A stretch of DNA of 37,448 nucleotides from Thermotogota bacterium. GTDB lineage: Bacteria > Bipolaricaulota > Bipolaricaulia > UBA7950 > UBA9294. The stretch spans positions 1 through 37,448 of the forward strand of contig JBDKUT010000009.1 in the NCBI GenBank assembly GCA_039679545.1, given 5' to 3'. Of this stretch, positions 1 to 37,448 are shown one piece after another. A program made the position numbers and the translations under genes. The notes beneath the pieces were generated by a model that saw nothing but the letters and a program-made list of their open reading frames with translations, made no database searches and was not told the DNA's origin. Every line of letters starts with the position of its first letter. Within the stretch, counting starts at the first letter, position 1.

Positions 1-22
1 GGCCGGCACCCTGTGTTCGCGT

Positions 23-481
23 TTACACCGCGCCCGTCGTCCGGGCTTGCGCCGCGCCCCCCGTTCGCGTTTGCGCCACGCCCTCCGTGCGTGATTGCGC
101 CACCTTCTGCGCGACCCGGGCCTCGAACCTTGCCGCATCGATGACGTAGCGAACGTGCGTCGCGCGGCCGACCACCTCGACGTCGTCGCGAGCCTCAATC
201 TGGAAGGTGAGTCTCCGGCCGTCGACGTGGGCCAACATGGCGTGAACGGTCACGGTCATCCCTGGAGGCGTCGCGGCGAGATGGTCGAGGGTAATCGAGG
301 CCCCGACAGTCTTCTGGCCTGGCGCAAGGCCGGGATCGACGAGTCGGCGGGCGCACTCCTCGCAGAATCCGACGAGAACAGGGGTTGCCAGGACCTCAAC
401 AAGGCCACTTCCAAACGCGCTGGCCAGGTGGCTTCGCTCCACGGTCCAAGTCTGCTCTCGGGCGCTTCCGACATCGATCAT
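23..481 (-). CDS. FlK-type (fluoroacetyl-CoA thioesterase family) hotdog thioesterase
   Basis: Motifs GSGLVEVLATP, FCEECA, TVG...LDHLAATPPG carry the Thr/Glu/His triad. Start moved to ATG at 481, preceded by AAGGAAAGGA. Confidence 0.85.
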   Translation of the reverse strand: MIDVGSAREQTWTVERSHLASAFGSGLVEVLATPVLVGFCEECARRLVDPGLAPGQKTVGASITLDHLAATPPGMTVTVHAMLAHVDGRRLTFQIEARDDVEVVGRATHVRYVIDAARFEARVAQKVAQSRTEGVAQTRTGGAAQARTTGAV

Positions 482-521
482 GACACGTCCTTTCCTTGGG
501 GTGTAGACACGTTCGTTTCTG

Positions 522-1313
522 CTAAGTTCGGTAGAACTCAGGCCGGCGGTCTCCAAGCTTGTCGTTGCGTGATGTGAGGCGCTTGTTTCGGGCCGCCCTG
601 GGATCGACCTCGGCGACGGCGACCTCAATGCGATCGGGCGAGAGCCGAACGAGCACCGTGCCGTCCGGAGCGACAATCTGGCTCTGGCCTGTGTATCGCA
701 GCGTCTTCTCCGCGCGGGCCTCTTCTCCCACGCGGTTCGCGGTCGCGGCGAACACCCCGTTCTCGAGCGCGCGGACCGTCATCGTCCGCTGTGCGAGGTC
801 GGGAATGATGAGGTTCGCGGGGTGCACAAGGATGTCGGCGCCGAGGAGGGCCAAGGTGCGAGCGGCTTCGGGGAAGAAGTGGTCGAAGCAGATCATCATC
901 CCGACCCGCGCCGCGCCGATGTCTTGAACGGAGAACGGCAAGCTTCCTGGGGCGAACCAGCGTTTCTCGTCTCCGAACAGGTGGATCTTGCGGTACACCG
1001 ACAGGAACCCGCGGGGTCCGACGAGGGCGGCGGAGTTGTACACGACATCGTTGGCAGCCTCGGGGAGTCCGGCGACGACGAAACAGCCACGGTCCCAGCA
1101 GAACGACGTGAGGGCGCAGACCGTCGGGCCGCCGGGCACGGGCTCCGCGAGGTCGCGAACCTCCTCGGCGCGCGCAAATTGGTATCCGGACGCGAAGAAC
1201 TCGGGGAGCACCCACAAGTCGGCGGCCTCCCGGGACAGGAGGTCGAACGCCTCGCTCAGGTTCCGATCTCGCTCGCCGAACTCGGGGCGAGTCTGCGCGA
1301 TCCCCACTCTCAT
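522..1313 (-). CDS. Carbon-nitrogen hydrolase (nitrilase superfamily)
   Basis: Glu-Lys-Cys triad motifs LPEF, YRKIHLF and MICFD, plus ANRVG and GQSQIV. Start taken at MRVGIAQ. Confidence 0.9.
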   Translation of the reverse strand: MRVGIAQTRPEFGERDRNLSEAFDLLSREAADLWVLPEFFASGYQFARAEEVRDLAEPVPGGPTVCALTSFCWDRGCFVVAGLPEAANDVVYNSAALVGPRGFLSVYRKIHLFGDEKRWFAPGSLPFSVQDIGAARVGMMICFDHFFPEAARTLALLGADILVHPANLIIPDLAQRTMTVRALENGVFAATANRVGEEARAEKTLRYTGQSQIVAPDGTVLVRLSPDRIEVAVAEVDPRAARNKRLTSRNDKLGDRRPEFYRT

Positions 1314-1353
1314 CGTCGGATTGTGTTCGCTTTCGGATTGGGTTTCGCCCGGT

Positions 1354-1443
1354 TCAGCCGCAGGTTCCGCCACAGCCTCCGACGAGGAACTTTCCGATCA
1401 GGATGCAGGCGATGACCAGATACACAAGGTAGGACAGGTCCAT
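1354..1443 (-). CDS. Small 29-aa membrane peptide with Gly/Cys tail (MDLSYLVYLVIACILIGKFLVGGCGGTCG)
   Basis: Read manually, below the ORF-track cutoff. Purine-rich RBS AAGGGGGAG just before the ATG, one hydrophobic helix, and it fills the gap between two co-directional genes. Confidence 0.6.
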   Translation of the reverse strand: MDLSYLVYLVIACILIGKFLVGGCGGTCG

Positions 1444-1499
1444 GACTCCCCCTTGCGCCGAAGGCACGGCCTCCCAGCGCCATCGGGGATTCTACCTCA

Positions 1500-4400
1500 T
1501 CACTCCCCGATCTCGAAGCTTGCGCTGGTGGGGGCGTAGCGGAGCACGGCTTCGGGGAAGGCGAGGATGGAGACGTAGAGCCAGACGTCGCCCGACGACC
1601 GCTCGACGCCGACGCGCACACAGTCTGCGATGTCCTTGAACACACCGTACGAGACGTCGTCCAGATCGATGGAACCGGAGGAGTACATGACCTCAAGCTC
1701 TAGGCCCCAGCCGTTCGCCACGACCAGGTCCGCCGTGATGTCGGACGCCGTAAGCTCGAGAGCATTCAAGTTGAGGTCGTTCTCAAGAGAGAGAGAGAGG
1801 TCCGTCCACTTGGCAAAGACGTCGAACGACGCCGTAGAGAACTCGCCGTCGAGAGCGTCGTACGGGATTCTCCACGCGATCTTGCGATGCTCGTCCCTCC
1901 AGTTCCCGCGAACGACGAGGTTCGAGAGACGCGCGAGGGTCACGTTGTAGTTCGCGGTCACCTTCCACGTTGCCCAATCGTCCCAGTCGGCGGTGGCCCG
2001 GACAAGTCCGGGACCATCCACGGAGTTGAAGCTCCCCGAGACGGAGAGATCTACGGGTCCCGAACGCTTCATCAGCCACGTGAACTCGTGCTCGGTTGCC
2101 GTCTCGTCGAACTCGAATGGGCTCGATCCGCGGGCGAAGGTGGTCGTCCAAGCGAGCTCAAGCCCCCGGCGGCTCGCCGAGGCGCCGACCTGGATGCTCT
2201 CGACGTCCTCGAGGCCGGCTACGTCGGCGTAGAGCGAGGTCTGAAACGTCGCCGACGGCTGAATGCGGAACCCAGCGAACGTCACGGCGTCGACCTTCGA
2301 CTCAAGCTGGCTGCGAAGCCGAAACCGCTCCTCGGGGGTCTCGTCCTCCTTCTCCTCCCGGTACCACCCGGCCAGGAACGTCGGACGGAACGAAAGAAGG
2401 CCAAGTCGCTGGGCCGGCAGGGAGAACGACAGCTCGGGAAGCTTCTCTTCGATCGTTGTGGTCGTGGTTGTGTCCAGGATGCGCGAGACGAGGAGTGAGA
2501 CGTCGGCGGGTCCGATCGGTCCGCGAACCTTGGCGGAAAACGAGAACTCCTTGTCGTTGCCGTCAACGTTGTACTCGAGACGGCCGACTCCCTGCCAGTC
2601 CCCACCGATCGCCGCGGTGTCCGTTAGACTGACCTGGACCTCGGTATCGTTGACCTTGCCGGGGAGGAAGTAGGCCGAGGCGCGGCCCTCGTGCCCGCTG
2701 ACGGCGTACCGCAGCGTGCCTCCGACCCCGAACTCGCTGTACTTGCTGTAGTAGTCGAGAAGAATCGTCCCGTAGACGGCTTCGCTCAGGAAGAAGGGCA
2801 CGTTCCACTTGACGAACCAGCCTCGCGAAGAACTCGAGCCGAACGCGGGGAAGAGGGGGGAGTCGAGCGTTTCCTCGAGCGGCTGAACGTAGAGAGGAAG
2901 CCAGAAGACGCCGACTGCGCTCACGCGGGCGGTCAGTCCGTAGGCGACGAGCAGCCGATCGGGATAGAGGCGCAGCCGGTCGGCCTTGAGGCTGTACGGT
3001 TGGCGGTCCAAGGCCAGGCCGCAGCAATCGCACGTCGTAACCTCCGCTTGCTCGGCGGTGAGAAGGCTCACCTCGTTTTGGTCGTTGAACTCGACTTCAC
3101 CTCGGCGGGCGCGAAAAAAAAGCTCCTTCTCCTTCCCCTCCGAGTTGGTAAACACGACCTGTCCGCGCAAGCTGTCCGCCTCGGCCCAACGGGGCTTCAT
3201 TTCACCGTTTTGGTCTTCGACCTCAACGATCATCGAATCCCCCGCGAGTTCCGTCGTGCCCGGGACGAGGAGAGACACGGAGCCGGACGCGGAGAGGCGC
3301 CAACTCGACGACTGAACCCGTTCGACGAGGAGGTCGTCGGCGTCGAGTTGCGAGTTCTGGAGGGTCGCGCGGACGGAGCCGACCGCGTGAAGCGTTGAGC
3401 CGTCGTTGGCGAGGAAGAGCTCATCGCACTCGAGATGGACGGGAACGCTGTCGACACCCTCATCGGAGGTGTCGGAGCCGAGGCTGCGTTCGGGGGTCTC
3501 GGGGGCCGTGCCGTCGGAGCCGACGGAGGGCTTGGACTTGTCGGAGCCAACGAAAGGTGCGGACGCGTCGGAGCCCAGGACGGAGAAAGAAGTCGCGGCA
3601 AGGAGGACGAGCGCCAGGGGGAGCCGCCTCCACCACCGGCCGCGCGTGTCGCGTGTGGCGAGCCGATCCACCCGCGCGTACAGGTACACACCGATGGCGC
3701 CGAACACGAGGTCGGGCAGCCACGCCGCCCACGCCGGATCCATGGCTCCCCGTCGGCCGAGGGTTTGCGTCCACCAGAGGAATCCCTGGAACACGGCGAC
3801 AAGAAGGAGTCCGAGCACGATGCCGACGGCCCGATTGGCCGGCAGGAACGCCAGACTCAGCGCGCCGCCGAGGAGAACAAAGACGAGGGTGGCCAGTGGA
3901 AGAGCCAGCTTAAGGTGCGACTCGACGACGTACTCGTGAACTCGCTGGCCGTTTTTGCGGGCTTGGGCGATCCGTTCGCGGAGCTCGGCGAGCCCCATCT
4001 CCGATGGGGTTCGGGAATGCGACACCAACTCGGCGACGCCCTGCTCGATCGGGATCACGAGGGACTCGATCGTTGCCGTGAAGACGAGCTGACCCTCTCG
4101 GTCGAACCCGTAGACCGTCCCTGCGGACAGCGTCCAAGCGCCGGCGGTCCACGCTCCCTCGTCGGCCGTGATCATTGTGACCTGGGTCCCTGCTTGCGGG
4201 AAGAGGCGACCGGTCGTGTCGTAGATGACGACGTCGTAGAGCTTCCCGCTTGATTCGTCGAAGCGGCGGATGTAGAAGAATTGATCGTTTTGCCCTTTGA
4301 AGAAGGCGTTGGCCGTGATGCGCGGCGTTCCCTGCCGGTAGATGACTTGGCGCAGCGCGTCCTGGTACGCGGCCTCGGAGGCAGGGACGAGCCAGTTGTA

Positions 4401-4754
4401 GAGAGCGAAGTCCGCGACCCCAACGAACGCGGCGGCGAGGAGCAGGGGAAGAAGGATGCGTCGTAGCGGGATTCCGAGGGACTCGAGGGCCAAAACCTCG
4501 CGGTCGTGGCCCATCCGCCCCAGGCCGAGGAACGTCGCGAACAGCGCGCTCATCGGGACGGCGACGACCAAGAGGCTAGGAATCTTGAGCAGGACAAGCC
4601 GGAGAAGTGTTGTCATGCTCACGCCGCGATCGACCATCAGGTCGGACAGAGACAGGATAACGTTCAGAAGGATGAACAGAACAAGCCCCGCGAGGGCCAG
4701 GAGAAACGGGCCCAGGGCCTCCCGAAGGATGTAGCGATCGCAGCGGCGCAGCAT
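1500..4754 (-). CDS. LptF/LptG (YjgP/YjgQ) permease fused to an OstA/LptD-like jellyroll and beta-barrel region
   Basis: The N-terminal ~365 aa has the LptF/G pattern (DRYILRE...PF; P..L...VPMS.LFA; EVLALESLGI; AAWLPDLVFG). The C-terminal part has an LptD-like TTC...PYSLKA..L.LYP...VFWLP...P.FG.SSSRGWFVK segment followed by amphipathic beta strands. Confidence 0.85.
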   Translation of the reverse strand: MLRRCDRYILREALGPFLLALAGLVLFILLNVILSLSDLMVDRGVSMTTLLRLVLLKIPSLLVVAVPMSALFATFLGLGRMGHDREVLALESLGIPLRRILLPLLLAAAFVGVADFALYNWLVPASEAAYQDALRQVIYRQGTPRITANAFFKGQNDQFFYIRRFDESSGKLYDVVIYDTTGRLFPQAGTQVTMITADEGAWTAGAWTLSAGTVYGFDREGQLVFTATIESLVIPIEQGVAELVSHSRTPSEMGLAELRERIAQARKNGQRVHEYVVESHLKLALPLATLVFVLLGGALSLAFLPANRAVGIVLGLLLVAVFQGFLWWTQTLGRRGAMDPAWAAWLPDLVFGAIGVYLYARVDRLATRDTRGRWWRRLPLALVLLAATSFSVLGSDASAPFVGSDKSKPSVGSDGTAPETPERSLGSDTSDEGVDSVPVHLECDELFLANDGSTLHAVGSVRATLQNSQLDADDLLVERVQSSSWRLSASGSVSLLVPGTTELAGDSMIVEVEDQNGEMKPRWAEADSLRGQVVFTNSEGKEKELFFRARRGEVEFNDQNEVSLLTAEQAEVTTCDCCGLALDRQPYSLKADRLRLYPDRLLVAYGLTARVSAVGVFWLPLYVQPLEETLDSPLFPAFGSSSSRGWFVKWNVPFFLSEAVYGTILLDYYSKYSEFGVGGTLRYAVSGHEGRASAYFLPGKVNDTEVQVSLTDTAAIGGDWQGVGRLEYNVDGNDKEFSFSAKVRGPIGPADVSLLVSRILDTTTTTTIEEKLPELSFSLPAQRLGLLSFRPTFLAGWYREEKEDETPEERFRLRSQLESKVDAVTFAGFRIQPSATFQTSLYADVAGLEDVESIQVGASASRRGLELAWTTTFARGSSPFEFDETATEHEFTWLMKRSGPVDLSVSGSFNSVDGPGLVRATADWDDWATWKVTANYNVTLARLSNLVVRGNWRDEHRKIAWRIPYDALDGEFSTASFDVFAKWTDLSLSLENDLNLNALELTASDITADLVVANGWGLELEVMYSSGSIDLDDVSYGVFKDIADCVRVGVERSSGDVWLYVSILAFPEAVLRYAPTSASFEIGE

Positions 4755-4879
4755 GACGTCTCGATCTTACCGGACGAGCGGATCGTCGAGCCAGGCCGGA
4801 TGTCCGGATCGCGTGCGTGGCTTCCCTACGCGGTTGGATAGACTCTCGGCGCGTTGGATATAGTTGGCCGATTCGAGCG

Positions 4880-6175
4880 ATGACCAAGCGAGTCTACATT
4901 GAGACCTGGGGCTGCCAGATGAACCTCCATCAGTCGGAGGAGTTGGCCGGTGCGATGCGCGCGGCGGGGTACGAGCTGGTCGAACGCTTGGACGGCGCCG
5001 ACGTCGTTCTGTTCAACGGATGCATGGTGCGCCAGAAGGCCGAGGAGAAACTCCTCGGCCGATTGGGTGCCGTTGTCGAAGAGAAGCGCCGGAGACGAGT
5101 CATCCTGGGGGTGGGCGGCTGCTTCGGTCAGGTCCACGGCGCGAAGCTGCTGGAGCGATCCTCGGCCGTCGACTTTGTCTTCGGGACGCGGGGGCATTCG
5201 GCGATCCCGGCGTTGATCGACCGGGTCGCCCACACAGGGGAGCGCTCGGTTGACGTGGGCGGTGTGGAGGACGAGGAGTCGGGCTCCGTCCGTGGGTCGT
5301 CCGTCTCGGCGATGATCACGATTACCGAAGGCTGCTCGAACTTCTGCTCCTACTGCATTGTGCCGTACGCGCGGGGACCGATGCGCAGTCGCCCACCGGA
5401 GAAGATCTTGGGTGAAGTCGAGAAGGCCGCTGAGGGCGGGTATCGGGAAGTGCTTCTTCTCGGCCAGAACGTCAATTCCTACGGACGAGATCGCCCGTCG
5501 TTCGGTGTTTTCGCCGAACTCCTCCGGCGGGTCGCGCGCACAGGGATCGACCGGGTCCGGTTCACGAGCTCGCACCCACGTGACCTGACGGACGACGTGC
5601 TGTCGGTGATGGCGAGCGAGCCGAACGTCTGCCGGCACCTTCATCTAGCGTGCCAATCGGGGAACGACCGTATCCTCGCCGCGATGAACCGCGGTTATAC
5701 CCGAGAGCGGTACAAGGAGCTTGTGGACGGGGCGAAGCACGCGATGCCCGGACTCAACGTCACGACCGACATGATCGTCGGGTACCCCGGAGAGACCGAC
5801 ACCGAGTTCGAGGACACCCTCACACTGGTCGAGGAGTTGCGGTTCGGTTCGATCTACGCGGCCAAGTACTCGTCCCGGCCGTTGACGCGTGCGGCCCTAG
5901 AGCCCGACGACGTGTCGGCGGCGGAGAAGGACGACAGGCTTCGGCGCCTCCTCGACACGGAACGGCGGATCGCCCTGGAGGAGAACCAGCGCTTTGTCGG
6001 GAAGGAGGTCGTCGTTTTGATCGAGGGGAAGACGCGAGACGGCGTCCACTACGGCCGCACGGGCGACCATCGCACGGTGGTTGTCCGCGGTGGTGCACGG
6101 GTCGGGGACCTCGTGCCGGTGCGCGTGGAGGGTGCGGCGGCGGCGGCGCTCGTCGGTGCTGTCCGCGGCGGATGA
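4880..6175 (+). CDS. miaB: tRNA-2-methylthio-N6-dimethylallyladenosine synthase MiaB (radical SAM methylthiotransferase)
   Basis: YIETWGCQMN, NGCMVRQKAEEK, CSNFCSYC, LLGQNVNSYG, RFTSSHP and a C-terminal TRAM domain. Confidence 0.93.
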   Translation: MTKRVYIETWGCQMNLHQSEELAGAMRAAGYELVERLDGADVVLFNGCMVRQKAEEKLLGRLGAVVEEKRRRRVILGVGGCFGQVHGAKLLERSSAVDFVFGTRGHSAIPALIDRVAHTGERSVDVGGVEDEESGSVRGSSVSAMITITEGCSNFCSYCIVPYARGPMRSRPPEKILGEVEKAAEGGYREVLLLGQNVNSYGRDRPSFGVFAELLRRVARTGIDRVRFTSSHPRDLTDDVLSVMASEPNVCRHLHLACQSGNDRILAAMNRGYTRERYKELVDGAKHAMPGLNVTTDMIVGYPGETDTEFEDTLTLVEELRFGSIYAAKYSSRPLTRAALEPDDVSAAEKDDRLRRLLDTERRIALEENQRFVGKEVVVLIEGKTRDGVHYGRTGDHRTVVVRGGARVGDLVPVRVEGAAAAALVGAVRGG

Positions 6176-8661
6176 GCCTCCCGTGGACGTCGCTCGGCTT
6201 GGAGCGATTCGTCGCAGGAGCGGCTGGGGAACGTGTCCTGTTCGTGGAGGGCGTGGCCGAGTCGGGGCCCGGTGTGGCCGACGATGCCCCGTGCGTTAGC
6301 TACAGTGAGCGAACGGGCGAGGCGATGGACATGGCGCCGCTGGTTCGAGCCGTCTTCCCTTGCGCCGCCGATCACGGGATGGCGGCGATCGCCCACTACC
6401 TCGAACTGCCGGAGGCGTCGCCGGCGGAGAAGGTCGGACGGATCTTCGTCCGCACCCTTGAAGAGATCCCGGCCCTCGATCGCGACGTCGTGGCCCTCCT
6501 CGCCGAACTCCTCCCTCCTCCGTTGGCGCGGCTCCTCGTGGCGCTTCTCCCGGTTTCGGCGTCGCCCGAGGAGTCCCAGACGGTTCCTCCGAAAGCCGCC
6601 CCCCCAAGCGAAGCGACGGGAGGGACGGAAGAGGTTCTGGGGCCTGGCGGGGTCGTCGCGGCGGCCTTGTCGCAGTACGAGGCGCGAGCGGGGCAACTCG
6701 CTATGGCGCGTCGCGTCGAGGAGGTCCTTCGTCGCGGGGGTGCGCTCTCCGTAGAAGCAGGCCCGGGGACGGGGAAGACTTTTGCGTACCTCATTCCCGT
6801 CATTCTTAAGCTTCGGGAAGACAAGACGGCGCGGGTCGTCGTTTGCACGCGGACGAAGCAGCTCCAGGAGCAGCTCTACCGAGAGGATCTGCCGTTCCTC
6901 GTGGAGCGGATTGCACCCGAGGTCTCGACCGCGATGCTCAAGGGGCGGGAGAACTACCTGTGTCTCCGTCGGTGGGAGATCCTGCTACAGGAGCTCGTGA
7001 ACGGCCTCGAGCGGGACCGACTGGCCTCACTGGCTCCGCTCGTGCGGTGGCTGTCCGACACCGAGTCGGGGGACGTCGAAGAGAACTGCGCGTTTCTCGC
7101 TGACCCGAACTCACGGGAGCTCTGGGGACGCCTCTACGACTCGCCGCACCATTGCGTGGGCGCCTTCTGCCCCCACATGGAGGGGTGCTTCTCGATTCAG
7201 GCGCGTCGGCGGGCGCGGAAGGCGGACCTTGTGGTCGTCAACCACTCCCTCCTTCTCGCCGACGCCGCCACGCACGGCGTCGTTCTCGGGAAGTACAGCC
7301 ACCTCGTGATCGACGAAGCGCACGCGTTTGAGGCTGCAGCGAGGTCTGCGTTCACGGCGAGCCTGTCGCAGTCCATGGTCGAGCGGGTTGTCGAGCTGCT
7401 TGCGCCGCCCCGCAACCGCCGCGGTGGCTGGGTCGGACGGCTTCCCTTGGCGCCGGAGGACGCGGAGGCGCTTCGCGCGGGGGACGCGGCCTCCGTCCTG
7501 CCCGGGCAGGCATTGCGCCTCTTCCGCTCCGTGGAGTCCGTGCTCTCCGAGGAGCGGCGAGGGCGGCTCCCCGACCTCGCGCCGGTGCAGGGCGACCTCG
7601 AGGCGTTCCGCACCGCGGTGCGCGGGCTGGGCGTTGGCGTCGAAGCTCTGATCGAGCGGGTGCGCGAGGAGCAGGACTTGGCGCGCGAAGGGGAAGGCGG
7701 CCTCGCGGCGCTCCGGGAGCTTGAGAATGTGGCGGACCTCCTGGCAAGGGAGCCGAGCGAGAACTCCGTTCATTGGTACGAGCGCGAAGGGGGGCGGCTG
7801 TCCCTTCGCGTCACGCCGCTCGACGTGGCGCCGATCCTGGCGGAGTGCCTCTACCCCGATCTGGAGGCCGCCGTGCTCACGTCGGCGACGCTCTCGTTGG
7901 GAGGGGACTTCGCGTACGTGCACCGCACGCTCGGCCTGGACGGCGCGTTCTCGGACGTCCAGGGGACGGTGGTCGAGAGCCCGTTCTCCTACGAAGGGCG
8001 GATGAGGATCCTTGTGCCCCGTGGGTTCCCCGCCGTGTTGGGCGACGCGGAGGCGTACGCCGATGCGCTGGCCGAGCTGCTTGCTGACCTGCACGGTGCG
8101 CTCCACCGCAACGGCCTCGTCCTGTTTACGTCCTACGATCTTCTGCAGCGCGTGCGGGAGCGGTTGGTGGGCGCAGTCCCGCTTCTCGCTCAAGGAGTCG
8201 ACGGCCCGCGAACAAGCCTGGTCGAGCGGTTCCGCCGCGGGAAGGACGGCATGTTGCTTCTCGGAGCGGACAGTTTCTGGGAAGGCGTGGATCTCCCGGG
8301 AGAGGAGCTCGAGTATTTGGTGGTGACGCGACTTCCATTCGCCGTGCCGACCGATCCGGTGTTCGCCGCGCTGTCGGAGAGGTACGAGAGAACCGGAAGG
8401 GAGCCGTTCTACGAACTCGCCCTTCCCCAAGCAGTCCTGCGACTGCGACAAGGGGTGGGGCGCCTCATTCGAACCCAGCACGACCGGGGCGTTGTGGTGG
8501 TGACGGACGACCGAATCCGAACGAAGGGATATGGAAGGAAGTTCGCCGAGACCCTGCCGGTTGCGGTCGAGGAAACGGCGAGCTCCGCCGACCTGGTTCA
8601 CAAAGCGGCGGCGTGGTTTGAGGGGCTCGAACGCGAGGAAGGATCGCCTCAAGCGAATTGA
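6172..8661 (+). CDS. dinG: DinG-family ATP-dependent DNA helicase (Fe-S type)
   Basis: Walker A AGPGTGKT, KGRENYLC, VVVNHSLL, IDEAH, TSATL, FWEGVDLPG and QGVGRLIR. ATGA overlap with the miaB stop fixes the start at 6172. Confidence 0.9.
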   Translation: MSLPWTSLGLERFVAGAAGERVLFVEGVAESGPGVADDAPCVSYSERTGEAMDMAPLVRAVFPCAADHGMAAIAHYLELPEASPAEKVGRIFVRTLEEIPALDRDVVALLAELLPPPLARLLVALLPVSASPEESQTVPPKAAPPSEATGGTEEVLGPGGVVAAALSQYEARAGQLAMARRVEEVLRRGGALSVEAGPGTGKTFAYLIPVILKLREDKTARVVVCTRTKQLQEQLYREDLPFLVERIAPEVSTAMLKGRENYLCLRRWEILLQELVNGLERDRLASLAPLVRWLSDTESGDVEENCAFLADPNSRELWGRLYDSPHHCVGAFCPHMEGCFSIQARRRARKADLVVVNHSLLLADAATHGVVLGKYSHLVIDEAHAFEAAARSAFTASLSQSMVERVVELLAPPRNRRGGWVGRLPLAPEDAEALRAGDAASVLPGQALRLFRSVESVLSEERRGRLPDLAPVQGDLEAFRTAVRGLGVGVEALIERVREEQDLAREGEGGLAALRELENVADLLAREPSENSVHWYEREGGRLSLRVTPLDVAPILAECLYPDLEAAVLTSATLSLGGDFAYVHRTLGLDGAFSDVQGTVVESPFSYEGRMRILVPRGFPAVLGDAEAYADALAELLADLHGALHRNGLVLFTSYDLLQRVRERLVGAVPLLAQGVDGPRTSLVERFRRGKDGMLLLGADSFWEGVDLPGEELEYLVVTRLPFAVPTDPVFAALSERYERTGREPFYELALPQAVLRLRQGVGRLIRTQHDRGVVVVTDDRIRTKGYGRKFAETLPVAVEETASSADLVHKAAAWFEGLEREEGSPQAN

Positions 8662-8686
8662 CATCGGCCGGATGAGTCGGTAAAAT
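8658..8686 (+). promoter_or_regulatory. Sigma70-type promoter for the GT2-rpiB-rho-M23-murA-hflX operon
   Basis: TTGACA (8658-8663), 17-bp spacer, TAAAAT (8681-8686). The -35 box overlaps the dinG stop codon. Confidence 0.8.
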
Positions 8687-8737
8687 GGCCTCGACAAACG
8701 GATCAACGTCACATCCACACCCATAACTCAAGAATCG

Positions 8738-9382
8738 ATGAGCATTTCCGTGGTGGTGCCCGCGTACAACGAGGCCGGACGGATCGGGGCGGTGCTCGAA
8801 CCCGTACTCGGTAGCCGTCTTGTGGCCGAGGTCATCGTCGTAGACGACGGCTCGGAAGACTCGACGGCCGAGGAAGCGAGCCGCTTTCCGGTCCGGGTGG
8901 TTCGGCTTTCGGAGAACCGCGGGAAGGCTGCCGCGCTCGACGCGGGGGTCGCCGCGGCGAAGTACGACGTGTTCCTGTTCCTCGACGCCGACCTCGTCGG
9001 CCTTCGCACGGAGCACGTCGACCGGTTGATCCACGCCTTCGTCGAGCAGGATCTGGACATGGCCGTGGGCGTCTTCTCCGACGGGCGTAAGAACACAGAC
9101 CTGGCGCAGAAGATCAACCCGTATGCGTCGGGACAACGGGTTCTCCCGCGGCGCCTGTGGGAGCACGCCAAGGAAAACGTGGAGGATGTGCACGAGATGA
9201 ACTTCGGGATCGAGATCACCCTGTCGAAGCTGGCCGCCAAGGAAGGGTGGAAGAAGGAGTACGTCAAGCTCGAGGGGGTCACGCACGTCCTGAAGGAAGA
9301 GAAACGGGGGTTCGCAAAGGGCATCGCGGACCGTCTGCGAATGTACGGCGACATGATCAAGTGGCTGTTCAAGAGGCTCTAG
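8738..9382 (+). CDS. Glycosyltransferase family 2
   Basis: SVVVPAYNE, VIVVDDGSED, NRGKAAA and FLDADL (DxD). Confidence 0.9.
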   Translation: MSISVVVPAYNEAGRIGAVLEPVLGSRLVAEVIVVDDGSEDSTAEEASRFPVRVVRLSENRGKAAALDAGVAAAKYDVFLFLDADLVGLRTEHVDRLIHAFVEQDLDMAVGVFSDGRKNTDLAQKINPYASGQRVLPRRLWEHAKENVEDVHEMNFGIEITLSKLAAKEGWKKEYVKLEGVTHVLKEEKRGFAKGIADRLRMYGDMIKWLFKRL

Positions 9383-9383
9383 C

Positions 9384-9830
9384 ATGAAGATCGCGATTGG
9401 AGCAGACCACGCGGGGGTGGAGCTGAAAGCCTACCTCATCGCGCGAGCCCTTGAGGGGCACACGGTGGTCGACGTCGGAACCGCCTCGTCAGCTCCCGTG
9501 GACTACCCGGACATCGCTCGCGCCGTCGTGAAGCTGATTCGGCACGGTGAGGCGGATCGAGGGATCCTGATCTGCGGGACCGGCATTGGGATGGCGATGG
9601 CGGCGGGGAAGTACCCTGGGATTCGTGCGGCGACGTGTACGGAATCGTTCTCGGCGGAACTGAGCCGACGGCACAACGACGCGAACGTTCTCTGTCTGGG
9701 AGGGCGGGTGCTCGGGGCGGGACTCGCCGAGCACATCGTGCGTGCGTGGCTTGCGGCGCCGTTCGAGGGAGGGCGGCACGCGACGCGAGTGGGCAAGCTC
9801 GAGGATCGAGCGGGCAGCGAAACCAGGTAA
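9384..9830 (+). CDS. rpiB: Ribose-5-phosphate isomerase B
   Basis: GADHAG, DYPD, CGTGIG, HNDANVL and FEGGRH. Confidence 0.95.
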   Translation: MKIAIGADHAGVELKAYLIARALEGHTVVDVGTASSAPVDYPDIARAVVKLIRHGEADRGILICGTGIGMAMAAGKYPGIRAATCTESFSAELSRRHNDANVLCLGGRVLGAGLAEHIVRAWLAAPFEGGRHATRVGKLEDRAGSETR

Positions 9831-9901
9831 GGGGCAGGCTTCTGCCTTCGACCTCCCTCGACGTGACGAACCCGAAGGCAACACATTTGAGGTGAGCGGG
9901 C

Positions 9902-11152
9902 ATGGAAATCCGAGAACTGCGACGTAAGACGATCGACGAACTGGAGCAGTTCGCCGAGACAATCGACATCAAGAACTCCAGGCAGATTGGGAAGGACGAC
10001 CTTCTGCGCATGGTGATGGCTCACCTCGCGCGGAACAAGGACCTTCAGTTCATCGACGGCATCCTGGAGCTTCACCCGGACGGGTACGGCTTCCTGCGAA
10101 GCGACAGTTGCCTTCCCGGGAAGGCGGACATCTACGTGTCACCTTCGCAGATCAAGCGGTTTGCGCTTCGGGACGGCGATCTCGTCTCCGGCCCGATCCG
10201 CGGGCCGAAGAACGACGAGCGGTACTTCGCGCTTCTGAAGGCAGACGCCGTGAACGGGGGCGATCCGGAGGACTCCCGCCGTCGCGTGCAGTTCCAGGAG
10301 CTGACGCCCCTTCACCCGAATCAGCACCTCAAGCTCGAGCACGATCCGGAGGAGATCTCGACCCGCATCATTGACCTCTTCTGCCCGATCGGAAAGGGAC
10401 AACGCGGACTCATCGTGTCTCCTCCGAAGGCAGGAAAGACGACGCTGCTCAAGAAGATCGCGAACGGGATCAACGCCAACTATCCCGACATCAAGCTGTT
10501 CGTTCTCCTTGTCGACGAACGTCCGGAGGAAGTCACGGACTTCACACGGTCGATCAAGAACGGCGAGGTCGTCGCCGCGACGTTCGACCAGGAGCCGAAG
10601 CACCATACGCGGATCGCGGAGCTGGTCACGGACCGCGCGAAGCGGCTCGTCGAGCTGGGGCACGACGTCGTGATCTTGATGGATTCGATCACGCGGCTCG
10701 CTCGCGCCTACAACCTCTCGATTCCGGCGTCCGGGAAGCTTCTTTCAGGCGGAATGGATCCGACCGCGCTGTACAAGCCGAAGGAGTTCTTCGGAGCGGC
10801 GCGCAACATCGAGGAGGGAGGGAGCCTCACGATCATTGCCACCGCCCTCGTGGACACGGGGAGCAAGCTTGACCAGGTCGTGTTCGAGGAGTTCAAGGGA
10901 ACCGGGAACATGGAACTCGTCCTCAACCGCGACCTTCAGAACCGCCGCATCTTCCCCGCGATCGACATCGAACAGAGCGGAACGCGGAAAGAGGAACTCC
11001 TTCTCGGCGAGAAGGAATTGAAGCGCGTATGGATTCTCCGTAAGATGATCAGCGAGTTGAACGACTTGCAGGCAGCGATGCAGTTCATCAAGGCGAAGAT
11101 GGAGGCGACGAGGGACAACGAGCAGTTCCTCGAGCTGATGAAAGGTGACTAG
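9902..11152 (+). CDS. rho: Transcription termination factor Rho
   Basis: [42 protein letters not shown] and [11 protein letters not shown]. Confidence 0.98.
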
Positions 11153-12305
11153 TCGGCCCAGGTACGGAACTTCGTCTGCAAAGCCGATCCGCAAGGATCG
11201 CGTCCTCATCGCTCTTCTCGTCGTCGCCGCGTGCGTCGCCATCCCCGTCCTCTTGTTGCGCTCGGGAGGCACGAACGAGCCCGAGGGTGACCTTACCGTT
11301 TTCTCCGAGAATCCGAGCGACCAGGCGGCCGCCGCGCTGGCGACGCCGGCGGCGACAAGCGTCGACACGGCGGTCGACCAGATTCTCTCCCCGAATGGGG
11401 CATCCTCGACGAAGCCCGCGGCGAGCTCCGCCCCGGTGAAGCCTGCCGCATCGGCGCCGTCGGCCGCGAGTGCGCCGACAGTGAGCCCCGCGAGCAGCAC
11501 GACCGCAACGGTACCATCGACGTCGGGAAGCAAGACGACGAAGCCCGCGTCGACGGGCCCTTCGGGTGCGGGCGGCTCGATCGTCTCCCACACCGTGAAG
11601 AAGGGAGACACCGTGTCGAGCGTCGCCACGGCGCTCGGAGTCAGCGCCTCCATCCTGCGGGCAAGCAACCATCTGTACGAAGGCGAATCGCTCGAAGTGG
11701 GACAGGTCCTCTATGCGTCGCGCGCCGGGGTCGTGCACACGATCAAGTCGGGACAAACGCTGACGGACATCTCGCTCACCTACTCCGTGCCCGTCGGGAA
11801 GCTGACGGCGGCGAACGGACTCACGACGGCGTCGACCATCTACTCGGGAAGCCGGATCGTGATCCCGGGAGGGACGTCGGCACTCTGGGACACGGTGAGC
11901 GACCTGTCGAAGGGAACCCGATCGGAGTACATCTGGCCGCTCGAGGGCAAGGTCGTCTCGGGGTTCGGGTGGCGGGTCCACGAGGTCCTGAAGCAGAAGC
12001 AACACCACGACGGGATCGACATCGACGTCCCCGAGGGGACAGTCGTTCGCGCGTCGGCACCCGGCAGGGTCTACTTCTACGGCGAACAACCGGGGTACGG
12101 GAGCGTCCTCATCATCGAACACGCGAACAAGTGGTACACGCTCTACGGCCACTTGAGCAGCTCGCTCGTCTACGTAGGCCAGTACGTGGAGGCCGGTCAG
12201 CGGGTGGCGCTGTCGGGGAACACGGGAATCTCCTCGGGGCCGCATCTACACTTCGAGATGCGGAACGGCGAGTTCCCCGTCGATCCGTTGCGCTATCTTC
12301 CCTAG
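11145..12305 (+). CDS. Membrane-anchored LysM-domain M23 family peptidoglycan endopeptidase
   Basis: N-terminal TM segment, Ser/Ala/Thr/Pro linker, two LysM repeats (HTVKKGDT, HTIKSGQTL), and M23 motifs HDGID, YGHL and GPHLHFE. Confidence 0.9.
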   Translation: MTSRPRYGTSSAKPIRKDRVLIALLVVAACVAIPVLLLRSGGTNEPEGDLTVFSENPSDQAAAALATPAATSVDTAVDQILSPNGASSTKPAASSAPVKPAASAPSAASAPTVSPASSTTATVPSTSGSKTTKPASTGPSGAGGSIVSHTVKKGDTVSSVATALGVSASILRASNHLYEGESLEVGQVLYASRAGVVHTIKSGQTLTDISLTYSVPVGKLTAANGLTTASTIYSGSRIVIPGGTSALWDTVSDLSKGTRSEYIWPLEGKVVSGFGWRVHEVLKQKQHHDGIDIDVPEGTVVRASAPGRVYFYGEQPGYGSVLIIEHANKWYTLYGHLSSSLVYVGQYVEAGQRVALSGNTGISSGPHLHFEMRNGEFPVDPLRYLP

Positions 12306-12312
12306 CCGATCT

Positions 12313-13560
12313 ATGGACGCGCTGATCATCGAGGGGGGACGGCGCCTGTCGGGGCGCATTGCGATCGAAGGGGCGAAGAACGCGGCGCTGCCAGCCTGCG
12401 TCGCCGCACTCCTCACCGACGAGCCGATCATCCTGCGTCGAGTTCCCCAGCTGCGCGACGTCAGCACAATTCTCTACACACTCGGTGCGCTCGGGAAGCG
12501 TGTCGTCCGGAACGAAGGGAGCGTCGTCATCTCGGGCGACGGCCCCCTGTCGGGTGAAGCGAACCCCTACTCCGTGCGCAAAATGCGCGCCTCGTTTCTC
12601 GTCCTGGGCCCTCTTCTGGCTCGGCTTGGACGTGCGAGGGTTCCGCTGCCGGGAGGGTGCGTGATCGGCGCGCGTCCCGTCGACCTCCACCTGCGTGGAC
12701 TGCAAGCGCTGGGAGCGCACATCGAGGAGCACGACGGCGTCATCGACGTTTCGGCGGACCGGTTGCGCGGCGCGCGGATCGAACTGGGCTTTCCGTCCGT
12801 CGGGGCGACGGAGCAGCTGATGATGACGGCGACGCTGGCGGAGGGCGTGACGGAGATCGCCAACGCGGCCGTCGAGCCCGAGGTCCTCGACTTGGCGAGG
12901 CTCCTGCGCGCGATGGGGGCCGAGATCGAGGTCGATGACCGGACGATTCGCGTCGCGACGTCGCGTCTCGGCGCGACCGAACACACGTTGATCCCGGACC
13001 GCCTGGAAGCGGGGACGATTCTTCTCGCCGCGGCGATCGCTCGCGGCGAAGCCACGGCCGAGGACGTCGACCCGGACCACCTGCGCCCGCTCTCCGACGC
13101 GCTGCGGCAGGTCGGGGTCGAGGTGCAGGAGGTTGGGCAGACCGTCACCGTGTCGGCGCGTGGGCCGCTCCGTGGGACGACGATCGAGACCGCGCCGCAT
13201 CCGGGGTTCCCGACCGACCTCCATCCCCCGTTCGCGGCGCTTCTGACCGTCGCCAGCGGAACGAGCAGGGTCAAGGAAACCGTGTTCGAAAGCCGGTTCA
13301 CGTACGTCGACCCGCTCCGGACGATGGGCGCGCAGATCACGGTTGATGGAAGGACGGCGACGATCACCGGCGTCGATCGGCTGCGAGCGGGGACGATCGA
13401 GGCGCCCGACATCCGCGCTGGCGCAGCGCTCGTTCTCGCAGCGCTCGCCGCAGAGGGCACGACAACTCTGGGTGGGCTCGAACACATCGACCGGGGCTAC
13501 GAGCGCCTGACGGAAAAGTTGCAGCTTCTGGGAGCGAAGATTGAGCGACAGAACACCTGA
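12313..13560 (+). CDS. murA: UDP-N-acetylglucosamine 1-carboxyvinyltransferase
   Basis: GAKNAALP, MRASFLVLGPLL, LPGGC.IG.RPVDLH (active-site Cys retained), PGFPTD and HIDRGYE. Confidence 0.96.
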   Translation: MDALIIEGGRRLSGRIAIEGAKNAALPACVAALLTDEPIILRRVPQLRDVSTILYTLGALGKRVVRNEGSVVISGDGPLSGEANPYSVRKMRASFLVLGPLLARLGRARVPLPGGCVIGARPVDLHLRGLQALGAHIEEHDGVIDVSADRLRGARIELGFPSVGATEQLMMTATLAEGVTEIANAAVEPEVLDLARLLRAMGAEIEVDDRTIRVATSRLGATEHTLIPDRLEAGTILLAAAIARGEATAEDVDPDHLRPLSDALRQVGVEVQEVGQTVTVSARGPLRGTTIETAPHPGFPTDLHPPFAALLTVASGTSRVKETVFESRFTYVDPLRTMGAQITVDGRTATITGVDRLRAGTIEAPDIRAGAALVLAALAAEGTTTLGGLEHIDRGYERLTEKLQLLGAKIERQNT

Positions 13561-14902
13561 ACCGGACGAAGTGCGCCGCCCGCTGGTCGAAGACCGGCTT
13601 GGGGTTCGCGCGCGCGTCTACGGGAACGAACGTGCCGTGCTCGTCGGCATCGACCGGGGCCACGCTGGCGAGGGCCTCCTCGATGAACTCGAGTCTCTGA
13701 CGGACACCGCCGGGATCGTCACCCTGGCGACCCTGGTGCAGAAGCGGGTGCGCCCCGATCCCGCGACCTTTATCGGCAAGGGCAAGCTGGAGGAGGTCCT
13801 GGCGGCGTGTGACGAGCTCGGCGCCGACGCGGTCATCTTCAACGACGAGCTCCACGCGAGCCAAGCCCGCAACCTCGAGGACGCCCTCGGCCGCAAGGTC
13901 ATTGACCGCACGCAGCTTATCATGGACATCTTTGCCCAGCGCGCCGCATCGAAAGAAGCGAAGCTTCAGGTCGAGCTGGCCCAGTTGCGGTACCGGCTCC
14001 CCCGCCTACGCGGATGGGGACAAGCGTTGACGCAGACGGGCGGCGGAATCGGCACGCGTGGGCCGGGCGAGACGCAGCTCGAGATCGACCGCGAGAAGAT
14101 CCGCCACCGGATCCACGCGCTCGAGCGTCGGTTGCGCGAAGTGGCTAAGGAGCGCTCGACGCGCCGGAAGCTCCGCTCGCACGGGGAGCTGCCCCAGGTA
14201 ACGCTTGTCGGGTACACGAACAGCGGGAAGTCGACGCTCCTCAATCGGCTGACCGACGCCGACAGTCTCGTCGAGGACAAGCTGTTCGCGACCCTCGACA
14301 CGGTGGTCCGACGTGGGCCCCTCGTGGACGGGCGCGAGGCGTTGTTCATCGACACGGTCGGCTTCATCCGCGACCTTCCGCATCACCTGGTCCCGGCGTT
14401 CGCGGCGACGCTCGAGGCCGTTCGATATGCCGACCTCGTCGTTCACATCGTCGACATCGCTCGGCCCTCGTGGAACGAGGACTACCGTTCCGTCCTCGAT
14501 ACGCTGGAGCGAGAAGTCTTTCGAGACGGCGACGTCCGGCCGCCTGTTCTGAATGCGCTGAACAAGATCGATCTCTGCCCGGAGAGTGCCGAGCGCGACC
14601 TTCCCGGTGTGCGAATCTCGGCGCGGGACGACGTCCACATCGACGAGCTGCTTGCAGCCATCGCTGACGTCGTCTACCCGGCGGATCGGGAGGTCGAGAT
14701 CCTCGTCCCGTACGCGACGCTCGGGCGGTTCGGGAGCCTTCGGGATCCACGAAGGGTCCGCTCCCTCGAGTACACCGACGAGGGGGCGCGAGTTCGCGTC
14801 CTGTTGTCTCCGGCAGAGCTGGCGGATGTCGAAGCCGGTGGAGGGAAGGTCAGTGCTTCCGCTTCTTCCCCGGCTGCAGAACCTCGATCTCGTCGACCGT
14901 AG
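13541..14902 (+). CDS. hflX: Ribosome-splitting GTPase HflX
   Basis: GGIGTRGPGETQLE, GYTNSGKST, LFATLD, DTVGFI and NKID. Confidence 0.95.
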   Translation: MSDRTPEPDEVRRPLVEDRLGVRARVYGNERAVLVGIDRGHAGEGLLDELESLTDTAGIVTLATLVQKRVRPDPATFIGKGKLEEVLAACDELGADAVIFNDELHASQARNLEDALGRKVIDRTQLIMDIFAQRAASKEAKLQVELAQLRYRLPRLRGWGQALTQTGGGIGTRGPGETQLEIDREKIRHRIHALERRLREVAKERSTRRKLRSHGELPQVTLVGYTNSGKSTLLNRLTDADSLVEDKLFATLDTVVRRGPLVDGREALFIDTVGFIRDLPHHLVPAFAATLEAVRYADLVVHIVDIARPSWNEDYRSVLDTLEREVFRDGDVRPPVLNALNKIDLCPESAERDLPGVRISARDDVHIDELLAAIADVVYPADREVEILVPYATLGRFGSLRDPRRVRSLEYTDEGARVRVLLSPAELADVEAGGGKVSASASSPAAEPRSRRP

Positions 14903-15671
14903 CCTCGATTCGCTCCCGCTCCTCCGTCAGGATCGTCACCGTCTGGCGAAAGATGCTGTGCGAGATCACCTTGCCCTGCTTCTCGCCGACGGCCACCTGG
15001 GCGCCAAGCTTCGGAAGTCGCGCCAACTCGGTCAGGTACGTCTCGTGCTCGTAGGCGAGGCAGCACATCAAGCGGCCGCAGGCACCCGTGATCCGTTCCG
15101 GGGACACGAACAGCTCCTGGTCGTAGGCAAGATCCATGGGCACGGGCTTCGGCTCGCGCAGGAAGCGGTGACAGCAGATCTCGATGCCGCAGCGGCCGAC
15201 GCCGCCGCGCAGGCGCGCCTCATCACGCGCACCCATCTGCCGAAGCTCGATGCGTGTGTTGAACCGGCTGGCGAGGTCGCGGAGGAGGTTCCGGAAGTCG
15301 ACGCGGTGCGGCGCCGTGAAGTAGATGCGCAGCTGCTTGCGGTCGAGCGTGTACTCGGCCGCGACGAGGTGCATCGGAAGGTCGTGGCGGGCGACCGCCT
15401 CGCGGGTCGCTGTGACCGTGCGCTCCGCGTCGGCCTGGTTGTAGCGGTGCGCGTCGAGATCCGCCTCGGTGGCCACGCGGACGACGCGTTCGAGCTGGCC
15501 GGAGAGCTCCCCGCCCGCCGGGACCTCCTCGCCCACCGTCCCGAGGCGCAACCCGTTGTGCTCAACGACGCAGGAGTCGCCGACGTGGAGTGGCAGCTCC
15601 TCGGCGTTGAAGTAGGCGGCCTCGCGCTCGAGGTCGAGGATCCGCACAAGAACGATCCGGTCATTCGGCAT
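14850..15671 (-). CDS. ricT: PSP1-domain protein (RicT/YaaT family)
   Basis: IYFTAPHRVDFRNL, TRIELRQMGARDEA, GRCGIEICC and GACGRLMCCLAYE. Start overlaps the holB stop. Confidence 0.88.
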   Translation of the reverse strand: MPNDRIVLVRILDLEREAAYFNAEELPLHVGDSCVVEHNGLRLGTVGEEVPAGGELSGQLERVVRVATEADLDAHRYNQADAERTVTATREAVARHDLPMHLVAAEYTLDRKQLRIYFTAPHRVDFRNLLRDLASRFNTRIELRQMGARDEARLRGGVGRCGIEICCHRFLREPKPVPMDLAYDQELFVSPERITGACGRLMCCLAYEHETYLTELARLPKLGAQVAVGEKQGKVISHSIFRQTVTILTEERERIEATVDEIEVLQPGKKRKH

Positions 15672-16653
15672 GGACGACTCCTCCGATGGCGAAGAAAAGC
15701 GACAGGAGGACGCCCTCCGTCGGTGCAAAAGCATAGAGCGCCCGATGCGCGCGGTCTACGGCAAGGCACGTCCGCTCGAGGACGTCCGTGCCGAGAGCCG
15801 CCGCCGGCTCACCCCGAGCAGCGGCCGCAATCGCCTCCCGGAGACGGTCGAAGGAGGCGCCAAGCAGTTCCTGCAGGAACAGAAAGAGCGTCGTGCGTTC
15901 CTGGGCGGCGAGCTGGGCGACCCCGGTCGTGAAAAGGTGGGGATCGAGGCCGACGGCGCGGATCACGATCTCCCTCAGGGCCTCGCGCCGCAGGATCGGG
16001 TCGTCGCCGATTGCGGAAGAGATGAGGTCCTCGATGGCGGCTACGGCGGCTTGCGCGGCCGCCGCCGCTAGCGCCGCCGACACATCAAGGTGCGCCTCCA
16101 GGAATCGGTCGAGGTCGCCGGGTCGGTCGGCCACCCGCGAAAGCCATTGGGCCTCGGCGTCGGTGTCCCCGCAGGCCGTCAGACGCTCGGGGTGGGCTTC
16201 GCGTTCCTCGGGGGTAACGCGAACGACGCGGCTGCGCGACACGATCGTCGGCAACAGGTCCCCGGCGTGCTCTGCGAGGAGCGCAAAGACCATCCCCCGC
16301 GGCGGCTCCTCGAGCGTCTTCAGGAGGCCGTTAGCCGCTTCGACGGTCAGGCTCTCGGCTCGCGGAACAAGACACACCTTGCGGTCACTCTCCACCGGCG
16401 AGAACTGCGCGGCACGGATCGCCTCGCGAACCTGGTCAATGCCGATCTTCTCCTTGCCGTCTTCCGCGTAGAGCTCAATGACGTCGGGGTGAATACCGCG
16501 TTCGGCGAGGGCGTGGTCCTTCGGACGCTTGGAGAGCATCGGGGCCGCAAGGCGACGGCCGAGGGCTCGGCGATCCGACCGAGGCGGGACGAGGTAGAGC
16601 GTCGCCGTCGGCGGACCGGCTGCGGAGCTGCGCGCTTCCGATGCTGATGTCAT
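15661..16653 (-). CDS. holB: DNA polymerase III delta-prime-like subunit (divergent)
   Basis: HPDV, IGIDQVRE, AANGLLKTLEEPP and LLPTIVSRS; lies directly upstream of ricT. Start uncertain (16653 or 16671). Confidence 0.8.
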   Translation of the reverse strand: MTSASEARSSAAGPPTATLYLVPPRSDRRALGRRLAAPMLSKRPKDHALAERGIHPDVIELYAEDGKEKIGIDQVREAIRAAQFSPVESDRKVCLVPRAESLTVEAANGLLKTLEEPPRGMVFALLAEHAGDLLPTIVSRSRVVRVTPEEREAHPERLTACGDTDAEAQWLSRVADRPGDLDRFLEAHLDVSAALAAAAAQAAVAAIEDLISSAIGDDPILRREALREIVIRAVGLDPHLFTTGVAQLAAQERTTLFLFLQELLGASFDRLREAIAAAARGEPAAALGTDVLERTCLAVDRAHRALYAFAPTEGVLLSLFFAIGGVVHAE

Positions 16654-16699
16654 CGCGGTTTGAGAGTACACGAGGGGGTCGCCATACGCAATTTCGGTT

Positions 16700-17203
16700 C
16701 TAGGCGGGCGCGGCGATCAGTTCCTCGAGAAGTCCGAGAATCGCCTCGCGGTCGCGCGGGGAAATGACGGAGACCCCGTCGGGGACAGCGACGTGCTCGC
16801 TCGTGACGACGGCGACGACGTCGATCTCGCCGGCCAGCGGTTCCCGGCGCAGGTCGCGCCCGCGGCGGAAGACCTCGATCTTCGGCCACGGACCGTGCTT
16901 GAATCCCTCGGCGAGGACGACGTCGCACCCGGCGAACAGGCGGTCGATATCGCTGGGGAGGTCTTCGTCTTCGTGTTCCCACGTGAGCGACGAGACGCGC
17001 TCGCCGCGCAGGAGGACTCGGCTTGCGCCTGCGGCAAGGTGTTGTTCGCTGTCCGAGTCGGGGCGGTCGACCTCGTCCAAGTGCGGAGCGTGCTTCACGG
17101 TGCCGACTCGGTACCCGCGCTCGACGAGGAGAGGGATGATCTCGACCAAGAGACGGGTCTTCCCGCTGTCGTGGTGGCCGATGAAGGAGATGACCGGGAT
17201 CAT
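16700..17203 (-). CDS. mobB: Molybdopterin-guanine dinucleotide biosynthesis protein B
   Basis: GHHDSGKT P-loop, VGTVKH, DVVLAEGFK and PKIEV. Coupled to aor by an ATGA overlap. Confidence 0.88.
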   Translation of the reverse strand: MIPVISFIGHHDSGKTRLLVEIIPLLVERGYRVGTVKHAPHLDEVDRPDSDSEQHLAAGASRVLLRGERVSSLTWEHEDEDLPSDIDRLFAGCDVVLAEGFKHGPWPKIEVFRRGRDLRREPLAGEIDVVAVVTSEHVAVPDGVSVISPRDREAILGLLEELIAAPA

Positions 17204-19050
17204 GACGCCGCCCTCACCATCCGGCTAGCGCAATCCGCCAGGCCGAGGCTGCGGAGCGTAGCATCCGTCGGTCCGTAACGGTCGTAGCCCCGCGCGCAGT
17301 AGTAGGCGGCGACGGCCTCGGCCATCGTCTCCGTCACGATGGGGTGGTTGGCGCTCGCGCCGTGCGGAAGCGGCTCGGCAAAGCGCCGCGGGAGTTCGTC
17401 GGCTTCCATGACGTGGCCGGCGCGGCCGGAGAGAAGACGGAGGAGCGCGTAGTTGCGAGCTCCGATTTGCCGCATCTCCTGGGCGTCGACAGCGAGTCCC
17501 GTCGCCGCCTCGAGCAGCGATCGGATGGCCGGGAAGTTGTAGGACGCACCCACCTCGTTGGTCGTGAAGCAGCAGAGGACGAGGGAGTTCGTGAACGATC
17601 GCAGGTCTTCGAAGGCGATGGTCGGAGCGACCTTGTCGAGGAGCGTGAACCGGTCGTAGCTTCGAGTGACTCCGAGCTCGGGACACGGAGCCTCCCGCTC
17701 GAGCATCGTGTCGTGCATCCCCTCCATGTGGGTCGCGCCGCGCGGGCTTGTCGCGTAGGAGAGCCCGAGGCCTTGCTTGCCGCGCGGCTCGTGCATCGGG
17801 AGTTCGACGCCCTTGATCGCCATCGCAAAGTCCGCGCTGAGGTCGCGAGCGAAGAGGTCGAGTCCGTCGGCAAGTCGGTCGCCGATCCCCTCACGGCGAG
17901 CGAGGGCGTGGACAATCGAGATCACCGCGTGCGCGTCGCCCCACGCGATCTCCTCGTCGATCTTCCCCTTCTCGCTCGCCTCCATGAGAAAGGCGACGGC
18001 GACGCCGGTCGAGATGGTGTCGAGGCCGTAGTCGTTGCACAGCTGGTTCGCGAGCGCAATCGAGGAGAGGTCAGCGTTCAGGCACATCGACCCGAAGGCT
18101 CCCACCGTCTCGTACTCTGGCCCACCGAACTCCGGCAAGACGTCGCAGCCGTCGAAGGTGGTCTTCACGACCCGCTTGCAACGCACCGGGCATCCGGCAC
18201 ACGTGTCCTGGCGGACGAGGATCGTGCCGTGCATCCGCTCGCCGCTGATGGCGTCGGCACCTTCGAAGACTCCTTCGGCGAAGTTCCGCGTGGGGAGGAT
18301 CCCTTGTTCGGAGAGCCAGGGGACCCCGGACGCCGTGCCGTACTTGCCGAACTCCTGCGGGCCCTCGGCGAGGAACGTCTTGGCGTACTCAGCGCGCTCA
18401 GTGCGAAACCGGGCCGCGTCGTGAAGGGGCTTCTCGGCGTTTCCGCGGACGACGATCGCCTTGAGGAGTTTCGAGCCCATGACAGCGCCGAGACCCGGGC
18501 GGCCGGCGGAACGCGTACGGTCGTTGATGATGCACGCCTGGGAGACGAGCGATTCCCCGGCGATCCCGATCGAGCTGACGCGCGAGCGTGGATGCCGGTC
18601 TTGGAGTGTGGTCTCGGTCTCTCCGGTTCCCTTGCCCCAGAGGTCGTCGGCCGCGTGAAGCGCGGCGACCCCGTCGATGAGCGTGAGGTAGACAGGGCGC
18701 GGCGAGCGACCGCGAATGAGGATCCCGTCGTAGCCGGAGCGGCCGAGCTCGTGGCCGAAGTGGCCCCCTGCGTACGAGTCGGCCACCCACCCCGTCTTCG
18801 GCGAAACGGCGAGCACGGCGTGGCGCCCGGCCCCAACGACACCTGTTCCCTGCAGCGGCCCCGTTGCGAGGGCGAGCACATTCTCCGGGCCGAGCGGATC
18901 GACGCGGGTCGGAAGCTCCTCCAGGAGGATGCGAGCGGCGATCCCCTTCCCGCCGAGGTGAAGGCGCGACCACGCTTCGGGGACGGCGTAGTCCCGGATG
19001 GCGCCGACCGAGAGGTCGACGTCGAGGTAGCGCCCGTAGCGTGCGTCCAT
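17200..19050 (-). CDS. aor: Aldehyde:ferredoxin oxidoreductase family protein (W/Mo-pterin)
   Basis: LGGKG, SPKTG, AGRPGLGAVMGSKLLKAI, CAGCPVRC, GPEYET, GLDTISTG, HEPRG and SPRGATH. Confidence 0.93.
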   Translation of the reverse strand: MDARYGRYLDVDLSVGAIRDYAVPEAWSRLHLGGKGIAARILLEELPTRVDPLGPENVLALATGPLQGTGVVGAGRHAVLAVSPKTGWVADSYAGGHFGHELGRSGYDGILIRGRSPRPVYLTLIDGVAALHAADDLWGKGTGETETTLQDRHPRSRVSSIGIAGESLVSQACIINDRTRSAGRPGLGAVMGSKLLKAIVVRGNAEKPLHDAARFRTERAEYAKTFLAEGPQEFGKYGTASGVPWLSEQGILPTRNFAEGVFEGADAISGERMHGTILVRQDTCAGCPVRCKRVVKTTFDGCDVLPEFGGPEYETVGAFGSMCLNADLSSIALANQLCNDYGLDTISTGVAVAFLMEASEKGKIDEEIAWGDAHAVISIVHALARREGIGDRLADGLDLFARDLSADFAMAIKGVELPMHEPRGKQGLGLSYATSPRGATHMEGMHDTMLEREAPCPELGVTRSYDRFTLLDKVAPTIAFEDLRSFTNSLVLCCFTTNEVGASYNFPAIRSLLEAATGLAVDAQEMRQIGARNYALLRLLSGRAGHVMEADELPRRFAEPLPHGASANHPIVTETMAEAVAAYYCARGYDRYGPTDATLRSLGLADCASRMVRAAS

Positions 19051-19233
19051 CGGAGGCCCTCCTTGGGTGACTTGTGATTTTACCGGAGATCATGGCGAGC
19101 ATCTCTTTCCGAGAGGCGGAGGGCCAGCGAAGCCGGTTTCGTGGGTCCCCTTCAGGCCGGTTTGCGGCGTCGATTCAGGCCCCCGATAATCCCCTCCGAT
19201 GTCGTCACAGAAAGCCGATCACGAGGTGAACCG

Positions 19234-20862
19234 ATGAGAACGCTGTCCCAAGTCCTCCGCGATACGACCACCCAGTTCCCGAAGCGGCCCGCCATCCTCG
19301 ATCCGAGCGGCGCAACCCTCACCTACGCCGAGCTCTCCGAGAAGGTCGACAAGCTGGCGCGCGGGCTCCTCGACCTCGGGGTCGGGAAGGGTGAGAAGGT
19401 CGGGCTCTGGATGCCCAACATGCCCGAGTGGATCGTCGCCTACTTCGCCGTCGCCCGGATCGGCGCCGTGGTCGTGCCGATGAACACCCGCTACAAGACC
19501 CACGAGGTCGAGTACATCCTCGGGAACTCGGAGGCAACGACGCTCTTCGCCGTCGACGCGTTCGTCGGCATCGACTACCTCACGATGATCGACGAGATCC
19601 GCCTGAAGCTCCCGAACCTGAAGCACGTCGTCATCGTCGGCAAGGCGGGCAAGGACATGCATCGGATCGACGACGTCTTGGCTCGCGGCGCCCGCGGCCT
19701 CGCCGACGGGAAGCTCGCCAAGCGCGAGGTGACGTGCGACCCGAAGGACAACGTCTTCATCCTCTACACCTCCGGGACGACGGGGAACCCGAAGGGCGCG
19801 ATGCTGTCGCACCACAACATCGGCCACAACGGCGAGCAAGTCACCGAGGTCTTGCACGCGACCGAGAAGGACGTGTTCCTGCTTGCGGTTCCGTTCTTCC
19901 ACTGCTTCGGCTGCGTCATGGGGATCGCCGGGGCGATCACGTGGGGCGCGAGCATCGTGCCGATGCAGGTCTTCAAGGCGAACGAGGCGCTGGAACTCGT
20001 TGAGCGGTTTGGCGTGACCGTCCTCTACGGCGTCCCGACGATGTTCGTCCTCGAGCTCGAGGAGAATCGAAAGGGCAAGCCGGGCGGCGGGAAGTACGAC
20101 ATCTCGACCCTGCGCACCGGGATCATGGCCGGGGCTCCGTGCCCGGTCGAAGTCATGCGCGGGACGATGAACGAGATGCACTGCAACGTGTCGATCGCCT
20201 ACGGCCTCACCGAGGCGTCGCCGGTCATCACGATGACCCGCTTCGACGACTCGATCGAGCGCCGCGTCGAGACCGTCGGCCGCGCCCTCGCCGGGATCGA
20301 GGTCAAGATCGCCGACGACGACTGGAAGTCCGTGCCGACCGGAGAGACCGGCGACCTCGCTTGTCGCGGCTACAACGTCATGATCGGCTACTACAAGATG
20401 CCCGACAAGACGGCCGAGGTGATCGACAAAGACGGCTGGCTTTACTCCGGCGACCTCGCGACGATGGACGCCGAGGGGTACGTGAAGATCGTCGGGCGGA
20501 AGAAGGACATGCTGATCACCGGCGGGTTCAACGTGTATCCCGCCGAGATCGAGGAGTACCTGTTCACCCATCCGAGGGTCCTGAACGTCTCCGTCATCGG
20601 CGTCCCCGACCCCGTGTTCGGCGAAGTCGCCGCCGCGTACGTCATCCCGAAGCAGGGCGCGAAGATCGACCCGCAGGAGCTCGTCGACTACTGCGCGAAG
20701 GAGATCGCCAATTTCAAAGTTCCGCGCTACATCGTCGTCGTGAGCGAGCTGCCGATGACCCAGTCCGGCAAGATCCAGAAGTTCCGGCTCCGCGAGATGG
20801 CGCAGGAGGCGTTCGACCAGGGCAAGATGGTCAAGCTCTCACCTTCCGGCGGGAAGAAGTAA
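19234..20862 (+). CDS. Long/medium-chain acyl-CoA synthetase (AMP-binding)
   Basis: YTSGTTGNPKG, YGLTE, SGDL, GRKKDMLITGGFNVYPAEIE and SGKIQK. RBS GAGGTG before ATG 19234. Confidence 0.92.
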   Translation: MRTLSQVLRDTTTQFPKRPAILDPSGATLTYAELSEKVDKLARGLLDLGVGKGEKVGLWMPNMPEWIVAYFAVARIGAVVVPMNTRYKTHEVEYILGNSEATTLFAVDAFVGIDYLTMIDEIRLKLPNLKHVVIVGKAGKDMHRIDDVLARGARGLADGKLAKREVTCDPKDNVFILYTSGTTGNPKGAMLSHHNIGHNGEQVTEVLHATEKDVFLLAVPFFHCFGCVMGIAGAITWGASIVPMQVFKANEALELVERFGVTVLYGVPTMFVLELEENRKGKPGGGKYDISTLRTGIMAGAPCPVEVMRGTMNEMHCNVSIAYGLTEASPVITMTRFDDSIERRVETVGRALAGIEVKIADDDWKSVPTGETGDLACRGYNVMIGYYKMPDKTAEVIDKDGWLYSGDLATMDAEGYVKIVGRKKDMLITGGFNVYPAEIEEYLFTHPRVLNVSVIGVPDPVFGEVAAAYVIPKQGAKIDPQELVDYCAKEIANFKVPRYIVVVSELPMTQSGKIQKFRLREMAQEAFDQGKMVKLSPSGGKK

Positions 20863-20878
20863 GCGTGGGGCTCCGAGT

Positions 20879-22078
20879 GTGACGCACATCACAGTCGATT
20901 CGGACGAGGTCGTACGCCTCGCGTGCGACCTCATCGCGATCGAGAGCCACAAGGATGCCCCAGGTCGCGAAGCCGCGATCGGCCGGTTCCTCGTCGGCTG
21001 GTTTCACGAGCGCGAGATCGACGCCGAGCTCCAGCCAGCTCTCGACGGCCGCTCGAACGTCATCGCCCGCCTTGAGTTGGGAGGGGCAGGCCCGACGCTC
21101 CTCCTGAACGGCCACCTTGACACCGTCCCCGCCGGCGACATGAAGGACGCCTTCGCGCCGCGAATCGAGGACGGCGTCCTGTGGGGGCGCGGCGCGTGCG
21201 ACATGATGTCGGCCGTCGCCGCCCTGGGCGGTGTGGTGGCGGCGGCGGCTAGGCCGTTGCGCGACCGGTCGTCGGCAACTGCTCGGGCTCGGGAGTCTGG
21301 TCCCCTGGCAGGAACTCTCATCTTCGGTGGCACGGTCGATGAAGAGACCGGGTCGCTCGGCGTGAAGCGGCTCATCGAGTCTGGGCTCAAGGCCGACTAC
21401 GCCGTCGTCGGGGAGCCCACGTGCCTGCGTGCCGCCATCGCCCACAAAGGCGCGTGCTTCATCCGCATCACGCTTGTGGGCCGCGGCGCGCACGGAAGCT
21501 GTCCGGAGAAAGGCGTCAGCGCCGCGTCGTACGGGGCACGAATCCTGACCGCGCTCGAAGATCAGCTCCGCCCGCGCATCGCCAAGCGCACGTACCCACT
21601 TCTCGGCGCGTCCACCGTCAGCGTCGGCAGAATCTGCGGGGGCACCGAGCCGAACATCGTCGCCGAGCGGTGCGAGCTCGACGTCGACCGCCGCACCCTG
21701 CCCGGCGAGACCGGTGCGCTGACCGGAGTTCGCGAGCTCGTGGCCTCCATCTGCGACAACGTCGATGGGCTCACGTACGACGTCGTCGAGATGGACCGCA
21801 CGTCGATCGTGCCCCACGTCGCGCTCGGGACTCCGCCCGACTCAAAGCTGGCGCAGGCGTGCGTCGCCGCGTGCCGCGAGGCCGGAGTTCCCACCGAACC
21901 CGTCGGCGTCACCTACTGGACCGACGGAGCGCACCTCGCCGCGAACGGCATCGAGACCGTCATCCTCGGTCCCGGCGACATCGCCCACGCCCACGGACCC
22001 AGCGACCACGTCCGCGTCGACGACATAGAACAAGCCGCCGCCGTCTACCTTCGGATTGCCGAGAGCCTCCTCGTGTAG
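20879..22078 (+). CDS. M20 family metallopeptidase (ArgE/DapE-like)
   Basis: NGHLDTVP, GRGACDM, DEETG, VVGEPT, GRGAHGS and AH near the C-terminus. Confidence 0.9.
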   Translation: MTHITVDSDEVVRLACDLIAIESHKDAPGREAAIGRFLVGWFHEREIDAELQPALDGRSNVIARLELGGAGPTLLLNGHLDTVPAGDMKDAFAPRIEDGVLWGRGACDMMSAVAALGGVVAAAARPLRDRSSATARARESGPLAGTLIFGGTVDEETGSLGVKRLIESGLKADYAVVGEPTCLRAAIAHKGACFIRITLVGRGAHGSCPEKGVSAASYGARILTALEDQLRPRIAKRTYPLLGASTVSVGRICGGTEPNIVAERCELDVDRRTLPGETGALTGVRELVASICDNVDGLTYDVVEMDRTSIVPHVALGTPPDSKLAQACVAACREAGVPTEPVGVTYWTDGAHLAANGIETVILGPGDIAHAHGPSDHVRVDDIEQAAAVYLRIAESLLV

Positions 22079-22165
22079 CTTCCGTCTACTGCGAAGCGCG
22101 CAGTACGAACGCCGTCCTGCATGCGCGCTATACTCGCTCACGAGCCAGGAAGAGAGGTAGATCAG

Positions 22166-22684
22166 ATGGACCTTTACGCCGCAATCCGTGGCCGGCGGAG
22201 CGTGAGGCGCTTCTCCTCCACACCGATCGATCAAGCGATTCTCGAGCGAATCGTCGGGGCCGCAACGTGGGCGCCGTCGGGCGGAAACGCTCAGACCTGG
22301 CGGTTCGTCATCGTCACGGAGCCTACGAGGATCGCCAAGCTGAAGACCGTGAGCCCGGGTCTCCTGGGCGACCCCGGCGCCGTGGTTGCCGTCTGCCAGG
22401 ACCTCGCCGACGCGCGCGCCAAGGGAAGCACGCTCGGAGAGGTCCTGCTCGCGCCGTGCGACGCCGCGATGGCCGCGCAGAACCTGCTCTTGGCCGCGTA
22501 CGCCGAGGGCCTCGGCACCTGCCCGGTCGCTTCGTTCACCCACAGGGCCGTCGCCCGACTCCTCAAGCTCCCCGAGACCGTCGAGCCGGTTCTGCTCGTC
22601 AGCGTGGGCGTGCCGGACGAGACCCCGGAAGCGCCGGCTCGCAAGACGGAAGGCATCGTGCATTGGGAGGTCTACGGTGGATAG
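22166..22684 (+). CDS. Nitroreductase family protein
   Basis: RRSVRRF, APSGGNAQTWRF and QNLLLAAYAEGLGTC. RBS GAGGT before ATG 22166. Confidence 0.9.
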   Translation: MDLYAAIRGRRSVRRFSSTPIDQAILERIVGAATWAPSGGNAQTWRFVIVTEPTRIAKLKTVSPGLLGDPGAVVAVCQDLADARAKGSTLGEVLLAPCDAAMAAQNLLLAAYAEGLGTCPVASFTHRAVARLLKLPETVEPVLLVSVGVPDETPEAPARKTEGIVHWEVYGG

Positions 22685-22982
22685 TACGGCCCTGGAGGCC
22701 AAGGTCTTCGATCTGATCGGCTACATCGCATCGAGCGCGCGGAACCTCCTCGACGAGACCCCCGCCTACGGCCCGTTCCGCCTTGTCGACGCCGCCAGCC
22801 GACTGGTCGCGATCCTCAAGGAAGCGGGCGTTCAGAGCCCTCGCTTGACCGCGCTACGACAAGAGATCGACAGAGGCAAGTACTCCGTTACCGTTGGCCC
22901 CGACGAATTCAAAGCGTTCCTCGACGCACTCGTCGACACCTTCGTCGACTACCTCGACCCCGACGAATCGCCTCGGATGTAG
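22677..22982 (+). CDS. Small helical protein, DUF6092-like
   Basis: GTG start overlapping the nitroreductase stop, with RBS GGAGG. FDLIGYIASSARNLLDETPAYGPFRLVDAASRL resembles DUF6092 as recalled, not searched. Confidence 0.7.
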   Translation: MDSTALEAKVFDLIGYIASSARNLLDETPAYGPFRLVDAASRLVAILKEAGVQSPRLTALRQEIDRGKYSVTVGPDEFKAFLDALVDTFVDYLDPDESPRM

Positions 22983-22988
22983 CGGATT

Positions 22989-23295
22989 GCGCTCATCGGG
23001 CAAGGAGTTCGGCGGCGTGTTGGCTCCAACTGCACTCTGACGAGCTCTCGAGCTGCTCGGCAACGCAGACCGCTGAGCAGCCCAACTCTCCGAGCGACTC
23101 GACAACGAAGACCGCCGAGTCGCCACGGACCATGGACCAGGAGTTGCGCCCTGCATCGCGCTCGCCGGGCAAGGAGTTCGGCGGCGTGCCGGCTCTGGCT
23201 GCACTCTGCCGAACTCCCGAGCTGCTCGGAGACGGAGAACGCCGAGCAGCCCAACTCCCGAGCGACTCGGCAACGAAGAGCGCTGAGTCGCCACG
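22989..23295 (+). repeat. Two tandem ~138-nt imperfect repeats (about 22989-23127 and 23158-23295), each with three stem-loops
   Basis: Both copies read gggcaaggagttcggcggcgtg...gcactctg..ga.ctc.cgagctgctcgg...gagcagcccaactc..cgagcgactcg...gagtcgccacg. Confidence 0.9.
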
Positions 23296-23346
23296 CACTG
23301 CGAACCGCCTTCCCACAAGCCACAGGCTACATGCCGCGCCCGCGGC
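23291..23346. repeat. Degenerate heptamer array (C[CT][AG]C-NNN)
   Basis: ccacgca ctgcgaa ccgcctt c ccacaag ccacagg ctacatg ccgcgc. Confidence 0.65.
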
Positions 23347-23347
23347 G

Positions 23348-23596
23348 CTACTTCCGGCGCGTCGACGCGGGCCGCGCGTCTACGATCTCAAACAGCTCCT
23401 CAAACGCCTTCCCGACCGCGGCGGAGATCTTGTGCGCCGTCGTGACGCTCGTGCCGGCGCCGTTCTCGATCGAAGAGAGCATCGGCCGGGAAACGCCGAC
23501 CGCGTCGGCGCAATCCGCCGACGTCAGCCCGGCGACGATGCGCGCGCGCCGGACAGCGTCCCCTTTTGACACGATGCGGTAGTACTTCTTCGGCAT
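23348..23596 (-). CDS. XRE/Cro-family helix-turn-helix transcriptional regulator
   Basis: VRRARIVAGLTSADCADAVGVSRPMLSSIENG...AHKISAAVGKAFEELF. A minus-strand TATAGT at 23610-23615 implies a nearly leaderless mRNA. Confidence 0.85.
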   Translation of the reverse strand: MPKKYYRIVSKGDAVRRARIVAGLTSADCADAVGVSRPMLSSIENGAGTSVTTAHKISAAVGKAFEELFEIVDARPASTRRK

Positions 23597-23659
23597 GGTT
23601 CCGAGTGTCACTATACAAGGGGCGACATACGTCAGCGAAGACAGACAAGCGCTTGCCAA

Positions 23660-23698
23660 TGGACATCTAGGAGCGATATAGATCACCTAGAACATCCA
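23660..23698. promoter_or_regulatory. Imperfect inverted repeat, candidate operator between divergent promoters
   Basis: TGGA-ca-TCTAGG-N14-CCTAGA-aca-TCCA. A perfect palindrome CAAGCGCTTG also lies at 23646-23655. Confidence 0.5.
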
Positions 23699-23702
23699 AA
23701 AC

Positions 23703-23731
23703 TTGACATCCGCTTACCAACGTGCTAGATT
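23703..23731 (+). promoter_or_regulatory. Strong sigma70-type promoter with extended -10
   Basis: TTGACA (23703-23708), 17-bp spacer ending in TGc, TAGATT (23726-23731). Confidence 0.8.
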
Positions 23732-23737
23732 GGCCCG

Positions 23738-23851
23738 GATTCCACCGGCGCCCCGGGACAAGCGATCTGACGACGGATCGGGCCCAAGCGGGTGGTATGA
23801 GCTGTCTGAGGGGATTGGTCAAGACTCAGGCCGCGAACCGGGGCGCCCGTG
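23738..23851 (+). ncRNA. Candidate structured ncRNA or cis-regulatory leader (four-way junction), family not recognised
   Basis: Perfect 10-bp closing stem ggcgccccgg/ccggggcgcc enclosing three hairpins, starting just after the predicted transcription start. Confidence 0.5.
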
Positions 23852-23961
23852 CTCTTTCTCGAGCAAGAACCTCGCATGTGGGACCCCAAGCCTCCACGTC
23901 GCTGCAATCCTCGGCTTCTTCTACGAGCGACAGGCCGAAAGCCGCTCGTCTCCGGGTCTTT

Positions 23962-24029
23962 CCGCGAGCTGCAGCGCACGAGCCACAAGCTACGAGCCGC
24001 GATACAATCCACAAGCTACGAGCCGTATT
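23962..24029. repeat. Heptamer array containing an exact 17-bp direct repeat ccacaagctacgagccg
   Basis: ccgcgag ctgcagc gcacgag ccacaag ctacgag ccgcgat acaat ccacaag ctacgag ccgtatt. Confidence 0.75.
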
Positions 24030-24043
24030 CCAAGGAGCCAACC

Positions 24044-24373
24044 ATGCTGAACCGAAGCATCGCGATTGTGACGGCGAAGAAGCCTTTCCACGACTGGCTG
24101 AAGTCCCTCCCCGAGCCGGCCGAACTGACCCTCGCCGAGCTGAATGAGGACGGGATCTCCTACCTTCTCCCGGAACTGGCAGACGACCAGGCTCCCGAGG
24201 ACCTGATCGCCCTCTGCTTCGACATCATCTTCGAAGAGGAGCTTGCCGCCTGGACGACGGACGAGGCGCAGTGGCCGAAGGTTCGCGACCTCGCCACGTT
24301 CCAGACCTGGTTCGACGTCACGTTCCGTTCCATCGTCCTCGACATCGTCGACGAGAAGCTGAAGGACGAGTAG
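24044..24373 (+). CDS. Conserved-looking acidic hypothetical protein (109 aa)
   Basis: RBS AAGGAG and host-like codon usage; sequence NRS...KKPF.DW...IFEEELAAW..DEAQWP..R....F..WF. Confidence 0.8.
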   Translation: MLNRSIAIVTAKKPFHDWLKSLPEPAELTLAELNEDGISYLLPELADDQAPEDLIALCFDIIFEEELAAWTTDEAQWPKVRDLATFQTWFDVTFRSIVLDIVDEKLKDE

Positions 24374-24436
24374 GGGCGGTCCGGCCTAGGCCGGTTCGGC
24401 CGCGGCTGACAGGAGAACGGCGGAGGGATTCTCGGG

Positions 24437-25015
24437 ATGAGGAAGCGAATCCTCGAGCGCTACTCGCGCACGAACGACGGCGAAGTGATCATCGACATCG
24501 CCGCCGCACGGATCGCCGACTTGTACGACGACTTCGACAAGCATGCCCCGTACCTCAAGAAGGAATTGGACCAGGGGCTTGTCGAGTACATCATCGACTC
24601 CGTGCGTGAGATCGGTAAGGAGCCGTTTCTCGTCCAGGTGAGCCTCGCCGCGCCGGTGGACGAGCCTGCCGTTTGTCGCGTTCAGACGAGCCTTCACAAC
24701 TACTTCCTCTACTTGAAAGAGCTCGAAGCTCGCGAGATGCGGCGGCTGGCGCGCAACTCTCTGACCCTGCTGGCGGTCGGCATCGCGATTCTGACCGCGT
24801 CGGTGTGGGTGAATGCGCGACCCTCTGTGCGCGACATCGTCCTTGAGCGCGTGATCGCTGAGGGCTTGACGATCGCGGCGTGGGTTGCGCTGTGGGAGGC
24901 ACTCGCCATGTTCCTCGTGAACTGGGCCCCACACCGGCGGATGATCGCCATGTACGATCGCATCGCCAAGGCCGACGTGCGGTTCCTCGAGGTAGCGCAC
25001 GAGTCGGAGGCGTGA
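24437..25015 (+). CDS. Hypothetical membrane protein with two C-terminal TM helices
   Basis: 192-aa ORF with DLYDDFD.HAPY.KKELD and EGLTIAAWVALWEA; coherent codon usage. Confidence 0.8.
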   Translation: MRKRILERYSRTNDGEVIIDIAAARIADLYDDFDKHAPYLKKELDQGLVEYIIDSVREIGKEPFLVQVSLAAPVDEPAVCRVQTSLHNYFLYLKELEAREMRRLARNSLTLLAVGIAILTASVWVNARPSVRDIVLERVIAEGLTIAAWVALWEALAMFLVNWAPHRRMIAMYDRIAKADVRFLEVAHESEA

Positions 25016-25033
25016 GGGAGCTAGCTCTCAGCT

Positions 25034-25068
25034 GGTACGGCACGTGGCCTGTGGCATGTAGCACGTGG
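25034..25068. repeat. Heptamer array in inverted orientation to 23962-24029
   Basis: Reverse complement reads ccacgtg ctacatg ccacagg ccacgtg ccgtacc. Confidence 0.65.
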
Positions 25069-25139
25069 GCAGAGGCGGGCAGACAGCCGTCGGTCTGAAT
25101 CGCGCGTTCCGCTCAATGATGGTCGACCTCGTTGGCTGT

Positions 25140-25176
25140 GGCGGCGAGGCGGCGAGGCGGCGAGGCGGCGAGGCGG
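25140..25176. repeat. Octamer tandem repeat (GGCGGCGA)x4.6
   Basis: Direct reading of the sequence. Confidence 0.9.
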
Positions 25177-25189
25177 GGTCCTCGGCAGC

Positions 25190-25434
25190 TGATCCCAAGC
25201 GTCAAGGGCTCCAAGTACGGGCATGGCTTCCAGATCGGCGGCGGTCTCGCTGGCCCCGGCTGCGTCGGCCACGATGGAGGATTCCTCGGCGTCGAGGCGT
25301 TCGTCTCCAATCACCCCTCGACGGGATACACGCTCGTTGTCCTCTCGAACTACTACTACGACTCCGCGCTGCGGCTGATGGAGGCGTTCCCGAAGGAGTT
25401 CCAGAGACACCTCGCGGACGTGAAAGCACGCTGA
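25190..25434 (+). pseudogene. 3' fragment of a serine hydrolase / class C beta-lactamase-like gene
   Basis: KYGHGF...VGHDGGFLG......P..GYTLVVLSN is the C-terminal signature of this family. There is no SxxK-containing N-terminus and no credible start. Confidence 0.7.
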
Positions 25435-25655
25435 GGCTGGGCGTGCAAACCGGGTTTCTCCACGGACCGAGGCAAGCAGGAGGAACTAGGGTCCGGTGCT
25501 AGCCTTGCCGGCGCGCTGCTGTAGCGCGCCAACGAAGACGATGACTCCGGCAGCGTCGTGCGCCGTGGGACAGCATGTTCGACCGATGCATGTGGTATGA
25601 TCGTGCGGTGGTTGTACCTATGGCACGTTGCCGCGAGGGGCTCGCACTTAAGCCG

Positions 25656-26702
25656 ATGGTGGCCTTCCCAGAGATGGCGGGGAAATACCCTCAGCTGCGG
25701 TACATGGGCAGCAAGCATAGGTTGTTGCCGTGGATCCACGAGGTGCTCTCCGCGGTCGAGTTCTCGTCGGCCCTTGACGCGTTTTCCGGAACCGGGTGCG
25801 TAGGGTACCTGCTGAAGACAATGGGCAAGCGCGTCGTCGCGAATGACTTCCTCGACTTCTCCAGCCACATTGCGCGTGCAGCCATTGAGAACTCGGCGAC
25901 GACGTTGTCATCTGACGACTGCGCAATGCTCCTCGAAGAGAACTTCGGGCGGCGAGACTTCATTCGACGAACGTTCACCGGGATCTTCTTCGCTCCTGCC
26001 GATCTGCTGTTCCTCGACAACGTGTGGGCGAACATCCCGCGTCTGGCTACGCCACTTCACAAGAGCCTAGCGATTGCAGCACTTGTCCGATCTTGTGTGA
26101 AGCGCCAACCGCGAGGGGTGTTCACCGTTGCAGGTGATCCAGAGAAGTATAAGGATGGGCGCCGCGATCTGAGGCTCTCTCTTCAGGAGCACTTCTTTGA
26201 GTCTGTTGCAGCCTACAACGCTGCAGTCTTCGACAACGGGCAGTCGTGCGGTGCGAGCAGGGCGGACGTCTTCGCCGTGCCGCAGGATGCTTTCGATCTT
26301 GTTTACATGGATCCTCCGTACGTCCCTCGTGCCGACGACAACTGCTACATCAAGCGCTACCACTTCCTTGAAGGGTTGGCCTCGTACTGGCAGGGCGCGG
26401 GCACAGAGATACTAGAAGACACAAGGGTGCGGAAGATCCCGAAGCGGTTCACTCCGTTCTCGTACCGTCGCACGGCCGTTCAAGCGTTCGATGACCTGTT
26501 TGAGCATTTTGCCGAGAGTATCCTAGTCCTGTCCTATTCATCCAACGGATACCCGGACCTTGACGAACTCACCGCTCTTATGCGGAAGTACAAGCACGAT
26601 GTCCAGGTGTTCGAGAAGACACACCGGTATCACTTCGGCACTCACCGGAACGTCTCCGAACAGAGGGCAGTGGTCCGCGAGTACTTGGTGGTGGGTACCT
26701 GA
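25656..26702 (+). CDS. D12-class DNA adenine (m6A) methyltransferase
   Basis: RYMGSK, motif I DAFSGTG, ANDF, motif IV YMDPPY and LSYS. Start uncertain (25575-25704). Confidence 0.9.
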   Translation: MVAFPEMAGKYPQLRYMGSKHRLLPWIHEVLSAVEFSSALDAFSGTGCVGYLLKTMGKRVVANDFLDFSSHIARAAIENSATTLSSDDCAMLLEENFGRRDFIRRTFTGIFFAPADLLFLDNVWANIPRLATPLHKSLAIAALVRSCVKRQPRGVFTVAGDPEKYKDGRRDLRLSLQEHFFESVAAYNAAVFDNGQSCGASRADVFAVPQDAFDLVYMDPPYVPRADDNCYIKRYHFLEGLASYWQGAGTEILEDTRVRKIPKRFTPFSYRRTAVQAFDDLFEHFAESILVLSYSSNGYPDLDELTALMRKYKHDVQVFEKTHRYHFGTHRNVSEQRAVVREYLVVGT

Positions 26703-27554
26703 ATGAAGTTCCCGAAGGTCGCAATTGAAGGCTTGTTGTCTCAGTTTGCCGAGCTGCCTGCAGACTGGCAGGACGCTACCGCGCGGCGGGTCGTGGGCTC
26801 GATAGGCTCCTCAGTTGCCGCTCTGCGTACGCTCGGAAGGCGCATACGGCCCCAGGACTTGGAGGATCGCCTCCAAGCCGACTCAGCATTCCTTGATACT
26901 TGCCGCCTGTTACTGGGGCTTGGCCAGGAGCCTGCTGCTCATGTCCTCAGCGACGCACTCGGCCGCGAGTCTCTCACGTGGACCAAGCTGCGGGCGCTGG
27001 CTGTCCAGGCGCCCGCGGAGCTTGCAGAGGCGCTTGTTCGCGCAGGACTGCCGGAGATCATCGACAATGGTCTAGGGAAGGAGTGGCGGCTGGAGGACGT
27101 GCTTATCGAGCGCTACAGGATGAGCCGAGGAAGAGCCATAGCAGGGCAGCAGCGCGGGCGTGGGTTGGAGAATGCGGTCGAGGAGGCATTGCGGACCGCC
27201 AACGTGCCCTTTGTCCCTCGAGTGGCGTTTGTGGGCAAGCAAGGCAAGACGGCGAAGTGCGACTTCGCAATCCCGGGCAAGAATAGCCCCAAGGTCGTTG
27301 TTGAGGTGAAGGGTTTCGAGGCGACCGGAAGCAAGCTGACGGACTTCCTGGGCGATGTCCTCAAGATCGCCCAGGCCAAAGACTACCATATGTACTTCTT
27401 CCTTGTCACCGATGGGCGGGGGTGGCAGAACCGGGAGAGCGATCTCCGGAAACTCGTGCAGTACCAGCATGAAGGCCTGATTGACATGATCTACCCGAGG
27501 CGAGCTCTCCCGCAGCTGGCCCAGGCAGTCAGGAGTATCCTCCAGAAAGAGTAG
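26703..27554 (+). CDS. PD-(D/E)XK type II restriction endonuclease, DpnII-like C-terminal domain
   Basis: GRGLENAVE, KCDFAIP, VVVEVKGF..TGSKLTD and FFLVTDGRGW; directly follows the MTase. Confidence 0.8.
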   Translation: MKFPKVAIEGLLSQFAELPADWQDATARRVVGSIGSSVAALRTLGRRIRPQDLEDRLQADSAFLDTCRLLLGLGQEPAAHVLSDALGRESLTWTKLRALAVQAPAELAEALVRAGLPEIIDNGLGKEWRLEDVLIERYRMSRGRAIAGQQRGRGLENAVEEALRTANVPFVPRVAFVGKQGKTAKCDFAIPGKNSPKVVVEVKGFEATGSKLTDFLGDVLKIAQAKDYHMYFFLVTDGRGWQNRESDLRKLVQYQHEGLIDMIYPRRALPQLAQAVRSILQKE

Positions 27555-27596
27555 TGCCTAGCCCTAGGTCGTCCTTTCGGTGATGGTAGCAGCGAA

Positions 27597-28090
27597 ACGA
27601 ACGGCGGCTTCACACCCTTCTTCGTGGCGTCGATGATCGCGTCCTTGCCGAAGAGGTACTGGTACTTCGGCGAGATGAGCTTCCCGTCTTCGATCCGCTT
27701 GACGTGCTCTCCCGGGTGAGCGGAGCACCCAACGACGATGGGCGAGCGTCGAGGTGAGCAGCACCGTCCGACTCAAGGTCCCGCGGTGTCCGGGATACGG
27801 TGCGAGAGGCGTGAGCGAACTTCGGCGTCGTGAGAAGCGTGAACCGCTTCCTGCCTCCCGACCCCGGCGGCGCCGCTGTGTTGCCCGGACCAGGGGCTAG
27901 CGGTGCGAGCTAGCCCCTGGTTGCCTTCGCGAGAATCCGCGCGGCCAGTTGGGGACCTAGGTTACAGGATTCCGAGATCCAGCCACTGCCACTCTGTTCC
28001 CGTGTAGTAGCGCGTAGCGAGGCGAAGACTGTAGACCGTGGTCGGCGTGAAGGTTGCCGCGAACGAGTAGATCGTACCCTTGAACGCGAC
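27597..28090. repeat. Copy 1 of a ~480-bp segmental duplication (partner about 28222-28690)
   Basis: Long near-identical stretches, e.g. gagcagcaccgtccgactcaaggtcccgcggtgtccgg and gtgagcgaacttcggcgtcgtgagaagcgtgaacc. Confidence 0.92.
27889..27921. terminator. 13-bp perfect hairpin downstream of the beta-propeller paralog remnant
   Basis: accaggggctagc-N7-gctagcccctggt. No clear U-tract, so it may be Rho-assisted or an mRNA stabiliser. Confidence 0.45.
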
Positions 28091-28108
28091 TACTGGCGAC
28101 GGGGTCAA
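27962..28108 (-). pseudogene. Orphan 3' end of a paralog of the 28559-29809 beta-propeller gene
   Basis: Translates to VVAFKGTIYSFAATFTPTTVYSLRLATRYYTGTEWQWLDLGIL*, versus AVVLKGMLYSFVATFTPTTVYGLRLATRYYTGTEWQWLDLGVL* in the intact gene. Confidence 0.85.
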
Positions 28109-28221
28109 GTCTTCAGTTGACAGGTTTCCCGGAACTTGGTGTGGGCTGTGGACGCGCGGCTACGGGTAACGTCTTGTGCTGGCGCCCTCAGACGGCTGCT
28201 GTCGCTGCCACTCCGCGGACG

Positions 28222-28690
28222 CATGGCGGGCGCTCGCCCTTCATTGGCGCGCCCGTGATGGCGTCCTTGCCGAAGAGGTACTGGTGCTTGGGCGAGATGA
28301 GCTTCCCGTCTTCGATCCGCTTGACGTGCTCTCTCGGGTGGGCAGAGTGCCCGACGACGATGGGCGGGGCGTTGAGGGCGAGCAGCACCGTCCGACTCAA
28401 GGTCCCGCGGTGTCCGGAATATGGTGCGAGAGGCGTGAGCGAACTTCGGCGTCGTGAGAAGCGTGAACCCCTTCCTGCCTCCCGACCCAGGGGCTAGCGG
28501 CGCGAGCTAGCCCCTGGGTGCCTTCGCGAGAATCCGCGCGGCCAGTTGGGGGCCTAGGCTACAAGACCCCCAGATCGAGCCACTGCCATTCTGTTCCTGT
28601 GTAGTAGCGTGTAGCGAGGCGGAGGCCGTAGACCGTAGTCGGCGTGAAGGTTGCGACAAATGAGTAGAGCATTCCCTTGAGCACGACGGC
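28222..28690. repeat. Copy 2 of the segmental duplication
   Basis: Aligns with 27597-28090; lacks a ~25-nt insert present in copy 1 before the hairpin. Confidence 0.92.
28485..28519. terminator. 14-bp perfect hairpin downstream of the beta-propeller gene
   Basis: acccaggggctagc-N7-gctagcccctgggt, about 40 nt after the stop at 28559 on the minus strand. Confidence 0.5.
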
Positions 28691-29809
28691 TGCCGGCACC
28701 CTGGCCATCGTTTCGCTTCCATACGCTCCGGAGTGATCGTGCTGCCAGCCCCACTGACTGAGGTTCCCCGGCAGAGCCGTCAACAGCTCCGCGGTGCTAG
28801 TGCAGAAGACGCGAACCTGCGGGTCGTGCGGTGTCGGGTAGAAGAGGCCGGCTGCCGGAAGAGATGTGATCGGCGTGGGCTCGAGCGAGAGGCTGGGCTC
28901 AGTCCAGGTCGGACTGCCGTTGGCGACATGGCAGGCCCAGAGCTTACCGTTTCCATCCAGCGCGAAGATGTCGAAGACCGTGCTCTTCGCGACGTAGTCG
29001 TAGTACGCGACGGCAGCCGGTGTCGAAGTCCCGAGGGTTGGCGCACCTGCGACGTTGCTCAGGTCCGCCCACTGTGTGGCGAAGCACTCGTAGCCATACA
29101 AGTGCCCGTCGCTGCCGACGACGAAAGTGGCTTGGTAGTCGGTTATGAATAGGCCCGAGCCGCTGATGTAGCGGGCGACTGAGGGCGAGGAGAATGGTGC
29201 GGCGCTGATGTAGAAGCACGGGGGCTCTGGGCACGGGGGAGCAGATGGATCCCCAAGCGACTCCCACTTGCTGCCGAGGACGTACTCGTACAGGCCTCCG
29301 TCCGTACCTGTGACGAAGACTCCCATGTCGTCGCTGAACATCCCAACCGGGACTGCTGCCGGATGCCCCGAGAGCTGCACCCCACTGGGGGGCACGCCAA
29401 GCTTGATCCACTGCCAACTGCTCCCCGGAATCAGGTGCCTAAAGCACTCCCAAAGGGACGAGTCGCTGCCTATAACAAACGCCGACACGACGTCGCAGTT
29501 GAGCTTCGTGTCCCGATAGACAGCGCTGGCGGGGTCACTCGCAGTCCAGCCAGGGGCCGCGGACCGGTTCGGCAGCGGTGTCCCCACCTCATCAGGAGTG
29601 CTGACACCATCCCACACGTAGACCTCTAGTCCACCTTGGAGTTGAGCGAAGATGTAGACAGACTCAGCGCCTGTGGAGTCCCTTGCCACGACCGCGCTGA
29701 GCTGTTCTTCCTCGACGGCGTACACAGCAAATGACGCCGCGAGGGCAAGCACGAGAGCGAGTCCCCACACGATGGCAGATCGACCGACGATCGTTCGCTT
29801 CAGTAGCAC
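28559..29809 (-). CDS. Secreted Trp-rich beta-propeller protein, fucose-lectin/PLL-like repeats
   Basis: AGGAGG RBS before GTG 29809. Signal peptide (KR..., hydrophobic stretch, VYA|V). Repeats of the form PAAV...FV.G.DG.L......W..LG. Confidence 0.72.
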   Translation of the reverse strand: MLLKRTIVGRSAIVWGLALVLALAASFAVYAVEEEQLSAVVARDSTGAESVYIFAQLQGGLEVYVWDGVSTPDEVGTPLPNRSAAPGWTASDPASAVYRDTKLNCDVVSAFVIGSDSSLWECFRHLIPGSSWQWIKLGVPPSGVQLSGHPAAVPVGMFSDDMGVFVTGTDGGLYEYVLGSKWESLGDPSAPPCPEPPCFYISAAPFSSPSVARYISGSGLFITDYQATFVVGSDGHLYGYECFATQWADLSNVAGAPTLGTSTPAAVAYYDYVAKSTVFDIFALDGNGKLWACHVANGSPTWTEPSLSLEPTPITSLPAAGLFYPTPHDPQVRVFCTSTAELLTALPGNLSQWGWQHDHSGAYGSETMARVPAAVVLKGMLYSFVATFTPTTVYGLRLATRYYTGTEWQWLDLGVL

Positions 29810-30287
29810 TTGCGCCTCCTTTTGTAGCACGGGTTTTGATTCGCGCGCTTGATACAGGGCCGGATCGCCTGCGGGACGAGGTGGTGGTGCCGGCGCGTGG
29901 GTGATGATGTGTCGGCGCCGCAGTGAATGGAACCGCGCCGACGTCCTCGCCAGATAGCAAAGAGAGCCGAGTATCGAAGCGCAGCCTCTAAGAGGATACT
30001 AGTGCAGAACATCCATGAGGAGAAATGCAATGGCGGCGACGAGAGCGACGGTGAAGGTCCGAGTTGGCACACAACACGGTGTGACCTTCCAGGTTGGCGA
30101 CGCCCGCCCTGGGCTTGTCAGGTAGGTGGACGGCTGTGCGGGTCGGGATGCTTCGCCTTGGCCGGACGTCTCACCTGCGGCCGCCAACCCTCGATAGCCC
30201 CTACGTCTGCGAAAGAGCAGTACCCGAAGACGTGCGTTGCCGTCCCGTACCGCCGTTTGGGTGACTTGACACGGCAGGTTGGTCACG

Positions 30288-30317
30288 TTGGCGTGAGCGG
30301 TGAAGCAGTGCTATGCT
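30288..30317 (+). promoter_or_regulatory. Possible extended -10 promoter for the protease-inhibitor pair
   Basis: TTGGCG, 18-bp spacer ending in TGc, TATGCT. Confidence 0.4.
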
Positions 30318-30511
30318 AAGCTCAGAGGAGACATGCTCAGATAAGCAGGCAGCCGGTGGCGTGGCCGCAACGGAAGGGGCGGCGCGCGGAGAGGAAGGAG
30401 GGTTACGTCGCGCCGGGCACGGTTGCGCGGGAATCGGAACACGCCGAAGGAACGAGGTTGGCAGCGGACAAGGAAGGGCAAGAAGGGAGACATCGCAAGG
30501 AGGGAGACGGA

Positions 30512-32170
30512 ATGGGTGTGCTCGATATCAAGGCGTTGAGCGCCAGCCTCACGGAGGGTAAGGCGCGGTGGCAGCCTCGGCAGACTCCGCAAGCGAACCT
30601 AAGTGATGCCGAGAAGAAGGCGCTCCTTGGAGTCGTCGTCGACAAGGCTGCGCTTACAGCAGCGATGGTCGTGAAGGCTGCCGCGGCGCCGAACTTCGCG
30701 CCGGCGGTCGATTGGCGGAATCGGAACGGGAACCACGTGACTCCCGTCAAAGATCAAGGGAATTGCGGGTCGTGCGTGTCCTTCGGTACGACGGCCACTG
30801 TGGAGTCGATGGCTTCGATTGAGAAGGGGCAGCTGCTCGATCTGTCCGAGGCGGACCTGCACTTCTGCTCAAGCCACGGCGCGAGCTGCGGCGGATGGTG
30901 GCCGGACCAGGCCATCGGCCAGGTGAAGAGCCGCGGGGTTCCCGACGAGGCGTGCTTCCCCTACGCAAGCGCCTTTGCGCCGCCTCCGCCGAACCCGAAG
31001 TGCATCGTGGGGCCGAACCGGGATGCGAGGGCTGTCAAAGTCACGCAGTCCGGGGCGCTCGCGAACACGGTCGATCGGAAGAACTACCTCACGAGCACAG
31101 GCCCCTGCTGTGCAGTGTTCCACGTGTTCAACGACTTCTTCTCGTACGGCAGCGGTGTGTATCACCACGTGACGGGCGCTGACGTCGGCCTGCACTGCGT
31201 GCAGGTGATCGGCTATTCGGAGGCCGAGCAGTGCTGGATCTGCAAGAACTCCTGGGGAGCGGGCTGGGGGGCCGGCGGTTTCTTCAAGATCGCCTACGGT
31301 GAGGCCGGCATCGACACGGAGTTCCCTTTCTGGACCATCCAAGGGGTGGTTCTGCCGGCGAAGGCCGAGTGGCATGGGTGGGAGAGCCTCGGCGGGATCA
31401 TCACCTCGAAGCCGAGTGCCGTCTCGTGGGGAGCGAACCGAATCGACGTTGTGGCCCGAGGCACGGATTCGGCGGTCTGGCACCGCTGGTGGGACGGCAC
31501 CGCCTGGCGCGGCTGGGAGTCGCTGGGTGGGATCATCCACGGAGCGCCGGCCATCTGCTCGTGGGCCAGTGGGCGATTGGACATCTTTGCTGTCGGCACG
31601 ACGCACCACCTCTACCACAAATGGTATCAAGGCGGTTGGAGCAACTGGGAGGATCTCGGAGGCGTCTTGTCGTCGGAGCCGGCGGCTGTCTCCTGGGGAT
31701 CGAACCGCATCGACGTCTTCGCGCGAGGCATGGATCAGGCGATGTGGCATCTCTGGTGGGACGGCGCGGGCTGGCACGGATGGGAGAGCCTGGGCGGCGG
31801 CCTGAGTTCGGGCCCGGCGGTCGCCTCGTGGAGCGCCAACCGGCTCGACACCTTCGTCCGCGGGTACGACATGCACCTGTGGCACAAGTGGTGGAACGGG
31901 AGCGCGTGGAGCGGATGGGAAGACCTGGGAGGCGTCCTGTCTGGAGAACCGGGCGCGGAGTCGTGGGGTCCGAATCGAATCGACGTGTTCTACCCCGGCC
32001 AGGACTCGCGCATGTGGCACCGCTGGTGGGACGGCTCGCACTGGAGCGGAGAAGAGAGCCTGGGCGGCGTCCTATGCTCGGGCGTCGGCGTGAGCTCCTG
32101 GGCTCAGGGGCGACTCGACTGCTTCGTCGAAGGAACCGATTCGGCCCTGTGGCACAAGTGGTACGCGTAG
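30512..32170 (+). CDS. Papain-family (C1A) cysteine protease fused to a C-terminal PLL/fucose-lectin-like beta-propeller
   Basis: [29 protein letters not shown] and WICKNSWG, followed by six W.GWE.LGG....P...SW...R.D.F..G....WH.W repeats. RBS AAGGAGGGAG. Confidence 0.9.
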
Positions 32171-32190
32171 AAGCGAGGTGAGGCGATCCC

Positions 32191-32484
32191 GTGGCGCGTG
32201 ACGACGTCGAAGCCGTCGTCGGCGAGGAGTTCTCCGTACGGCTTTCGTCGATCCCGACCACCGGATACGTCTGGCAAGTTGACGCACTCCCCAAGGGCGT
32301 GGAGCTCTTGGGGAGTGCCTTCGAGAAGGCGACGAGGACGACGAAGCCCGGCGACGAAGCGATCCAGACCCTGCGCTTCCGAGCGCTCGAGGCAGGGGAC
32401 TACGAGATCGCGTTCTCGCTCAGGCGAACCTGGCAGAAGGAGGCGATGGAGTCTCGCACGAAGCGGATCATCATCCATCCGTGA
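32191..32484 (+). CDS. Chagasin-family (I42) cysteine protease inhibitor
   Basis: VGEEFSVRL, IPTTGYVW (NPTTGY loop), F.A...G...I.F and RRTW (RPW loop). RBS GAGGTGAGG. Confidence 0.85.
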   Translation: MARDDVEAVVGEEFSVRLSSIPTTGYVWQVDALPKGVELLGSAFEKATRTTKPGDEAIQTLRFRALEAGDYEIAFSLRRTWQKEAMESRTKRIIIHP

Positions 32485-32586
32485 GCGGGTTCGCAGATAC
32501 CTACCCCGGTCGCGCGATGTCGGCCGCGGGGACTGGCTCCTGAGAACGCGGACCGAACTAGGGGCTCGTGCTCTCGCGATCCCTTG

Positions 32587-32724
32587 ACGAACGGCGAACG
32601 CTCGCCCTTCTTCGCGGCACCGGTGGTCGCATCACGGTCGAAGGTACTGGTACTTCGGCGAGGTGAGCGTCCCGTCTTCGATCCGCTTGACGCGTTCTCT
32701 CGGATGAGCGGAGTACCCGACGAT
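32587..32724 (-). pseudogene. Third, frameshifted copy of an unidentified gene 3' fragment (others at 27597-27740 and 28222-28362)
   Basis: Shares ggtactggtacttcggcgag.tgagc.tcccgtcttcgatccgcttgacg. Translates IVGYSAHPRERVKRIEDGTLTSPKYQYL. Confidence 0.8.
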
Positions 32725-32790
32725 CAAGAGAAGGGGCACCACTCCTCGGCAGATGAGTAGGATCCAGTGTCAAGCCATGATCCTTCGTTC

Positions 32791-33987
32791 CTAGTAGACC
32801 GGCATCGTCGGATCGACATCCTTGGCCCACGCGAGGATCCCGCCGCGGAGATTCTTGAGCCGCCGGAAGCCTGCCTTCCTGAGCACGTCGAGAGCACGCG
32901 CGGAACGGACGCCGACGCGGCAGACGAGGACGATGTCCCGGTCGTGGGGAAGGTCCGAGAGGCGCGCCTCGAGCGTTCGCAGCGGAACGCATTCGGAGCC
33001 CGGGATGTGGACCATGTCCCACTCGCCGGTCTCGCGGACGTCGACGATGTGCACGGCATCGCCCCGATCGAGGTGGTCTTTCAGCTCGCACGGTGAGATC
33101 TCCCATTCGTCGCCGAGAACGATGCGCGGCACGCTGCCGTGTCCGGGCACTCCGCAGAACTCGTCGTAGTCGATGAGGCTCGTGATCGTCGGTCTCTTGC
33201 TGCAGATCGGACACTGCGGCGACTTGGCAACGGAAACGCGGGTGAAGTCCTGGACCAGGGCGTCGTAGATGAGGAGAGTCCCGGTGAGGGGAGCTCCGAG
33301 GTCCAGGAGCAGCTTCAGCGCCTCGACCGCCTGCAAGGTGCCGACGACACCGGGGATGACGCCGAGGACTCCGCTCTCGGTGCAGCTCGGGACGGCGCCT
33401 AGCGGAGGCGGTGTCGGGAAGATGCACCGATAGCACGGGCCTTTCCTCGCGTCGAAGACGCTGACCTGACCCTCGAATCGTAGAACGGCGCCGTAGACGT
33501 TGGGTTTCTTGAGGAGCACGCACAGGTCGTTCGATAGGTAGCGGGTCGGGAAGTTGTCCGACGCGTCGATGACGACGTCGTACGGGGACGCAATCCGCAC
33601 CGCGTTCTCGGGCGTGAGCGGTTCGTCGTAGGCGTCGACTTCGATGAGCGGGTTCACGTCGTGCATGCGGTCGCGAGCCGACACGACCTTGCGAGCCCCG
33701 ATGGTGCTCGTGCCGTGGACGATCTGGCGGTGGAGGTTCGAGATGTCGACGACGTCGTGGTCGACGATGCCGATGCGGCCGACGCCGGCGGCGGCGAGGT
33801 AGAGGGCGGCGGGGCTGCCGAGGCCGCCGGTTCCGATGATGAGGACGCTCGCGCTCTTGAGGCGGCGCTGCCCCTCCAATCCGATGTCGGGAAGGACGAT
33901 CTGCCGCGAGTATCGCCGGATCTCGTCGTTCGACAGAGCAGGCAGCGATGCAGTCGGGCGCTCTTCTCTTGACCGTTTCGTGGCCAT
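32791..33987 (-). CDS. moeB: Molybdopterin-synthase adenylyltransferase with C-terminal rhodanese domain (MoeB/MoeZ)
   Basis: RYSRQ, GTGGLGSP, SNLHRQ, DNFPTRY, CYRC, CPIC and rhodanese DVRE...CRVGVRS. Confidence 0.92.
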   Translation of the reverse strand: MATKRSREERPTASLPALSNDEIRRYSRQIVLPDIGLEGQRRLKSASVLIIGTGGLGSPAALYLAAAGVGRIGIVDHDVVDISNLHRQIVHGTSTIGARKVVSARDRMHDVNPLIEVDAYDEPLTPENAVRIASPYDVVIDASDNFPTRYLSNDLCVLLKKPNVYGAVLRFEGQVSVFDARKGPCYRCIFPTPPPLGAVPSCTESGVLGVIPGVVGTLQAVEALKLLLDLGAPLTGTLLIYDALVQDFTRVSVAKSPQCPICSKRPTITSLIDYDEFCGVPGHGSVPRIVLGDEWEISPCELKDHLDRGDAVHIVDVRETGEWDMVHIPGSECVPLRTLEARLSDLPHDRDIVLVCRVGVRSARALDVLRKAGFRRLKNLRGGILAWAKDVDPTMPVY

Positions 33988-34112
33988 AGATCGAGGTCAG
34001 TATACCCCTCGACGCACAGAGGGTTCTTGTCGGAGCACGGTCGCTGGAGTACAAGATGAGTAAAGTGCGCGTCCTAGCAGCGCGTCCCGGCTGGGGAGGT
34101 CGAGATCGAAGG

Positions 34113-34582
34113 ATGACGATGTGGAAGGTGACGCCGAAGCACTGGTACTCGTGGGAGTTCGCTGTCACGGATGACCTCGAGCAGGAAGTCGGCGAGGTGA
34201 GGGTGTCTTCGTGGCGCAATCGGGGCGTGGTGGTGGCGGGCGGCGTGGAACACAAGGTCTCCCGCGACGGGCTGTTCGGGGCGCGTTCGTGTTGCGAGGG
34301 GCCGACGCACCGATTGCGAGGGCCGCGGGGCGAAGCGCGTATCAAATCACGATCGTGATCGTGTGGGAGGAGAAGCGGTTCTTCCTCCAAGTTCGGTCGA
34401 CGCTACGGCGGGAGTTCGGGGTCTGGGACGGCGAGAAGGAAGTGGGCTCCGTCGTGCCGGAACGCGCGTTCAGTCGGGCGGCGCGGGCCGAGCTGCCCGG
34501 CGACTTGCTGCTCGTCGTTCGTCTGTTTGCCGTGTGGCTTGCCGAGATGTTCTGGAAGCGCGGGTATCAGTCGCATTGGTAG
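34113..34582 (+). pseudogene. Paralog 1 of a tandem hypothetical family, one frameshift
   Basis: MTMWKVTPKHWYSWEFAV...SRDGLF continues in another frame as GAFVLRG...AELPGDL..VRLFAVWL. The shift is near 34277 (ttcggggcgcgttc). Confidence 0.75.
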
Positions 34583-34631
34583 GAGTGAGGCCGGTCAAGA
34601 TCTGCCCGGACCGTGCCGGCAAGAGGTGAGC

Positions 34632-35103
34632 ATGCCTGTGTGGAAGGTGCGCCGAAGCGGTGGCACTCGTGGGACTTCGCGGTCCTGGACGAACGCGGTC
34701 AGGAGATCGGCGGGGTGAAGCTGTCACCGCTGTGGAACAGCGGCGCGATCATTGCCGGCGGACTCGAGTAGGCAGTCTCGCGCGACCGGGCGATCGGAGT
34801 TGGATTCGCGCTCGAAGGGGTGGGCACTCCTACAGCACGGGCCGCGGAGCGCAAGGCATTGTGTGGCACGGAGTCACGATCATCTGGAACGAGAGGACCT
34901 ACCAGCTGGTCGCGCAGTCGCCCTGGCGCCGCGGCCTGGTGCTCTGGGAAGGGGATGAGAGAGCTGGGCTCGTCGCCCCGGAGCGGCCGCTTCGTCGCAG
35001 GGCACGAGCTGAGCTACCGGCAGATCTGCCGCCTGCAGTCGGGCTGTTCGTCATCTGGCTGACCGAGATGCTGTGGGAGCGCACATGCCAGAAGGCCTTC
35101 TAG
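34632..35103 (+). pseudogene. Paralog 2 of the tandem family, two frameshifts and an in-frame TAG
   Basis: RBS GAGGTG. A 1-nt deletion near 34649, TAG at 34769-34771 (GLE* versus GVEY in paralog 3) and a second shift near 34860. Confidence 0.8.
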
Positions 35104-35149
35104 TTGCGCAGCGGCCGGCTGGCCGGAATCGGCTGGAGGAGGTGAAGTC

Positions 35150-35665
35150 GTGGCGGTCTGGACGGTGACCTTTGATGCCGGGCTCTCCGGGACGTGCACG
35201 GTCCGAGACGAGCATGGGCAAGGAATCGGCTCGCTGCGACCGCCGATGAAGCAACGGCCGGGGAGCGTTGTTGCCGGCGGCGTGGAGTACGAGGTATCGC
35301 GAGGGACAGCGCTGTGCGGCACTTTGTACGTCCTTGGGCAACCTGGCTCCGTGATGGCGAACGCGGTGCTGCCGCGCGACGGGTCCGAGGAGAGACTCTC
35401 GATCGCCTGGAGCGGCAGGGAGTGGACGCTCCAACCCCGCTTCGGGTGGCGTCGCCAGCTTGCCCTGTACGAGTCGTACAGAGCTATCGGGGGCATCGCG
35501 GCTTCGAGACTTCTCACCCGCCCCGTCGAAGCGGACCTTCCAGAGGAGATTGCGCCGTGCGTGCGGTTGTTCATCGTCGCGTTGGCCTTCTCGTACTGGG
35601 GCGAGTGGACGCCGGGCGCGAGTGCCGTGCTGGGCGGCAGGAGCGGCGCGGGTCCGTCGGCGTGA
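35150..35665 (+). CDS. Paralog 3 (intact) of the tandem hypothetical family; beta-rich with a C-terminal hydrophobic helix
   Basis: RBS GGAGGAGGTG. Shares V.DE.GQ.IG, VAGGVEY.VSR, I.W..R...L and A.LP......VRLF with paralogs 1 and 2. Confidence 0.75.
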   Translation: MAVWTVTFDAGLSGTCTVRDEHGQGIGSLRPPMKQRPGSVVAGGVEYEVSRGTALCGTLYVLGQPGSVMANAVLPRDGSEERLSIAWSGREWTLQPRFGWRRQLALYESYRAIGGIAASRLLTRPVEADLPEEIAPCVRLFIVALAFSYWGEWTPGASAVLGGRSGAGPSA

Positions 35666-35693
35666 GACGATGCGAGGGGTGAAGGGGGGCGAA

Positions 35694-36200
35694 GTGGAGG
35701 TCAGGATTCGACAGGCGGTCCCCGATGACGCGCCGGCGCTGGCTCGGGTGCACGTCGACTCCTGGAGGCGTGCGTACCAGGGACTGGTTCCGGACGAGCG
35801 CCTCGCCAAGCTCTCCTACGCGAGGGGCGAGGCGAACTTCCTCCGTTCGATGCGCGAGGGCCCGGAAGAAACGCACATCGCAGAAGAGGCGGGCGAGGCC
35901 GTCGGCTTCCTCACGCTTGGGCCGTGTCGGGACGACGACGTCAATTTGGCTGCGGCAGAGCTCTGGGGACTGTACTTGTCACCGAGTCGCTGGCGAAGAG
36001 GTATCGGGACTCGCCTCTGCCGATACGGAGAGGAGCTTCTCGCGGCTCGCGGTCACCGCACAATCGTCCTCTGGGTCTTTGCTGGAAACCTGAACGCGCG
36101 GCGGTTCTACGAGGCGATGGGCTACGCGTCGGACGGGGCCGCAAAGCAGCTCGACTTCGGGATTCCCCTCGAAGCCGTTCGCTACCGCCGAGACCTCTAG
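35694..36200 (+). CDS. GNAT family N-acetyltransferase
   Basis: IRQA...DA..LARVHV.SW..AY, LYLSP..WRRGIGT.L and LWVF..N..ARRFYE.MGY. Start 35694 or 35670. Confidence 0.9.
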   Translation: MEVRIRQAVPDDAPALARVHVDSWRRAYQGLVPDERLAKLSYARGEANFLRSMREGPEETHIAEEAGEAVGFLTLGPCRDDDVNLAAAELWGLYLSPSRWRRGIGTRLCRYGEELLAARGHRTIVLWVFAGNLNARRFYEAMGYASDGAAKQLDFGIPLEAVRYRRDL

Positions 36201-37448
36201 CGCTTCGCGAGGTCTTTTGCTTCCGCGAGCAGCCGGTCGAGGGCTACGCGATCGTAGTACGTTCCGCGCCGGAACACGGCCTCGATCTCTCGGGCATTCC
36301 GGATGTCCTCGAGCGGATTGGCGCGAAGAAGGACCACCGACGCGATCTTGCCCTTGGCGATCGCGCCGAGTCGGTCATCCAGCCCCATGAACCGCGCGGG
36401 CACCAGCGTCGCGCTGCGCAGCACATCGGCGGCAGGGATGCCGGCGTCCTGCCAGATCCCCATCTCATCGTGGACGGAGAACCCCGGGAGAGAGCCGGGA
36501 GTGCAGAGGTCGGTGCCGACCATGAGTGGGATTCCCGCCGCGTGGAGCTCGACGACAAAGCGAGCCCATGCCTGCCATAGGACGTCGGGCAGGTCTTCCT
36601 GTTCGCTCCAAAGACTTCGCCACGTCTCGAGGACTGTTGGCGAGATGTACTCGGCGAGCGGGAACTCGCCCGACTGGAACTGGGAGGTGTGCACGCCGAC
36701 CCTGAACACGTTGACGGTTGGGCAGACGGTGAGGCCGCTCTCGCGAAGTTGGTCGAGCGCCCGTGCCATGGTCTGTGCGTCGACGTCGCCAAGTCGAAGG
36801 AGATACCCGGCCTCGGCACCCATCCCGACATACTCCCTCCGAACAGGCTGGCCGAGCAGTTCTCCGATGAGTCTCTCGAACCCGAAGAAGTGCTCGCTCG
36901 ACGCGAGTCCCGCGGAGGCAGCCTCGCGGATCGAGACTGACTCCGGCACGTGGCCGACGACCTTGAGGCCGAGCGCGTTGGCTTCGTCGAGGATCGCGAA
37001 GAGAGTGTCCCGATCCAGACGGCTGTAGACCTTGATCATGTCCACGCCCGCGGCCGCCTGCTGCCGGACCGCCGCGCGAGCGGCGGTGGGTGAGCCAAGG
37101 CCCATCGAGATTGCGGGGATGATCGGCGGCTCGCCGTCGAGGACCGCACCCGTGACCGCCATTTCCGGTCCGACGAGGCTGCCATCCCGGAGGCCGGCAC
37201 GGATCTCCAGGGCGGCGGCGGTCGGCAGCCCGGTGTCGCGGGCGAAGAGGACGCCGTTCGCCACCATCGCTCGTCCGAAGACCTGCGGGTCGATGAAGTG
37301 AACGTGGGCGTCGCAGAGTCCGGGGATGACGAAGAGGCCCTGACCGTCGATGATCGTTGCGTCGTCGGGGACGGCGACCCGGCCGACGTCAACAATGCGA
37401 TCGCCCGCAACGAGGATTGTCTGCCCCGTTCGAGTCACCCCCGCTTCC
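36197..37448 (-). CDS. Amidohydrolase family protein (5' end lies outside the window)
   Basis: IPGLCDAHVH, DMIKVY, VVGH, SSEH, GTD and G.IA.GK.A..VLL.ANPL.DI.N. Confidence 0.88.
   Translation of the reverse strand, partial: EAGVTRTGQTILVAGDRIVDVGRVAVPDDATIIDGQGLFVIPGLCDAHVHFIDPQVFGRAMVANGVLFARDTGLPTAAALEIRAGLRDGSLVGPEMAVTGAVLDGEPPIIPAISMGLGSPTAARAAVRQQAAAGVDMIKVYSRLDRDTLFAILDEANALGLKVVGHVPESVSIREAASAGLASSEHFFGFERLIGELLGQPVRREYVGMGAEAGYLLRLGDVDAQTMARALDQLRESGLTVCPTVNVFRVGVHTSQFQSGEFPLAEYISPTVLETWRSLWSEQEDLPDVLWQAWARFVVELHAAGIPLMVGTDLCTPGSLPGFSVHDEMGIWQDAGIPAADVLRSATLVPARFMGLDDRLGAIAKGKIASVVLLRANPLEDIRNAREIEAVFRRGTYYDRVALDRLLAEAKDLAKR

Follow-up and report, generated by a model that had tools for sequence, protein, structure and literature searches.

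In enterobacteria, the sRNA genes of the pairs OxyR-OxyS, GcvA-GcvB and SgrR-SgrS lie divergent from the gene of their own transcription factor. In the immunity regions of phages and satellites, such as those containing the c4 RNA of P1/P7 and the CI RNA of P4, a CI/Cro-type HTH repressor is accompanied by a small immunity RNA, and Rfam holds a C4 family for such RNAs. Comparative genomics has also yielded orphan structured RNA motifs, such as raiA and HEARO, which are now in Rfam. For the Bipolaricaulota, which are uncultured, our literature searches returned nothing relevant on sRNAs or riboswitches.

Here we analyse a window of 37,448 nucleotides (contig JBDKUT010000009.1 of assembly GCA_039679545.1) from the genus Candidatus Bipolaricaulis. 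Through the comparison of sequences we identify a candidate new RNA family of uncultured Bipolaricaulota: a folded, non-coding RNA gene of about 120 nt, back-to-back with the gene of a small XRE regulator. The promoter, the RNA and the divergent 82-aa XRE gene form a single conserved block in the loci compared across genera. The block occurs once per genome, and it is restricted to a subclade of one Bipolaricaulota family (f1).

The arrangement is that of a regulator-coupled sRNA, namely an sRNA gene divergent from a transcription-factor gene with which it forms a conserved pair. As in OxyR-OxyS, GcvA-GcvB and SgrR-SgrS, the genes stand back-to-back, share one short control region, are present in single copy, and are conserved together. 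Unlike OxyR, GcvA or SgrR, however, the regulator is a minimal XRE HTH protein of 75-82 aa without a sensor domain, not of the LysR or SgrR type. Unlike OxyS, GcvB or SgrS, the RNA has a clamped multi-helix fold rather than a seed and a terminator, in a genome (93.6% complete) where neither Hfq (PF17209) nor CsrA (PF02599), the usual partners of sRNAs, was found.

With the c4 and P4 CI regions the locus shares a small XRE/Cro-like repressor, divergent strong promoters, and a structured RNA that comes first on the rightward transcript, but the RNA matches neither the C4 family nor any other family in Rfam. Its chromosomal neighbours, unlike those in phage regions, are partly conserved (an M20 peptidase upstream and, in two genera, p192 downstream); the scanned proteins included no phage proteins or integrases. 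Like raiA and HEARO, the RNA combines conserved sequence with covarying structure, has a narrow taxonomic range, and has no assigned function. In contrast to those motifs, it falls outside all 4227 models of Rfam 15 and has a fixed protein-gene partner.

Results

Promoter and limits of the RNA

The promoter of the RNA lies on the forward strand (23703..23731) and consists of TTGACA (23703-08), a 17-nt spacer and TAGATT (23726-31), with TG before the -10; it matches the sigma-70 consensus at 10 of 12 positions. This element with its extended -10 had been noticed in the preliminary description of the window, and it proves to be the only site of its kind in 22500-25000, where shuffled sequences lead us to expect 0.2 ± 0.5. 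The -35 box is invariant in the aligned loci bar one row (TTTGACA), and both the -10 box and 9 of the 17 spacer positions are conserved across genera. Upstream of the promoter there is an A-rich stretch, and the start is preceded by a G+C-rich one.

We place the RNA at 23738..23860 on the forward strand (about 120 nt), reading its start from the -10 box, and its 3' end from the point where conservation stops and from the CUCUUUCUC tail. The covariance model built for the family, R1, scores this copy, the only one in the genome of the window, at 117.7 bits (23737-23857). Conservation ends at about 23856-59, immediately after the 3' strand of the closing stem P1 described below. The 3' tail CGUGCUCUUUCUC (23848..23860, forward strand) is pyrimidine-rich and represents a possible termination site. 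The tail reads GCUCUU in subtypes A, B and D, GCUCCUU or GCUCAUC in subtype F, and has CCUCC in genera g5 and g14, while no U-run is seen in subtypes C, E and G. A terminator scan of 22500-25000 called none, and P1 with the tail does not make an intrinsic terminator: the hairpin of such a terminator is short and G+C-rich, has a loop of 3-8 nt and precedes a U-run, whereas P1 encloses 81 nt. With no classical terminator called and three subtypes lacking the U-run, the position of the 3' end is uncertain.

Among sequencing runs, three contained 6-10% of the sampled words, all of them in assembled contigs of relatives (mostly 85-95% alike) from which starts, ends and strand cannot be read; one of these runs, labelled RNA, is probably DNA. 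One metatranscriptome contig spans 23568-23812, across both divergent genes, with no ends or strand readable.

Coding potential and known RNA families

The earlier observation that no credible ORF follows the promoter for about 300 nt holds for 23732-24043, where the ORFs listed are not conserved; in 23860-24008, conservation is absent even among members of the genus. Over one and the same span of the model, the homologous RNAs are 116-128 nt long. A small ORF within the RNA was considered and rejected, because the length differences are not multiples of three and no reading frame is open in all homologous RNAs (36 distinct sequences).

Nor does the RNA correspond to a known family, as had also been suspected. 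At the gathering threshold, Rfam 15 (4227 models) gave no matches in the whole window; at E ≤ 10 it gave six in 22800-24200, all weak, far below threshold, and none overlapping 23738-23860. ARAGORN found no tRNA or tmRNA in the window, and the SRP RNA, RNase P RNA and tmRNA were located elsewhere in the genome (the tmRNA on contig C18).

Distribution of the RNA and its neighbour

In a sample of 151 genomes from the phylum, R1 finds matches in 19, including the genome of the window, one of the 19 being a weak hairpin match only. All belong to family f1: the model matches 18 of the 54 other f1 genomes and none of the 97 genomes from ten other families. The RNA is confined to seven genera of one family. 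Related genomes are not independent.

The XRE gene lies upstream of the RNA, and divergent from it, in 31 of 34 loci, the remaining three ending too early to show it. Its orthologs in these loci are 72-100% identical, and one is present in each of the 18 genomes with a strong RNA match. A conserved RNA gene beside XRE homologs, which the preliminary description had only anticipated, is thus borne out. In total, 25 of the 151 genomes carry an XRE ortholog, and all of these genomes belong to f1. Among the seven in which the XRE gene appeared without the RNA, six in fact carry next to it a diverged RNA whose promoter and P1 core are the same, and one reads N there. The latter is from genus g5 (locus L194).

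The 26 metagenome loci were fetched by a pattern that fixes P1, and the invariance of P1 among them is a consequence of that pattern; the covariation reported below comes only from genomes found through the covariance model or the XRE gene. A loose P1 pattern on genome contigs returned at least 120 stretches, most of which occur by chance in genomes rich in G+C. Among 80 pattern loci with DNA, only L033, L067 and L086 exceeded 100 bits with R1, the next best scoring 30 bits, and the Actinomycetota loci that the P1 pattern picked up all stayed at or below 30 bits with this model.

Structure of the RNA

On its own, the sequence of the window does not fold better than expected by chance for its G+C content (z = -1.64; 11 of 200 shuffles fold equally well). 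The case for structure therefore rests on the comparison with relatives. Across them, the true register pairs in 72.5% of alignment cells, versus at most 54.5% in slid registers. G-U pairs fit the forward strand only, which places the RNA on that strand.

The RNA begins with a conserved single-stranded 5' leader, UUCCACC (23740..23746, forward strand), which reads UUCCAUC, CUCCACC, GCCACC or GCCUAC in other lineages. The leader is complementary to an internal GGUGG, a pairing that covariation neither supports nor opposes. The ends are joined by P1, whose 5' strand GGCGCCCCGG (23747..23756) and 3' strand CCGGGGCGCC (23838..23847) form a perfect 10-bp stem in the window, as the preliminary description had it. 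P1 is paired in 99.7% of cells over 36 distinct sequences. Three of its pairs show C-G to U-A double changes; its flanks covary, from GG/CC to GA/UC in g14 and to AA/UU in g5, and its core CGCCCC/GGGGCG never varies. Compensatory changes are thus seen in several lineages.

Within P1, the minimum free energy fold of the window sequence contains exactly the three hairpins proposed beforehand, all on the forward strand. Hairpin A, CGAUCUG-ACGA-CGGAUCG (23763..23780), covaries in other subtypes (GAGCU/AGCUC, GAUCUU/AGGAUC), is paired in 43.7% of cells family-wide, and overlaps the 5' box (23762-23770) of an alternative helix. Hairpin B, GCCC-AAGC-GGGU (23782-93), together with the motif CGGGUGG (23789-95), occupies 23782..23795; CGGG is invariant and the remainder nearly so, and the hairpin is paired in 54.9% of cells with zero double changes. 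Hairpin C (23804..23831), GUCUGAG and CUCAGGC around a 14-nt loop with the G-rich segment GAGGGGAU, is paired in 72.6% of cells and shows double changes in five of its seven pairs. Its 3' strand doubles as the 3' box (23826-23834) of the alternative helix.

This alternative, long-range helix (columns 34-39 with 101-106) is paired in 66.2% of cells, with double changes in four of six pairs; subtype B (genus g3) lacks it. In energy the four-way junction (-55.5 kcal/mol) and the rod-like fold (-54.5 kcal/mol) hardly differ, and some covariation is seen for either. Of the four-way junction put forward in the preliminary description, the closing stem is solid; in the interior, no more than 44% (hairpin A) and 55% (hairpin B) of cells are paired across the family, and the competing long-range helix is equally well supported. 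RNAalifold on a MAFFT alignment of eight sequences recovered P1 and a mixed interior, which is for that reason not usable as a consensus. Possible pseudoknots join the leader with GGUGG and, in subtypes E and G, the hairpin-A loop with the 3' box.

The regulator and the shared control region

The XRE-family HTH gene (23348..23596, reverse strand) encodes 82 aa with a conserved core of about 75 aa. Its product scores 33.7 bits against Pfam HTH_3 (E = 3.7e-8; cut-off 23) and so belongs to that family; no NCBIfam model matched it above that model's cut-off. Its nearest solved relatives, at weak E-values of 1e-3, are a 434-repressor-type design and a PbsX-family regulator. There are 157 database homologs at E ≤ 1e-5, and among the 120 listed, all those with a named organism are Bipolaricaulota.

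A putative -10 box of the XRE gene, TATAGT (23610..23615, reverse strand), stands 13 nt before the ATG and is conserved as TAnnnT in an intergenic alignment of 46 loci; a simple promoter scan did not call it. This box makes a very short leader plausible. The divergent 82-aa gene of the preliminary description is thus confirmed, and its near-leaderless transcript is a plausible reading of the box.

The candidate operator of XRE is a conserved box, GGACATCTAGG (23661..23671), whose consensus gGaCAt-tAg occurs in at least 70-90% of rows and which XRE may bind. Boxes of the GACA type recur at about 23628 and within the -35. A different operator had been suggested earlier, the inverted repeat TCTAGG-N14-CCTAGA said to abut the -35. 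The repeat is present in the window (23666..23691), but it ends 11 nt before the -35, and the 46-locus intergenic alignment does not support its role as an operator: it is not a conserved palindrome, its right arm being lost in L003, L004, L138 and all other subtypes, and outside the closest relatives the left half alone is conserved. Nor is the earlier link of the RNA to the structured repeats beyond the XRE gene supported; these are low-copy repeats of this genome. Clusters of overlapping frames over that stretch recur only in loci of the same genus type.

Discussion

On the strength of these comparisons we consider the conservation of the RNA, its linkage to XRE, the P1 helix and its non-coding nature to be established. 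The RNA is probably a stand-alone sRNA coupled to its XRE neighbour, and XRE probably controls it.

We lean towards reading the locus as a two-gene module of XRE and a stand-alone structured sRNA, in which XRE sets the level of the RNA as well as its own, and the RNA acts in trans. In such a module, a weak promoter would drive the leftward transcript of the small HTH protein, which would have a very short leader, and some 90 bp off a near-consensus sigma-70 promoter would drive the structured RNA, about 120 nt long, in the rightward direction. The RNA would consist of a single-stranded 5' leader of 8-9 nt, the G+C-rich P1 helix of 10-14 bp clamping both ends, a folded interior, and a short pyrimidine-rich tail. 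XRE would bind conserved boxes in the shared 140-bp control region, both those of the GGACAT type and the unusually conserved promoter spacer, and would thereby tune the levels of the RNA and of XRE itself. The RNA would be the output of the module and, acting in trans, would not have the downstream gene as its target; its exposed conserved elements (the leader UUCCAYC, the motif CGGGUGG and the loop GAGGGG) may be where a protein, a ligand or other RNAs make contact.

The preliminary description had offered a novel riboswitch instead. As a cis-acting leader (riboswitch or attenuator), the RNA would sense a ligand or a protein through its fold and so gate read-through past P1 into p109 and p192, and there are features that fit: the interior folds are mutually exclusive and nearly isoenergetic, as in switches; P1 and the pyrimidine tail could serve as a terminator; the promoter scan of 22500-25000 gave no separate promoter for p109 or p192 in this genome, so that read-through is possible; and subtypes A, C and E have a homolog of p192 downstream in the same orientation. 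Yet nothing is conserved after P1, even within the genus, which means that there is no expression platform, and the genes that follow are not coherent. They vary from p109/p192 to an unknown 387-aa ORF, an HD/PAS protein, an Rrf2-like regulator and tRNA-Ser(GGA), of which the tRNA has its own promoter (TTGAAT-17-TAGAAT) and the Rrf2-like regulator its own promoter-like boxes (regulator and boxes both read by eye). That downstream genes differ between genera argues against a riboswitch, and the sole constant neighbour is XRE, upstream and divergent. We consider a cis-acting leader unlikely. The matched changes in P1 could alternatively reflect the shared specificity of a protein instead of RNA pairing, if the arms GGCGCCCCGG and CCGGGGCGCC were paired protein sites in the DNA (for XRE, for example, with looping) or a recombination site. 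The invariant core CGCCCC/GGGGCG would suit such sites, and matched half-sites would covary too, but a near-consensus promoter lies 9 nt upstream in every lineage, double changes and strand-specific G-U pairs occur in the interior helices as well, the arms stand between 75 and about 95 bp apart, with indels that fall within hairpins, and the XRE control region contains no arm sequence. A DNA-level element is thus very unlikely. Similarly improbable is a connection with the message of ribosomal protein L3, whether the RNA descends from an rplC fragment or acts on or mimics rplC mRNA. The leader and P1 5' strand, read as UUC CAC CGG CGC CCC GG, would encode F-H-R-R-P-G, a conserved L3 motif, and the second-best model matches in two genomes, G089 and G024, both fall in rplC at that motif, with 18 consecutive identical bases in G089 (our own count) and about 30 nt of similarity in G024 that includes lineage-specific letters. 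However, two matches in 19 genomes are a look-elsewhere effect, for which G+C-rich R/P/G codons raise the odds; in the genome of the window, L3 carries V in place of P and the identity ends after 11 of 12 bases; and at its synonymous sites rplC changes freely across the 29 genomes, members of one genus included, whereas the RNA is constant. In the absence of co-evolution the similarity gives no support for a function, and for the variation at synonymous sites and the poor match in the window's genome we reject rplC mimicry or antisense action as the function of the RNA.

A very divergent housekeeping RNA would most naturally be 6S, the only common one that we did not locate. RF00013 has no match at the locus at E ≤ 10 and finds 6S in none of five genomes of the family, but its silence says little because the model is weak, finding 6S in only 5 of 14 control genomes. 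The strong promoter, with its G+C-rich stretch before the start, is like that of stable-RNA genes, and the ends are clamped by a long helix; at about 120 nt, however, the RNA is too short for 6S, which usually has 150-200 nt, subtype B lacks a rod with a central bubble, and 6S would be expected throughout rather than in seven genera of one family. Y RNAs are accompanied by a Ro60/TROVE gene in the genome, usually adjacent, whereas no TROVE/Ro gene (PF05731) was found in the 93.6% complete genome of the window. We therefore hold 6S, a Y-like RNA or another known ribonucleoprotein RNA to be extremely improbable. We judge just as sceptically a new class of small catalytic RNA, self-cleaving or of another activity, in which P1 clamps the ends and the junction nucleotides are invariant. 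The compact multi-helix fold, the invariant unpaired motifs CGGGUGG and CGA before P1, and the possible pseudoknots would agree with catalysis, but no Rfam ribozyme family matches even at E ≤ 10, the RNA is present in a single copy per genome in a context that is neither repeated nor mobile, and nothing points to any cleavage site.

The locus, then, represents a solid new RNA gene, and not a new mechanism. A bolder variant of the two-gene module, which we regard as quite unlikely, is that RNA and minimal XRE protein together make up a self-contained switch of a new kind: a clamped, pseudoknotted RNA effector would bind a protein or a small molecule and flip between the four-way junction and the rod-like fold, possibly binding XRE itself as a decoy or anti-repressor. 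If this were true, a sensor-less HTH protein would receive its signal input through an RNA. More generally, the locus adds to the biology of the Bipolaricaulota a candidate RNA family that is supported by covariation and has a fixed protein partner, a combination less common than an orphan motif. The XRE partner provides an immediate experimental handle, since XRE, the control region and the RNA can be rebuilt together in vitro or in E. coli.

Locus layout and promoter

The XRE gene, which lies on the minus strand (23348-23596) and encodes an 82-aa HTH protein (Pfam HTH_3, E = 3.7e-8), is separated by an intergenic stretch (23597-24043) from p109, a 109-aa gene (24044-24373), beyond which lies p192 (24437-25015); p109 and p192 are both conserved and of unknown family, with no Pfam or NCBIfam match. 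As the preliminary description had proposed, the stretch contains a consensus promoter with an extended -10: TTGACA (23703) and TAGATT (23731) are separated by 17 nt, TG stands ahead of the -10, and 10/12 positions match. It is the only sigma-70-type site that our promoter scan found in 22500-25000, compared with 0.2 ± 0.5 in shuffles. The transcript is predicted to begin at about 23738 with GAUUCCACC, followed by the 5' strand of the closing stem, P1. The same scan detected no promoter of their own for p109 and p192 in the source genome, G000, and in the window's genus there may be read-through into these genes from the RNA promoter.

The spacer before p109, which is not conserved, contains a short direct repeat, CCACAAGCTACGAGCCG, twice (23983-23999 and 24007-24023); its 15-nt core occurs at these two places only in G000. 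Motifs like GCTACGAGCC stand 3' of the RNA at loci L134 and L170.

Evidence for a structured RNA

The 10-bp closing stem described beforehand is perfect in the window, where GGCGCCCCGG (23747-56) pairs with CCGGGGCGCC (23838-47), and it is paired in 99.7% of cells across 36 distinct sequences. In the sequences of genus g4 and in one of g12, three of its pairs have switched from C-G to U-A; the stem reads GACGCCCCGG/CUGGGGCGUC in g14 and GCAACGCCCC.../...GGGGCGUUGC in g5. Since the search pattern fixed P1 in the 26 metagenome sequences, these are invariant in the stem, and only the genomes retrieved with the model or through XRE contribute covariation. Pairing in the true register reaches 72.5% of cells, compared with at most 54.5% for slid partners, and pairs changed on both sides number 14 against 8.2 ± 1.4 in shuffles, figures of a kind that relatedness inflates. 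G-U pairs such as those at columns 36-44, 79-106 and 83-103 are compatible with the plus strand alone, on which the promoter also lies. Measured across one and the same span of the model, the RNA is 116 to 128 nt long, with length differences that are not multiples of three, and no reading frame is open in all of the RNA sequences. From the pairing and covariation of P1, its register, the strand of the G-U pairs and the lengths without a shared frame, we conclude that the locus encodes an RNA. The fold energy of the single sequence is unremarkable for 65% G+C (z = -1.64; 11/200 shuffles are as good).

The interior fold

Inside P1, the four-way junction of the preliminary description proved half right. 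The minimum free energy fold of the window RNA does give its three hairpins, and hairpin C is paired in 72.6% of cells, with 5/7 pairs changed on both sides; across the family, however, hairpins A and B are paired in only 43.7% and 54.9% of cells, and a long-range helix competes with them. In this helix a CUGAG box (23762-70) pairs with a CUCAG box (23826-34), in 66.2% of cells and with 4/6 pairs changed on both sides. The two interior architectures have energies of -55.5 versus -54.5 kcal/mol in G000. By our own reading of the alignment, the long-range helix is present in nearly all rows outside subtype B, the RNA sequence variant of genus g3, which lacks it and has a CA-rich stretch there. 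It takes the forms GUGUGAG/CUUACGC, GCGUGAG/CUUGCGC and GUGCGAG/CUUGCGC in subtype E and UCAGACUCC/GGAG-C-UCUGA in subtype G; in both of these subtypes one box of the helix lies within the loop of a short hairpin, and the helix would therefore form a pseudoknot.

Several elements that are conserved among subtypes A-G are never clearly paired: the leader UUCCAYC (UUCCACC in the window, CUCCACC in F); CGGGUGG, of which CGG is invariant and the remainder nearly so (altered in D); CG(A/G)N, or CAGG in F, ahead of the 3' strand of P1; a G-rich loop, GAGGGG, found in subtypes A, B, D and F and replaced in C, E and G; and a pyrimidine-rich tail, present in A, B, D and F and absent from C, E and G.

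Alternative identities

The RNA had at first been matched to no tRNA, SRP RNA, 6S RNA or common riboswitch, and the database searches agree: the whole window has no Rfam match at gathering thresholds, no relevant match appears at the RNA at E ≤ 10, and ARAGORN found no tRNA or tmRNA. The SRP RNA, RNase P RNA and tmRNA of G000 lie elsewhere, on contigs C114, C21 and C18. The 6S model RF00013 is without a match in five genomes of f1, the family of G000; for a 6S RNA the candidate is too short, and its distribution too narrow. A search of G000 (93.6% complete) gave no TROVE/Ro, Hfq or CsrA, and we found nothing relevant in the literature on sRNAs or riboswitches in Bipolaricaulota. On comparative grounds, the candidate small RNA gene is real, conserved and structured, and it is absent from Rfam 15. 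As a side observation, two tmRNA matches in G000 exceed the Rfam cut-off (C18:13337-13697, 160 bits; C27:1839-2177, 59 bits); finding two in one genome may be due to contamination, estimated at 3.6%, or to a diverged second copy.

A relation to rplC had also to be considered. Translated in frame, the leader and the 5' strand of P1 give F-H-R-R-P-G, which is a conserved ribosomal protein L3 motif. In genomes G089 and G024, the second-best matches of R1, our covariance model of the RNA, lie within rplC, at G+C-rich codons for F-H-R-R-P-G-S (L174:1501-1562 and L175:1501-1650), with DNA near-identical to this part of the RNA over 18-30 nt. In G000 (C54:15872-16492) the match is broken after 11/12 bases. 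Because the synonymous sites of this segment vary freely across 29 genomes while the RNA is constant, we reject a functional relation; the likeness is probably a compositional coincidence, or at most a trace of ancient origin.

The other reading put forward at the outset, a novel riboswitch, is unlikely, since the downstream neighbour changes from genus to genus. Genera g1 and g12 have p109 with p192, or only p192, at this position; in g3 it is taken by an unknown protein or an HD/PAS protein, and in g5 by an Rrf2-like regulator with promoter-like boxes of its own (both read by eye). In terms of RNA subtypes, A, C and E have a p192 homolog 3' of the RNA, and an unknown 387-aa ORF takes this place in some subtype C loci. 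In g6 and its kin (L008, L139, L148) and in one g5 genome (L188), tRNA-Ser(GGA) follows on the same strand 70-390 nt 3' of the RNA, again with its own promoter-like TTGAAT-17-TAGAAT.

Control region

An alignment of the control region at 46 loci shows conservation of the start of XRE; a TAnnnT box on the minus strand (23610-15), 13 nt ahead of the XRE ATG; a GGACAT-TAG box (23661-71); an A-rich stretch with the -35; and 9/17 positions of the promoter spacer (..ACCAACGTGC..). Several lineages have a second TTGAC 11 bp beyond the -35. The inverted repeat TCTAGG-N14-CCTAGA, earlier taken for an operator, fares less well: beyond the closest relatives its right arm is lost and the left arm alone is kept. 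Small RNA genes divergent from their regulators are a known arrangement, and from the same arrangement here we infer that XRE would bind the conserved boxes and control both promoters. Three sequencing runs hold 6-10% of the sampled words, all as contigs of relatives; one metatranscriptome contig covers both divergent genes and is uninformative on transcription either way.

Neighbouring features of the window

Between DUF6092 and the XRE stop codon lie two tandem hairpin-rich units of about 170-180 bp, 86% alike (22990-23298), with related pieces on contigs C21 and C45 of G000 (BLASTN, 10 matches on 3 contigs). These structured repeats had been linked to the XRE-RNA system; in other genera they fall outside the module. 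Farther downstream, a D12-class N6-adenine DNA methyltransferase (25575-26702) is directly followed by a DpnII-like restriction endonuclease (26703-27554), and the two form a type II restriction-modification pair. G+C is lower around the pair (0.588 in 26001-27000), and the 1.5 kb flanking related loci on the downstream side showed no such pair. A 100-aa ORF (25132-25434), weakly matching the C-terminal part of the beta-lactamase family (E = 0.0029, below cut-off), may be a gene fragment.

Taxonomic spread and linkage to XRE

When 23600-24043 was compared with 41 relatives by BLASTN, eight genomes matched, including G000, all from f1. Conservation starts within XRE, continues across the promoter and ends at about 23856-59; within the genus, likeness returns about 150 nt farther on, at p109. 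Two further loci agree over this region with the same-genus genomes G001 and G004 in promoter, RNA start and tail. A stricter pattern, comprising the leader and both stem arms, yielded 26 metagenome loci; combined with the genome loci, this gives 34 loci and 31 distinct RNA sequences. Searching 151 genomes of the phylum with R1, we found matches in 19, including G000, confined to f1 (18/54 other f1 genomes versus 0/97 in ten other families) and to genera g1, g3, g4, g6 and g12; one of the 19, in G131, is a mere generic hairpin. Strong copies number one per genome. A subtype B RNA scoring 102.6 bits is present at locus L086, labelled 'uncultured Thermotogae bacterium'; either this name was loosely applied or the module extends beyond the named phylum.

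It had been proposed to test whether the RNA is conserved beside XRE homologs, and so it is: an XRE ortholog (72-100% identity) stands upstream and divergent at 31/34 loci, the other three having at most 207 nt of upstream DNA. The ortholog occurs in 25 of the 151 genomes, in f1 only, and in all 18 of those with a strong RNA match. The seven additional genomes belong to g5 and g14; in six, the same TTGACA promoter beside XRE is followed by a diverged RNA with a single-stranded leader, a closing stem on the core CGCCCC/GGGGCG and a CCUCC-containing tail. In the seventh, from g5 (L194, G095:C64), about 100 N occupy exactly the place of the RNA, roughly 150-250 nt upstream of the XRE start. Database homologs of XRE number 157 at E ≤ 1e-5, and among the 120 listed, all that are named by organism come from Bipolaricaulota. 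The protein consists of an HTH alone, without a second domain; its nearest solved relatives are weak matches, and no NCBIfam model scores above cut-off. As judged from these genomes, seven genera within a single Bipolaricaulota family have the candidate RNA locked to a minimal XRE regulator. Such a regulator-coupled sRNA is an arrangement of a known kind, here with an RNA family and a class of partner that are both new.
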